A stretch of 64,000 nt of DNA from Podarcis pityusensis (taxonomy: Eukaryota): the NCBI GenBank assembly GCA_964106645.2, contig OZ067039.1; one strand, given 5' to 3'. Position numbers and translations under genes: made by a program. The notes beneath the pieces are model-generated. The model did not search any database, was not told where the DNA came from, and was given only the letters and a program-made list of their open reading frames with translations. Positions 1-64,000 of the stretch are shown one piece after another; positions within the stretch are counted from its first letter, which is position 1, and each line of letters opens with the position of its first letter.

Positions 1-190
1 AGCTTAATCAAAAGCACTGAATTTGCAGATAGATGCATGGTTATTTCACTGCTAAAAAGCTTGAGAAGCAGTCTGATGGAATAAATTTATTGCCAGGATA
101 AAAAAAAACATGAGTATTGCCCCCTTGCACTTGAATATGGCTTTGGAAATGCTTTGATGTAGCTGTTAAAATGCAAACATTCCCAACTGA

Positions 191-596
<406 letters not shown>

Positions 597-1335
597 TAAT
601 AGCATGTATGACTTTATTATCTACCTAGGCAAAACTAACATCTTAACTTTCTGTGGTTAGATACATCTAGCTAGTTTGTGTCGGAATAGAAAGCATATTG
701 TGTGATCAAATAAACACGCAAGGAGTTATAGCGAATACATTTTAATGACTGGCCTGGAGAAGGGGTATGAAGCTGCACAGTGGATCGCTTTTGAAATTGA
801 ACTCAATCTTTTCTGGATATATACATATAATCAGAGGCAGATTTAGGGCAGTGTAACTGGTTCCTCCACACTGGGCATGGAGCTGGAAGGGGCGTCGCAA
901 CTATGACATAGCACATGTGCGGAACAGAAGGTGAGAGGCAGGGGACACTGAATTTTGGCCTTGCACAGGGAGCCACTGAAATTTGAAAGACCAAAGTATA
1001 CCCCTGTATGCATACACACCCTCCCTGTATAGTTTCTCTCTATGTATATGGCTACTGATGGCAAAAATAGCTGGAGGCTGGTATAGTGAACAGGAGCCTG
1101 GGCTAGATAAAGAATATATTTCCCCCCTCTTGTTAGTTTATTCCTTCTTGGTTCCATCCTTGAGAACAACTGGAGGAATAGACACAAGATTACAGCAAAT
1201 AGCATCACTCAGAAGTCTTTCCTTCTGGTAACTGGTTGTCTGTGCATGCTTGTTCTTTCAGTAACTTTTAGGACTGGGTGAGCTATGCAAGATGCTCCCG
1301 TAACTATATAATGGTTGTTTTTGACAATATATTGA

Positions 1336-1605
<270 letters not shown>

Positions 1606-1662
1606 TGATTGGAAAATGTCAAAATTTTGGTACATTGACTTATCTTTGGTGAGACCACGTGA

Positions 1663-1878
<216 letters not shown>

Positions 1879-3025
1879 TAGAACTAGTGAATGTGGAAGC
1901 AATAGTGCAATGCGTGAAAAGTGACTGCTGTGGGAGCCGTCTTGTGGCTCCTCAATCTTGTAATCCAGAGAGTGATTGGCATCTGTTTGTTGTTTGGATT
2001 TAGGACCCTCCCTGCCCCCCCTCCATAGAGCAAACTCTTGTCATGTGTTGTGCCGCTATCATGCAGTGATGTCATAAGTCATTCAAAAAGGGTGGGCTTT
2101 GCTGTTCATTCTATGAAAGATAGCTTTGATTTAATGGTCATCTTCTAGAGTAGCATTCTTCAGCCTTTCCAAGCCCAGGTCCCACCTTTAATCCCAACCT
2201 GCATTTGGAGACCTGTTTTCTATTTGTATGGCGGTAGTGCTATTCATCATGACCTGAACATGCGTGAGGGTAGTTAGTCACTGGTTTCTACACTTCCTAT
2301 TTCAGATGCCTCCTAGATTTCATTCTCCAATCTCAAAATCACCATGAGCATTTTGGTCAGGGGGATGACAGCACATCTCTTCAAGTACTAAATTGCCCCT
2401 GACCCAGTATCTTCACCCACAATGGTTCTGTGGAGAAGTCTGCCCCTTTTGAGAATTGTAGCTTGTTGAACTTTCTGATGTCCAGAGCAACTCCACCTCC
2501 AGTACTCCCTTCCTTGTCCTTGGAGTTTGCGTCCACTGCCCCCCCACTGGTGCTCTCTCAGTCCACCATTCCAGCTGGCCCATCCTGGCTCAGAAACTCA
2601 GTGTAAACCCCTATACACAGCATCCTTCTCCAAATACATTTGACATGTGTTTACCCCAGGGAGCTCTCACCTCTCTGCACCCTTGTCAGTTCTACTTCTC
2701 CCCTATTTGAACCATTAAAAACATTTACCCCTCATCCCTGGGGAATGATATGTCCTGAACCAGATGATTTCTGTTGTGCCCTCTACTAAATATATCTGGA
2801 TGAGGCCCGTGTTTTAATTACGTGGAAGTAATTAAGTAACAAGGCTTCTTTTCAGCTCGCCCTGCACATTTTGCTTTAAAATCTTAGGAGGATCAGTAAA
2901 ATACGGAGGGGCAATTGAATTGTCGCATCGTTCATGCAGCCTCAAGTTGTATCTGCAGAACCCATGTCTATTGCTCTGAGCCCATATATGTACTATCTAA
3001 CAGTTGCTTTCTTTTTCTCAATTAG

Positions 3026-3149
3026 GAAAAGAAATTAATGGAGGATAGAATTGCAGAGTGTACTTCACAGCTGGCTGAAGAAGAAGAAAAGGCCAAAAAC
3101 TTAGCTAAACTCAAGAACAAGCAGGAAATGATGATCACAGATCTTGAAG
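3026..3149 (+). CDS. MYH10: MYH10 exon (124 bp; absent from ORF track)
   Basis: attag|GAA AAG ... GAA G|gttag; [41 protein letters not shown]. Confidence 0.95.
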
Positions 3150-5135
3150 GTTAGCAATTTCAAGATTTGCCATATGAAGGGACTCTCAGTAAAAGTCGAA
3201 AGTATGCTAACACTGAACGAAAAACAAGCTTATCACTGCCTTTACGTGTATCATTTTCTGGGACCAGAGGTACAATAATAGTCTTCCACAGTGTCAGTTT
3301 GGCAGCTATTAGGATTGGGCATTTGGTCAGAAAATATTTGTTTGATCAAGTATTTTTAAAGCACTAACTGTTGGAGCAATTATATTTTAATCAACTGACT
3401 TGTTACTAAATAAAATCAGTGAATTTACAAGTTGACCTATGGTCTGTCTGCTCCCATGTACATGTTTACAACCACCACCACCACCACCCAAATACAATAA
3501 AACTCAGTATAAAATAAACAAATCAACAAAATCCCACACAAACCATGAAACAGCCTTCGGAAACCAGCTTCAATACATTTTGGAATGCCTAGGGAGAAAA
3601 AAAGGTCTTCACCTGGGATTTAAAAGAAACAGGTCTGGTGCCAGGCAGGTTTCCCTGGGGAGGGTATTTAATATACAAAGGGCCCCAACCAAGAAAACAG
3701 GCAAATGTCAAACAGGGAAGGCAAACTTCATATGGCAGAGGGACTCTCAGGAGGGCTTCTTTCTTAAAAAATAAATAAATAAAAAATATAGTGAAGAGAA
3801 CAAGAATTACAAACTGAAAGTTCCCCCCTCCTTTTCCAGAACTCAAAGGCATAGTTCAGATAAAAACCATAGTTCATGCAAGCACTGAAGTGGAAAGAGG
3901 CTGAAAAGTTGCTAATATCAATATGAAAGAGAACGCTAATACATACATAAATTGTGGAATGCAGCAGGTGCAGTTTGTCCTGTAGAGTTTTTGTTCGTGT
4001 GCTGAATGAATGGCCACCAGTCTGCTATGAAAGTCTCCCTGCTCCCCCCTCCCCACTACCCGTATGTAGTTTCTGGGTCAGTTTTTCAGAAAATGCTATG
4101 TCACAAATTATGTCATACCATTTTTGTTCCTTTAAGGGGGAAGGGCTTCTGATGACAAACACGTTTTCATCCGCTTTACATTTTTTTAAAATATATATTT
4201 TTTTAAAGCAACTGTTGAACACAAGTTGGTTTTTAAAGACAAGTGTGCTAAATTGAAAGCAGGCTAGTTCTTTGGTTACCTGTTTCCCCTGCTTTTTTCT
4301 TCTATCTGCCTCAGTATGTCAACAGTATGCTCCTGACTACTGCAGGGTGAAGGGGCAAGCAGTCTTCATTCTCTGTTACTGCTGATACATAACTAAATAG
4401 AAAAGCTAAGCTGCGACCTATCCAGTGTCATATTCCCCTTCATGAAATATTTGGCAGTATTTGGTCAAATAGGAGGTCAGTGGACAACATTTGACCGGTC
4501 AGTGGGCCAACATGCTAATCCCAGCTTAACAAATAAGTTAATGAATTAATCAGGGTAAATACAGATTTTCAAATATTTGGACTTGCATCTCTTGGTATCT
4601 TGAGTATTTCATTATTACGAATGTCAGCACAAAGAAAACTATTTAGGTTAGCAGTTTGCTTTCAGCATTGCAAATGCAAAAACATGTGTTCAAATGTTCC
4701 TTTGTGTTTTCTTAATAGCCATTTTGGCTGTTGGGCACATTGTCTTAATCTGACTTTTGTCTGTGTTAAGTGGATTTTCAAAAAGAAAGAAAGCAGCATG
4801 TCCTTCATTACTGGAAAATATTGAATCTTATTCATAGGAATTGGGTATTGCTGTGTTGGCCCTATGGAATGACAAAAGAGGAGAATGTCTTTGTTTTGTA
4901 CCAACTTCTGCATTCCTAGATTGTTATGTTAGTGCAAATATCTAGGCACCTGGCATCACCAAAGCAAATTTCACTCCTATGTACAGTATACTGTTACTTA
5001 TAGAACTTCCTTCTTTCTCCTATTGGGAGACCAGAGCCATGCCAACAAGAACAGGATCCCTTCTCTCACTGGGGCATTCCAGTTTTCATACCCCTCCCCC
5101 CTTCCATACTCCGAGTTGCCTTCCAGATCCAACTG

Positions 5136-5137
<2 letters not shown>

Positions 5138-5192
<55 letters not shown>
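5138..5192. repeat. (TC)n microsatellite
   Basis: Direct reading. Confidence 0.95.
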
Positions 5193-5193
<1 letters not shown>

Positions 5194-6178
5194 GCAATTT
5201 TTTTAACATCACTATTTATGCTGCACATTAGAATACTTTCTGGAAGTTCTTAGCATTTATTTTTGCTATCTCAACTTGCTTCAAAATTGAGTTATTTTTC
5301 TTTATCCCAATGTTCTGTTTATAAAAATTCCCCCTTCTGCTTTTGGCATTTGCTGATGGATTATGTTTTGAGAAGAAATACCATTAAATATTTGCAGTGT
5401 TACACTTGCAATATCAACAGTATGTGTAACCCCCTTCTTGGATTTAGATGTGCAGTAATTTTTGGCTGTAAAACGCATACATCATAGAATTCTGACTTTC
5501 CATACACATTTACTTATTTTTGTGTCCTAATTTGGGAATAGTTTCTGCCTACAGTGCTGTGGCCACCTGACTTGATTCTGAAAGTATTACAGTTCTGACA
5601 TTTAGCTAGATAGGCTGAAATTGAGTAATAAGGATTGCAACTGACATCCGCCATATTTTTGAAGTTCATCTTGCAATTTCTTAAGCTAGTCATAGCCTTT
5701 CCTTACACTTAGTAACCTGATACTGGAAGAAAGCATAAAGGTGTCACTATATACCACTTCATTGGCAGTCCAAAATGGAAGAAAATGTCTTTTTACAGAT
5801 TCCCAAAGTGTCTTCCTTATTGTTTTTCTCCTCTGAGGCAACAGAAATCCTATAGTTAGCCTCCCAAGATCCTGGCTTAACTTAAGAGATGGATCTCTCC
5901 CAGTTCCTATTTCTTCCCTCTGCTTGGGAAGTAGACTTTCCATGAAATCTTTAGTTGAGGACCAGAAGCTTATCTTAATGCACTGAAGGTTTTGTTTTGC
6001 CTCTACCAGCAACAGTCAACAGGCAGGAGTTTTTAGTCATCTTTTTGAGACTGAGTGAGGAGATTCTATCCCCAACACAATCTCACCCAACAGGAAATTG
6101 GCACATTTCCCACCTCAGCCTCTTCTGTGACCATCAGCCATTGACTACATATTTCAGACAAGCTCCTCGGGAGAGTTA

Positions 6179-6624
6179 CCGTATTTTTCGTCCCATAGGA
6201 CGCTCTGTCCCATAGGACGCACCTAGTTTTTTTTTGGGGGGGGGGAATAAAGGAAATTCCCCCCCCTTTATTTCCCCCCCCAAACCAGGTCGGGGAAACC
6301 AAACCAGGTCGGGGAACAGCGGTATGGTGGCGCTCCGCCTCCCCGCTGTCCCCCGAGCTTGTGCGGCTGGCGCTCTGCTTCAGGGCATGCCGGGCGGCAG
6401 GCTGCTATCTGCAGCGTGGGGAGCCCTGCGGGAACTCTCGCGGGCTCCCCAGGCTTGCTGATAGCTTCCTGAAGCCTGGAGAGCAAGAGGGGTCAGTGCG
6501 CACCGACCCCTCTCGCTCTCCAAGCTTCAGTGAAAGCCTGTATTTGCCGACCCATAGGATGCACACAGATTTCCCCTCCATTTTTGGAGGGGAAAAAGTG
6601 CGTCCTATAGGGCGAAAAATACGG
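6179..6624. mobile_element. Tc1/mariner-superfamily (pogo/Tc2-like) MITE
   Basis: TA|CCGTATTTTTCGTCCCATAGGACGC ... GCGTCCTATAGGGCGAAAAATACGG|TA: terminal inverted repeats, TA target duplication, no transposase. Confidence 0.85.
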
Positions 6625-7886
6625 TACTTTTCAGTAGTGCTTTAAATAACCAACAGAGATACTAAAGAGGTTCCAAATACTTTTCAGTTTTCTATAGGAT
6701 TTCTACAACCAATAATTGTAGAGTACTTCTGGATACTCCAAAGATTCTTCAGTGGCTTTTAGCCAGATTTCTACAGTCAACTTCTTACTAGCAAATAGTT
6801 CCTTTTATTTGATACAGATGGAAACTTGTCGGTTGTGCTTTCCAGAAGCTAGAGCTAGCTGCCTGCAAGAGTCTCTTTTATAGTCTCCAGAGAGCAAAGG
6901 AGAGCGCAGAGAACCCTTTTATGCACAAGCTATGCAATCATGTTTCAGAGTAGAAACTTTTTATAAACTAAATATTCCTTAATGAAATGCATAATGCATC
7001 AGACTCAAAATGCATCAGGTTGTCATTTAAGATCCTTCTATTCCCTGCGAAGTTATTGTCTCAGCTAAGTGCTCTTTTTCTTGTCTGCACAAATGCAGGT
7101 GCACACACAGGCATAACTACCTTAGAAGTTACTGTGGAATAAATTGATGTTTTTCAGGAGCTTTTGGACAAGAGGGTTCTAATCATGGTCTCCCAGGGCT
7201 AGTCAAGTTCTGTTTCTTAGCTGGTGAACCTCTGCTCTTGTCAGAGAACAATCAGGCTTCCTTACTAAACACCTTGATTTATACTGTCATCAAGTTGTGA
7301 TTTTGGTAATAGTTTGAGGACTTTGTGGTGAGAAGTTCCTTTCCTTAAGAAGTCTGCCTCCCAGGTTCTAGAGATAGGTAGCCCAGGATATCTTGGTCCC
7401 TGGCACAGAAAAGTCAAATGGCAGTCCCATCATTGTGATAAAAACATCAATAGTCATTATTACATAAGTGACATACAGAGTTGTTCTAGTCCCAATTTTG
7501 TTGCCTTGGAAGATAGCAGAAATTAATCAGATAAGAAATGAAACATCACTGTTACTCTCTAGGGTTCATTTATGTTCTTAACAACACTGATTTTAAACCC
7601 AGACTGCATCGTTCTTCATGTTGGAAGTGTTCAAACAGAATGCTATTTGAAACATGATAATTTCCAGGAGCTCTGTCCTATGGTAGTGATCTGTAAGTTA
7701 GATGCTCTAAATGTGTACACTGAATTCTGGCATTTTCACTTGGGATTGATGCAACTCTATGCCCCTAAATCTTGAATTAGCCATTTGGTTGCCTTCATTT
7801 TTAGCAAGTTCATCCTTGGCATGCTCTCACAAGATAGCGTTTAGGAGACAAAAATTCCCCACTTACCATGATTGTTTCTCCTAAAG

Positions 7887-8058
7887 AGCGCTTGAAAAAA
7901 GAAGAAAAGACTCGTCAAGAACTGGAAAAAGCTAAAAGGAAACTGGATGGAGAAACAACTGATCTACAGGACCAAATTGCAGAGCTGCAAGCCCAGATTG
8001 AGGAGCTAAAAATCCAGCTTGCCAAGAAAGAAGAGGAGCTGCAGGCTGCTCTTGCCAG
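7887..8058 (+). CDS. MYH10: MYH10 exon (172 bp)
   Basis: taaag|AG CGC ... GCC AG|gtaga; [14 protein letters not shown]...QAALA. Confidence 0.96.
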
Positions 8059-8485
8059 GTAGAATATGCAAAGATAGTGCCAGGCTATTTGGTATTGTAG
8101 CTATTACTGCATATTTCTGCTTTGTTGGTGCTGGGGTGCCGTGTAAATTGCACACTCCACAGCCCATCCCAGTATCACATGTGTTTTTTTCTGAGCATCA
8201 CCAATTTCCTTTCATGACAGGGGAAAAAATAAAATAAAAATCAGGAGCAGCAGTGGGCCTCTGCAGATGTCAAGGAGTGTGTGTTGTCAGGTGGTGTCAT
8301 GGCATCTGCAAGGACTCAAAATCTAGTCACTGTTGCTATCAACGCCATTTGATTTCCACCTCTTATTAGATCTCCCATCTGCGACTAGATAGACAGAATC
8401 CAGTACACTGCCAAATGGTTCTTCACTGATAAGTTTTCTTGTGGAAGTCTAGAACTCCTACTTGCACTCCCAACATTATTTTTTA

Positions 8486-8535
8486 AATTTATACCCCGCC
8501 CATCTGGCTGGGTTTTCCCCAGCCACTCTGGACAG
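8486..8535 (-). mobile_element. L2 extreme 3' end fragment
   Basis: tttataccccgcccatctggctgggttttccccagccactctgg = reverse complement of the L2 tail at ~62957-63000. Confidence 0.7.
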
Positions 8536-8645
8536 TTTGTATAAAATACAATAATCTATAATACAATAATCTATTTGAATAGGTTTTTTGCAAAGCCTGG
8601 ACCCCAAGCTTCATTCTTATTCTATAAATTGTGTTGTGTTTCCAG

Positions 8646-8858
8646 AGGGGATGAGGAAGCTGTGCAGAAGAACAATGCGCTGAAATTAATACGAGAACTT
8701 CAAGCTCAAATTGCAGAACTGCAGGAGGACCTTGAATCAGAAAAGGCTTCACGAAACAAGGCTGAAAAGCAGAAGAGAGATCTAAGTGAGGAGCTGGAGG
8801 CACTGAAGACTGAGCTGGAAGATACCTTGGATACCACAGCAGCTCAACAAGAGCTCAG
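8646..8858 (+). CDS. MYH10: MYH10 exon (213 bp)
   Basis: tccag|A GGG GAT ... CTC AG|gttag; [13 protein letters not shown]...AAQQEL. Confidence 0.96.
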
Positions 8859-9203
8859 GTTAGTAGAAGATACATAACAAGGAATGTGTTCATAATGCTT
8901 TGATTCCTCATAAAGAACAAGCCCTATTCTGGTTAATCTGAATTCCTGGCTACAACTCTCTGGGAGATGTAATGATTTTGTTGAATCAAAGCAACAGTAA
9001 TGACTTACATCTGTGTAAAAACTCTCACACAGGAAGAGTTTCCAAAAGTAACGCAGCACTCCTTATATTGTAATAAACTTAGGACTGCCTCATGTCTTCT
9101 GACACAGATTAATCTCCAGTTTGGTGTTTTTTGTAACATTTAAGTGGTGGTGGCTCTCCCTTGCCACAGAAATCTGCCTTTGGGGAATAACAACTAAAAC
9201 TAA

Positions 9204-9590
<387 letters not shown>

Positions 9591-10324
9591 TGAAGGAGGG
9601 CAGGATATTCATATATTAAATAATACATTCCAACAGATGTTAATACTCTTCTTTCATAATATAACTGCACAGTGGATATGGCTGCCATTTGTCTACTTAA
9701 GTCAGTTGATCTTGCATTTTTTTTAACCAACCTATCAGCAGTTTTGAACAGAACAGCAGATAAACGTCCAATAGATTAAGGATGAAAATGCAGTAGTCTT
9801 TGCTACCTATCTCAGAAATGCAAGCTCATTTGACTTTGCTCATATGGGTGTTGCTCACAGATATGCACCTAAAAAATATAAAGTGTTAAGATTTGAGTCG
9901 TCTTGCGTCCCCTGTGGAATTGTGATCTACAGTGGCAGCTCCTGCTCCACCCTAGGTATATATTTCTGGCAAATGAGGCCTCACTTTTATTATTTAATTG
10001 CTCACATAACCATTGTTGCAACCACTGTTATAACTGTAGCCGGTAGCATGCGTGTCCGTGTCAAATTCATGCATTTGTAGACACTTCTGCAGTAAAGTGT
10101 TAAAGTTGTGTTGCAATGCAATATCTAAAGCTGTTCGGTTTCAAAAACAAATTCATATTGAACTTGAAGCAGCTAAGAATTCAAATCAGATGGCCAAACT
10201 TGTGGTTCCTCAAATGAAGAAGCCAGTGAATTTTAGTCTGAATCTAGAAAAGATATTTTTGCTGCAGGTGAAGCCTAGCTTTCATATTGCAGGTGAAGTG
10301 TAATTACCTTTCTTTTGCTTCTAG

Positions 10325-10531
10325 TTCAAATCAAATCTTGAAAAGAACAAGCAGTGCTTGGAAACAGATAACAAGGAGCTGGCCTGCGAGGTGAAGGTGT
10401 TGCAGCAGGTTAGATCTGAATCGGAGCACAAGAGGAAGAAGCTGGATGGGCAGGTACAGGAATTGCTGGCCAAGGTTGCAGAAGGAGAGAGGCTGAGGAC
10501 AGAACTTACAGAAAAATCAAGCAAACTGCAG
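10325..10531 (+). CDS. MYH10: MYH10 exon (207 bp)
   Basis: tctag|TTC AAA ... CTG CAG|gtaaa; [10 protein letters not shown]...SSKLQ. Confidence 0.96.
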
Positions 10532-12021
10532 GTAAAGATTTGGATGGGCGATTCTTTAGCTTTTTCTCACGAACTCTTGGTCAGACTACACAGTTTAGTG
10601 AACATCCTTCTAAAATGCTCCTGCTTGATACAGATGTAGTATTTTGAAAAATTGGTGTGGCATTAATGTCAGATAATAGGACGGGAGCTGCTGCTGGTAA
10701 TACTTTGTGTTACACTAGTTATCCTTTGGTGAGCACATGCAAAGTTTATGCTTTGCATTGATATGGTTCTTGAAAGTTGAAATAGTTTTAAGCTCCTGAA
10801 AAATGCAACGTTACTGTTCCTCTCGTGGCAAGGAGACTGTTTATAGAGTTCTAGTACCATTTCCCCTGTCTTGAAGTGTCCATTTTCCCCCATGCAAGTC
10901 ACATCCTGCTCAGAGAAACACTTTGAAGTTTGAGAAAGTTACTTAAACCATCAGAGTGAAAATTACTCCTCATTCTGCTCACTACAGATTGAGTAGAGTT
11001 AAAACTAAAGAATCAGTTTCTTAGGGAGGCTGTTGAAACTTTTTGTGGAAGTTTTCAATAAAAGTATTCAAAAGTTCATAAGAAATGTAGGCCTTGGGTC
11101 AGGACTATGCTCCAGGGCCTTGCATCCTTTCCGGCCATTTAGTATATAACAAACATAATGAGCAGTAAAAATGTCAGAGAGATGGTTCATGGGTGTAGAA
11201 TACTTTGGGGAAAATCTGTACCAACCAGAAACTGCTGCAATAGGCAGAGGAGAATAGTTTTAAAATTCTCTTACAGTTTATCATAACACTTTAGGACTTA
11301 TCATGAAATATATTGGAAGTGTTAAAGGACGGTATTTTATTTTATTTATTTTGCAGTCTAAGCTGCTTCAAGAAAATTCTACAGTAAAAATGTGCACAGG
11401 GTCAAACTTCTAAGTAAATTTCGAGCCTTTCAACTGCCACTTTATTTTGAAGCTGTAAAAAAACTTCACTCATGTAATACACAACTGCCCAGTCATGCAA
11501 AGAGAACTGAAACACTGTTTTCCAGCTAATTCCAGTTTACCATACTAGATTAGATCAGGTCAGGTCAGAGAACTAGAACCCTATAGGAGTTCTGTTAGCT
11601 GTGTTTGACATAGGGCAGCAGAACCAGAAGCAAGCATGCCTAAAAGGTGGATTATACAACTGGATTACTTTAAAGTAGCTGCAAAAGAAATGTCTTGTAA
11701 ATGGGTGCACTTGGGCTACTTTTGGAATCAATAGAATGCAGTTGCTGTTATCAAAGTACTTGTCAGTGTCATGGAGGAAACAAATAGCAAGATTCTCCTT
11801 AGTTCCATTGCAGTTTCTCAAATCTGCTGCATGTTCTAAAGCGAAGTCTCATGTAAATAGTCGCAGGCATAGCAATGAGACATCAGAACATAGATATTTC
11901 AAATATTGGCTTAGATGAATACTGTTATGAATATCCTATACCGAGGATGTCGCTTTGGGAAAACACATTTTCTCACAAGCAAGATGTGAGTACATTACCT
12001 CTAGATTCCTTTGCTTTGCAG

Positions 12022-12126
12022 AATGAGCTGGAGAGCGTCTCAAGTCTCCTGGAAGAAGCAGAGAAAAAAGGCATTAAATTTGCCAAAGATGCTGCCAGTT
12101 TGGAGTCTCAGCTACAAGATACGCAG
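12022..12126 (+). CDS. MYH10: MYH10 exon (105 bp)
   Basis: tgcag|AAT GAG ... ACG CAG|gtatg; [16 protein letters not shown]...LQDTQ. Confidence 0.96.
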
Positions 12127-13430
12127 GTATGTCTAAAATTCTAGAATGCACGTTTGTTTGAAATTCTTTTCTGCCATTCTATTATCCCATAAGTCAGCAA
12201 AAAAACCTATATATAAGCCAAGCAAAAATTAAAATGGAAGTACAAGGGGCTGGTTGTAGTTGTGCTCTTCTGCTCATCTAAGAAATTTTGATCCAGTGGA
12301 CACCTCAGCTAACTGAAGAGCAGGGGAGACCTTTTTTGCAGCTGCTCACCCTGCCAAACTTTGCTCTGACATATTGGAATCCTCTAGAACAATGTGGATA
12401 AAAGCTGCAGTGGGAATTGGTGAAAATCGCCTCCCCTCCTCTTTCATTAGTGGGGACCTCCACTAGATCAAAGGACTCCTGTTCATGGAAGGGCACAAGC
12501 CAATGCTGCCCTGAGTATAAATCAGTCATTATACATAAAATCAGAAGAAGAGAAGCAAATTAATTTCACCTATGAAGGCCCTGCAAAATAGAAAGGTGTT
12601 CATGGCAAGCTGGAATGCTAATAAGAGGGAAGCCAAGCTGGGCCTCCATGCAGCTGTTAGAACGGCGGCTGCTGTAGTGCAGATAATACAACTCCTGTGA
12701 ACTTACATGCCTGTTTCTGGAAGAGTTAAGGCCCAGGCATTTCTGAGCAACAGGTGTGCAGGTGACCCAAAGTGTTTTCAGATCTAGAACATGGAGCAGC
12801 ACCCTTAGATGTTCTTGGTTCATTCCTTATCTGCACAGTGGAAATAAAGGTATTCTGTCTCAAGAGTTGTGCTGAAGATGAACAAGACAAGGTTTTTAAT
12901 TGCATGCTCACATTTAAAATAATGGATTCCCTTGCAAGGATTTGTTCAAACCTTTAACACAACTTTGGACATTTTATGGCACAGGATCCCTATGTCCTTT
13001 TGATGCTTACACTTGCTTCTGAGAAGCATGATGGGTAATGCAGCAGTGGTAGCATCGCCCAGTTTCCACTGTAATGCATGACCAGCTCTGGCAATTCTTA
13101 AGTTCCCTTTTTTCGTTGTGCAATTAATGTCATTTTCCTAATGGCAGCAGTCTCATCCCGTTCCCTGACAATAAGATGCTGGGATATTTCCTCATTTTAA
13201 CGGATGACTCTTTTTGGCTGGGACCAGTTAACTGCTTTTAGATCTGTAACGATGCATCTCATTACCAAATTGTATAACAATGAGTTAATGCTTTCAGATC
13301 GCACCAGCATAAACTTGACATCCTTACCCAGCCCCGTATCATCTCACAGCAAGGAAATATCCCCATTCCATACTGAACACCACCGCGTCAGGCTAAGTTC
13401 AGATTCTCTCAGGACAAGTGATAAACATGA

Positions 13431-13673
<243 letters not shown>

Positions 13674-14181
13674 TAGACTAGTTTAAACTGAATTGGCTTT
13701 TCCTGACTCTTCATTACTGTATCTCCAGTACCGGAGCAGGGAAACGTCAGGAGCTATGAACTTTTGGCAAGGTGCACCGCTCCTGATTTCTTGCAAAGCA
13801 TTTCAAGGTTACACCAGTCTATTTACCTGTTAGCTTGGATAGTGGATGCAGCTGCCTTGGGTATTCCCACCAATTCAATACAATAAATTCAGTAAAAGTG
13901 GGTCTAGTTCACACTGCAGTAAAAACAAATGTGCAGGTAGTCTGTACTACTGCAGGTGGCAACTGACCTGAATGAAGAAATGTTTCTCCATTCTATCTGG
14001 TTCTAGCCTAGGCATCTGCTGTCCTTGTGTGTAAGCCCTCACCTGCACACAGCTTTCCAGTGAGAACCTTGCCATCTCAATGGAAAACAAGCCAACTTCC
14101 ACCTGCACAACGCATGTCTGTCTCTTTGCCAAACACAGAAAGGTCATAACGATGTTATTTTCTGTTGCTCATTAAACTCAG

Positions 14182-14430
14182 CTCGCTGATGCCAAAAAGA
14201 AGGTTGATGACGACTTGGGGACTATTGAAGGATTGGAGGAGAACAAGAAGAAACTACTGAAGGACATGGAACTTCTGAGCCAGCGTCTTGAAGAAAAGGC
14301 AATGGCGTATGATAAGTTGGAGAAGACCAAGAACCGTCTTCAGCAGGAGCTGGATGACTTAATAGTGGACCTTGATCATCAGCGCCAAATTGTTTCCAAC
14401 TTGGAGAAAAAACAGAAGAAGTTTGATCAG
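14182..14430 (+). CDS. MYH10: MYH10 exon (249 bp)
   Basis: ctcag|CTC GCT ... GAT CAG|gtatg; [11 protein letters not shown]...KQKKFDQ. Confidence 0.96.
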
Positions 14431-14638
14431 GTATGCAACTATATAAATCCTCTTGCTTTCTTCTTGATGATACATGTAGCAGTTAGCTATTATTTGCCCA
14501 GTAGATAATCTTGTTACATAGGCATTTTCATGGTCTACCTGTGAGCTGTTGTAGTATCGAAACTGGTTTTCAGCTGGCTGCTTAACTTGGGGCTTGCAGG
14601 AATCCTAATGCATTCTTGAGAAACAGGATCAATATTGA

Positions 14639-15049
<411 letters not shown>

Positions 15050-15711
15050 TGACTGAGAATGGTGCAGTACAGTTTGAACAAGTGCTTCAATGGTTGTATT
15101 TCAAATTGAACTTTGGGCAGTTGGAGCACATTCATTCTAATGTTCTGAGAAGACTTCTGGAATTCTGTATGCTTCAACAGCTGCGTGCACTGGAAGATTC
15201 TTAAAACACAAACACTCATAGTTCTAGGGTTAAAGTTGCACGTCTTTGTGGATTTTTGTCATTGTTGTAACTTCAGCTTTTACTCTCTGTTGAACATAAG
15301 AGCTCTGCATTCTCTACTATGGTAGTGTCTTCCATCCCTGTGCTCTCCAAAGGCAGAAGCAAATGTGGCATGAGCACTTGTGTGTGTGTTCTAGGTCGGT
15401 GGTTCCCAATATTTTTGGTAGGGCAGCCCACAAGTTCAAATCTACTTGGTCTGATGACCCAACAGTATATTGTCGTGTGAATTTTGGACCTCAGGTCTTG
15501 GGGGGAGGCATCATAGGCATGCATTTTATCTGCAAATTTGGCAATTTTATACCTATTACTTGAGGCATCCAAGCAAAAATCTTACTTAATGCCCCTATTA
15601 ATGTAGGATTTGTTGAAATAATTACACTACTTAAGAAGCTACTCACAGGTTGTTGTTATTTTTTAAAAAAATGGGAATGTAAGAACACTAATCATTTGAT
15701 TGCGGCTGTAG

Positions 15712-15975
<264 letters not shown>

Positions 15976-17331
15976 TAAGCAAGTGTCCCTCAAACTAAAG
16001 TGGTAGATCGTTGGATTTTATTAAGCTTTGAAGATGGAAGCACAAGTCCTTCCAACCCCATTCATGACAGTCTAGCAGTTTCCATGCATGCTTGATTATT
16101 CCTTTGAAAGGGCAGTGGCTGAAGCATTCTCAAAATGCCAGATTTTGTTTCATTTTGGCTTTTTCCCCACCCAGGTTTTGTAGGGTGCATAAAGCTGAAA
16201 ATCTCTGGTAAATAAAGCAGAAAATCTTAATTTGTATTAAGTCCATAGTGATTTATCATAATCTTGCATACGTGTGTAATGCCTATGGATTCAGTATTCA
16301 CTGAACCAGTGTTAGAAAAATGCCAGGTGGGGGGAAGCAGTTTGCTGGCTCTGTGGTTTACATGACGGAGGGCAGGTAGAGTGAACCTGGATCATGGAAT
16401 TTATAGCTTCCTTTCTGCTGTTGTAATTAATGTACAGAGTGCTGAGCACTATGAATATGGAAACAGTCAAGGAGGACCTGTTGATTTATCAACTGCAAAG
16501 GAGGACTGTAAACTGCTGGCTTAGGAGTTTTGCTTAGTGCAGATGTCCTTCAACAGGTCTCTTTCAATTCTAGTTGGGTGCTGCTGACTGGAGGTTCTTA
16601 TTGAGGTAGAAATAGGTGTTGCTTTCTACTGCATGCAAGCTGCTGTAAAGTCTGTTAAGAAAATGTCTTTCAAGTTCTGATTCAGGAAATTATGCCATAT
16701 TCTTTGCCTCTTTCTTTTTTAATTTGGTTTTGCGGTAAAACACATTAAGTTGTTTATGAGCTCTTCAGTAGGTTTTTTAAGGGTTTTTTTTTTTTTTTTG
16801 CATAGTTGATCATAAATTACTTTCCATTTTGCTTTGAAGAATTAATGAGACTACACAAAGCTTTTATTGTCTCCATTTTGGGAACCAGTGTACCATGAAC
16901 AAGTGTGCCCTTTCGGCCTTACTATGAGGTTAACAATTACGGTTGGCTTCAATAACCTGTAATATTAAGCTTTTGCACAGGAGCTATGGATCAAAGGAGA
17001 TAGAAGCTCTTGGTGAAAAACTGCTCATAAAATTACTGGACAAGTGAAAACATAGCTGATTGTAGCCCATGTAGCTCTTCTGCATTTTTGTCTGCTTATA
17101 TGCCCTCTGCTTGGCTTGTCTCGTGAACAGCTAATGCAGATTATCAGAGGTTTTCTTTACGGCATCCTCATAAGGGCATGTGGATCCTATAGTCTGTGTT
17201 TTTATTTAAATACCGCACAAATGTTTCCCCTGGACTTCATCCTTCCTTATAGGCAGCTCCAAACTGTGGGACTTTTTTTGAATTCTTTTCTTTTGTCTTC
17301 CTGTTTTCCTTGTTACTGATTTACCCTGTAG

Positions 17332-17520
<189 letters not shown>

Positions 17521-17646
17521 TAATCAAACCTTGGCCCCCAAAGTCCTTATCAGCTTCTCCTTACTGTAACAGAGAAAAGGACCTGGATAACCTGAATATA
17601 ATTAACATTAATAGAAACAGGATCTAATCAAAACTGGATACTCTAG

Positions 17647-17922
<276 letters not shown>

Positions 17923-18346
17923 TGACTCTTAACATTCTGCAAGTTGAGTGTGTATATTTTACAGATGCTTTGCAGTTGAGTGTGTGTGGTTTTGGCACAA
18001 CTTTTAAAGCGTACACGCTAAAATGGTTCATTTGTTTGAAGTAGTTGATTTGAATACTTTTCAAGGATCTGGTAGAGTCAGGCTTCAGTATCAAACTCTC
18101 TTGGGCTAGGGCAATGGTATAAACAAAGTCCAGGTAATATGTGAGCAGGGGAACTTCACAACATGGTTAAACTAGGCTAGAAGCAAAGCATATTAATTTC
18201 TTAAAAGCAAAAGGCTTCTTGTGCAGGCCTGTTTGATAGTGATATTGGGCACAACATGGTAGACTTCTCTCCCTTCCCCCCCCATATGTTTGGAAATGGT
18301 TTTGCCTGCTGAAACTAGTGAGATTCCCATGAATATATATTTTCAG

Positions 18347-18435
18347 GACCTTGCTGCCTCCGAGAGAGCCAGACGCCATGCAGAGCAAGAGAGAGATGAG
18401 CTGGCTGATGAAATTGCCAACAGTACCTCTGGAAA
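18347..18435 (+). CDS. MYH10: MYH10 exon (89 bp)
   Basis: ttcag|GAC CTT ... GGA AA|gtaag; [29 protein letters not shown]. Confidence 0.95.
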
Positions 18436-18558
18436 GTAAGTAACTCTGGGTAGACTTCTCCACCTGTGGCAGCCATTATGTGGCAGAAGCGTTCTGTGTC
18501 TGCAGCAGTTGCTGCGCAAACCTCAATACGTGTGACAACAGCCTAATCTCTTAGCTGA

Positions 18559-18765
<207 letters not shown>

Positions 18766-18768
18766 TGA

Positions 18769-19011
<243 letters not shown>

Positions 19012-19272
19012 TAAGCACAGCACACTCTGAAAATAGTGTTTCCAGGAGGCTGAATCATGATTTGATTTTGAAAAAGCAGAATTTATTCTGAAACACCTTT
19101 TCTGGTAGCTGTTAATGAAACAAGATAGTCATCCAGCAAGAAGCTTGCAAGCCCAAGGAATAATCATCATCCAGTGCAGGCATTTGTGTGATCTTAATCA
19201 AGTTTATTTCTGATGGTGTGATTTATTTCTTTGATGTTAGCACTGCTTGATGCATGAATTGTTCCTGTAGAT

Positions 19273-19405
19273 CAGTGGTGGCCAAACTTGGCCTTCCAGG
19301 TGTTTTGGGACAACAATTCCCATCCCTGACCACTGGTCCTGTTAGCTAGGGATGATGGGAGTTGTAGTCCAAAAACAGCTGGAAGGCCAAGTTTGGCCAC
19401 CACTG
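19273..19405. mobile_element. hAT-like palindromic MITE (133 bp)
   Basis: 27-bp perfect inverted ends CAGTGGTGGCCAAACTTGGCCTTCCAG; degenerate 8-bp flanks CTGTAGAT/CTCTACAT. Confidence 0.8.
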
Positions 19406-20100
19406 CTCTACATGGTTATGGGAACCCACTTCATCATCATCATTATTAATTTTTCTATTATTTCATTTATGAATCTCTTCTAACACCTCAAAGCAATTTC
19501 TAATAACTTATATAAAACAGTACATAAATAAAATAAGTTAAAACAATTGCATATATAATACAGTTTTAAAGACAACTGTAAATATAAAAACAGCAGCACA
19601 CACATAAACTCAGTTCAAATCCAAAACAAATACCAGTTGGGATACAGATTTTAGAAGGTTTGTTGAAAGTGGAATGACGTTAGCAGGTGCTGATAAGGCA
19701 ACAGAGACAGCACCTGACTGATATGCAATGGAAGGGAGTTCCAAATGGTAGCTGCTGCCACACTATAGGCCTCATTCTGACATCATATGGAACAGACCTC
19801 CTAAGTGAATGATAATTGCAGGTTGCCCACTTGTGCTGGATGCGGTGATTAGTTGGCTATGTAGGGAATGAGGCAAACTATCAAGTATCCTGGTCCCAGG
19901 TTCTGTAGGGCTTCATACACTAATACCAGCACTTCAACCTAGCCTGGTAGCTAATTATTCTCACTAGTGCTTTATTTTTCTGCTGTGGGTTCATGGAACC
20001 TTCACCTGTGGTTGGTATACATTTGGGCTCTGTTGCACTGACTGGTCTGTTACCTTTTTGACATCAAGTTGAGTGATCCCACTCTGTTGACTTACCTTAG

Positions 20101-20209
20101 GGAGAGAGCAGCAGCCAACAAGCTAGTACGTCGGACAGAAAAGAAGCTGAAGGAGGTGTTCATGCAGGTCGAGGATGAGCGTCGACATGCAGATCAGTAC
20201 AAAGAACAG
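20101..20209 (+). CDS. MYH10: MYH10 exon (109 bp)
   Basis: cttag|G GAG AGA ... GAA CAG|gtgag; [15 protein letters not shown]...QYKEQ. Confidence 0.96.
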
Positions 20210-20328
20210 GTGAGGAACTACCTGTGCCACTTAGAATCTCTGCTGTGGCTAGCCGACTAGAGAAAATTTTCCCTGCTAATGCACATTGGGAAGCATAGTA
20301 GGTTGTTTACAACAGCCTGTATTGTGGA

Positions 20329-20665
20329 CAGGGAAGGAACCTCAGAATTGGAGGCTGAGAGCACTCCCTGGTGACTTCCCTTCCTTGGCCACAACCTCTT
20401 TCTCCAGGCCAACCCCCCTCACTGGTCCTTCATCGCACTCTCCATGAGTGTTTTTGCATGGCTGAAATGTGTCTTTGAACTCTGATAATGCCTCCCGCTT
20501 GTCTGGATGAAGGAAAGAAGGTGTGTGAGAGTGGGTGCAGAAAGTAGCCTAGTTAAAAGTCAAATTCAGCGTCCCACCCACTTTTGCTGCTGTTCCCCAC
20601 CCACCACTAGAATGTACGCCCAGGAGGGAATGTTCCCCTTGGGCTGAAAAGGTTCTTCACCCTTG
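20329..20665. mobile_element. Old hAT-like MITE
   Basis: CAGGGAAGGAACCT ... AGGTTCTTCACCCTTG imperfect inverted ends. Confidence 0.4.
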
Positions 20666-21194
20666 GCCAATAACCTCCATGAAGTTCTTTAAGTGAGCAG
20701 GCGTGTGCACATCCTGCAGCATCTCTGCTGCTATGGATCCCATTCACTTGGGTGTGGAGTCCGGGGGGCTTGTGCAAGCCTCTCCTGCAGCCCATTCAAA
20801 CTTCTGCTTCTCTGATCTGGAGTAATTGCAAATGACTGAACTATACCTTCAGGAGAAGGGTATTTCTGGAGCATGCAACTTCTTGCCATAAGGTTTTTTT
20901 AAAAAAAAACTCAGGTAGTGCATTAGAGAAGAGTTAAACCAAAGTTTTGCCAAATCCATGTGAGCAGCACAGGCAGCCAAGGCAGGCAGCACTGTCTGCT
21001 TTGTGAAAGTGGACGAACTCGTCAATCTGCCCCATGAACATCCCACAGTGGATGGAGACCGAAAGATTGTTACGCCGCTGCCAGAGGTTCTCTGTCTCGA
21101 AAAGGGAGTGTAAGTGAAAGAGGACCTCTAATCTCATCTGGCGTGTTGTGCGGATGTTTCTTTCATGGGGCCTGTTTCTGATAATGCTCTGTAG

Positions 21195-21368
<174 letters not shown>

Positions 21369-22037
21369 TGAGTCATGTGGTGGAAGGAAGGTCAAGGCAG
21401 GTGTGGGCAAATGCTTCGGGGCAGGTCGCTTTTGAGTTGGTGAATCAAATGAGCCCCACACAACATTTCCAGTTCTTTCCCTCCCCCAGTTTGTGATAGC
21501 TCGCCTCTAATGTGGTCCAGAATTTAATGGGAGGGTCTGTTGAGTAGCCAGAATTGAACATTATGCTTAAATTTTAATATAGCACTAAGTGGGGGATGTG
21601 GCCCTCTCAACAACAGGGCGTTCCCCAACCCCCCAGAGCAGATTAAGGGGGGGTGAAGCGGGAGGGGAATCCTGTTGTGTGCACGCACACAACAGTTTTG
21701 TTGAATCCCACCCCATGTCTACAGGGTCAGATCATTAGCTGATTGTGCCAGGTAGGCTGAGTGCAAGCTGCTTATGACAAATGGCCCTACTCAACTCCTA
21801 TACCAATGAATGAGAGGGCAAAGTGATGTATCCTGAGCTATAGCCACACAGGTAGCAGGCATAGTTGTAGGCTTGTCTATCACTGGAAACATGATTTAAG
21901 TGGTATTGTGATCCTCATCTGTGAGCGCTATGGTCTCAATGAGGGGGACTCCTTTATGTTAATGTGGCATGGTGGGTAGCTAGACATCCTTTCTCTATGT
22001 CCTTCCAACAACCCACTCCTTTCCCTCTTCCTCATAG

Positions 22038-22182
22038 GAGGGGCGGCCCAATCACGTTTTCCTCCAGCCGATCCGGGAGGCGCCAGCTGCACATTGAAGG
22101 GGCTTCCCTGGAACTTTCAGATGACGACGCAGAGAGTAAAGGCAGTGATATCAACGAGCCGCAGGCTGCCCAAACAGAGTAG
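22038..22182 (+). CDS. MYH10: MYH10 last coding exon (non-helical tailpiece, stop TAG)
   Basis: catag|G AGG GGC GGC CCA ... ACA GAG TAG; [47 protein letters not shown]. Confidence 0.96.
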
Positions 22183-23518
22183 AGCCTCCCCCACACCATG
22201 TCTTACAGCGGGCATTCCCGCCAATGTGACTTTTGCTCCATGCATTTGGAAGAGGAGGAAGAAGAGGCCCTTACTGGCCACCAAATTGCCTTGTGGCCCT
22301 AGACTTGCCTTAGGCAACACTGGCACACTACCTGGTCATGCAGGTCAGCCCCAGCATACTGCTGCCTGGCTTTGCCATGATGTAGCCTGCTTTGGATATA
22401 GGTACCACTGCTTCTTTATATGTATTAAAACTGTCTTCGTTCAGTGCTCTTTGTCTTCAAGGTATCCATTGTAAAGCCATTTTCTAAGGCACTGGGCGAT
22501 AGAATTACCCCTCTGTCCCTTCTGATACACCATTCCCAAGCAGAAGTTTCTGACACTTTCCTCTTCCCCTTTTCTATGCATGTTTAGCTGTATAGCAATC
22601 ACTTGCTTTTCTTTTGGTCTCCAAAGTTCTGCTTATGTACCAGCCCCGACTGCGCCTTTTTCCTGAACATTTTACGATAGATTTAGGTGATTGACTGTGA
22701 AAATGCCCTGAGGGGCTTCAGGGGGTAACGTACAGCTGAGAGTAGCATCTCTTCTAGCCAGCAGTTGGTGCTACATAATGAGCACTCTTCAACTGTGGGA
22801 CCTCCAAATTGGGTTGGTGCTATGTCCTGGCAGATTTGAGACCAAATAAGATACTAACCACTTTCTTCAGTACTATTAATAGTGCTCAGTGCAAATTGGA
22901 TAGTCTCAGCCTGGGAATTGGATTACCCCCCGCAGCTACCCAGCAACTGTTTCCTTGCTGGGGGTAGAAGTGTTAAGATTAGAGCCACTCTTGCCAGCTA
23001 TCTTGATGCCCAAGATCAGTGTGTCTGCCAGAGGATAGCACGAGGACATTGCCTGTAAATGGATACAGCCTGTGGAACTGCTCTCTCCCTTTCATTTGGA
23101 CAGTGTTAACTGCACCTAGCTTAGCATCCTTATTGTTTCATAGCTGTGAACTGACATTTACAGAAAGTGCCTTAGACACTACAGTACTAAGACAATGTTA
23201 CATATATAATTTGCCTATAACAATGATTTAATGTATTAATTTTATCATATCATGTTACATACACATCTTCTCTAGTCCAAGTGGTATTGATATTCAGTGA
23301 TGAGGAATCAGTGTTAACTATGAAATCTTGATCTGTTGCAACATGCTTGAAAAAAATACTTTTCTTTGGTTACAAGCTTTAACATCCGTTATAAAGCTTT
23401 TGTTTCTGTGCATTTGGGTATTTCTTAATCCTAACTGGCTGTTGACCACCAGGCATCTGACTGCAAATACCTTGTTTCTTTGTATCTCCATATTTCTAGA
23501 CAATGATTTTTGTAAGAC

Positions 23519-23524
23519 AATAAA
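23519..23524 (+). terminator. MYH10 polyadenylation signal AATAAA (3'UTR ~22183-23540)
   Basis: AATAAA after a U-rich UTR end (caatgatttttgtaagacAATAAAtttattc); a second AATAAA lies near 23590. Confidence 0.75.
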
Positions 23525-24712
23525 TTTATTCATTCTAGAGACTCATTCATGCTTGGGCTGCTTACTTAGAAGAACTCAAGATAGAAATGAATAAATGAAA
23601 CGTGCAGGTTTGTCCCTGTTGATAAACTGATGGTGCTATAAAAGTAAATGATGATAATATTAAATACTGAATCATTTTTAAATTGTAGTTAAGTGATAGA
23701 CATTGAGTTACTTCAATAATTCATTTTCTTGGGTTTTAAATTCTTTTAGCATTTGAGAAACATGTATGCAGAGTTCAGCAACCAATACATAATGCAAGGA
23801 ATACTAGTCACAATAACTTGGGGGGGGGGATGCTGCCTCCCCCATTCCTTAATTTAGAACAAGGGAGAAGAACCTTTTATCTGTAAGCAAAGTTTGACAG
23901 GTTGATGCCACACCTGTCAAACTCCCTTTCCCTTTAGATTTTGTTTACTCTTGTAGCAGTGTGTAATGAAGATGATAAATAGCTTTGCAACTGGTATATA
24001 ACTTAAGGCAGTACCCACACACCACTTTACCAATGATGACAGTACAGGAGTGGTGGATTGGTCCATTATTAGTGGTGTATTTACATCTAGGAAAAAAAGT
24101 CCTACCTGAAGCTTGGTCTTTTGGGTGTGTACTTTCTTCAAGATAAGAAACTATGAAGATGAATAGGAGCACATGCTACTGCCAATCATGGGGGATGTTG
24201 ACAGTAGTGAAGCATCATGCAGAAAGTTTCGATTTTGGCTGGAAATCTTACTAGAAACCATCAAACTTGAATTTCAGCTGCTAGCTGTGCAAGACCTGAA
24301 TCCTCTGTTCAGTTGCCATCATGACATTAAACAAGTTTTAAGTACTCTTCTTAGTTAGTTCTTAGTGTAACTTAGTCTTTCCTGGCACTCGTCATGTGCT
24401 GCAGGAATCCAACATAGGTTAGGCATGTAGGAGAAGAGAGCCCCCTCCCTGGCTGCCACAATTCCAAAACACATGAAAAAGGATGCTCTTTGATTAGATC
24501 ACCTCCACATCCAGCTGTAGATGCACTCACTTCCGTATTTACCCTCTACTGACAGCTAGCCACAGCTGTGGAAGGAACATGTGTCAACTTTATAAGGGGA
24601 AGAGCCTGCTCCACAGCTGCCACAGTGACACCACCCACTCACCAAAACAACACACAAAGCATAGGCAGAAGCATCTTTTCTGCAAAAGCCAATGTGTCCA
24701 CATTAAAAGATC

Positions 24713-24718
24713 TTTATT
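24713..24718 (-). terminator. NDEL1 distal polyadenylation signal
   Basis: Plus-strand TTTATT = AATAAA on minus, followed by a GU/U-rich tract (minus tgtgtgttgttttgg, ~24642-24656). Confidence 0.7.
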
Positions 24719-25062
24719 TTTGGACCATCTCTCGTTGAACCACAGGATGGCAGTCACCACAGAAATCTGATACACTGTCCTAGGGAAAACATGCCTCAGA
24801 GATTCTGAATAAATAAAGCTACAAAGCCCAAGTTATGTACAAATATCTTAGGCAAAGATATTATGTTTACAAACCTATGTACAGTAAAACAAATGTAAAC
24901 AGTAAATGCAGCAAAGGACACACAAGAAAAGGGCTGACAAAATCCAAGCTGTGAGTGGCAATTTGCCCCTAGCCTGCTCTGGCTTTTACTCCCTTCTCTT
25001 TCCCTTGCTCTTAGGCAATTCCCACTAAATCTCACTAAGAAGCCAGAGCCCCAAACCACTGG

Positions 25063-25068
25063 TTTATT
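25063..25068 (-). terminator. NDEL1 possible proximal polyadenylation signal
   Basis: Plus-strand TTTATT within the 3'UTR. Confidence 0.4.
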
Positions 25069-25837
25069 GAAATAAGATAGGCAAAAGCCAGCAGCATAGG
25101 ATGAAGCTGACTAATTTTTAAAAAAAATTAAACAGGGGTGTTGCTCTACTTTAAAAATTACCAGCTTTGGTGAACAGAGACATAATTGCACAACACACAC
25201 ATTTCTTGTGCTCCACAGAGGAGATACCACAGCTAGATCTTTAGCAGGGCTGCTCCATCAGGTCTCAAGCCCATTGGATACATCATCATATCATTGGGAG
25301 TATCGACGGTCCATACAGGTTCATCCTGCATCCCAAGTGTATCAGCTGGCCAGAGAAGTTCTAGGCCTTCCCTGGCTTCCCTTGAATATGAGCTGTCTCA
25401 TCCAGAAAGGGGGCAGGGTGGGGAAAAGAAATACAGCACTGGGATCCTGTGTGCCTATGTGCAAAGTTTGGGGAGCAGTGGGAGGAGGTGGAGGAGTTGC
25501 TAAGGGGCCATCCAGCATCAAAGTAGGCCCAACTTAGCAGAGGTACAAAACTGGAGGGTGGGGCAGCAGGAGAAGGTGATTTAGGCAAGTGCAACTCCAG
25601 CATCCTGTGAGACAGACATCAGCGGTGACCACGTTAAAGAACGTCCACGATGGAAATAGAAGAAAATAGACTGTATTGACATAAGGAGTGCTCTGTGTGT
25701 GCTGGGATCTTCTCCAGGCAGCTTCTGAGTGCTACAACCCACTCAGCTCCAGCAGGGGGCACTAACGGAAAAGTTTTGCAAGCAGCTCTTGTTCCTTCAC
25801 GAACTAATTAGAGTCCCATCATTGCCTTGCAACCCAT

Positions 25838-25928
25838 TCATACACTCAGAGGGAGCATGCCTGGTGCTGATGATGGTCTGGACCCTCCTAGACCTGGTGG
25901 TGGGCCTTGGTCAAAGCCATTGACTGCC
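25838..25928 (-). CDS. NDEL1: NDEL1 last coding exon (PLSV C-terminus, stop TGA)
   Basis: cacag|G GCA GTC AAT ... AGT GTA TGA; [29 protein letters not shown]. Confidence 0.95.
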
Positions 25929-27321
25929 CTGTGGAACAGTAAGAGAAAAGGGTTAACAAGAAGTACCGACAGATAAAAACTGCACTTGTTGCGCCACGTC
26001 ACAAACAGATGCAAAGCTGAACTGTTTGTCTTGCAAGGGCTAGCCAAGTGTGTAAACTGAATTGTGAAAATCCAAAGGACTGTTAATCCTGCAAACTAAA
26101 GGCCAATAGTTCAGTTCCCAAAATGCATGCAGCAAGGGCAAGTCCCTTGATAAACACTTCTGTCTCCTTTTAGAATAGTCTCCTTCCATTTGTTTTCAAT
26201 TTTGGTATGTTTGTTTATATTTTACAATTGTATAATTTGGGGGGCTAACTGCAAAAAGGCAAAGTACACATGTATTTTCTATATATTCAATAGAAACATC
26301 TGCCTTTGGGGCTGTCATCAGGGGTAACAGGGCTTTTTGCTTATCCAGAAATACACCAAATGCTTTGTAAGCATATCTGGCTATACGAAATGGGTATTTT
26401 AGTGTGGCAGCACCTATACTTTGGAACTCCCTGCCTACTGACACCAGACAGACACCTTTAGTGTATCCTGTTCTACACCCACCTGCTTAAAACATTTTTG
26501 TTTAGACAAGCCTGTTCAGTCACAGATGTTGACATTTTTTAACCTTATAAACTGATAATTTTAATGTTTCTTGTAAACTACTAATGTTTCACTACCATCA
26601 AGATGTGCATAAATACCTTTGTATGGTATGTTGCCTTAGCATTACCACACAACCAAACACAGAAATTATCATCCAAGTTTTCCAGTCTATCAGAAAGCTA
26701 TGAGAAGTATCAAAACACACAATATGCATTGACCAAACATCACACCTCCATGTAGAGGTGCTCCCTGCTGCCACACAAATACCAAACCAACCTCTGTTTC
26801 TACCTCTTGCTCTTAGACCTAATCTCCATTTGAAAAACTAGAGGAGGAGACTCATAATTTACCACAAGCCCCCAGAGCTAGGCTGCATGCAAATGTGGGA
26901 CACTCTCCTGCTGCTGCAACCCAGAAGAAAAGCAAAAATGAATTACATAAAGAAGGATTAGGTGGCTCACAGAGCTAGTTAAATCTTTGCTGTGGGCTGT
27001 GTTACAATAGCTAAGAAATAGGTCTCAAATTCAATTATTCAAAAGTTGCAGAGTGACAGAAGTGTTTCAGAGTTAGTTTTGCCAATGAATTGGAATTCCC
27101 ATTGGTTCAATCTATCTAATTGTGTCCTACACCCACAGCAAGCTCTTCATTCAAGTGGAGGTTTCAGTGAATGGAAGTCCCCTTTTCTCCTGCCAACCCC
27201 CCCCCCCCACTTCAAGGGCTCCCCAACTCTCTGGAATGTGTGTGCACACAGTGGACTGCAGAGGGAAGGGGGAATTCATATAAGCCTCTGATGGATCAAG
27301 AAACCATTTATTAGCAGAATA

Positions 27322-28328
27322 CAGTGGTGCCCCGCAAGACGAATGCCTCGCAAGACGGAAAACTCGCTAGACGAAAGGGTTTCCCGTTTTTTGAGCTGCT
27401 TCGCAAGACGAATTTCCCTATGGGCTTGCTTCGCAAGACGAAAAACGAAAACGTCTTGCAAGTTTGTTTCCTTTTTCTTAACACCGTTAATACAGTTGCG
27501 ACTTGACTTCGAGGAGCAACTCATAGAACGCGGTGTGGTAGCCTTTTTTGAGGTTTTTGAAGACTTTGGTGATTTTTGAAGCTTTTCCAAAACTTCTTTT
27601 AAACTTTTAAAACTTTTCTTGGGGGTTTTGGATTTTGGGTTGGGGTGTTTGGAATTCAAGGACTTGGTGTTGGGGAGGGGTTTGCAAGAATCTGGAAGCT
27701 TGTGTGGTTTTTTCCTGCATTTTTATGATTTTCTGTGACCATTGGGCCACTCTGCTGTTTTTTTAAAAAAAATTCTGGATTTGAATTTCTGTGTGGTGGG
27801 TGGCTGGGGGAACAGTTGGGGAGGGGTTTGCAAGAATCTGGAAGCTTGTGTGGTTTTTTCCTGCATTTTTATGATTTTCTGTGACCATTGGGCCACTCTG
27901 CTGTTTTTTTAAAAAAATTCTGGATTTGAATTTCTGTGTGGTGGGTGGCTGGGGGAACAGTTGAAGAGGGGGTTCTTCAGCAAGAAGCAAAGAGTGGAAG
28001 AGGAACCTTCTTCGAGTTGTCCCCCAGAGTCTTAGAAAATGTACTGTACACTTTGTTGATTTTTAAATGTTTTTCTGTCATGTTTAGAAACTTAATTTAT
28101 TGTTCCTTCAATTTTTGAAATGCTCTTTACAGTATGTGTGACTTTAAAGAGCACTTAATAAACTCTTGTTGTACCAAATTTGGCTTTGTTTGGACTTTTT
28201 TTGACCATAGGAACGCATTAATTGGATTTCAATGCATTCCTATGGGATTTCGTGCTTCGCAAGACGAAAAATTCGCTAGACGAAAAAACTCGCAGAACGA
28301 ATTAATTTCGTCTTGCGAGGCACCACTG
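27322..28328. mobile_element. Non-autonomous Tigger/pogo-like DNA transposon (~1 kb)
   Basis: TA|CAGTGGTGCCCCGCAAGACGAA ... TTCGTCTTGCGAGGCACCACTG|TA; subterminal CGC(A/T)AGACGAA repeats. Confidence 0.85.
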
Positions 28329-29984
28329 TATAATTGGATGCAACCCCCTAGCTACTTTTAGTGTGGTAGAGACAGAGAAGATGTTTATGATGCTAATGAA
28401 CAGAAAGTGTCCTGGGAGAATGGACAGATCCATGGCATTGGACATTGAGACAGAATGATAGAACATGTTGAATGACCTAGCCATTATATGCTCCATCCAG
28501 GTCAAGTGATTTTGCAAAAATTGCCTGTGTTTTCAAAATTTGCAATCCAATCACCAAGAATTGGAGTGATGGCAGATTCTGTACTAGAAGGTGGATTCAG
28601 AAAGTTCCAGCAAGGTCATGGTTATGCATAGTTCTATGCTACCAAACCTACAGGCAGGGGACAACACTTCTGGAATACAAACATTCACTGATGAGGAGTC
28701 CAACTCCTAAACAGACCTGAACTTGTTGACTAGTATTCCCAGATACACTAATGTGGTGTTACCCACAAAATATGTACACATCCCTTTGAATATACTGATG
28801 TTTATTTCCAATTTCAGGTTTTTAAATGTACTGGGCTTGGGCACAAATTAAGCACACAGTGATGATGCTGAAGTGAAACCCAACATATATGTCCAAACTT
28901 TCTCCCACTGCATAGCTTGTCCCATATTGGACAGAGACAATTCCTACACAGATTGCAGCTGGAGGCTGCATCACAGCTATGGAAGTTCACTTAGCACTGA
29001 AAAGAGATTGTCTTGGTCAATTGTACAATACACTGATTAGCAGGTATCTAGTGGACTGCTAGGGCTTCCCAGGGCAAGCTAAATGATGGTGGTGTGAGCC
29101 CTACAGAGAAGAAAAAGTATTTCTAGGTCACAGATATTCTGAAGATGGCTTAAGGCAATTATAGGCTAACCTGTTCCTACAAAAACCACGCAAAGTGCTG
29201 GGGCTAGTCACACAAGGAATGTCATGGTAACAGCTGAGAACTGAGGTACAAGACTGTTCAGATCCAGGCCATTCACTGAACTGCAGTTCTGATGCAATAA
29301 AGCCCTAGCGAACTGTCGGTCAGCCATTTCTAGCCTACTTATCTCCTTAGGACTGGCTGGGGCAGGAGGCCCATTAAAGCCTCCCTCTGCCTTCCTGATT
29401 CAACAGCAGATTGAGCTGGAGAAATGCCGCATCAATATGAGCAGGCAAAGCTTCTTGCCTGTGGCATACTTCTCACTCAAACAGCAGAAGTGACTACATT
29501 CAGCAGTGACTTCCTCTCCCCTTCTTAAGCAGAAATCTATTGACAAAGAATGAATAGGGAGGTAGGGGAATGCCCTTCTCCCTTCAAGGCCTTTCCCCTC
29601 CATTTTTCAATGAAAAAGAAAGGACGCTGTGGAAGAAAATTTGAAACTTATGAACTATTTTCACTTTTGGAATTATGGACAGAAGGGTCAAACCTCAGCA
29701 CTGGGCAAGCATCTGCTTTGCCTGATGAAGGTCCCAGGCTTAATCTCCAGGTAGAGCTGGGAGAGGCTCCCTGCCTGAAACCCTAGAGAGCCAATATATC
29801 AGTGTAGACAATAATGAGCTACAGGGACCAATGATTAGGCAGCTTTCTGTATTTGAGCAAAGGGACTTCAATTCCCTCTCCTCATCTGCAACAGACTTCC
29901 ACACAGTCAGAATTTTCTCTGAAGGGTCTCTAAACCTTCTGGAGCAGATTTTGGAGGTCTGTTGGTGGCAGGGGCAGAATGGAA

Positions 29985-30119
29985 GAACAGGCAGGTGAAA
30001 TCTTGTTAGGGGAGTGGAATTCCATAGCATTGGAGCCAACCTAATGTGAATGAACAGGCAGGTGAAATCTTGTTAGGCGAGTGGAATTCCTCCAGCACTG
30101 GAGCCAACTTAATGTGAAT
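29985..30119. repeat. Tandem duplication, 2 x ~67 bp
   Basis: gaacaggcaggtgaaatcttgttagg...ggagccaac.taatgtgaat repeated at 29985 and 30052. Confidence 0.9.
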
Positions 30120-30632
30120 GACACTTTTTAATACAGGGCTTTAAAATATTGTTTCATCTTTATCTTACTTCCTTAATTTCTGATGTAAAGTGTTAGGTAC
30201 TTTTTGAAGACATGCACAATTCTTAATGCCTATTACAAATTCCTCCACTTGAAATTTGAGCATGAAATAAAATGATGCAAATTAAGTACATACTGAATTA
30301 AGAAACAAGCTAACATGCAAATATTGTTTCAAGCAGCAAACCTTCAGTTCACAAATTATGGAGAAGGAAACAGAAAATTGGAATCTACTGATCTTTCAGA
30401 AATGATCATGATTAGAAACAAATTTCATTGTGGGAATTTTCAAGGTTGTGCTTTATTGTTCAATTAGGGTTTCATGTGGCTTATTTATGGTATTTTTACC
30501 CTTGCCTTCCACACTTGTTGTGTGCTAATGACTAAAGAGCTCAATCCTGTTACACAGACGGCAACCATTTTAGGCATGTCCAACTGACACATGATTGCAG
30601 ACGCACAGGTCCTTTTGGACCCGGATGAAGGC

Positions 30633-30697
30633 TTATACGCACTCCACTGACGCTTGTGGGGGCTGGGAACAGAACCCCCGCATGAAAATGTCACCAC
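30633..30697 (-). CDS. NDEL1: Candidate NDEL1 alternative terminal exon, coding part
   Basis: ttaag|GT GGT GAC ... GTA TAA = (G)GDIFMRGFCSQPPQASVECV*. Phase fits the 25-nt exon, the segment is locally CpG-rich, and AATAAA follows at 30452-30457. Confidence 0.45.
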
Positions 30698-31443
30698 CTT
30701 AATATAAAGCAGATATATATGAATCTTGCTTGTGATATGTGGTATCAATCCACTATCCCCTCATGTGTCTCCAGATTATTATTATTTTATTAATTTGGGG
30801 TTTTTCCCCCATTTCTGGATAAATGCTATGGACAGTGGACTGTTTCAAGGCCTAATTGTTAAAAACTTTCATTTTGCTTATCACGATACTGATTGTTCCT
30901 GCTTTATGTGATCATTCATATTTTTACAAAAAACAGTTATCTTTATGTAATGTAAGGTTCAGCAGGTAGTAACTCTATTTCTGGGCCTATTTGTAATTGA
31001 TGCTCAAATACAACTAAGCCATTTGTTTTTAAAATTTCATTAAATTGTACTGTTTGCTAAAGTACTAACTTTACACAATACATTTTATATTCAAGTTTGA
31101 AATTGATGAATAAGTACTTATATATATATTATTTTGTCTCAAAATTTCTAGGGATTTGTTTTTCCATGGTTTGCAAAGTTCCAGAAGTTTCATTTCTGTA
31201 CACAGCACACACCTCAAATCTGGCACGTATTTGTCGCATTCAAGTGGCATGCATGAAGAGGACAAGAGTTCAATAGAAGTATAGCATCCTGTTACGTAAA
31301 ATCTATAAATCTAGTTACATGGCAATAAAAACCAAAAACCAATTCAGTCACAAGATTAGTATCTCAGCCCCACACATCCCTGATAAGTGACACACACTCG
31401 CATCTCCACGCATCAGGCATCACACCAAAACAGTTGCAATTAC

Positions 31444-31468
31444 CCATGAAATGCGCAGGGAATCTGAC
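31444..31468 (-). CDS. NDEL1: Candidate NDEL1 alternative 25-nt exon related to the mammalian FMGQ-isoform exon
   Basis: Pyrimidine tract + atag|GTCAGATTCCCTGCGCATTTCATGG|gtaatt; translates VRFPAHFMG versus human VIFPTLFMG(Q) as recalled. Confidence 0.6.
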
Positions 31469-34400
31469 CTATCCCAAAAGGAGAGATGGAAACAATTCAT
31501 ATTGAAAATATCTGTTATGTCAAAAGACTTCCAGGCATCACTGATGAAGGTGAGGTTCTTGAAGTCAATTTAGGAACTAGTATTAAAGCCAAAGTGGGGA
31601 ATTGCTTTCCAAATTCCACCAAGCATAGCACTAAAACAGCAAGATTAGAGTTGCCTAAAATCAATCCAGTTTACCATCTACATGTCTGCCTTGCTTTGGG
31701 AACACTTTGCTATTAGGGGTTCTGCCTGCACAACTGGCATTCATGTATACTGTATATATTTCTAATAATATAGTCAGTGGTCCTTGATGGCCTACCAGAG
31801 ACCATTTTTAGTACTAGCTTGTACAACATCAATACAGCTGTGTTTAGAATTTGATAACACTGTACATTAATGCTAACATAAGATACAAAGACACCAGCAT
31901 GGAATTCTGGCTTGGGCTGGGATCTAAAGTGTGCTCTGCTGATGGTGCTCTCATTCTGCAATAGAAACGTGTGCTACTACAATGCAAGCAATTGTACTCT
32001 TGGCAATGAGATCTAAAGCAGGATGAGATATAAACCCTCCAAGGATTGCATACACACACCTGCCATCATATCACATGCATTCACTCCCCCAGCCAACTTG
32101 GCTTGAAAACAGTATTTTGGGGTTTTTGAAGCCCAACTCCTGGAGGAGGGATGGATTTTCTGGAGATTGCAAATGGGCTGTGACAGACCATCACAACAAT
32201 TAGGCTTGAGAAAAACCTTCTCCTGATGGCAACAGAAGGCTATTTATCAAGTTTAATTGCAGAGCACAGGGTGTTTTGGTGCAAAGGGAGTATTAACACT
32301 TTCCTTCCTAGCTGTGTCAAACTGAAATGCTCTGGGAAAAGCCTTTTTTCATATTTAATTGTAGCAGGGAAGGGAACACCGTAGGCCAGATGGGGAGGTC
32401 TTAGGGATGACATATACCCCACAGGCCTATGGTTCCTCATCCCTAGTCTAACAAGCTCAAAAGACGAGTTTGCATGAAGTCATCTCAGCCACTTATCAGC
32501 CACCACCAATTTTCAGCATTACAAGGACATGAATAACTGGTTTATTCTCTGGTTCAGTCACAATTTCCAACTTCACTTAAGCTCACTTGGCTTCAAGTTT
32601 CAACAAATGACTTAAGTTAACTTTCCATATAAGAAGCCCTTAACAAGTTGTTCCTGCATGTCACTAGGTAGGACAGTACCCACCACACCCCAGTTTAATA
32701 GCCACTCAATTCCAATGCACCATAGAGTGTCAACAGTGTAAACAATTGCTACTAGCAGAACAGCGGCAAAGCCAGCAATAGAGCAATGTGTGAGTTACCT
32801 CAATCAGTCCCACCACCCAACCATAGGCCATTCATAAGGCAGCAGCAGCAGCAGATTGGGTTGGGTCCATAAACATGCGTGGCTGTTTCAGGATCCAGCG
32901 ACAATTGGGGGCAGGGAGAAGACTACAGGGGCTAGAGAAAGAGAGAGAGAGAGAGAGAAAGAAAGAAACAAACAAACAGGGGAGAAGGAGAAAAAAGAGC
33001 ATGCCTAAGCTCACTTTCCATGCCATGATAAGCTATACTCAGCCCTAGCCAGCATAGCAATAAGATGGTAGCCAATTCACAATTACTCAGAAGGGCTTAA
33101 CAATATGCAAATAAATAAATAAATAAATAAATAATCGCAGGTGGACTGAAAGGGAGGGTGGGGGAGAGACAAGGAGAAGCAGCAAAGGAAGACGGACAGT
33201 ATGCAAGGCCACAGAGTGTCAACATCGGGGCCAAAAGCAGAAGGAACTGAGAAAAGAAGTGTTGCCTTTGACTCTTCTCTGCACACTCCTGAAGAACTTG
33301 AATACCTCCCTGCTTGCTGCTCAAGAAAACCCTGTGTGTCTGCTTCATGGGATATAGCTTGTCGTTGTTATTTGTTCCCCAGCACTACCTTGAAGACAGG
33401 ATCACCAGATCTCTGTTAGACATATTCTTCAAGAGACAAGCTGCAAGAATCCCCTAACCACTGCCCAAAAGTAGGACTGCAGCTGCCTAACAGTACTGTT
33501 TACCAATTCTGTTGTTTCAGTTCTGTACTAGTTACTATAAACAACAGGGAGGTCTGCACTGAATAGGATATGGCATAGTGCAAGGTGAGGTCAGGGACTG
33601 GCAAAAAAAAAAAAAAAAAATAAGAGGACCAAATAGAAAGAAATCATTTCTGCAAAAGTGCAGAATGAGACTTGGGAAAACCTGAAGAGAATTTTGGAGA
33701 GAGACTTGTAAGAGGAAAGCCAGGGTGTTCTAAATGAAGGGATGAGCAGAAAGCAAAAAGAGGAGAGGGCAACAAAAACTAAGCCAATATAAGATGAGCT
33801 TAAACTGATAAAAAGCACAAAGGACCTGAAAAGAGACGTGAGACGATGACTGATGCAGCAATAGAGGAATAATACAAAATATACACAAATCATGAATACT
33901 TCCAGCGGGTCAACTGCATGTTGCATTACACAAACCAGCCCAGCATGCAGCCCAGCATGGAGTGACCCTTTCCTACCTTACAATCTGCTTACTGTTCACA
34001 GTATGGCTCAAGATAGCAAGCGTGGGTTTTAAGAGGCTTGCCTCTGGATTCATGACCATGAGAAGCAAATCACACATTGAAGGCACACCCAATTCACATT
34101 GAGACTAAGTGTATCCACAAGCAATTTCCTATCCCACCTTTGTGCAAATGGCAAAGATGCAGCTTGGTCTGTAAGCTATACAGAAAACATCATTAAGCCA
34201 GGCACAAAGGCAGCCAGCAGAGCTTCTACTTTCCCTTTCCCCTCCCAAACTTCTGAAGGACTCAGCTGCTTATGTGGATTTAGTTTTGCACATGAATTAT
34301 GTACCACACTTTGCCCTAATCACACTTAGTCACATCTAGGTTAGACTGCTGTCTTGAGGTCTGTCAGGGACTGCTTTTGAAAAAGGTACCAGAAATGCAG

Positions 34401-34975
34401 CTGTTAGATTGCAACTGGTGCAGGCTGCATGGAACATAACACTTCAGTTTTGCAACAACTTCATTGCCTAACTCCCTGTTTATGTCACCTAAACAATCTC
34501 TGTGCAGGATAATTTAAGGATGACCCTGATCCTCCACAATCCAAAGTATGGGGAAAGGTGGCATAGGGCAGGGCTTTCTTTGCAGTGGCTCCAAATCTCT
34601 GCAAAAAGATTAGGAACATGGTTGACCATACACTATTTAAAACCTCACAAATGCTCAAGGCAGCATAGCTCCCGAAACCTTTGAAACAAACAGCTCTTAA
34701 CTAGAGCTGGACCAATATTTTTGGCACAGCTCTTTTTGCCCATTTGCAGGGGAGGGGCATAAAAGGCTAGAATAATTTTTGCCCAAATTGGGAAAGAGCA
34801 GAAGAAATTTCTGAGAAAGTTCTCTCAGTGGAAAGAGTGGAAAGGGCTCGCTTACCTTACATTTTATAATGAAATTACCAAGAGTGTGTATCATTTCAAA
34901 CATTAACAAGTTTGTCTTCCTGTACTTGATATGACAGAGGAAGAGAAACTCTGTAGTCCTTCACATTCTCTACGG

Positions 34976-35411
34976 CAGTGGTTGAGAAAACTCCAGCCCA
35001 CAGGCTAATTTGTTCTGCTAGGAGTCCTTAATATGGCCTGTAAGCCATTTCTCCTAAGCCATGCCCACCTGCCATCATATATGATGCCATATATGAGGTA
35101 ACGATGCAAGAGAAAGGAATAACCAGGAGCCTTAGAATATACTCCCAACTACTCTTTGGCAAGTGGGGCTTGTATGCAGCACCTGTTAAATTTGGCTGAT
35201 CAGCACCAACTTCAAGCCTCGCTGCAATCTTGCTTGGCGACACAGTTTGACTTTGAGCTGTGTTGCCTAGGAAAAATGGGTCACCTGACATTGTGATATC
35301 AAGTGATTGACAAGTGGGCAGGACTTTGACACTGCAGCTGTCAAAGTGTCCCACTGCGGATGGGGGAGCTAAGGATCTGGCTTACCAGCCAAATTCTATT
35401 TCCCACCACTG
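34976..35411. mobile_element. Old hAT-like MITE
   Basis: CAGTGGTTGAGAAA ... TTTCCCACCACTG imperfect inverted ends; degenerate 8-bp flanks. Confidence 0.5.
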
Positions 35412-36246
35412 CCCTATAGTTTAAAAAATAAAAATTTGGATCAGGACAACTTTGTGCAGGAATGGGTGAGTTAACCCAACCCTTCCCCTTCATGATCTTA
35501 CCTAAATCAAAACATCCACAACGGCATGACAGTTAACACTCAGGAAAAAAAAGGTCCTGTTGACCCTAAACCCTCTGCCTCCTCATTCTAAGAAGTAAAG
35601 TGAGTCCAAGCCAACCACTACCCACAAAATTTTCTTCTGTCCATCTTGAAATCTAATGGAAAACATATTCATTTTCCCAAGGGGACAAATGGTCCAACAA
35701 ATATGAGGGTGGGAGTTCAGCTCACCACCATTACTACAACATTCTGTTAGACATACGAGGTAGCCATGATGGAATACTCCTGAGTTTCACTGATGGCATG
35801 TGAAGGCTAGGTTGTTTCTTACTTAACAAACTTCACTTAACTCTTGGAAAGAAACCAAAGCATGAAGTGTCACAGTAAGCCAAACAAATCTGACCTCATG
35901 ATGCCTTGCTTATTTTGAGTGATGTTCCACTATTTGCTATTAACTCCTTTCCCCAACTGTACAGAACACTCTAAAGGGCCCACTACAATTTCTTGAAGGT
36001 TGCCAAGCCAGCTTCCTAGTGCTACAGCTTAGGTGCCAAACTGGAGAACATGAAAGCTCAGATTCGCATCCTCAGAGGGTCAAGGTATCCTGTTCTCTGG
36101 GCTTAACAAGAGGCCTGTAGATGATGGGCTTCCTTAAGTTGCACCCTATATCCACAGGAAATATGTCCATAGGCCAAAGGTTGGAAGCTTTTGTCTATTA
36201 GCATACAAACTACATCCCTGAAACATCGAGCACAACCAGAACTTAC

Positions 36247-36398
36247 GCTTTGTCATAGAATGTCGTGTGTCCTGAATGACAGAACTTCATGCCATTGCTG
36301 TTTATCATGCTGCTGTTTATGTTCCCTGAAATGTAAGATTTCCGCGATGCCTGGTCCTTCGCAAAGTTTCTACAAGCAGCTAATTTCGATTCCAAGGC
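36247..36398 (-). CDS. NDEL1: NDEL1 exon 8 (152 bp; absent from ORF track)
   Basis: ctcag|GCC TTG ... AAA GC|gtaag; ALESKLAACRNFAKDQASRKSY...HTTFYDK. Confidence 0.95.
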
Positions 36399-37105
36399 CT
36401 GAGAAAGAAGTAGATAACAGAGCTTTTTATTTAAAGTAATTTGCCTTAATGAGGGTTTAGGAGAAACAGAATCAACATCAGCAGATTCAACAAAATATAA
36501 GATGGAGCAATGACTCAGGGCAGCCAGTCAATCTTCCGATTCCACTTATGTCACATTCTTAGTAAGAGAAGCTGATTTGAAAAGTCTGCTCTTGAATAGA
36601 ACATGGATTCCCAAATTCAGGACAGAATTCTTCAGAGGAGAACTCCCTTATTGAAAAGCCAAAATGCCCTTCAAAATGTTAAAAATAGTAGAAATTGAAA
36701 TTTGCATCATTTTATGAGGAAATCTTGGAAAAGCTGGGAGCAGCTGGCAAAAAAGGTAAGAACTAGAGGCATTTGTTACAGGAAAGTAGAAATACTAGAA
36801 GAATATGCAAATAACCATCAGAGCTGGGATGTGACTGGAGAGACAACAGACTATGGGGGGATACTCTGAGCTAACCAGCTAACCTCTTTAATGGGATTTG
36901 TGAGATAAATGCTCTATGATTTCATTAAGCATTGCCCATCCACTTTTGCACTCCTCAATGCACACACACACACACACATATATGCATTCTGAATTCTGCA
37001 ATGGGCAGGGTGAGAGAGGGGTAGAGAGAAGACAACAACAGCTTGCCACTATCTAGGGTGAGTAAGCCAGCAGCACACACTTTGGTTCCCAAGAGAACTA
37101 ATTCC

Positions 37106-37107
<2 letters not shown>

Positions 37108-37182
<75 letters not shown>
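37108..37182. repeat. Compound (TC)n(AC)n(AG)n microsatellite, self-complementary ends
   Basis: Direct reading. Confidence 0.9.
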
Positions 37183-37401
37183 TTGGCTCAAACATTTTGA
37201 AGCAGATACCTTCATTCACAATGCTATTAACAATGTATTTGTTTCAATTAGCATCCTTGTTTACAGTTCATCTCATAACAAAGAATGTGACAGAATCAGT
37301 ATGCAACAGTATCAATGAAAAGTCCTAGGCTACTTTAAACATAGCCTGGAACTCTGAAAGAGAGAATAAATAAGTCATGCATGGTAATGAAAGGCTCTTA
37401 C

Positions 37402-37493
37402 CCCAACTTTCCTTAGGAGATCACCTACAATATTGAGCGCAGATATTCTGGCTGAGGGAGTAAGGGGACTGGTACCAAAACCGTTGGGAAGAG
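37402..37493 (-). CDS. NDEL1: NDEL1 exon 7 (92 bp; absent from ORF track)
   Basis: tgcag|CT CTT CCC ... GTT GGG|gtaag; [31 protein letters not shown]. Confidence 0.95.
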
Positions 37494-38218
37494 CTGCAGA
37501 AGGGAAAAGACAAGAGACTAGTCACATGGATGTACATATGAACAAAAAAGGAAAATGAAGAGCATGACCACTCATGTTCCCCGGCCCCTAAGAACAGTTG
37601 CTCTCTGGGAAAATATCACCACTACACATATTTATGAAGACCAACTATCTCAGTCAGTTCCCTAAAACCTTATCTCACAATCTTCAAATATCTACATTGC
37701 CATTATATGGGATAGGATTTTATAACAAAAACAAGAAGCAATGGAAAAATAATCAACCATTTTATTTGTATGCCACCTTTACAAAGTTAAAAACATGCTC
37801 AAGGCACCTTATTAAAAAATGTAACAAAAGTAGTCATAAAAAAAGAAACAAAACATCAAAAAGTATACAACCAAACTGAACGATTTCCACATAAATAAGA
37901 TACAAAATAAAGATATAAAAAAACCCCAGAAACACATACACACCACAAAAAACCCGCTCAAGATTCTTTCAGCAGCCTCAGCTTTTGTAGCTGAAGTCAG
38001 TCACGGTCACACCCTCCCAGGCCAGGTGGAAAAAAATAAGTCTTAATTAATACACAAGTAAATCTTTGTTGCTGTATATGGCTCAAAATTTGTTCTTTAA
38101 CTTCTACTCTGAGACTGGCCCACATTACTACAGCTGTGCAAGAACTGTGCAAGTTCTACATTCACACACAATGTAAACAGTAGAACATTCAGAGCATAAC
38201 ATGTGTATTGTGTTCTAC

Positions 38219-38392
38219 CTTTTGGAGAGGGAAAGCTGTTCTCACAGCTTTTCCCAACAGGTGTTGCTGGCAGTGAGAGTGATGCTTGGACAGCTGAATC
38301 CATCTTCTCACAGTCCAAGGTTGGGGAACTAGGCGCTGACTTCCTGGTCACTTCCTGTTGCCTTTCCCGTACTGCTAATTCTTGTCTTAAAT
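38219..38392 (-). CDS. NDEL1: NDEL1 exon 6 (174 bp)
   Basis: tacag|AT TTA AGA ... AAA G|gtaga; [12 protein letters not shown]...SAPSSPTLD...LPATPVGK...FPSPK. Confidence 0.96.
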
Positions 38393-39961
38393 CTGTAAGT
38401 TTGAAGAAGAATATATTGCAGATGTGTCCCATAACACAGAGAACACATCCACCTTACCCTCCAACTTCTGTTGTACTCATTTCTCTGGAGATTCCTACCA
38501 TCTCTGAGTAGGTTTGTGAAGGCCAAATGAGACACAAACAGAACGTTGGCTGGAGCTGCATGACTTGATCTCAAACCCTAACTTGGACAAGACTTCCTTT
38601 GAACTAAAGCTTGACGTCAATAATGAACAATTTCCATTGTCCATCAATGCAAGTTACACAGAAGTAGCATAACTAATAACCCTTAAGCAAAGGCAAACTG
38701 CCCATCAGGTAAATTCACCTCCCTCCTCCCACTAGCTTTTATAAATGTACTCCTTGGCAATCAAGCATCTGCTTGGCTGACACAGCATATTCATATTTTG
38801 AATAGCACCTCACACTTCCATTGTGGAAAAGACAATTTTTGTTGAAACGTCAAAAGAACCCAAGTCTATAAAATATACACACTCTTATTTTATTTTACCA
38901 AATTATAAGTGCAGGCAGCACACCACAACAGGGAGAGACAAGAAGTCTGTGCAGAATGGCACAGCAAGGTCTTTTTAGTGTCTTGCCAGGTACTGGTTGC
39001 CAGGAGCTGAGGCTGCCTCAAAGCAAGCAAGCAAGCAGGCAAGGGAGCCCAGTCAGCCAGTCCACCAGCCCTTGATGTTGGGAATGGACAGACAAGTCCC
39101 AGGACCTTGTGGGGCAGCATGAAGAAGGAGTCTATTCCCTTCCCTTCCTCTTTGTGGAAGGAGAGCAACCCAAGAGACCAGGGGCGGCAGCAGCGGCTGC
39201 CCAGACGACTCCCAAGGAGAGGGGAGAGGAGGCTAAGGGAACACTCTACAAGGAAGCGTGTTTGAAAAACGGTGAGTGGCTGCCAGCTCTGCAGGCAAGG
39301 GGTGACATAACTGGGCTCCTGAGCCTCACAGGGATGCCACAGAAAGAATGCTGAAGGTGCCAGACATGCCTTTATCTACATACTGCTGAAGCCTCTTCCG
39401 AGAAATGTTCCATAAGTCAGGGATTTCCAAAGGAGATTACATAAGTACAGATGGGTTTCAAAGTTACTTAATATGTATTTCCTCATCAAATCTGGTCTGC
39501 TGATGTCCAACAGATCATTGATTCGTGTTCTGAAATATGATAGCCACTACATAAAGCATGGCTGGGAAACCTATTTGCCTCCACAGGTCAAATCCTTATC
39601 AGGATCAGCCTTGTAAGCCAAATATGACATGACATCATGACGACATCACATGATTGATAGGTGGGCAACGCCACCCATCTCTCAAAATACCTTGTGTGAA
39701 CTTTCCAGGCACCCACCTGGCTGTTTGGTGCTTGGAAACCAGTAGTAGTTCAAAGCCCTTTTACTGTTTCTATGAACCTCCCAGTATGGCTAGGAAATAC
39801 CTGCTTTCCAACATCATAATATATTGCCAGCTAAACTTCACGATATGACAATATATTACAATTTGGCTTACATTTGTACCCACGGTTCATTCTAAAAGTT
39901 CCTATTTATTCCTTCACAACCAGATTCCATCTTCATTAACTAAGCATTAATTTAGCAATAC

Positions 39962-40098
39962 CTCTTGCTTCATCCTTCAGCCTTTGTACAGAAACTAGCA
40001 GAGATTCCTTGTCATCTAACTCGCTTTCCAAAAAGGCATTTCTCTCAATGGCCTGATTCAGTCTTTGTTCAAAGTCTTCCAAGGAAACAATTGTGGCC
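39962..40098 (-). CDS. NDEL1: NDEL1 exon 5 (137 bp)
   Basis: tctag|G GCC ACA ... AGA G|gtatt; [27 protein letters not shown]...DEAR. Confidence 0.96.
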
Positions 40099-40806
40099 CT
40101 AGACACACACAGAGAAAAACAGAGGATACAGCTCTTCAGTGCACATTCAAGAGTCACTTCTAAAACTATCGTATTATAAGCCATGGTTAGTTTGTGGTCA
40201 GCAAACTTTCTGAATTTATTTGCAAGGATGCCCTAAACCCCTGAGAGCAGGATTTCATTTTAAAGATATTTGCGGCTCCTATTCATGATGTACAACATTT
40301 AACTATTATATATACTTAACCATAAATAAAATAAAATAATATTTTTGGCACATTTGGTGCCAACCTGATCCTGTGGGCTGTAGATGTAGCAGAAATCATT
40401 GACCACTTTCCTCACAGCACATTCTGAATGCTAATTTATCCTTCTGGAGAGAATCAGTCCAACCAGGCACAAACACTACACACATACATATATATTTTTA
40501 TGGGGACTGTGCAAAATAATTTGTTGTATAAATGGAAATTATAGTCATTGCGTGTTTTACATTAATGCTTCAAAATTCAATCATATTTTTTGCTAACCCA
40601 AGAGGCTACCACATAAAAGATGTTTTGGAAATATGATAAGCACTGTAGATGTTTTAGTTACACAACTGCATCAGTATCAATTCACTATTTATAGCATACA
40701 AGGTTCTTTGGAAGCTACTGAAACAAAAACCTGAGCAGCAAGGCAATATAAGGAGTTATCTGTCTCAGGAAGGGAATAGACTACCACCCAACACCATGAC
40801 CCTTAC

Positions 40807-40955
40807 CTCTTAGCACGCTCAAGGTCATCATTGGATTGCTCTAGCTCTCTCACATATTTATGCAGCTGGTCTTTAATTGCCCGGGTCTGACTCAAGTCAT
40901 CCTCCAACAAAGACACTTGCTTGTAGCTTTGTGAATACTGGTGCTCAAGCTTCTC
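40807..40955 (-). CDS. NDEL1: NDEL1 exon 4 (149 bp)
   Basis: ttcag|GAG AAG ... AAG AG|gtaag; [13 protein letters not shown]...DLERAK. Confidence 0.96.
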
Positions 40956-41836
40956 CTGAAAGCACAAGAGTATTAAGTATTCTGCTGCTTTGAAATTAAC
41001 AAAGTGATTTAGAAGCATTCCTGCTACCCCCTGTGCTGCTTCCTCAAACACACATTCATATTTGCAGATACATTTACAGACTACCTAGCCTATACAAGCA
41101 GACCAAGTCACACCCAGCAGGACTTAACCAATTTTCTTCTCTTTTTCTCCTCAACGCCTACCACATTTCTGAAAAGCAAATTCACATATGAGATGTGTAG
41201 CTACAAAAGAGCCCCTCAGGTAAGAGGTTCATATTGATAGGGACAGCTCGTCTTAAGGGGTGTAGTGGATACAGTATGCTCAAGCCCTCATCTAAGACCA
41301 TAAAGCAAGCATGTTTTTTCATTATACTGGATGGTTGTAAGTAACCAAGTACTCTTACTACAGAAGATCCAAGTTACAGTACCTTTAGGTTTATGGGAGA
41401 GAATGCAATTCTCCAGAAGCATGTCAAGGCAGTATGGCAGTTCACTGTGTCTTTGAACTGCAACTAAACTCTTATAGCCTTGCAACCAGAGTGCTGCCAA
41501 CAGCAATGCAGTGTACTCATAGCACCGAGCAGTCCTTTCACGTGTAAAAGGCATTTGAATACACCAATGTTCACTCTTAAAAGCCCTTTAATAGACATTG
41601 AGCACTAGTTTTAAGCTCCAAGGCTTGTTAGGCTGCTCACTTTCCAGTGACTTTTGAAAATCTGGTGGGCTAAGAGACTATAAAAATAAGAGAAAGGATA
41701 GGCCACAATTAACTGGCCCTGAAACCTAAGTGTAGCTTTAGAACAATGTCTTGATAATGAAGTGAGCTATAAATGCAACGATAATTTCCTATTCCAGATT
41801 TGCCTCCACCAACACTGCTAACAGATGCAGTTGTAC

Positions 41837-41990
41837 CTTTAAAGTTTCCACTTCTTGCTTTAATCTTTGGTTGTCTGCTTGCAAGTCCCGGTTCCTCTGT
41901 TCAGCCTGTACCAGCTGAGCCTCCAACTCTGCTTCCAGTTCTCTGCTGCCCTCCTGAAATTCTGCCAGCTCGTCACGGGCCTCCTGGAAA
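41837..41990 (-). CDS. NDEL1: NDEL1 exon 3 (154 bp)
   Basis: tacag|T TTC CAG ... TTA AAG|gtaca; [26 protein letters not shown]...ETLK. Confidence 0.95.
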
Positions 41991-42546
41991 CTGTAAGAAG
42001 AATGGTGATGATGAGTGAGGCATTACTCCAACCATGCCTCCATCCTGTCAATATGGTATTAGCAAGCCCATAACTACTTCTTCCCAGTGACCCTCAAAAG
42101 GACCAAAAGTTTTTACTGCTGGATTATGTGAAGGATTATTGTGTGGAGGTTAACCACGATTCTTGCTGAAAGCCTACTGAAAGAACTGCTGCACACTATC
42201 TATGTGCATCCCCATAGAAAGAAAAAAATAATCTTCCAAACAATAGAATCCTTTGTGTCACTTGAGACACTTGCTTATTCAAAATACTGTGTCTCTTGTG
42301 ATGCTATACTGTTTAAAGTTAATAAAGAGATTAATAAACAAGTTGTTTGGACACCAAGCAGTAGAAATCCCTGGGGCCCCAGAGAGCTGCTGTTTCCGCC
42401 TCCCCTTTAGTGCACTTCTCTTGCATCTAACTTACTCTCCCAACCAGTGGAATATTTGTAGTTTGCCCTTCCTTTTCCCCTAGCAACCAGAATCCATCTT
42501 TCCTGTGGTGAATTCACCTGAAATCAGGTGGTGGAGGAGGAGGAGT

Positions 42547-42798
42547 TTGGATTTGATATCCCGCTTTACCACATCCCGCTTTACCACTACCCTAAGGAGT
42601 CTCAAAGCAGCTAACAATCTCCTTTCCCTTCCTCTCCCACAACAAACACTCTGTGAGGTGAGTGAGGCTGAGATACTTCAAAGAAGTGTGACTAGTCCAA
42701 GGTCACCCAGCAGCTGCATGTGGGGGAGTGGAGGCAAGAACCCGGTTCACCAGATTACGAGTCCACTGCTCCTAACCACTACACCACACTGGCTCTCC
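42547..42798 (-). mobile_element. tRNA-derived (CORE/MIR-like) SINE
   Basis: Minus-strand head GAGAGCCAGTGTGGTGTAGTGGTTAG (A box) ... GGGTTCTTGCC (degenerate B box), then GTGACCTTGGACTAGTCAC core and an L2-like tail. Confidence 0.75.
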
Positions 42799-43479
42799 CT
42801 ATAAGTTATTTTCTAAACATATTACTACAGTAAGTGTGGCTGGATGTTAAAGAATCCTGTCCCTGCAAAAGGCAAAAGTGAAGGCTTTGCAAAGAGGCTT
42901 AGGCATGTCTCCTGCACTCATTCACAATTCACTGTATAGTTAATTTACTATACAATGGTCTACAAGTCTACTCAGAAGCAAGTCTCTTCAAGTTTAATGA
43001 GGCAGCGTAGGCTTTGGTTTAGGGTTGACACTGTGGAAAATCAGGGTTTGTATTTATTTTATTTAAACAATTTATTTACCACTTAAATACATTAGCATTT
43101 AAGTAGTTTGCTAATATATGCCTTTAACATCTGTATGACAAGCTGAAATGGAACAGGTTAAGCTGTTTCTAGTACAGAAATATAAATATGGGGAAAGATT
43201 AATCATGAATGTACTCTAATTTTGGGTTATGCCATGCCATTTATGCAGGGTGCCCAGAGCATTCTCAAAATTCAAAAACTGCCCACTGCTCCAAAAAAGC
43301 TTGCAACCCCTGGCCTAGCTTCTGTTGCCCACATCTGGGTAACCACTGAAAGGTATTTGTAAACTGCAGCCAGTTTACAAAATTGCAAAATTGAGCAGCT
43401 AGATTGTTGACTTGACTGGGATCAGATGGTCTGAACATAGTAAGACCGATCTGGCCTGACTACATTGGCTAACAGTTAG

Positions 43480-43775
43480 TTTCTGAGTGCAATTCAAAGT
43501 GTGGGTTTTGACCTATAGAGCCTTATGCTGCTCAGAACCCGCAATACTTTAGGGACCACTTCTCCTTGTATGAACTTACCCAAACCCAGGGATTTTCAGA
43601 GGCCCCTCTCTGTGTGCCTCTTCAGAGGGAGGTATAGAGGGTGACAACCTGAGAATGGGATTTTTCAAGGGTTGCTATCCATTTGTGGAATCCTCTCCCT
43701 ATGAAAACCTAGCACCATCACTGTCAGCTTTCAGACACCAGGCTAAGACATTCCTATTTGCCCAGGCTTTTGATT
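43480..43775 (+). mobile_element. Old L2-like LINE fragment
   Basis: Degenerate similarity to 62620-62920 (gcaattcaaagtg ... tgtggaatcctctccc ... ttcagacaccaggctaagaca). Confidence 0.55.
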
Positions 43776-44802
43776 AATTGGGATAATACTGTGGTATGTT
43801 TTCTGGCCTGTTTGTGGTGTTAATATTTTATTTGGGTACAGTAGGCTTCAACTTTTTTACAATATTACTGGATGAGTGCCTTTAGATAAAAAACTAAGTC
43901 ACTTTGAGACTCTTAAAAGTGATGAATAAACAAGGTACTAATAATCTGAGGATGCTGTTGAATCCTTTTTGCTATTGCTAAAAAAAATAAAAATTGAAAA
44001 CCACTGCCAATCCCCCGCAAATTTCCCAATAGAGTAGTTTCTACCCATCCCTGTGTTAACTCCTTAAAAACTCACACCACACACCTTGTTCAGGAAGCCA
44101 ACATCACTGCTTTTTTTTCCTTTCCTTTTTCAAACCATACTGCTCTAGGCAAGAAGAAGCTAACAAGACTACAAGACTATACAAAAATTACCCACCAAGT
44201 CAGAACAATGAATCTACTATCTATCTAATCTGGGGGGGGGGGGTTCTGGTAGCCCATAATGGCTGTCTTTGTCTTTCATTCCATACCAGTATTCAGGCAG
44301 GAAACTGAATTCATTCAGATCACGCATGTGCTGGGCTGCTATCATGCAATATACAAGAATCAGAGGCTTAAACAGCATCCTAATCACTAGAGGGAGTCAG
44401 AAGCTCCTATAATCTCAGAACGACCTTATTTACCAAAATTAGGCTGCACTGTACCTAAACTAAACTTCAGTAAAACTAGAACTTTAAAAGATATACAGTT
44501 TAACCCCACAGTGAAGCATGAGACAATCTGCCAAAGGCAGCAATCAGCAGCATTCTTGAGATGATAAAGGACCCCATTGTTTGCAAAGGCAGATTTCAAA
44601 CAGTGCAAGGCCACTACTGACAAAGAAATTCTATTCCTGCATCCCAGAGCACATAGCTCACAGCTTTGCTGAAGACACGTGGCTTCCAACCACTTGCTTC
44701 TTACTGCTGCGACAGACATTTAAAAGGTTACCTCAAAGAAAGCAATTTAAATGCATTAACTACCTAGAAATGAAACTCAGTATACTACTACTAGAACCAT
44801 AC

Positions 44803-44888
44803 CTTTGTTTATATTTCAAAGATAACTCCTTCCAGTATGCAGTTTCTTCCTCTGGACATGAGAACTCAGGGATTTCTTCACAGTCCAT
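44803..44888 (-). CDS. NDEL1: NDEL1 exon 2 coding part (exon 44803-44900, start codon)
   Basis: ttttgcag|GTGACC ATG ATC ATG GAC ... CAA AG|gtatg; [28 protein letters not shown]. Confidence 0.93.
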
Positions 44889-45079
44889 GATCATGGTCAC
44901 CTGCAAAATCCAGAGTGTTTAATAGGAAGCTCCTGATATGGCCTACTGGTTTCAGACAAGCCCCAGGACTCTCAGCATTCCAAAGCAACAAGTAGAACTA
45001 TACCTCACCTTCTATTCATCTCAAAAGAAATGAGTATGGGTGATTGGCATATTTTTTTTATCAGCAATTAAAATGTTTT

Positions 45080-45215
45080 AAGTCTGGGTCATGCTGGCCA
45101 CATGACCCAGAAGCTGTACGCCGGCTCCCTCGGCCAATAAAGCGAGATGAGCGCCGCAACCCCAGAGTCGGTCACGACTGGACCTAATGGTCAGGGATCC
45201 CTTTACCTTTACCTT
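45080..45215 (+). mobile_element. Sauria SINE 3' fragment
   Basis: ggtcatgctggccacatgaccc ... ggtcagggatccctttACCTTTACCTT tail, typical of Sauria SINE. Confidence 0.75.
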
Positions 45216-47183
45216 AAGTCTGGGTTGAACCAGGCCATCAAGAGTTCTCTGAAGATGCATTGTTGCATTTAAATTGAATCCGACTTTTGGGAAAACAAAA
45301 TAAAAACACACCCAAAATGTACCATGCTATTCAAAGAAGGGTTAACGGAGTTGGAACAAATCCAGCTAAGGAATATGCAAATGATCACATTTTAAAGCAG
45401 GCATTGGCTTTTCAGCCAGGTGGTAAAACCTGTAATTACTGTAACTAACACTTCTATCACCCACTGAATAAGATCATAGAAGTAAAGTCTGGTCAGCCAT
45501 TTAAGCCGAGCAAAGGTTTGTTCCTGCCCTACAGACAGTGAGAGGCTGAAAGGTTTCAAACTGCCCTTTCTCTAGCACCTGAATAATGAATAGAAATTGG
45601 CAGAGTAGCTCTACAACATTATCTGTTCAGAAGCACAAAGATAATGAACTGCTTTGACATGCCAACAAAAACATAGGGTAGCACTTCAAGAGTACATTGA
45701 AGGCATAGATAAAGCACTATAGCTGATGGAGGCTAGAAGCTCTACTAGAGGTATGGGGAATCTCCAGACTGTGACCCAATTAGGCCCAGCATGGGTCCCA
45801 ATTTAGCCTGCTATCTCCCTTATACTACACAAAACTTGTTCCAAATCTGACATGGTATGTGACATCAGCTGAGGACAGGTGGAAACATGGTTGCCAGTGC
45901 ACAACCTTAAAGTAGACTCCTGGTTGTGCTGAGAGGTGCTCAGTTCAAGCTTCCTGGTATCAACTATGCTATTGATTTCTAGCAGAGAACTTGCACAAGT
46001 GACGCTGATACAAAACCCCACGCATATGTTAAGTAAAATAGAAACATCGCCACCCGATCCCACCCACCATGGCCCCCTCCACCTCTTCCCCCCTTTTCTT
46101 CCTAATATAACAGTAATGTCTCAACAAATGAAACTGATCTGTAGAAAATGTAACTTGAAAAAAGGCATTGCACATACTTTTATAAACCAAGAAATCTTTA
46201 ATAAAAAATACATTAAACAAAAAAACTGTGCTACTGATTTCCTCATGGGGAACTCCACAGTCAATCCTTGAAGCGACCTGCAAAGAATGCAGAAGCATTT
46301 TTTGCAAGCTCCTTGCAAAGAGCCCTGGTCAGCACTCCCCCTAGTGCTATGACCCTAATCAAGATCACTGAAGCTTTTTAAAATGTTAAACATAGGCAAT
46401 CTCTCATAACACATCTAGTTTAGCCCTCTGTAGTGCACGATTCCAAGCAGCGTTTGTTCCTCCTGTTTTATTTTTCTTATTTAACAGGATTTATATAGCA
46501 CTTGATCAAAACCTCTTAGCAAGTTACAATAAATATACATTAAGATTACCAATAAATTTAGATATCAAAAGCAAGTTCAATTTTTTTAAAGGCCAATAGG
46601 ACTCATTATATATAATTTTTTACTGCCCTTAAATCATATTCCTACAAAAGTTTGAAAAATAAAATAATAATAATACAATTAAAATTTAGTCAGCTGCTTC
46701 CTTCCAGAGGACTGTTAAAGCCCCCATTCCTTCAACAGATGATCACTGCTAGCATCTGAGTCAATGTTGCAGCCACTCAACTACAAAGAAGGCATTTGTT
46801 TTACTAACTTTTGAGGTGCCACACAGGAAGGAATGAACTGCATTCACGATAGCTTTTCATCCTCCGCATGTATATAGATTCTAATGCTGTTAACCAAAGA
46901 ATACTGCTGAATTCTGACAAGCATCAATAGCCATTTCTCCCTCCAGGGAAACAAACTGGCGCATCCCACATTTCTGTGACCCACATTTCTGACCTGAACA
47001 TTCAAAGCACACACATAGTATTCTACTTCATCTTACTGTACAAAACATGACAAAGAAAAAAACGTAACAGTTCAGAACTACAGTTCTTAAATAGCAGTAT
47101 CATCTGAGGCCAGTACTTTGAGAAAAGTATCATGCATAATGATAGTGGAGAAATATAAACACTGAGTAATCAAGAACAAGGTA

Positions 47184-47441
47184 CCGTATTTTTCGCTCTA
47201 TAAGACGCACCAGACCACAAGACGCACCTAGTTTTTGGAGGAAAACAAGAAAAAAAATATTCTGAATCTCAGAAGCCAGAACAGCAAGAGGGATCGCTGC
47301 GCAGCAAAAGCAGCGATCCCTCTTGTTGTTCTGGCTTCTGGGATAGCTGCGCAGCCTGCATTCGCTCCATAACACACACACACACATTTCCCCTTACTTT
47401 TTAGGAGGGAAAAAGTGAGTCTTATAGAGCAAAAAATACGG
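47184..47441. mobile_element. Tc1/mariner-superfamily MITE, related TIR to 6179-6624
   Basis: TA|CCGTATTTTTCGCTCTATAAGAC ... GTCTTATAGAGCAAAAAATACGG|TA. Confidence 0.85.
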
Positions 47442-47524
47442 TAAATGTATTTCCTGCCCAATACTTTATGGATACAAAAAGGGTCAAGGTGACTTATAAG
47501 TTAAATATAAATCTACTCCATATA

Positions 47525-47765
47525 CAGTGGTACCTCGGGTTAAGTACTTAATTCGTTCCAGAGGTCCATACTTAACTGAAACTGTTCTTAACCTGAAGCA
47601 CCACTTTAGCTAATGGGGCCTCCTGCTGCTGCTGCACCGCCGGAGCACGATTTCTGTTCTCACCCTGAAGGAAAGTTCTTAACCTGAAGCACCATTTCTG
47701 GGTTAGTGGAGTCTGTAACCTGAAGCGTATGTAACCTGAAGCGTATGTAACCCGAGGTACCACTG
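47525..47765. mobile_element. Tigger-like MITE, copy 1
   Basis: TA|CAGTGGTACCTCGGGTTA ... TAACCCGAGGTACCACTG|TA. Confidence 0.9.
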
Positions 47766-48753
47766 TACAGAACAACTTTTAAATGATAATTTTATAAAAA
47801 CAGTATCATAGTCCAATGGACAACAGATTGGAGGTCATGGAGATGAATATTTTGGTCACTGGGCTATGATATTGTTTCAACTTATGGGTTACCTTTTTAT
47901 TATTAATTTATTATTTAATTATTATTACCTTGACTTTTTTGTGTCCATCTAGAATATAAATGCTGACCTATCATTCTTACATTCTGTTACCCCCATTCCA
48001 ATCACACAACTGCACTGGATCATAACCAATGCACCTGATCCAGTACAGTCTCCCTGAACTGGGACAAAGAATCCTAGCATGTAAACAGACATCATTGCAA
48101 TAAGTGACTCAAGGAACAGATCAAATTGCTAAGTGGCATTTTGGGACTTGGCAGACTCTGCCTTCTCAGTGTGGTAACATCAATGGTGTTTGTGCCAAGG
48201 TACTATTTAAAACAGTCTGCACCATTCCAGGAATGAACTATTTGTGGGTTCTTCCACCCAATAGTGTGCTGTTTTCAAATGACTTCTTCCAAGGACTTCA
48301 CTTGGATTTACAGTTTAAATTTAAAGCACCAAAATGGCAACATGAGACGCTTCGAACAAGCATGACTGAAGTAGTGCAACAGTAGTTTGCTCTCAGAGGC
48401 CTCTCAGAAATGAAACTCAACAGGTCTGGAAAAATACAGTCTGTTACAAGCTGATTATGTTGTGGCTTAGGCCTAATAACATGGATAGCACAATTTCCAC
48501 AAAAATGATAATTGGCAACCATTGTGGAGAAGGGATTTCAAATGTAGTACATCTTTGCTTGCAAGTTTCCAGGCAGCCTCTTCGCAAATCAGTCCTAAGC
48601 AAAAACAGCACAGAAGTATGGAGGAAGTGAAAAACTAAGCAGATGAAGAGACTTCAAAAGCAGGCTATGGTCCTTAGAACAGGTAGTTTATGAAGCATGA
48701 AGTCAAATCCTCCAACAGCACTGACTGACATTTTGCAAAGTCTAATGCGAGTA

Positions 48754-48995
48754 CAGTTGTACCTCTGGTTACGTACTTAATTCGTTCTGGAGGTCCGTTC
48801 TTAACCTGAAACTGTTCTTAACCTGAAACACCACTTTAGCTAATGGGGCCTCCTGCTGCTGCCGCACCGCCGAAGCATGATTTCTGTTCTCATCCTGAAT
48901 CAAAGTTCTTAACCCGAGGTACTAATTCTGGGTTAGCGGAGTCTGTAACCTGAAGAGTATGTAACCTGAAGCGTATGTAACCCGAGGTACCACTG
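48754..48995. mobile_element. Tigger-like MITE, copy 2
   Basis: Same TIRs and internal sequence as copy 1; TA flanks. Confidence 0.9.
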
Positions 48996-51900
48996 TATAT
49001 TTGATTTGTAAACTCTGTTTGGCCAATTAATGGAAAGGAAAGGAAATAAAATGTAAATGTGCACTAAGAATGCAAAAAAGTCTTCAAGAATGGGGAGTCC
49101 TCAACAGATAACTCTCTTCTCCCCCTCCACTCTGCAGCTCTAATCTGAAATCTTCAGAAACTGCTCACACTAATGAAATTCCCTGTCGCAAAATGCACCT
49201 AGAATAGCAGTTTCGAACACTGAATGTGAGCCATACACCTAATATTAAAGAAAGTCTCTACTGCACTCCAGTCAAGTAATTAGCAGCTTGAGAGCATCCC
49301 AAAAGAACTTTTCTACAGCTTTACATGCAGCCCCCGGAACATAACCCCCACACAATATGTGAACCTACTATAACTGCTAACTATGGCTAGCTAATTTCAA
49401 TCTCTGATTTAAGGGCTAATCGTGGTTTCAATTTCCAAATTAAAGGCAACGTATGTCTAGTGGTAACTATGGTTACACTGGAAATGCTTAATTATACTTA
49501 ACACTAATCTGGGGAAAGTGTGGGGAGCAGTTGGAGGGGGGATTGCCAGTTGGCCCAGCATAGCATCTGAACAGAATTAGGAATAAAGCCCATCATCCAG
49601 AGGCACTGCCACAGCTTCTGTGTTGCCTTCAAAAAAGAAAAAGGATTTGCAAAGCAGAGGTTCAAACTGAAAAATAAGCTTGTGTGCATATGTATCACTA
49701 AGTACAATGTTCTAAAAAATGTTATCCACAGTATTATTCCTTAATTGCATTCTTACAATCTATGTAGGAAAGCAACTAGAAAATGGCACAGACACACATC
49801 TTTGTGATGTGTAAGATTAGAGCACAAGTTTGAGACAAATGGACAGCAGACAAGCTTGAATTCTGCCAGATACATCTCTAAGACTCCTCTCTGATCACAT
49901 CCCAAAGACACATGTTTTGAGGTCACTTCATGTTCACTTCACTGCACATTTTAAAATGCATGTAGGAAGCAGTCATAAATTTATGAGGGGGGGACAAATA
50001 CCAAATTCACATTTTAAGTGGCGATTACTCAAGCAAACAATTATTTATCTTCCTCAGAAGTGTGTTTTAGCATTATCATAAGATCTAACTCACTTCAGAA
50101 TACTGAATCATACGCTTCTGGCAACTGGCTGGGAGAGGATGTCAGCACTTCCTGAAACCTGTGTTTATCAGATGCTGCTCTGGAATCTACAGAGATTAGT
50201 AAGGTCACATGATGATTACTCAATGAAAGGTCTCAGTACTACTAAAAACAACCAGTTTCATCAAGGAAAGGAAGAATTTACAAACTGCAGTCTCTGATCA
50301 CCTCTTCACTGATACCAGCTGCCCAGTAAGCTTACAAGAAAATGATGAATGAAGTTGTAGAGTACCAAAAGAAGAGAATAAAACGATATCCACCCATGGG
50401 GGCAGAGCAGAATAAAGTATGTGGCACATGTAGAGAACCAGGGCAGATCCGGGTTCAGAACAGGTCGCTGTTCATTTCCTTTTTGTACCTGTTCAAATAA
50501 AAACAACACCTCTCAAGACTATATGATGGCAAATAAGAACTGTAAAGAGAATCTACACTGCAGTTGCATTTAGATGTACATGGTAAGCTATGGTTATGGT
50601 TTACCATGGATGCAGAGATCATTCTTACTTTACTTCTCCCTACTAATGAGCAGCAGCAACAAGCTATAATCCTTGGCTCAACAGAACAGGGGACTGAGAT
50701 GTATTTTTCTCCAAAGAAGCTGCCGTTTGGAGCAAAGCAAAACTTGATGCTCGGTTTGGACATTGGGTGAGAGCCAACATGTTAGTTGTGGAAGTAGTAA
50801 TGTGGCACATCTTAACTGCCACAAAGTACAATAAAAGTAGCAAATAAGCAATATATTTTGAATGTGCAAGTCACTCAATGGATTTGGCTGTTGCTCTGAA
50901 TAAGATTCCTGCTACCAGGATGGCCATTGGATGAGTGGTTGCTACAAGTGAGTATGAACCATAACACTTAGCCAAAGGTGATGGTTTGTACTTCCACTTG
51001 CAATCAAAAGCAATTTCTGCATTCAATGTGAACTAGTAACCATGGCTTACTGTGAATTACCCAAATAGAGTTCTGCATTTATAATTTTTAAAAGCCATCT
51101 GCAAGAACAAGGAAAGCAAATGTGTGGTGTGGTAGGGGAAACTTAACATGATTCTTTATACGATGACCTAAGTTCTTCTGAGAAGGTTTATTAAAATTAA
51201 GGATAGCATTCATTCAATAGGACCCATGGAGGGGAAGGTGGGAAGTCCAGCAATTCAGGGAAATATCTAAATATGGATATGTAATTTGTATTGTCATAAC
51301 TCTATATTTGTAAAATCAAATAAAAATTTCCAAAAAAAAGGTATAACATTCATTCAATCTTTCCCTGCCATTTTACTGGGGGTGGGGGGGAGGTTTATTT
51401 AGTGTTCCTCTGGCAAGTACATTACTCAAACAAAAACCACCTCAATTGCAATAGCCTCAAATGCACATTTATTTCCAGTTCCTAAACTTAGATACAAGAA
51501 CGTCAGAGAACCACTGAGTGGGGGGACGACGACGACGACCTATCAATCTATAGTCATTTGTCTACATTTAGAAGCACAGCATTATGGTTCCAGACTTCAG
51601 TTTTTGAGACCAGTTAAATGTTCTCACTGAACTGGTTTACTAAAATGCATATATCCTTAAAATGGCATTAACAAAATAAACTCAATATTTGTCACAGACA
51701 GCACACAAACAACTTCCTTGCAGGATATGAAAACAGAATGCACTTTAAATTAGGAATCAGTTCAAGAAACTGATTCTAAAGTCTGAAATATCTCAATACT
51801 GCATACACAAATATAGTACTTTAACACAGATTAGTTTGTGAGCACTGTGCTGTGTTTTACTTTCTTTTTCATAACAGCTTATTAACCTTTCTAAGCCCCA

Positions 51901-54900
51901 AATATGAAGGAATGATGCACATACAAGTTTTATATACACCAGACCAATAGCTGAGTTGCATGGTCTCCTTTTCCTTCCTTGGAATAGTAACTGATCGTGA
52001 TACATCTAAATCTAGTGAAACTTTCATCAACTTATTTCTCCCTTAAAAGCTTGTTTGCTGTTGCCACATATCAAAGTTTGTATTGGTCCCAGCATTAACT
52101 TGAAAAGCATGCACTTTGTAAATGATGCAATTTTAGGCAATCAGAGTTCACATGTCCTCAGAGCTGCAGAGTCTCACTCTCTCTAAATTCAGTTGTGAAT
52201 CAGCCACTCCCTCCCCTTTGCTCTTATTATTGCCAAGCAGCAAGCTTCCTGGGCGCAGCTCTGACGCTCTCAAGTACTTATTACAAAGCTCTACACTTTT
52301 AAAGAGAAGTCATCCTAAATCAGACCCTAACTGCATATTGTGGCCAGAAGCCACACTGCATGCACATAGTTCAATGATGTAAACTTCCCCTGACTTTTTT
52401 TTTTTAATGAAAAGTAGCAACTGGAGGCAGCAATAATAAATAAAGGCAGGAGAGGGCTCTTACCACTTTCCCTGCTAACCATTCTCCTTCCAATGTCACC
52501 CATGCAAGACTGCACCCCACCCCTGCAACATAAGAGATACACGTTCACATATTTTCACCTGCAGTGAGAAAGGAAAGCTTGAGGTGAAAGAATTTGGAAT
52601 TTCACCTACAGGCACCTAAGCAGCAGCAGTTTGATACCTGCAAGTCCATTGCAAAAAGCAATGCTGAAGACATGTATCAGCATTTCAGTCTAATATGTAT
52701 TGTTGCAGATAATGTATCATAAAGACAAATTGACAAGAACCATCCACAAAAGAATATTTGCCCATGTTATAGAACCAGCAGTGTGCCCATGCACTCAAGA
52801 CACAGGACCAGATTATGATGTGTCATCTTGACAGAAGACCACACAACAATGATCCACTACTGCTCCACATTCATTTTCAACCTCCAAGCCCTCAATGAAC
52901 TCACAAAGAACCTACTGGTGCCCAGCTATTTCCCTACCGATAAAACCTGCAGGATGTGTCCACTTTCTTCATGGGGCCCTAGGGCTGGACTATACTGTAA
53001 CCACACAAGGCTTTTAACTGAAGCTATACTGGAGTTCCATGTAATCTCTGGCTTTTAAGGTTTGGATGGAACCAGAAAAATTAAGGGTTATGTTTTCAGC
53101 ATACAGTACAAACCATTAGGCAAAGAGGTCACCAGGCATTTGAGAAATCTGCATCAATAGTTATAATAATCATACTTATTATTAACATTTATTCATCACC
53201 TACAGAAGAATGTCAAGTAGACTAACAATGAAAAGACAAAATAAAACATCAACATTACACATTTTAAAATACGTAACACAAGCAATCATTAAGTATATCA
53301 CAGCACAATTAAGAAACATCAGTATGTCTTGACATCAGTATGTTCACTAGAAAAAGTGACCAATGAAATAACAAGTTAAAATATACCCCCAAAAGCAGGA
53401 AAAGTTTGGTCTTTGCCTGGTGCCGAAAAGATGTTAATGAGGTTGCCAGGAAAGCCTCTTTGGGGACATCATGCCAAGACTCTGACATCAAATCTATCCA
53501 CATCGTGAAAGGTAAACTAAAGGCTTTCACTTCCTATCCTATCTGAAGTAGCTGAACTCTCAATGAAGGCTTTACTTTCCAGAGTCTGAACCCCATCTCA
53601 TATGAATCTGCAAGGGCCAATACCATGAAAGCAGTTGTATCACCATAAATTTGAGTGTAAGATATGTCTAATACCAACAATGCAAAAATTGCCTCTGTGA
53701 TTGCAGAACATGGTTTAAGACATACGCAGTAAGGGCAAAAAACCGGATGGGTCAGGGAGCAACGAGAACAGCAGCAACTAAGATTTTACTCTGCAGCTGT
53801 CTCAAACAAAAAGCCTTCAACTCTTTGGGGCAGAAAACCATAATTAGGATTTGCTTTGCGTGATTTGGTGGGTTGGTGTTTTTTGTTGTTGTTGTTTACT
53901 TTTGATCTAGTATAGCCACCTTCCAACAACTTGATTATCTCCAAAATAAAATGCAGCATCTGTAACCATACCTGCCTCTTCCCTCCACTAAGCGAAAGAA
54001 AAATATTTTCAGTGACTCATGGGAACTTAGTGCTCTGACATCAACAGTATATTTGTGTATCCTAGCAACCATCTGCCAGCAAAACACCTAAGCTTTTCTC
54101 TTTCCCAAATTTGGCAGGCTAGTAGTTAAAGATTCTACAGTGAAAGTCAACATTAACAAAGGAGGAGTTGTTTGTATAAAACATCTATTATCACTATTAC
54201 AGTACTGGTGCACATGTAGAAGACAGACCATATCCAGTGTGATCAACTATTTGACACAGGAGAAGGGTGCAGAGGGAGTGGAGGGAAATGGAGGCAAGAG
54301 TAATAAGGGGAGTGGGGGAAGATATGCTTTCAGTTCACTTCAGTTGCATATAATGGAAGCAACCTCATTTTTTGTTCTCATCCCTATTGACATGTAAGAA
54401 GAGGGTGGGGGCGGGAAGGTTACCGGTTTATATTGTTTTTGTTCTTTGTCTTGTATTTTTATGATGTGCACTGCCCTGAAATCTACAGGTGAGGGGTGGT
54501 ATAAAATTTCATAAATAATAAAAAACTCAATTTCAGAGTAAAAGGAGACCCAGGGCAGTGGAGTTGAATCCTGACCCTTCCTCAACTTATCTGTCCATTT
54601 CCAATTACTGCAGGCTTTCTCCCCTGGATGAGGTGCAACACAAGAAGTGAGCCCAATGGGAATTAACAGAGGAAGACATTATTCACCTCACTTAGACAGC
54701 TGTCGGATGTAAACATTAAAAACATACGCATTTAATATATACAGTGTGACATGTGACCAAGTAAGTGTCTCAGCATGTCCAGCTTAACCTTAAAGGGTTA
54801 AGCCAAATCCTTAAAGTGGGCAGTCATCTTTTTCCTATCACAACACACAAAGACTCAGAAGGAAGGTCATATACTCTTTGACACCTCCTAATTTAAAAGC

Positions 54901-55049
54901 AAGGTTTACTCGCTTGGGAAATTCACAAACATCGCAAAAAAGACCTTGCAAGAGACGGCCCTGAGTCACTCCTGGGAACAGACTTCAATACTGGAAGGAA
55001 TCCAAGCCGCCCAAGATTTTACACACACGGGGATTTGGGCCTCGCTTGT

Positions 55050-56250
55050 CTAGAGCCTTATCAGCTGGAACAAAAGCTGCGGGAGGTACCTGGCCAAGGT
55101 TGCCAGAGGCAGGAAGAGAAAGGAAAAGTCAGGGCGGCCACAGGGTTGGCCAGGAGCTGGAAGTCACAGGCCAAACGCCGAAGCTCAAGAGACTGGAGCC
55201 CGGAGCGCTTAAATGGAGGCCTGAGATGCGGCAACAGGATGCCCGCTTCTTACGAAGCACAGGGCTGGCACGAAAGGGAGCTGGTGCCGGCGGTGCAGAA
55301 CCGGAGGCAGGCCTTCATCTGAGGCCGGGGCCTACCGAGAAGTGAGGAGGGCGGCGGCGGCAGCGGCGGGCCGTGAGGTGAGTCACGAGGCCAGCAGCAG
55401 CAGCCGGAACCCTTCGGCGTTAACGGTCCAGGGCAAGGGAGGGCAGGTTCCGGGCGGGGCGCCGAGGCGTCACAGGGCGGCGCTGGCCGACAGCGTGGCG
55501 GGCGGCGGTGGCGCCACCAACAGAGGAGCGACAAACGGCCGCCTCCTCCCCTGCCTGAGCGGTGGCAGGGAAAGGAGGGCAGCGAGTCCTCGGGGGAGGG
55601 GGTGAGGAGGGAGGCCGCCTGCCCGCCGCTCCCTGATGGATGAATGACACGGCTTCAAGCCAGTGACAGTCGGCCATGGCTCCCCTTCCGACTAATAGAA
55701 GGCCGGCAGGGGCGGAATCTGCCCCGTTGTCGCTTCGCAACCAATCCGGCACGAGCTCGCGACGAAGGAGTGAAGCAGTTGTGCGCCCGGTGGGGGGGGG
55801 GGGAGAGAGATAGGACCGGGGTGGGGGCTCACCCGGCTTCGGCGGTACCTCAGCCCCGTTCGCGCACTTCAAAGAGTCCACCCACCCTCACACACAACAC
55901 ACGCTCTCTCTCACACACACACTTGCTCCTCTAGACCCACCCTTGTTCCTCCTCGCGCTCCTCAACCGTCCAGCGGCGCTCTCCTCCTACCACTGCCGAC
56001 GCCGCTGCTGCCACCGCATCGCCTCAGTCGCTGACACAGCTCCGAACCCTGCCTCATCCGGGCAACCCACCGCCTTGGCTACGTCACAGCAGAAGGCGAG
56101 GTCCGCCACGAGACAAGCACAACCCCGCTCGGGGGCGGAGCCAGCCAGCTTGAACGGCAGGCCGCGGGAGAGGGGGCGGGGCCGTGTAGATATGGTCACG
56201 CCCTTCTCGAGCGCGCGCCGTGCCTATTCTGAGACTCGCGCGTGATACTA
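55050..56250. promoter_or_regulatory. CpG island / NDEL1 promoter with non-coding first exon(s)
   Basis: Abrupt GC- and CpG-rich segment. GC boxes at ~55709, ~56131, ~56172; CCAAT at 55741. Minus-strand donors CGG|GTGAGC (55833), GAG|GTACCG (55849), TCG|GTAGGC (55336). Confidence 0.85.
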
Positions 56251-57902
56251 AAAGCAAAATTAAAACTTTAATGTTCCTGTAGTGGTTTTGCTGAATTTAT
56301 TGCGACAAAGCAACCCACTGGCGATCACACATGTAGCGCAATCCAAATATGTACCTGCCAATGATACTTATCACCCAGGTAAGTGTGTGCAGGATTGCAA
56401 CCTAGTTGTGTGTTCCAAATATTCAGTGTGATCAATCTCTTCCTACCTGCATGGTTTCCAAGACCAATCAGAACGGATTTTGTTCCATTTCTTCCCTATA
56501 ACTATCCAGCAATGTAAAAAGAAAAAGAAAAAAATGTCTTACATTGTTAATACTGTATAATAAATAGTGGGTTGTTGGGTGTGTTCTATTCCCCCCCCCT
56601 TTTTTTTTCTTTTGCTCAAGTGATGCTTAGCTCCTTTCACTGGTGGATAGGATGCATATAGCAGGACCCAAGAAATAATACCTATCACTAGTACAGTACT
56701 TAGAAGAGCTACACAGGATGCCTGTTTGATTCCAGGTGTGATGCAAAGTGTGATTCTGACTTACAAAGCCTTGGGGTGGTATCTAACTAAGCTTTACTCA
56801 GAGTAGGCCCATTTAAATTAATGAACATGGCTAAGATTAGACCACTGATTTCAGTAGGTCTGTTCTGAGGGAAAAGGTTAGTTGAATCCCACCCATAAAC
56901 TGCAATATTATGTACATTTACATGGGAAAAACACAGTGGGACATATTTTATTAGAGAACATGCATAGATGTATGCTACTAAAGAGCCTGAGACTTCCTAC
57001 TTCTTGATGAAGAAACTGGTTTCTTAAAGATGAAGCGCTTCTACCAGTGCCCCTTTCTACACAAAAGAGGTATTTTCTGAACAGAACAGCGTTAGTGTTT
57101 CAGGAAGATGATGTAGTAGTTCATGCTAAGCTGTGTGAGACATTCTATCTTGTTCACAGGAAGTTAAAACAGGAAGGAGAACAGGAAGGAGACTTAGCTG
57201 AGATCTGTTTCCTAGATATGCCTGCCAGTATTGAGATCTTCCTGAGATAGTTTCAGAAACAGAAATAGCAAACATTGTGTGCTAAATTTGAAGAAGAGAC
57301 TGGCAGAAAGTGGCCAGACCTATCGCTAGTGTTTTTAATTTTCTTTCTTAGTTTCCTTAACTCTGTTCTGAGATGTCCACCTCTTGTTTTTCTCTCCATT
57401 CTCAGCCACTGCTTGAATTACAGAAAGGCCAGAGGGAGCAAAACTCCCTTAATTTTTCACTGATCCCCTTGGCTCCTGTTTTTAAAATCACATCACTACT
57501 GGTGATGTGATTTGATTGAATTAGGCATGGAAGATCAATGGCTTGCTTGTGGATTTCATTGAGGGTCCCTGAACCACCCTGCTCCCCTAATTTGAACATC
57601 ATTCCCAGCATTGACAGGATCCATCTTTTGCTCAATATCCATTTTTTTATTGCCCAAATTGATCCGGTACATGTTTGACAATTCCAACTTTTTCCTCTTT
57701 GGCTTTCCTGTACTGGATCTTGATTCTGCCCCTGCTCAAACTCTACTGCTATGGCTCTCCATTGTTCTTAGGTAATGCATTCAGCAGACATCCTTACTTA
57801 AGCCACTCCCAGTGCACCAATATGTCTAAAACACCAGACAGGCAAATGCTGCTTTAGTGCCTGTTAATTTCTGATGATTTGAAGTAGCATTATATGATGG
57901 AA

Positions 57903-58150
57903 GGAACATAAGAAGAGCCCTTCTGGATCTGATCAAGGACCCATCTAGTCCAGAAATCTATTCACACAGTGGCCAACTAAGTGCCTTTTGGAAGCCTGTA
58001 CGCAGACCCAGAGTGCAACAGCACTCACCCTCTCATGACCACAAGCAACTGCTATTCAGAGGAATGCCTCTAGTGCTGGAGGTGGTACGTAGCCGTCATC
58101 ACTAGTAGCTGTTGATAGCCTTGTCCTCCCATTAATTATCTAATCCCCAT
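57903..58150. mobile_element. Squamate SINE-like repeat
   Basis: gaacataagaagagcc...ggatc...cccatctagtccag motif, common in squamate interspersed repeats; family not assigned. Confidence 0.5.
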
Positions 58151-58153
58151 TTA

Positions 58154-58497
58154 ATAATAATAATTTATTATTTATACCCTGCCCATCTGGCTGAGTTTCC
58201 CCAGCCGCTCTGGGCGGCTTCCAATCGAGTGTTAAAAACAGTACAGCATTAAATATTAAAAACTTCCCTAAACAGGGCTGTCTTCAAATGTCTTTTAAAG
58301 ATAAGATAGCTGCTTATTTCCTTCCCATCTGAAGGGAGGGCGTTCCACAGGGCAGGCGCCACTACCGAGAAGGCCCTCAGTCTGGTTCCCTGTAACCTCA
58401 CTTCTTGCAATAAGGGAACTGCTCCTTCAGGTATACAGGACCGAGGCCGTTTAGGACTTTAAAGGTCAGCACCAACGCTTTGAATTGTGCTCGGAAA
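58154..58497 (-). mobile_element. L2 LINE 3' fragment, inverted, internally deleted
   Basis: Reverse complement matches the 3' part of 62019-63042. Confidence 0.85.
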
Positions 58498-59103
58498 CTT
58501 TGTGGTGGAGAGAGGGTGTGGTGTGGTGTGTATGTGTGTGGTGTGGTGTGTGTAATATATATCATATCCCCACTTCCCATTTTTCTAAACTAAAAAGTCT
58601 AATATGTGGTAATTTTTCCTTCGTCTCTGAGCTGCTTCAGCTTCTTGATCATTCTGGTTGCTCTTCTTTGAAGTCCTTCCAGCTCTGCGATATCCTTTTT
58701 GAAAATATTCTAGGAGGCAGAACTATATAACTGCTTAACTGTGGCTGCATTGTGCCTAGTGCTTAACAGCACTGGACTCAGGACAGACCTTTAAAGAAGA
58801 CCACTTACTGCTTCCCAATCCATTAACTCCTGTCCTGTGATGGCCACTATTACTGATAAGACCAAGACCAAAGTATAGTGTCTGGTTCAGACTGAATAAA
58901 TGAAAGTAACTGGAGCACCTGCTATTTAGACTGCAGTCCCCCTAAAGGGACGAACCAGAGCCTTTCCTGCAAGACTGAGAAGAATGAAGTAGGAACTACA
59001 GGTGCCTTGCTTTCATGTAAAAACTATCCCTAATAGCTGCTTCCCCTTATGTGGTACTGGAAGTGACTTGGATGGTTTCCTTGCTTGCTATGGACTTCGT
59101 ATA

Positions 59104-59336
59104 CAGTGGTACCTCGGGTTAAGATCTTAATTCATTCTGGAGGTCCATTCTTAACCTGAAACTGTTCTTAACCTGCGGTACCACTTTAGCCAATGTGGCC
59201 TCCCGCTGCCGCCGCCGCGCAATTTCTGTTCTCATCCTGAAGCAAAGTTCTTAACCAGAGATATTATTTCTGGGTTAGTGGAGTCTGTAACCTGAAGCGT
59301 CGTAACCTGAAACATCTGTAACCCGAGGTACTACTG
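59104..59336. mobile_element. Tigger-like MITE, copy 3
   Basis: Same TIRs and internal sequence as copy 1; TA flanks. Confidence 0.9.
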
Positions 59337-59498
59337 TATGTTGTCCAAGGTTGGTCTCAGTGGAGGACTCTGGGCTCTCAAATTTCAGCAGGGCACTGGG
59401 TGATGCTGATATTTGGCTCCACTCACACCCCAGCATTGTTGTGGCACCCCCTGCAGCCCAGGGCCCCGTGCGACCACACCTGTCTCACCACCATAAAA

Positions 59499-59841
59499 CC
59501 ATCTGAAGGAGCGTCTCCACCCCCATCGTTAAGCCCAGACACTGAGATCCAGCGCTGAAGGCCTTCTGGTGGTTCCCTCATTGTGAGAAGTGAGGTTACG
59601 GGGAACCAGACTGAGGGCCTTCTCGGTAGTGGCGCCCACCCTGTGGAACACCCTCCCTTCAGATGTGAAGGAAATAAGCAGCTATCCTATCTTTAAAAGA
59701 CATCTGAAGGCAGCCCTGTTTAGGGAAGTTTTTAATATTTAATACTGTACTGTTTTCAACACTTGATTGGGAGCCGCCCAGAGTGGCTGGGGAAACTCAG
59801 CCAGATGGGCGGGGTATAAATAATAAATTATTATTATTATT

Positions 59842-59874
<33 letters not shown>

Positions 59875-59875
59875 A
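59499..59875 (+). mobile_element. L2 LINE 3' fragment
   Basis: Near-identical to 62690-63042; (ATT)/(GTT) tail. Confidence 0.85.
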
Positions 59876-60140
59876 TCATCATCATCTCTCCTGGCCCTAC
59901 CATTAGGCCAAGTGAGACAGTCACCTCAAGCAGATGCTCAGCGGCAGGTGGCCCCTGGCTGTTTCTCCTGAACCTCTGGCTGCACCCTTCAGTTGGAAGG
60001 CAGAGCTTTGTATTCTATGTGGCCTGCCCTACACCCCCATAAGTTGCAGGATGATCTCTTGTTCCTGAAACTGAAGTAAGATTCAACTATCAGTCCAGTC
60101 AACTTCTGCATATGGAAAGGAGGGAGCAGTGTATCTCTAT

Positions 60141-60493
60141 CAGAGGCGCCAACTTCGAGAGAGAATGAGGGCCCCGGTGTCACGTGTGTGATTTCACATG
60201 TGACATCAGAACACTGGGAGGAGCCAGGGGCGGAGCTGAATGCAGTGGCAATGTGGCTTCAATGGCTGGTGGATTCTCCTCTTCCTGCCACCACCACTGG
60301 CCAGGGGCTGCTTCCCTCTTCCTTCCCCTCCATTTGGGGGGGGGGAGGAGGAGAAGAAGAAGATGGCCACTGAAGACACACTGCACTAGGCTCCATCCTT
60401 GGCCTCCTCCTCTCCCTTTGAACATTGGGGGGCCATCCCCCTCCCCAAAAATAAGTGGGGGAAGGGTTTGGCCCGTAGGAGATGGCGCCCCTG
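60141..60493. mobile_element. hAT-like MITE
   Basis: CAGAGGCGCCAAC ... GATGGCGCCCCTG inverted ends; 8-bp target duplication ATCTCTAT/ATCTCTAC. Confidence 0.75.
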
Positions 60494-61897
60494 ATCTCTA
60501 CCATTGGCCTCAGGCATCAAAATGTCTTGGGCCAGTATTCCATAACAAGCCATCTGGATTCTTGAAGCTCAATGATCTGAAAATGCTGCTGTCAAAAGTC
60601 CAGGGAGATGTTTGTGATGGCTGTAGCGACATCCCTGCATTCTGCTTACAACATTTCTGCCCTTAACTGCCTCCCCGCCAGAGCTGAGATAGTCTGAATG
60701 CCATCTCACACCGGGAGAGCATGGCTGCAGATGGAACTATCTCTGAAGGATGGAGAGGTGCAATGGGCCTCTCCTCTGAGACTCTGTTCTCTTCACTTCC
60801 CCTGCTTTCTCCTCCTTAGTTGCTGCACTTGACACATGGCAACATCCCTTGCACATTTGCCTTTGTCCGATACTGACGGGGCTTTCATAGAATTAACAAA
60901 GAGACAGTGTTGGGGCCCCTGTTTCCAAACTTGCATTTAGAGGGGGCTGCCTGTCTGGTTAACACTGATTTAAAGTCGATGTTTGTTTTCAGGGTGTGTG
61001 CGGGGTTTTTTTTTTAACTTCTTTTGCTTGCACCCTGTTGTAATCTGCAGTTGTTCCCATGCATTCTCCACGGGCTCCGAGTCCCGAGGCTCACAAAGGC
61101 ACAGTCACTTAGCATTAATTCTCTCCTACTCCGAACAGCCACTGCTCCTCTTTAGCCGTGGTGGGGCTGTGCTTCCCAGGCAGAACCAAGTCATCTATTG
61201 AAAAGCAGACCAAAGAAAAGAGACATAATGGATTCTATTGAAGTGGGCTCCATCTCATGGGGTGGGGTGATGAGAGCACAGAGGGGCCTGAGAGCAGAGA
61301 CTAAGGAGTGTCTCATGAAATCTGGGGTCAGGACTCTTGACAAGGCATGCTCTCTCTCTCTCTCTCTCTTATAGGAGTACACACAGGGTGGGCGTTATAG
61401 ATTGAGTGTGGGAATGCAGAGACAGATGTCTTTCAGAGCCTGTGAATGCTTCAGTGAGCACAGTCTATCGAACTATACCTGCCCAGGTGTGGTACAGTAC
61501 CTGTTTTACATTCATTGCCCCAACTCCACATGTATATCAGTTTTATCTGCAGCTACAGGATCTTGCAGCTTCGCTACGACGGACTGAAATTGTTGGCATT
61601 TGGGGACTATCTTTGGCATTAAACCCTGTGCCTATTTTTGAGCAGTCATTGTTTAGATGATAATGCAAAAAGAAAAAGAAGAAGAAGGTTGGGCAAGCCT
61701 GGAGAACTCATGCAAGCAATTTGTACCTACTTGCCCTTCTCACCATCACATAAACCTCCCCCCCCCCCATTTATTTTCTTGTTCATTCTCATCAGGTTCG
61801 TCTTTAGCATATGCACCGCCAGGGTGCAAAGATCTGCCTAGCGCTCCCAAATTTAGTTAATTTTGCGTGCAGGGCACCATTGAGAATGATAAGCGCT

Positions 61898-61945
61898 GCC
61901 GTTGTGAATGACAAACGCCGCCGTTGTGAATGACAAACGCCGTTG
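61898..61945. repeat. Tandem duplication, 2 x 22 bp
   Basis: gccgttgtgaatgacaaacgcc repeated. Confidence 0.85.
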
Positions 61946-62018
61946 CTGTCACGGTGCATCTTTGGTAAATGAGCGCACAAAGTCGAAAGTCCTTTAGTGA
62001 AACAGTAGGTATACATTT

Positions 62019-63006
62019 CGGGTGCCTCAGGGTTCCGTCCTCTCCCCCATGCTTTTTAACATCTACATGAAGCTGCTGGGAGAGATCATCAGGGCTGGGT
62101 ATCCATCAATATGCTGATGATACCCAGCTCTACCTCTCTTTTAAATTGGAACCAGTGAAAGCAGTGAAGGTCCTGTGTGAGTGCCTGGAGGCAGTTGGAG
62201 GATGGAGGGTGGCTAATGGATTGAGGTTGAATCCTGACAAGACAGAAATACTGTTTTTGGAGGGCAGGGGGTGGACTGGTGTGGAGGACTCCCTGGTCCT
62301 GAATGGGGTAACTGTGCCCCTGAAGGACCAGGTGCGCAACCTGGGAGTCATTTTGGACTCACAGCTGTCCATGGAGATGCAGGTCAATTCTGTATCCAGG
62401 GCCAGCTCCATCTGGTATGGAGGCTGAGACCCTACCTGCCTGTGGACTGTCTTGCCAGAGTGGTGCATGCTTGGACTACTGCAATGCACTCTACATGGGG
62501 CTACCTTTGAAGGTGACCTGGAAACTACAATTAATCCAGAATGCGGCAGCTAGACTGGTGACTGGGAGCGGCTGCCAAGACAATATAATACCGGTCCTGA
62601 AAGACCTACATTAGCTCCCAGTACGTTTCCAAGCACAATTCAAAGTGTTGGTGCAGACCTTTAAAGCCCTAAACAGCCTTGGTCCAGTATACCTGAAGGA
62701 GCGTCTCCACCTCCATCGTTCTGCCCAGACACTGAGGTCCAGCACCAAGGGCCTTCTGGCGGTTCCCTCACTGCGAGAAGCATAGCTACAGGGAACCAGG
62801 CAGAGGGCCTTCTCGATAGTGGCACCCACCCTGTGGAATGCCCTCCCATCAGATGTCAAAGAGATAAACAACTACCTGACATTTAGAAGACATCTGAAGG
62901 CAGCCCTGTTTAGGGAAGTTTTTAATGTGTGACATTTTAATCTTTGTTGGAAGCTGCCCAGAGTGGCTGGGGAGACCCAGCCAGATGGGTGGGGTACAAA
63001 TAATAA

Positions 63007-63042
<36 letters not shown>
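62019..63042 (+). mobile_element. 5'-truncated L2/CR1-group LINE, RT remnant + 3' end
   Basis: Frameshifted RT motifs VPQGSVLSPMLFNIYMK, QYADDTQLY, LRLNPDKTE, LDYCNALYMGLP; (ATT)n tail. Confidence 0.9.
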
Positions 63043-63043
<1 letters not shown>

Positions 63044-64000
63044 CTAGGCATATATGTATTTTGTTTTTCTAGCTTGATCAAAATTATTTATTATTTCATA
63101 ACAGGTAGATAGTTAAGAGCTTAGGTGGCTTCAGCGGTGGGTGCCTGGCACCCCCCAGAATTCGGCACCCGGGTGCCCCGCACCCCTTGCACCCCCGGGT
63201 AAAGACGGCCCTGATTCTCATAATTCTTCATGTGTTTGCATGGTAGGGCTTGCTAGCAATAGGCAAATCATATCTATGAAAATAGCTATTAAGGGTAGAA
63301 TCTGTGGGCTTGCTTGTCTGCACTGTTCCCCCTCCCCACACAAATACCCCTACCAGGTTCAGATGTTCTTTTGTATGGTTTCCAAGTCATGTAATCATAA
63401 ATAGCACGTGGGAGGAATTGTGAGGAATGATACACCTTACTCAAAACATCTCCCCCCCCCCCCCCGTTTCTCCTTTGTGTACTTCCAGTCGCTCAGGAAG
63501 GCACCTACATGTTTATGAAGACATATGCTTGTCTGTCTTGATAGCAGAGCCACATCTGACAATATGGTGATTGCTAGTGCTTCTGTAACGTCCTTCCAAA
63601 GAAATCTCTTCTGTGCTCCATTGATCAGGAGGAAATGGAAATATTCCAGAATGTTTACATCTGTTCAACATAAGAGTGTATAGAACCATTGCTGTGCACC
63701 TTAATTTGGTGACTGTACATACTCATTTCAGAGTTGCACAGCAGCATGAAGTGAGTAGTAGGGTCACACGTAGATATTTGATTGTGGTTGTGAGAATGCT
63801 GATATTGCAAGAATATGCGCTGGCTGTGCAAGGAACACATGGAGACAGTGACACTTTCACACACACACACACACACACATACACATCAGAATCAGAAATG
63901 AACAACAGTGAGGCTTGGGCTCCTGTGCATCCTCTGCCACTTCTGCTGTGCACAAGGGGAAGAGATTTACAACTTTCCACTTCTAGTTTGTAACAAATCA

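Follow-up and report, generated by a model that had tools for sequence, protein, structure and literature searches.

The window analysed here is a stretch of 64,000 nucleotides from Podarcis pityusensis (contig OZ067039.1), and its minus-strand gene is NDEL1 (Table 1). Searching with the 50-aa translation of exon 8 gave NDEL1 proteins, the best of them 98% identical. The tail encoded by the last exon, PLSV, is 29/29 identical to that of Anolis sagrei and 26/29 to that of chicken. A role in tuning partners and phosphorylation is attributed to the tails of NDEL1. S332 and S336 lie within the PLSV tail of the 345-aa rodent NDEL1 protein P0314, and the available part of PMC6927744 describes them as DYRK2-GSK3b sites that promote neurite growth. 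A preliminary description of the locus held that intron 8 is far longer than the other coding introns. This is confirmed for the remaining six (708-2812 nt). The longest NDEL1 intron is the putative 5'-UTR intron of about 11.0 kb, whose upper end was placed by means of a GT donor and a region rich in CpG. A transposon-like element accounts for about 1 kb of intron 8, and Rfam gave no matches within the intron.

Table 1. Features of NDEL1 intron 8 and its flanking exons in the window.
Feature	Position	Strand	Remarks
NDEL1 exon 8	36247..36398	-	152 nt, phase 2 at its end; GT donor
NDEL1 intron 8	25929..36246	-	10,318 nt, GT-AG
86-nt candidate	35502..35587	-	stop after 6 codons, 64 nt before donor
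64-nt candidate	34856..34919	-	strong donor (6/7), open frame; competing AG 5 nt upstream
94-nt candidate	33504..33597	-	acceptor with T-run; donor weak (3/7); frame closes after 1 codon
9-nt candidate	33087..33095	-	AAG acceptor after ATTT repeat, weak donor (3/7)
Acceptor context of 133-nt exon	32932..33002	-	pyrimidine tract and 71-nt AG-free zone
133-nt alternative exon (predicted)	32799..32931	-	32-residue tail with AAAL end from codons 32930-32835; stop at 32834-32832
25-nt alternative exon (predicted)	31444..31468	-	putative squamate form of the 35-nt FMGQ exon; after exon 8 reads SDSLRISW
ACTAAT	31355..31360	-	83 nt downstream of the 25-nt exon
TGCATG	31248..31253	-	190 nt downstream of the 25-nt exon
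Candidate terminal exon	30633..30697	-	AAG acceptor; 20-codon frame reached solely via the 64+25 chain
Transposon-like insertion	27319..28331		25-nt terminal inverted repeats and internal 146-nt duplication
Last exon, coding part (PLSV tail)	25838..25928	-	serines match mammalian S332 and S336

Other species were compared through 322 NDEL1 proteins (299, and 23 added later), of which 303 are named, with no named lacertid among the latter. The clades counted comprise 31 squamate, 16 turtle, 25 palaeognath/galloanserine, 29 Neoaves, 82 mammal, 62 amphibian and 55 fish proteins. Cross-species support comes from automatic gene models with predicted tails, and such tails are noisy: other, mostly one-off ends appear in 47 of the 82 mammalian NDEL1 proteins.

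Seven short AG...GT segments had been listed in intron 8. All of them are found where they were placed, each with an upstream AG and, for the six internal ones, a GTAA donor; their number, on the other hand, is not above chance. The loose rule that admits them yields 21 donor-acceptor segments in intron 8, as compared with means of 16.7 and 20.3 in shuffles of the intron (300 shuffles each). Under the same rule, introns 2-7 (7.3 kb) yield 16 segments and the upstream intron (8.6 kb) yields 22, and the antisense strand of intron 8 only 5. When donors with at least 5/7 consensus matches are demanded, 10 segments are obtained vs. 11.0 in the shuffles, and 194 of 300 shuffles reach 10. AG...GT segments of these kinds occur at chance rates in intron 8. 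A chain leading from the 64-nt segment through the 25-nt segment to a terminal exon at 30697 does translate open as written; however, several hundred chains are just as valid, and the 5'-UTR intron contains such chains as well. Intron 8 has 881 open three-step chains (shuffle median 133.5), a count reached by 3 of 300 shuffles, while at least one open chain is present in 295 of 300. Since 10.3 kb of the 5'-UTR intron also gives 611 open three-step chains, one phasing chain is no evidence. That intron 8 has more open chains than 297 out of 300 shuffles is nevertheless a point against the two-exon explanation given below.

The 133-nt segment, which had been listed but left untranslated, has canonical splice sites and a phase compatible with exon 8. 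Its acceptor, with a pyrimidine fraction of 1.00, shows the strongest context among the 15 acceptors scored. Database tails aligned to intron 8 (tblastn) with 77-97% identity over 30-32 aa, the E values being 3e-18 to 6e-31. The AAAL tail is present in 14 of the 31 squamate, 9 of the 16 turtle and 12 of the 25 palaeognath/galloanserine NDEL1 proteins (35/322 in total, three clades, 72-97% identity), and in none of the 82 mammal, 62 amphibian, 55 fish and 29 Neoaves proteins. All 35 proteins of this annotation-selected set have one open frame and an identical Leu-stop end. The predicted isoforms Anolis carolinensis X1 (XP_003217116.1, P0006), Gallus gallus X1 (XP_046785261.1, P0145) and Chrysemys picta bellii X3 (P0035) carry the same tail at the same exon-8 joint, and the lizard tail reveals no substantial difference from them. 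Identity between lizard and chicken is 23/32 for the AAAL tail, 41/50 for exon 8 and 26/29 for PLSV. A region search with the Anolis tail found it in 7 of 21 candidates, squamate or turtle throughout. An HMM search of 1.84 billion representatives returned five matches, two of them real (P0003 and P0296); the other three were dropped as repetitive sequences. The ESM Atlas search gave no usable match, and a metagenome locus (L001, the one locus from 268 pattern matches) was discarded as a false positive, being the antisense of an unrelated ORF without NDEL1 sequence. Judged by its splice sites and protein matches, the 133-nt segment is most likely a real alternative exon with a tail common to reptiles and birds. 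This best-supported extra tail is shared with turtles and birds and hence not specific to lizards.

By the usual rule, nonsense-mediated decay requires a stop that precedes the last junction by over 50-55 nt. That distance is 33 nt with the 133-nt exon alone and 58 nt with the 25-nt exon added. Spliced to the last exon, the 133-nt exon should escape decay because its stop is only 33 nt before the donor, and co-inclusion of both exons, with the last junction at 58 nt, could trigger it. A similar layout is seen in exon 8T of human NDE1, described in the available part of PMC5339911 as a stop-containing exon whose donor lies 32 bp past the stop. Like the 133-nt exon, exon 8T is joined to a later terminal exon and gives lineage-specific tails; however, it is a different exon of a different gene (the paralog), and the likeness is one of layout only. 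The AAAL tail was also considered as an Ala-rich C-degron of Pirh2, for which the available part of PMC10148881 gives a C-terminal A/S-X-A-A with a required terminal Ala. This assignment was rejected because Leu is terminal in all 10 aligned rows, although Leu itself is not among the substitutions in that part of the source.

The link drawn earlier between the 25-nt segment and FMGQ holds, being backed by 6/9 identity to FMGQ-type tails in the unused frame of the exon (E ~0.02 within the intron) and by position. The sequence match is weak alone, but together with position it suggests homology to the FMGQ exon. The 35-nt cassette of mammalian NDEL1-FMGQ, as presented in the available part of PMC2631193, has the same position and homologous sequence, loses PLSV and ends 14 residues after DK. 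The lizard exon differs in that it has 25 rather than 35 nt, uses another frame, encodes an unrelated peptide and takes its stop from another last-exon frame. It had been read in the frame of the 64-nt chain, whereas squamate models use another frame, straight after exon 8. In this frame the exon shifts the last exon so that the stop comes 5 codons further on, and its SDSLRISW peptide is 7/8 identical to snake and iguanian models and 6/8 to gecko. The SDSL frame occurs directly after exon 8 in 9 of 31 squamate proteins (gecko, iguanians, snakes), and the FMGQ frame in 0 of 31. Seven of the nine SDSL-frame proteins stop 14 residues after the exon-8 DK, and the same stop position is found in 6/6 turtle and 6/8 mammal proteins of the FMGQ type. 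Translated in this way, the Podarcis protein, too, would end 14 residues past DK and lack PLSV. Predicted squamate isoforms of 328/329 aa, such as Eublepharis macularius X4 (XP_054833468.1, P0130), Pituophis X4 (P0128) and Anolis X3 (P0153), have the same 25-nt exon, shifted frame and early stop, and the lizard short tail differs from them by one or two residues.

The 25-nt segment was rejected as an FMGQ-isoform exon proper (35 nt, phase-2 entry, FMGQ peptide): the ancestral acceptor position, 10 nt upstream, is without AG, and the old frame holds TAG. Neither the window nor gecko model P0125 retains the stop that the old FMGQ frame had in the last exon, which fits a frame that has fallen out of use. 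When six squamate models are back-translated, each shows a change in the old frame at positions 2 and 6, and in gecko its position 7 cannot be Phe. By its predicted products, the 25-nt exon works like the FMGQ exon without making the FMGQ isoform. The suggestion that this intron provides more tails than PLSV and FMGQ is upheld by the AAAL and SDSL tails, both matched in proteins of other species. As to whether such tails are already annotated, both are predicted isoforms in RefSeq/Ensembl-type models.

The five other segments (64, 86, 94 and 9 nt, and 30697) look like chance decoys. The 64-nt peptide has no match in the 322 proteins, and a search with the 64-nt exon and its read-through frame gave nine candidates, none at E up to 10 (a weak negative, covering longer proteins as cluster representatives only). 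The 86-nt candidate has no match among database tails, and the 30697 peptide none among the 299 proteins nor among the 23 more. The chain proposed as an isoform is likewise unmatched among the 322 proteins, which include no named lacertid. Neural microexons are typically frame-preserving, with upstream UGC and cross-species conservation. The 9-nt segment was tried as one and rejected: it is frame-preserving and has TGC at -14, yet its donor scores 3/7 and the 3-residue insert is seen in 0/5 squamate PLSV proteins.

The best explanation as a whole, with a probability of about 0.78, appears to be that intron 8 holds two exons and gives three main ends, the exons serving as PLSV-removing switches. 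Its anatomical part, in which two alternative exons are real and about five segments are decoys, is likely by sequence comparison. The three main NDEL1 ends are most likely PLSV (both exons skipped), AAAL (133-nt exon included) and a short SQWL end (25-nt exon included), to judge from the splice signals, the phase, the translations and the tails matched in other species' public proteins. The reptile-bird lineage probably gained or retained the 133-nt exon, which seems to be missing from the sampled Neoaves. A squamate ancestor may have shifted the acceptor of the 35-nt FMGQ exon by 10 nt, which would have changed the frame and kept the truncation and protein length. The main role of both exons could then be that of a switch, by which the coiled-coil protein loses the PLSV tail and its DYRK2/GSK3b serines but otherwise stays intact. 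For this step the odds are about even; conservation of the FMGQ peptide from rays to mammals argues that its sequence matters, and against the step. A more far-reaching version is rather doubtful. It assumes that the squamate acceptor shift swapped the whole of a peptide otherwise kept from rays to mammals and preserved truncation, exact length and downstream motifs, so that the FMGQ switch would act by PLSV deletion rather than through its own sequence; the AAAL tail, a third and translated end in reptiles and early-branching birds, with an mRNA stable alone and decaying with both exons, would make the pair a two-exon logic gate.

It is unlikely, if conceivable, that the 133-nt exon is real but mainly a regulatory RNA that tunes PLSV output via decay or an early 3' end, the AAAL peptide being incidental. 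ORF P0296 resembles the window for several residues past the AAAL stop, which points to nucleotide-level constraint, and poly(A)-type hexamers follow the exon at 32699, 32546, 32359 and 32257. The 58-nt distance reached with the 25-nt exon would also fit, as would a tail less conserved than PLSV towards chicken and without confident structure: in a single-sequence AlphaFold model of P0140, residues 283-347 are below pLDDT 50 and the tail has no secondary structure. However, 35/35 tail proteins of the annotation-selected set keep the open frame and Leu-stop end, and if the exon is joined directly to the last one, the distance is 33 nt, below the usual 50-nt rule.

The remaining two accounts concern which exons are used at all. 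One of them, a switchboard specific to lacertids, is very unlikely: here the 64-nt exon would bring the 25-nt exon back into its old FMGQ frame and lead on to the terminal exon 30697. The chain is open, no other candidate matches the donor of the 64-nt exon, which is also the sole stop-free one with a length restoring the old frame, that frame still matches FMGQ-type tails at 6/9, and a young exon is possible in a sample without lacertid proteins. Against this, the 64-nt and 30697 peptides are unmatched, the search of longer proteins (weak; cluster representatives) is also empty, the FMGQ frame is found in none of the 31 squamate proteins, the old frame has been altered in the six squamate models, with gecko position 7 not Phe, and hundreds of chains are equally valid, including those of the 5'-UTR intron. 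Least probable of all is that every intronic exon, the two supported ones included, reflects low-level splicing noise taken up by annotation pipelines. Mammalian models do hold many one-off tails, but these do not recur across clades, whereas AAAL recurs in squamates, turtles and birds, and the 25-nt exon seems to descend from an exon regulated in mammals.

If the two-exon reading with three ends is correct, the squamate frameshift should provide a ready-made control of identical length for separating the FMGQ peptide from PLSV loss. According to reviews (available part of PMC10835012), the exon-containing form alone partly rescues Ndel1 loss in mouse, an effect that may depend on the FMGQ peptide or just on PLSV loss. 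The AAAL tail would be a conserved, apparently unstudied reptile-bird isoform that could be tested in chicken. No paper on reptile or bird NDEL1 tails was found among the top-ranked matches of the literature search. The value of these findings is limited by the fact that both isoforms are already in public gene models, that the tails belong to a disordered region past the sites known for dynein and LIS1, and that lineage-specific tails are already known for NDE1.

As regards regulation, the 35-nt NDEL1 exon gains +46 PSI in terminal erythropoiesis (available part of PMC3973340), and MBNL1 controls it in mammals according to the accessible portions of reviews (PMC10835012, PMC13044900, PMC10400058). 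In the lizard intron, MBNL-type YGCY clusters reach at most 7 per 200 nt vs. a mean of 2.5 and are not specific to real exons; 6 YGCY in 300 nt near the 25-nt exon are not unusual. The ACTAAT and TGCATG below this exon are taken to be QKI-type and RBFOX-type motifs, respectively; of 1002 sliding windows across the intron, 29 contain both motifs within 300 nt. The available part of PMC13751310 counts NDEL1 among the co-targets of QKI and RBFOX.

A search with the translation of exon 8 finds NDEL1 proteins sharing up to 98% identity, the closest hits being from squamates; this exon ends in phase 2. The seven coding introns of the gene, all GT-AG, measure 2812, 881, 708, 1569, 725, 1003 and 10,318 nt, so the contrast in size drawn in the preliminary description between the last one, intron 8, and the others (708–2812 nt) holds as far as coding introns are concerned. 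For the putative 5′-UTR intron the length is ~11.0 kb (upper end inferred). An element with terminal inverted repeats takes up about 1 kb of intron 8 and looks like a non-autonomous Tc1/mariner-type transposon, the family being a guess; a tandem pair lies elsewhere in the intron.

Features located in the window
Feature	Positions	Strand	Details
Intron 8	25929-36246	minus	last NDEL1 coding intron
Translated query	36249-36398	minus
Exon 8 read-through stop	36244-36248	minus
Exon A	32799-32931	minus	133 nt, AAAL tail
Second AG in exon A	32922	minus	9 nt into the exon
Exon B	31444-31468	minus	25 nt
30697 candidate	30697 onward	minus
Tandem pair	29980-30121		~68-nt unit, copies 93% alike
Inverted-repeat element	27319-28331		25-nt terminal inverted repeats flanked by TA; internal 146-nt duplication
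Myosin gene, 3′ part	1-22200	plus	tail to tail with NDEL1
Myosin gene exon	14819-15031	plus	best match Myosin-10, E 3.9e-31

The seven AG...GT segments first proposed in intron 8 all exist, each with an upstream AG and the six internal ones with a GTAA donor. Their number, however, is ordinary: a permissive rule finds 21 in intron 8, where shuffled sequences average 16.7 and 20.3; it also finds 16 across 7.3 kb of introns 2-7, 22 across 8.6 kb of the upstream intron and 5 on the antisense strand. Stronger donors leave 10 vs. 11.0 in shuffles. The proposed chain of phases from the 64-nt segment through the 25-nt one to the 30697 exon is open, but such chaining turned out to be uninformative. 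Intron 8 holds 881 open three-step chains, a number reached by only 3 of 300 shuffles; at least one such chain is present in 295 of the 300, and the 5′-UTR intron has 611. Since shuffles and the 5′-UTR intron also give open chains, phase chaining cannot select real exons; cross-species comparison can.

For this comparison, 322 proteins were fetched. The 303 with a species name were sorted into groups by hand, and the 19 without one do not enter the clade counts. The sample is biased, consisting of cluster representatives with no more than 15 members taken from any cluster (one contains 667), and no lacertid is among the 303 named proteins. One-off tails are common in automatic models (47 of 82 mammalian proteins).

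The 133-nt segment, exon A, had been listed but left untranslated; it encodes a tail conserved in squamates, turtles and birds. Entered in phase 2, it gives 32 residues ending AAAL, a stop, 33 nt and then a GAG/GTAACT donor. Its acceptor is the best of 15 scored, its tract being all pyrimidine and its AG-free zone reaching 71 nt; use of the second AG, an in-frame loss of the first three codons, is seen in no database protein. The AAAL tail follows exon 8 in 14/31 squamate, 9/16 turtle and 12/25 palaeognath or galloanserine proteins, and in none of the 29 Neoaves, 3 crocodilian, 82 mammal, 62 amphibian and 55 fish proteins sampled, where absence from Neoaves, crocodilians and mammals means absence from a partial sample. 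The tail is slightly less conserved than exon 8, with identity to the window of 28/32 vs. 46/50 in Anolis, 24/32 vs. 40/50 in turtle and 23/32 vs. 41/50 in chicken. Across an alignment of 10 sequences, the final Leu does not vary, nor do two Cys and two Pro-rich stretches. An unnamed ORF, P0296, has an AAAL-type tail in which His replaces Arg at two positions and Trp the stop, followed by a WVVGL stretch, and may be an unspliced, perhaps decaying copy. The window also encodes WVVGL downstream of the exon A stop, so the constraint on exon A would lie partly on RNA. Poly(A)-type hexamers lie downstream as well, and exon A could therefore be a terminal exon. By the 50-nt rule for stop-to-last-junction distance in mRNA decay, exon A joined to the last exon (33 nt) would escape decay, and exon A plus exon B (58 nt) would be borderline. 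The 33 nt is similar to the 32-bp spacing reported for human NDE1 exon 8T (PMC5339911).

The 25-nt segment, exon B, matches FMGQ-type tails at 6/9 positions in the frame first assigned to it and so is, judged by sequence, a descendant of the 35-nt FMGQ exon, which is found in rays, ray-finned fish, frogs, turtles, birds and mammals. In the window there is no AG where one would be expected, 10 nt upstream, and a TAG in the old frame directly precedes the segment. The kinship with FMGQ stands, but squamate models use another frame, with exon B spliced straight to exon 8 and read SDSL(H/Q/R)(I/M)SW, in 9/31 proteins (gecko, Anolis, Sceloporus and three snakes); the FMGQ frame appears in 0/31. Seven of the nine add five last-exon codons in shifted frame and stop 14 residues past the exon 8 DK, as do FMGQ-type proteins of turtles (6/6) and mammals (6/8); the other two continue beyond the exon B donor. 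The last-exon stop terminating FMGQ is gone in the window and in a gecko protein (P0125). At 83 and 190 nt below exon B lie motifs which we take to be QKI-type and RBFOX-type, respectively; neither occurs within 300 nt of the other five internal candidates, and both together occur in 29/1002 sliding windows. Frog models have a recurring tail of their own after the FMGQ-type exon, beginning VDCYR or similar (P0070, P0192, P0193, P0194, P0202, P0218, P0281, P0289, P0292), a lineage-specific extension with no match in intron 8. The one-off tail after exon 8 in P0134 (Rhineura floridana isoform X4) likewise has none there.

The 64-nt segment combines a strong donor with an open frame, and it is the only candidate that would restore the old reading frame of exon B. 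Neither its peptide nor that encoded by the 30697 candidate has a match among 299 proteins (short BLAST) or 23 later ones (by eye), nor in a database search, which is weak evidence. A stop comes no later than 6 codons into the 86-nt and 94-nt segments, 64 and 87 nt ahead of their donors, respectively. The donor of the 9-nt segment is weak, and the insert it would give is in 0/5 squamate PLSV proteins. A lacertid-only exon among these is possible.

The paper that named the PLSV and FMGQ ends of NDEL1 describes these two (PMC2631193). The suggestion of a richer set of tails is supported for exons A and B, conserved and already annotated in public predicted isoforms, and finds no support in the other five segments among the proteins sampled. 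No paper on their tails was found in the open-licence literature among the matches listed. From these comparisons, both exons appear to be real, conserved and apparently unstudied, and they are useful as a natural control.

The coiled coil and second helix of NDEL1 end near residue 287, solved structures extend only to ~residue 284, and a single-sequence model of an AAAL isoform gives the tail region no confident structure. The reported heavy-chain site, residues 256-291 (PMC9041303), precedes all three tails. For the mammalian protein, priming of S336 by DYRK2 is reported to be followed by modification of S332 by GSK3b, which promotes actin dynamics and neurite growth (PMC6927744). Both serines are within the PLSV tail, which is conserved in the window. 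Inclusion of either exon would therefore keep the dynein/LIS1-binding body intact and lose this phospho-tail. Such a tail-deletion model must, however, account for how deeply the FMGQ peptide is conserved, which suggests that this sequence itself has a role. The human 35-nt exon is reported to gain 46 PSI points in late erythroblasts (PMC3973340), a rise that reviews ascribe to MBNL1 (PMC10835012, PMC13044900, PMC10400058), and NDEL1 is listed, by gene, among 20 QKI-RBFOX co-targets (PMC13751310).

Read-through of the exon 8 donor reaches a stop immediately, and several models (P0132, P0249, P0184, P0266) are matching truncated proteins that end DKA or DKG. A fourth NDEL1 end may thus come from retention of the intron or from early 3′ ends. 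The neighbouring gene encodes a non-muscle myosin heavy chain. That MYH10 neighbours NDEL1, and MYH11 in parallel NDE1, is known.
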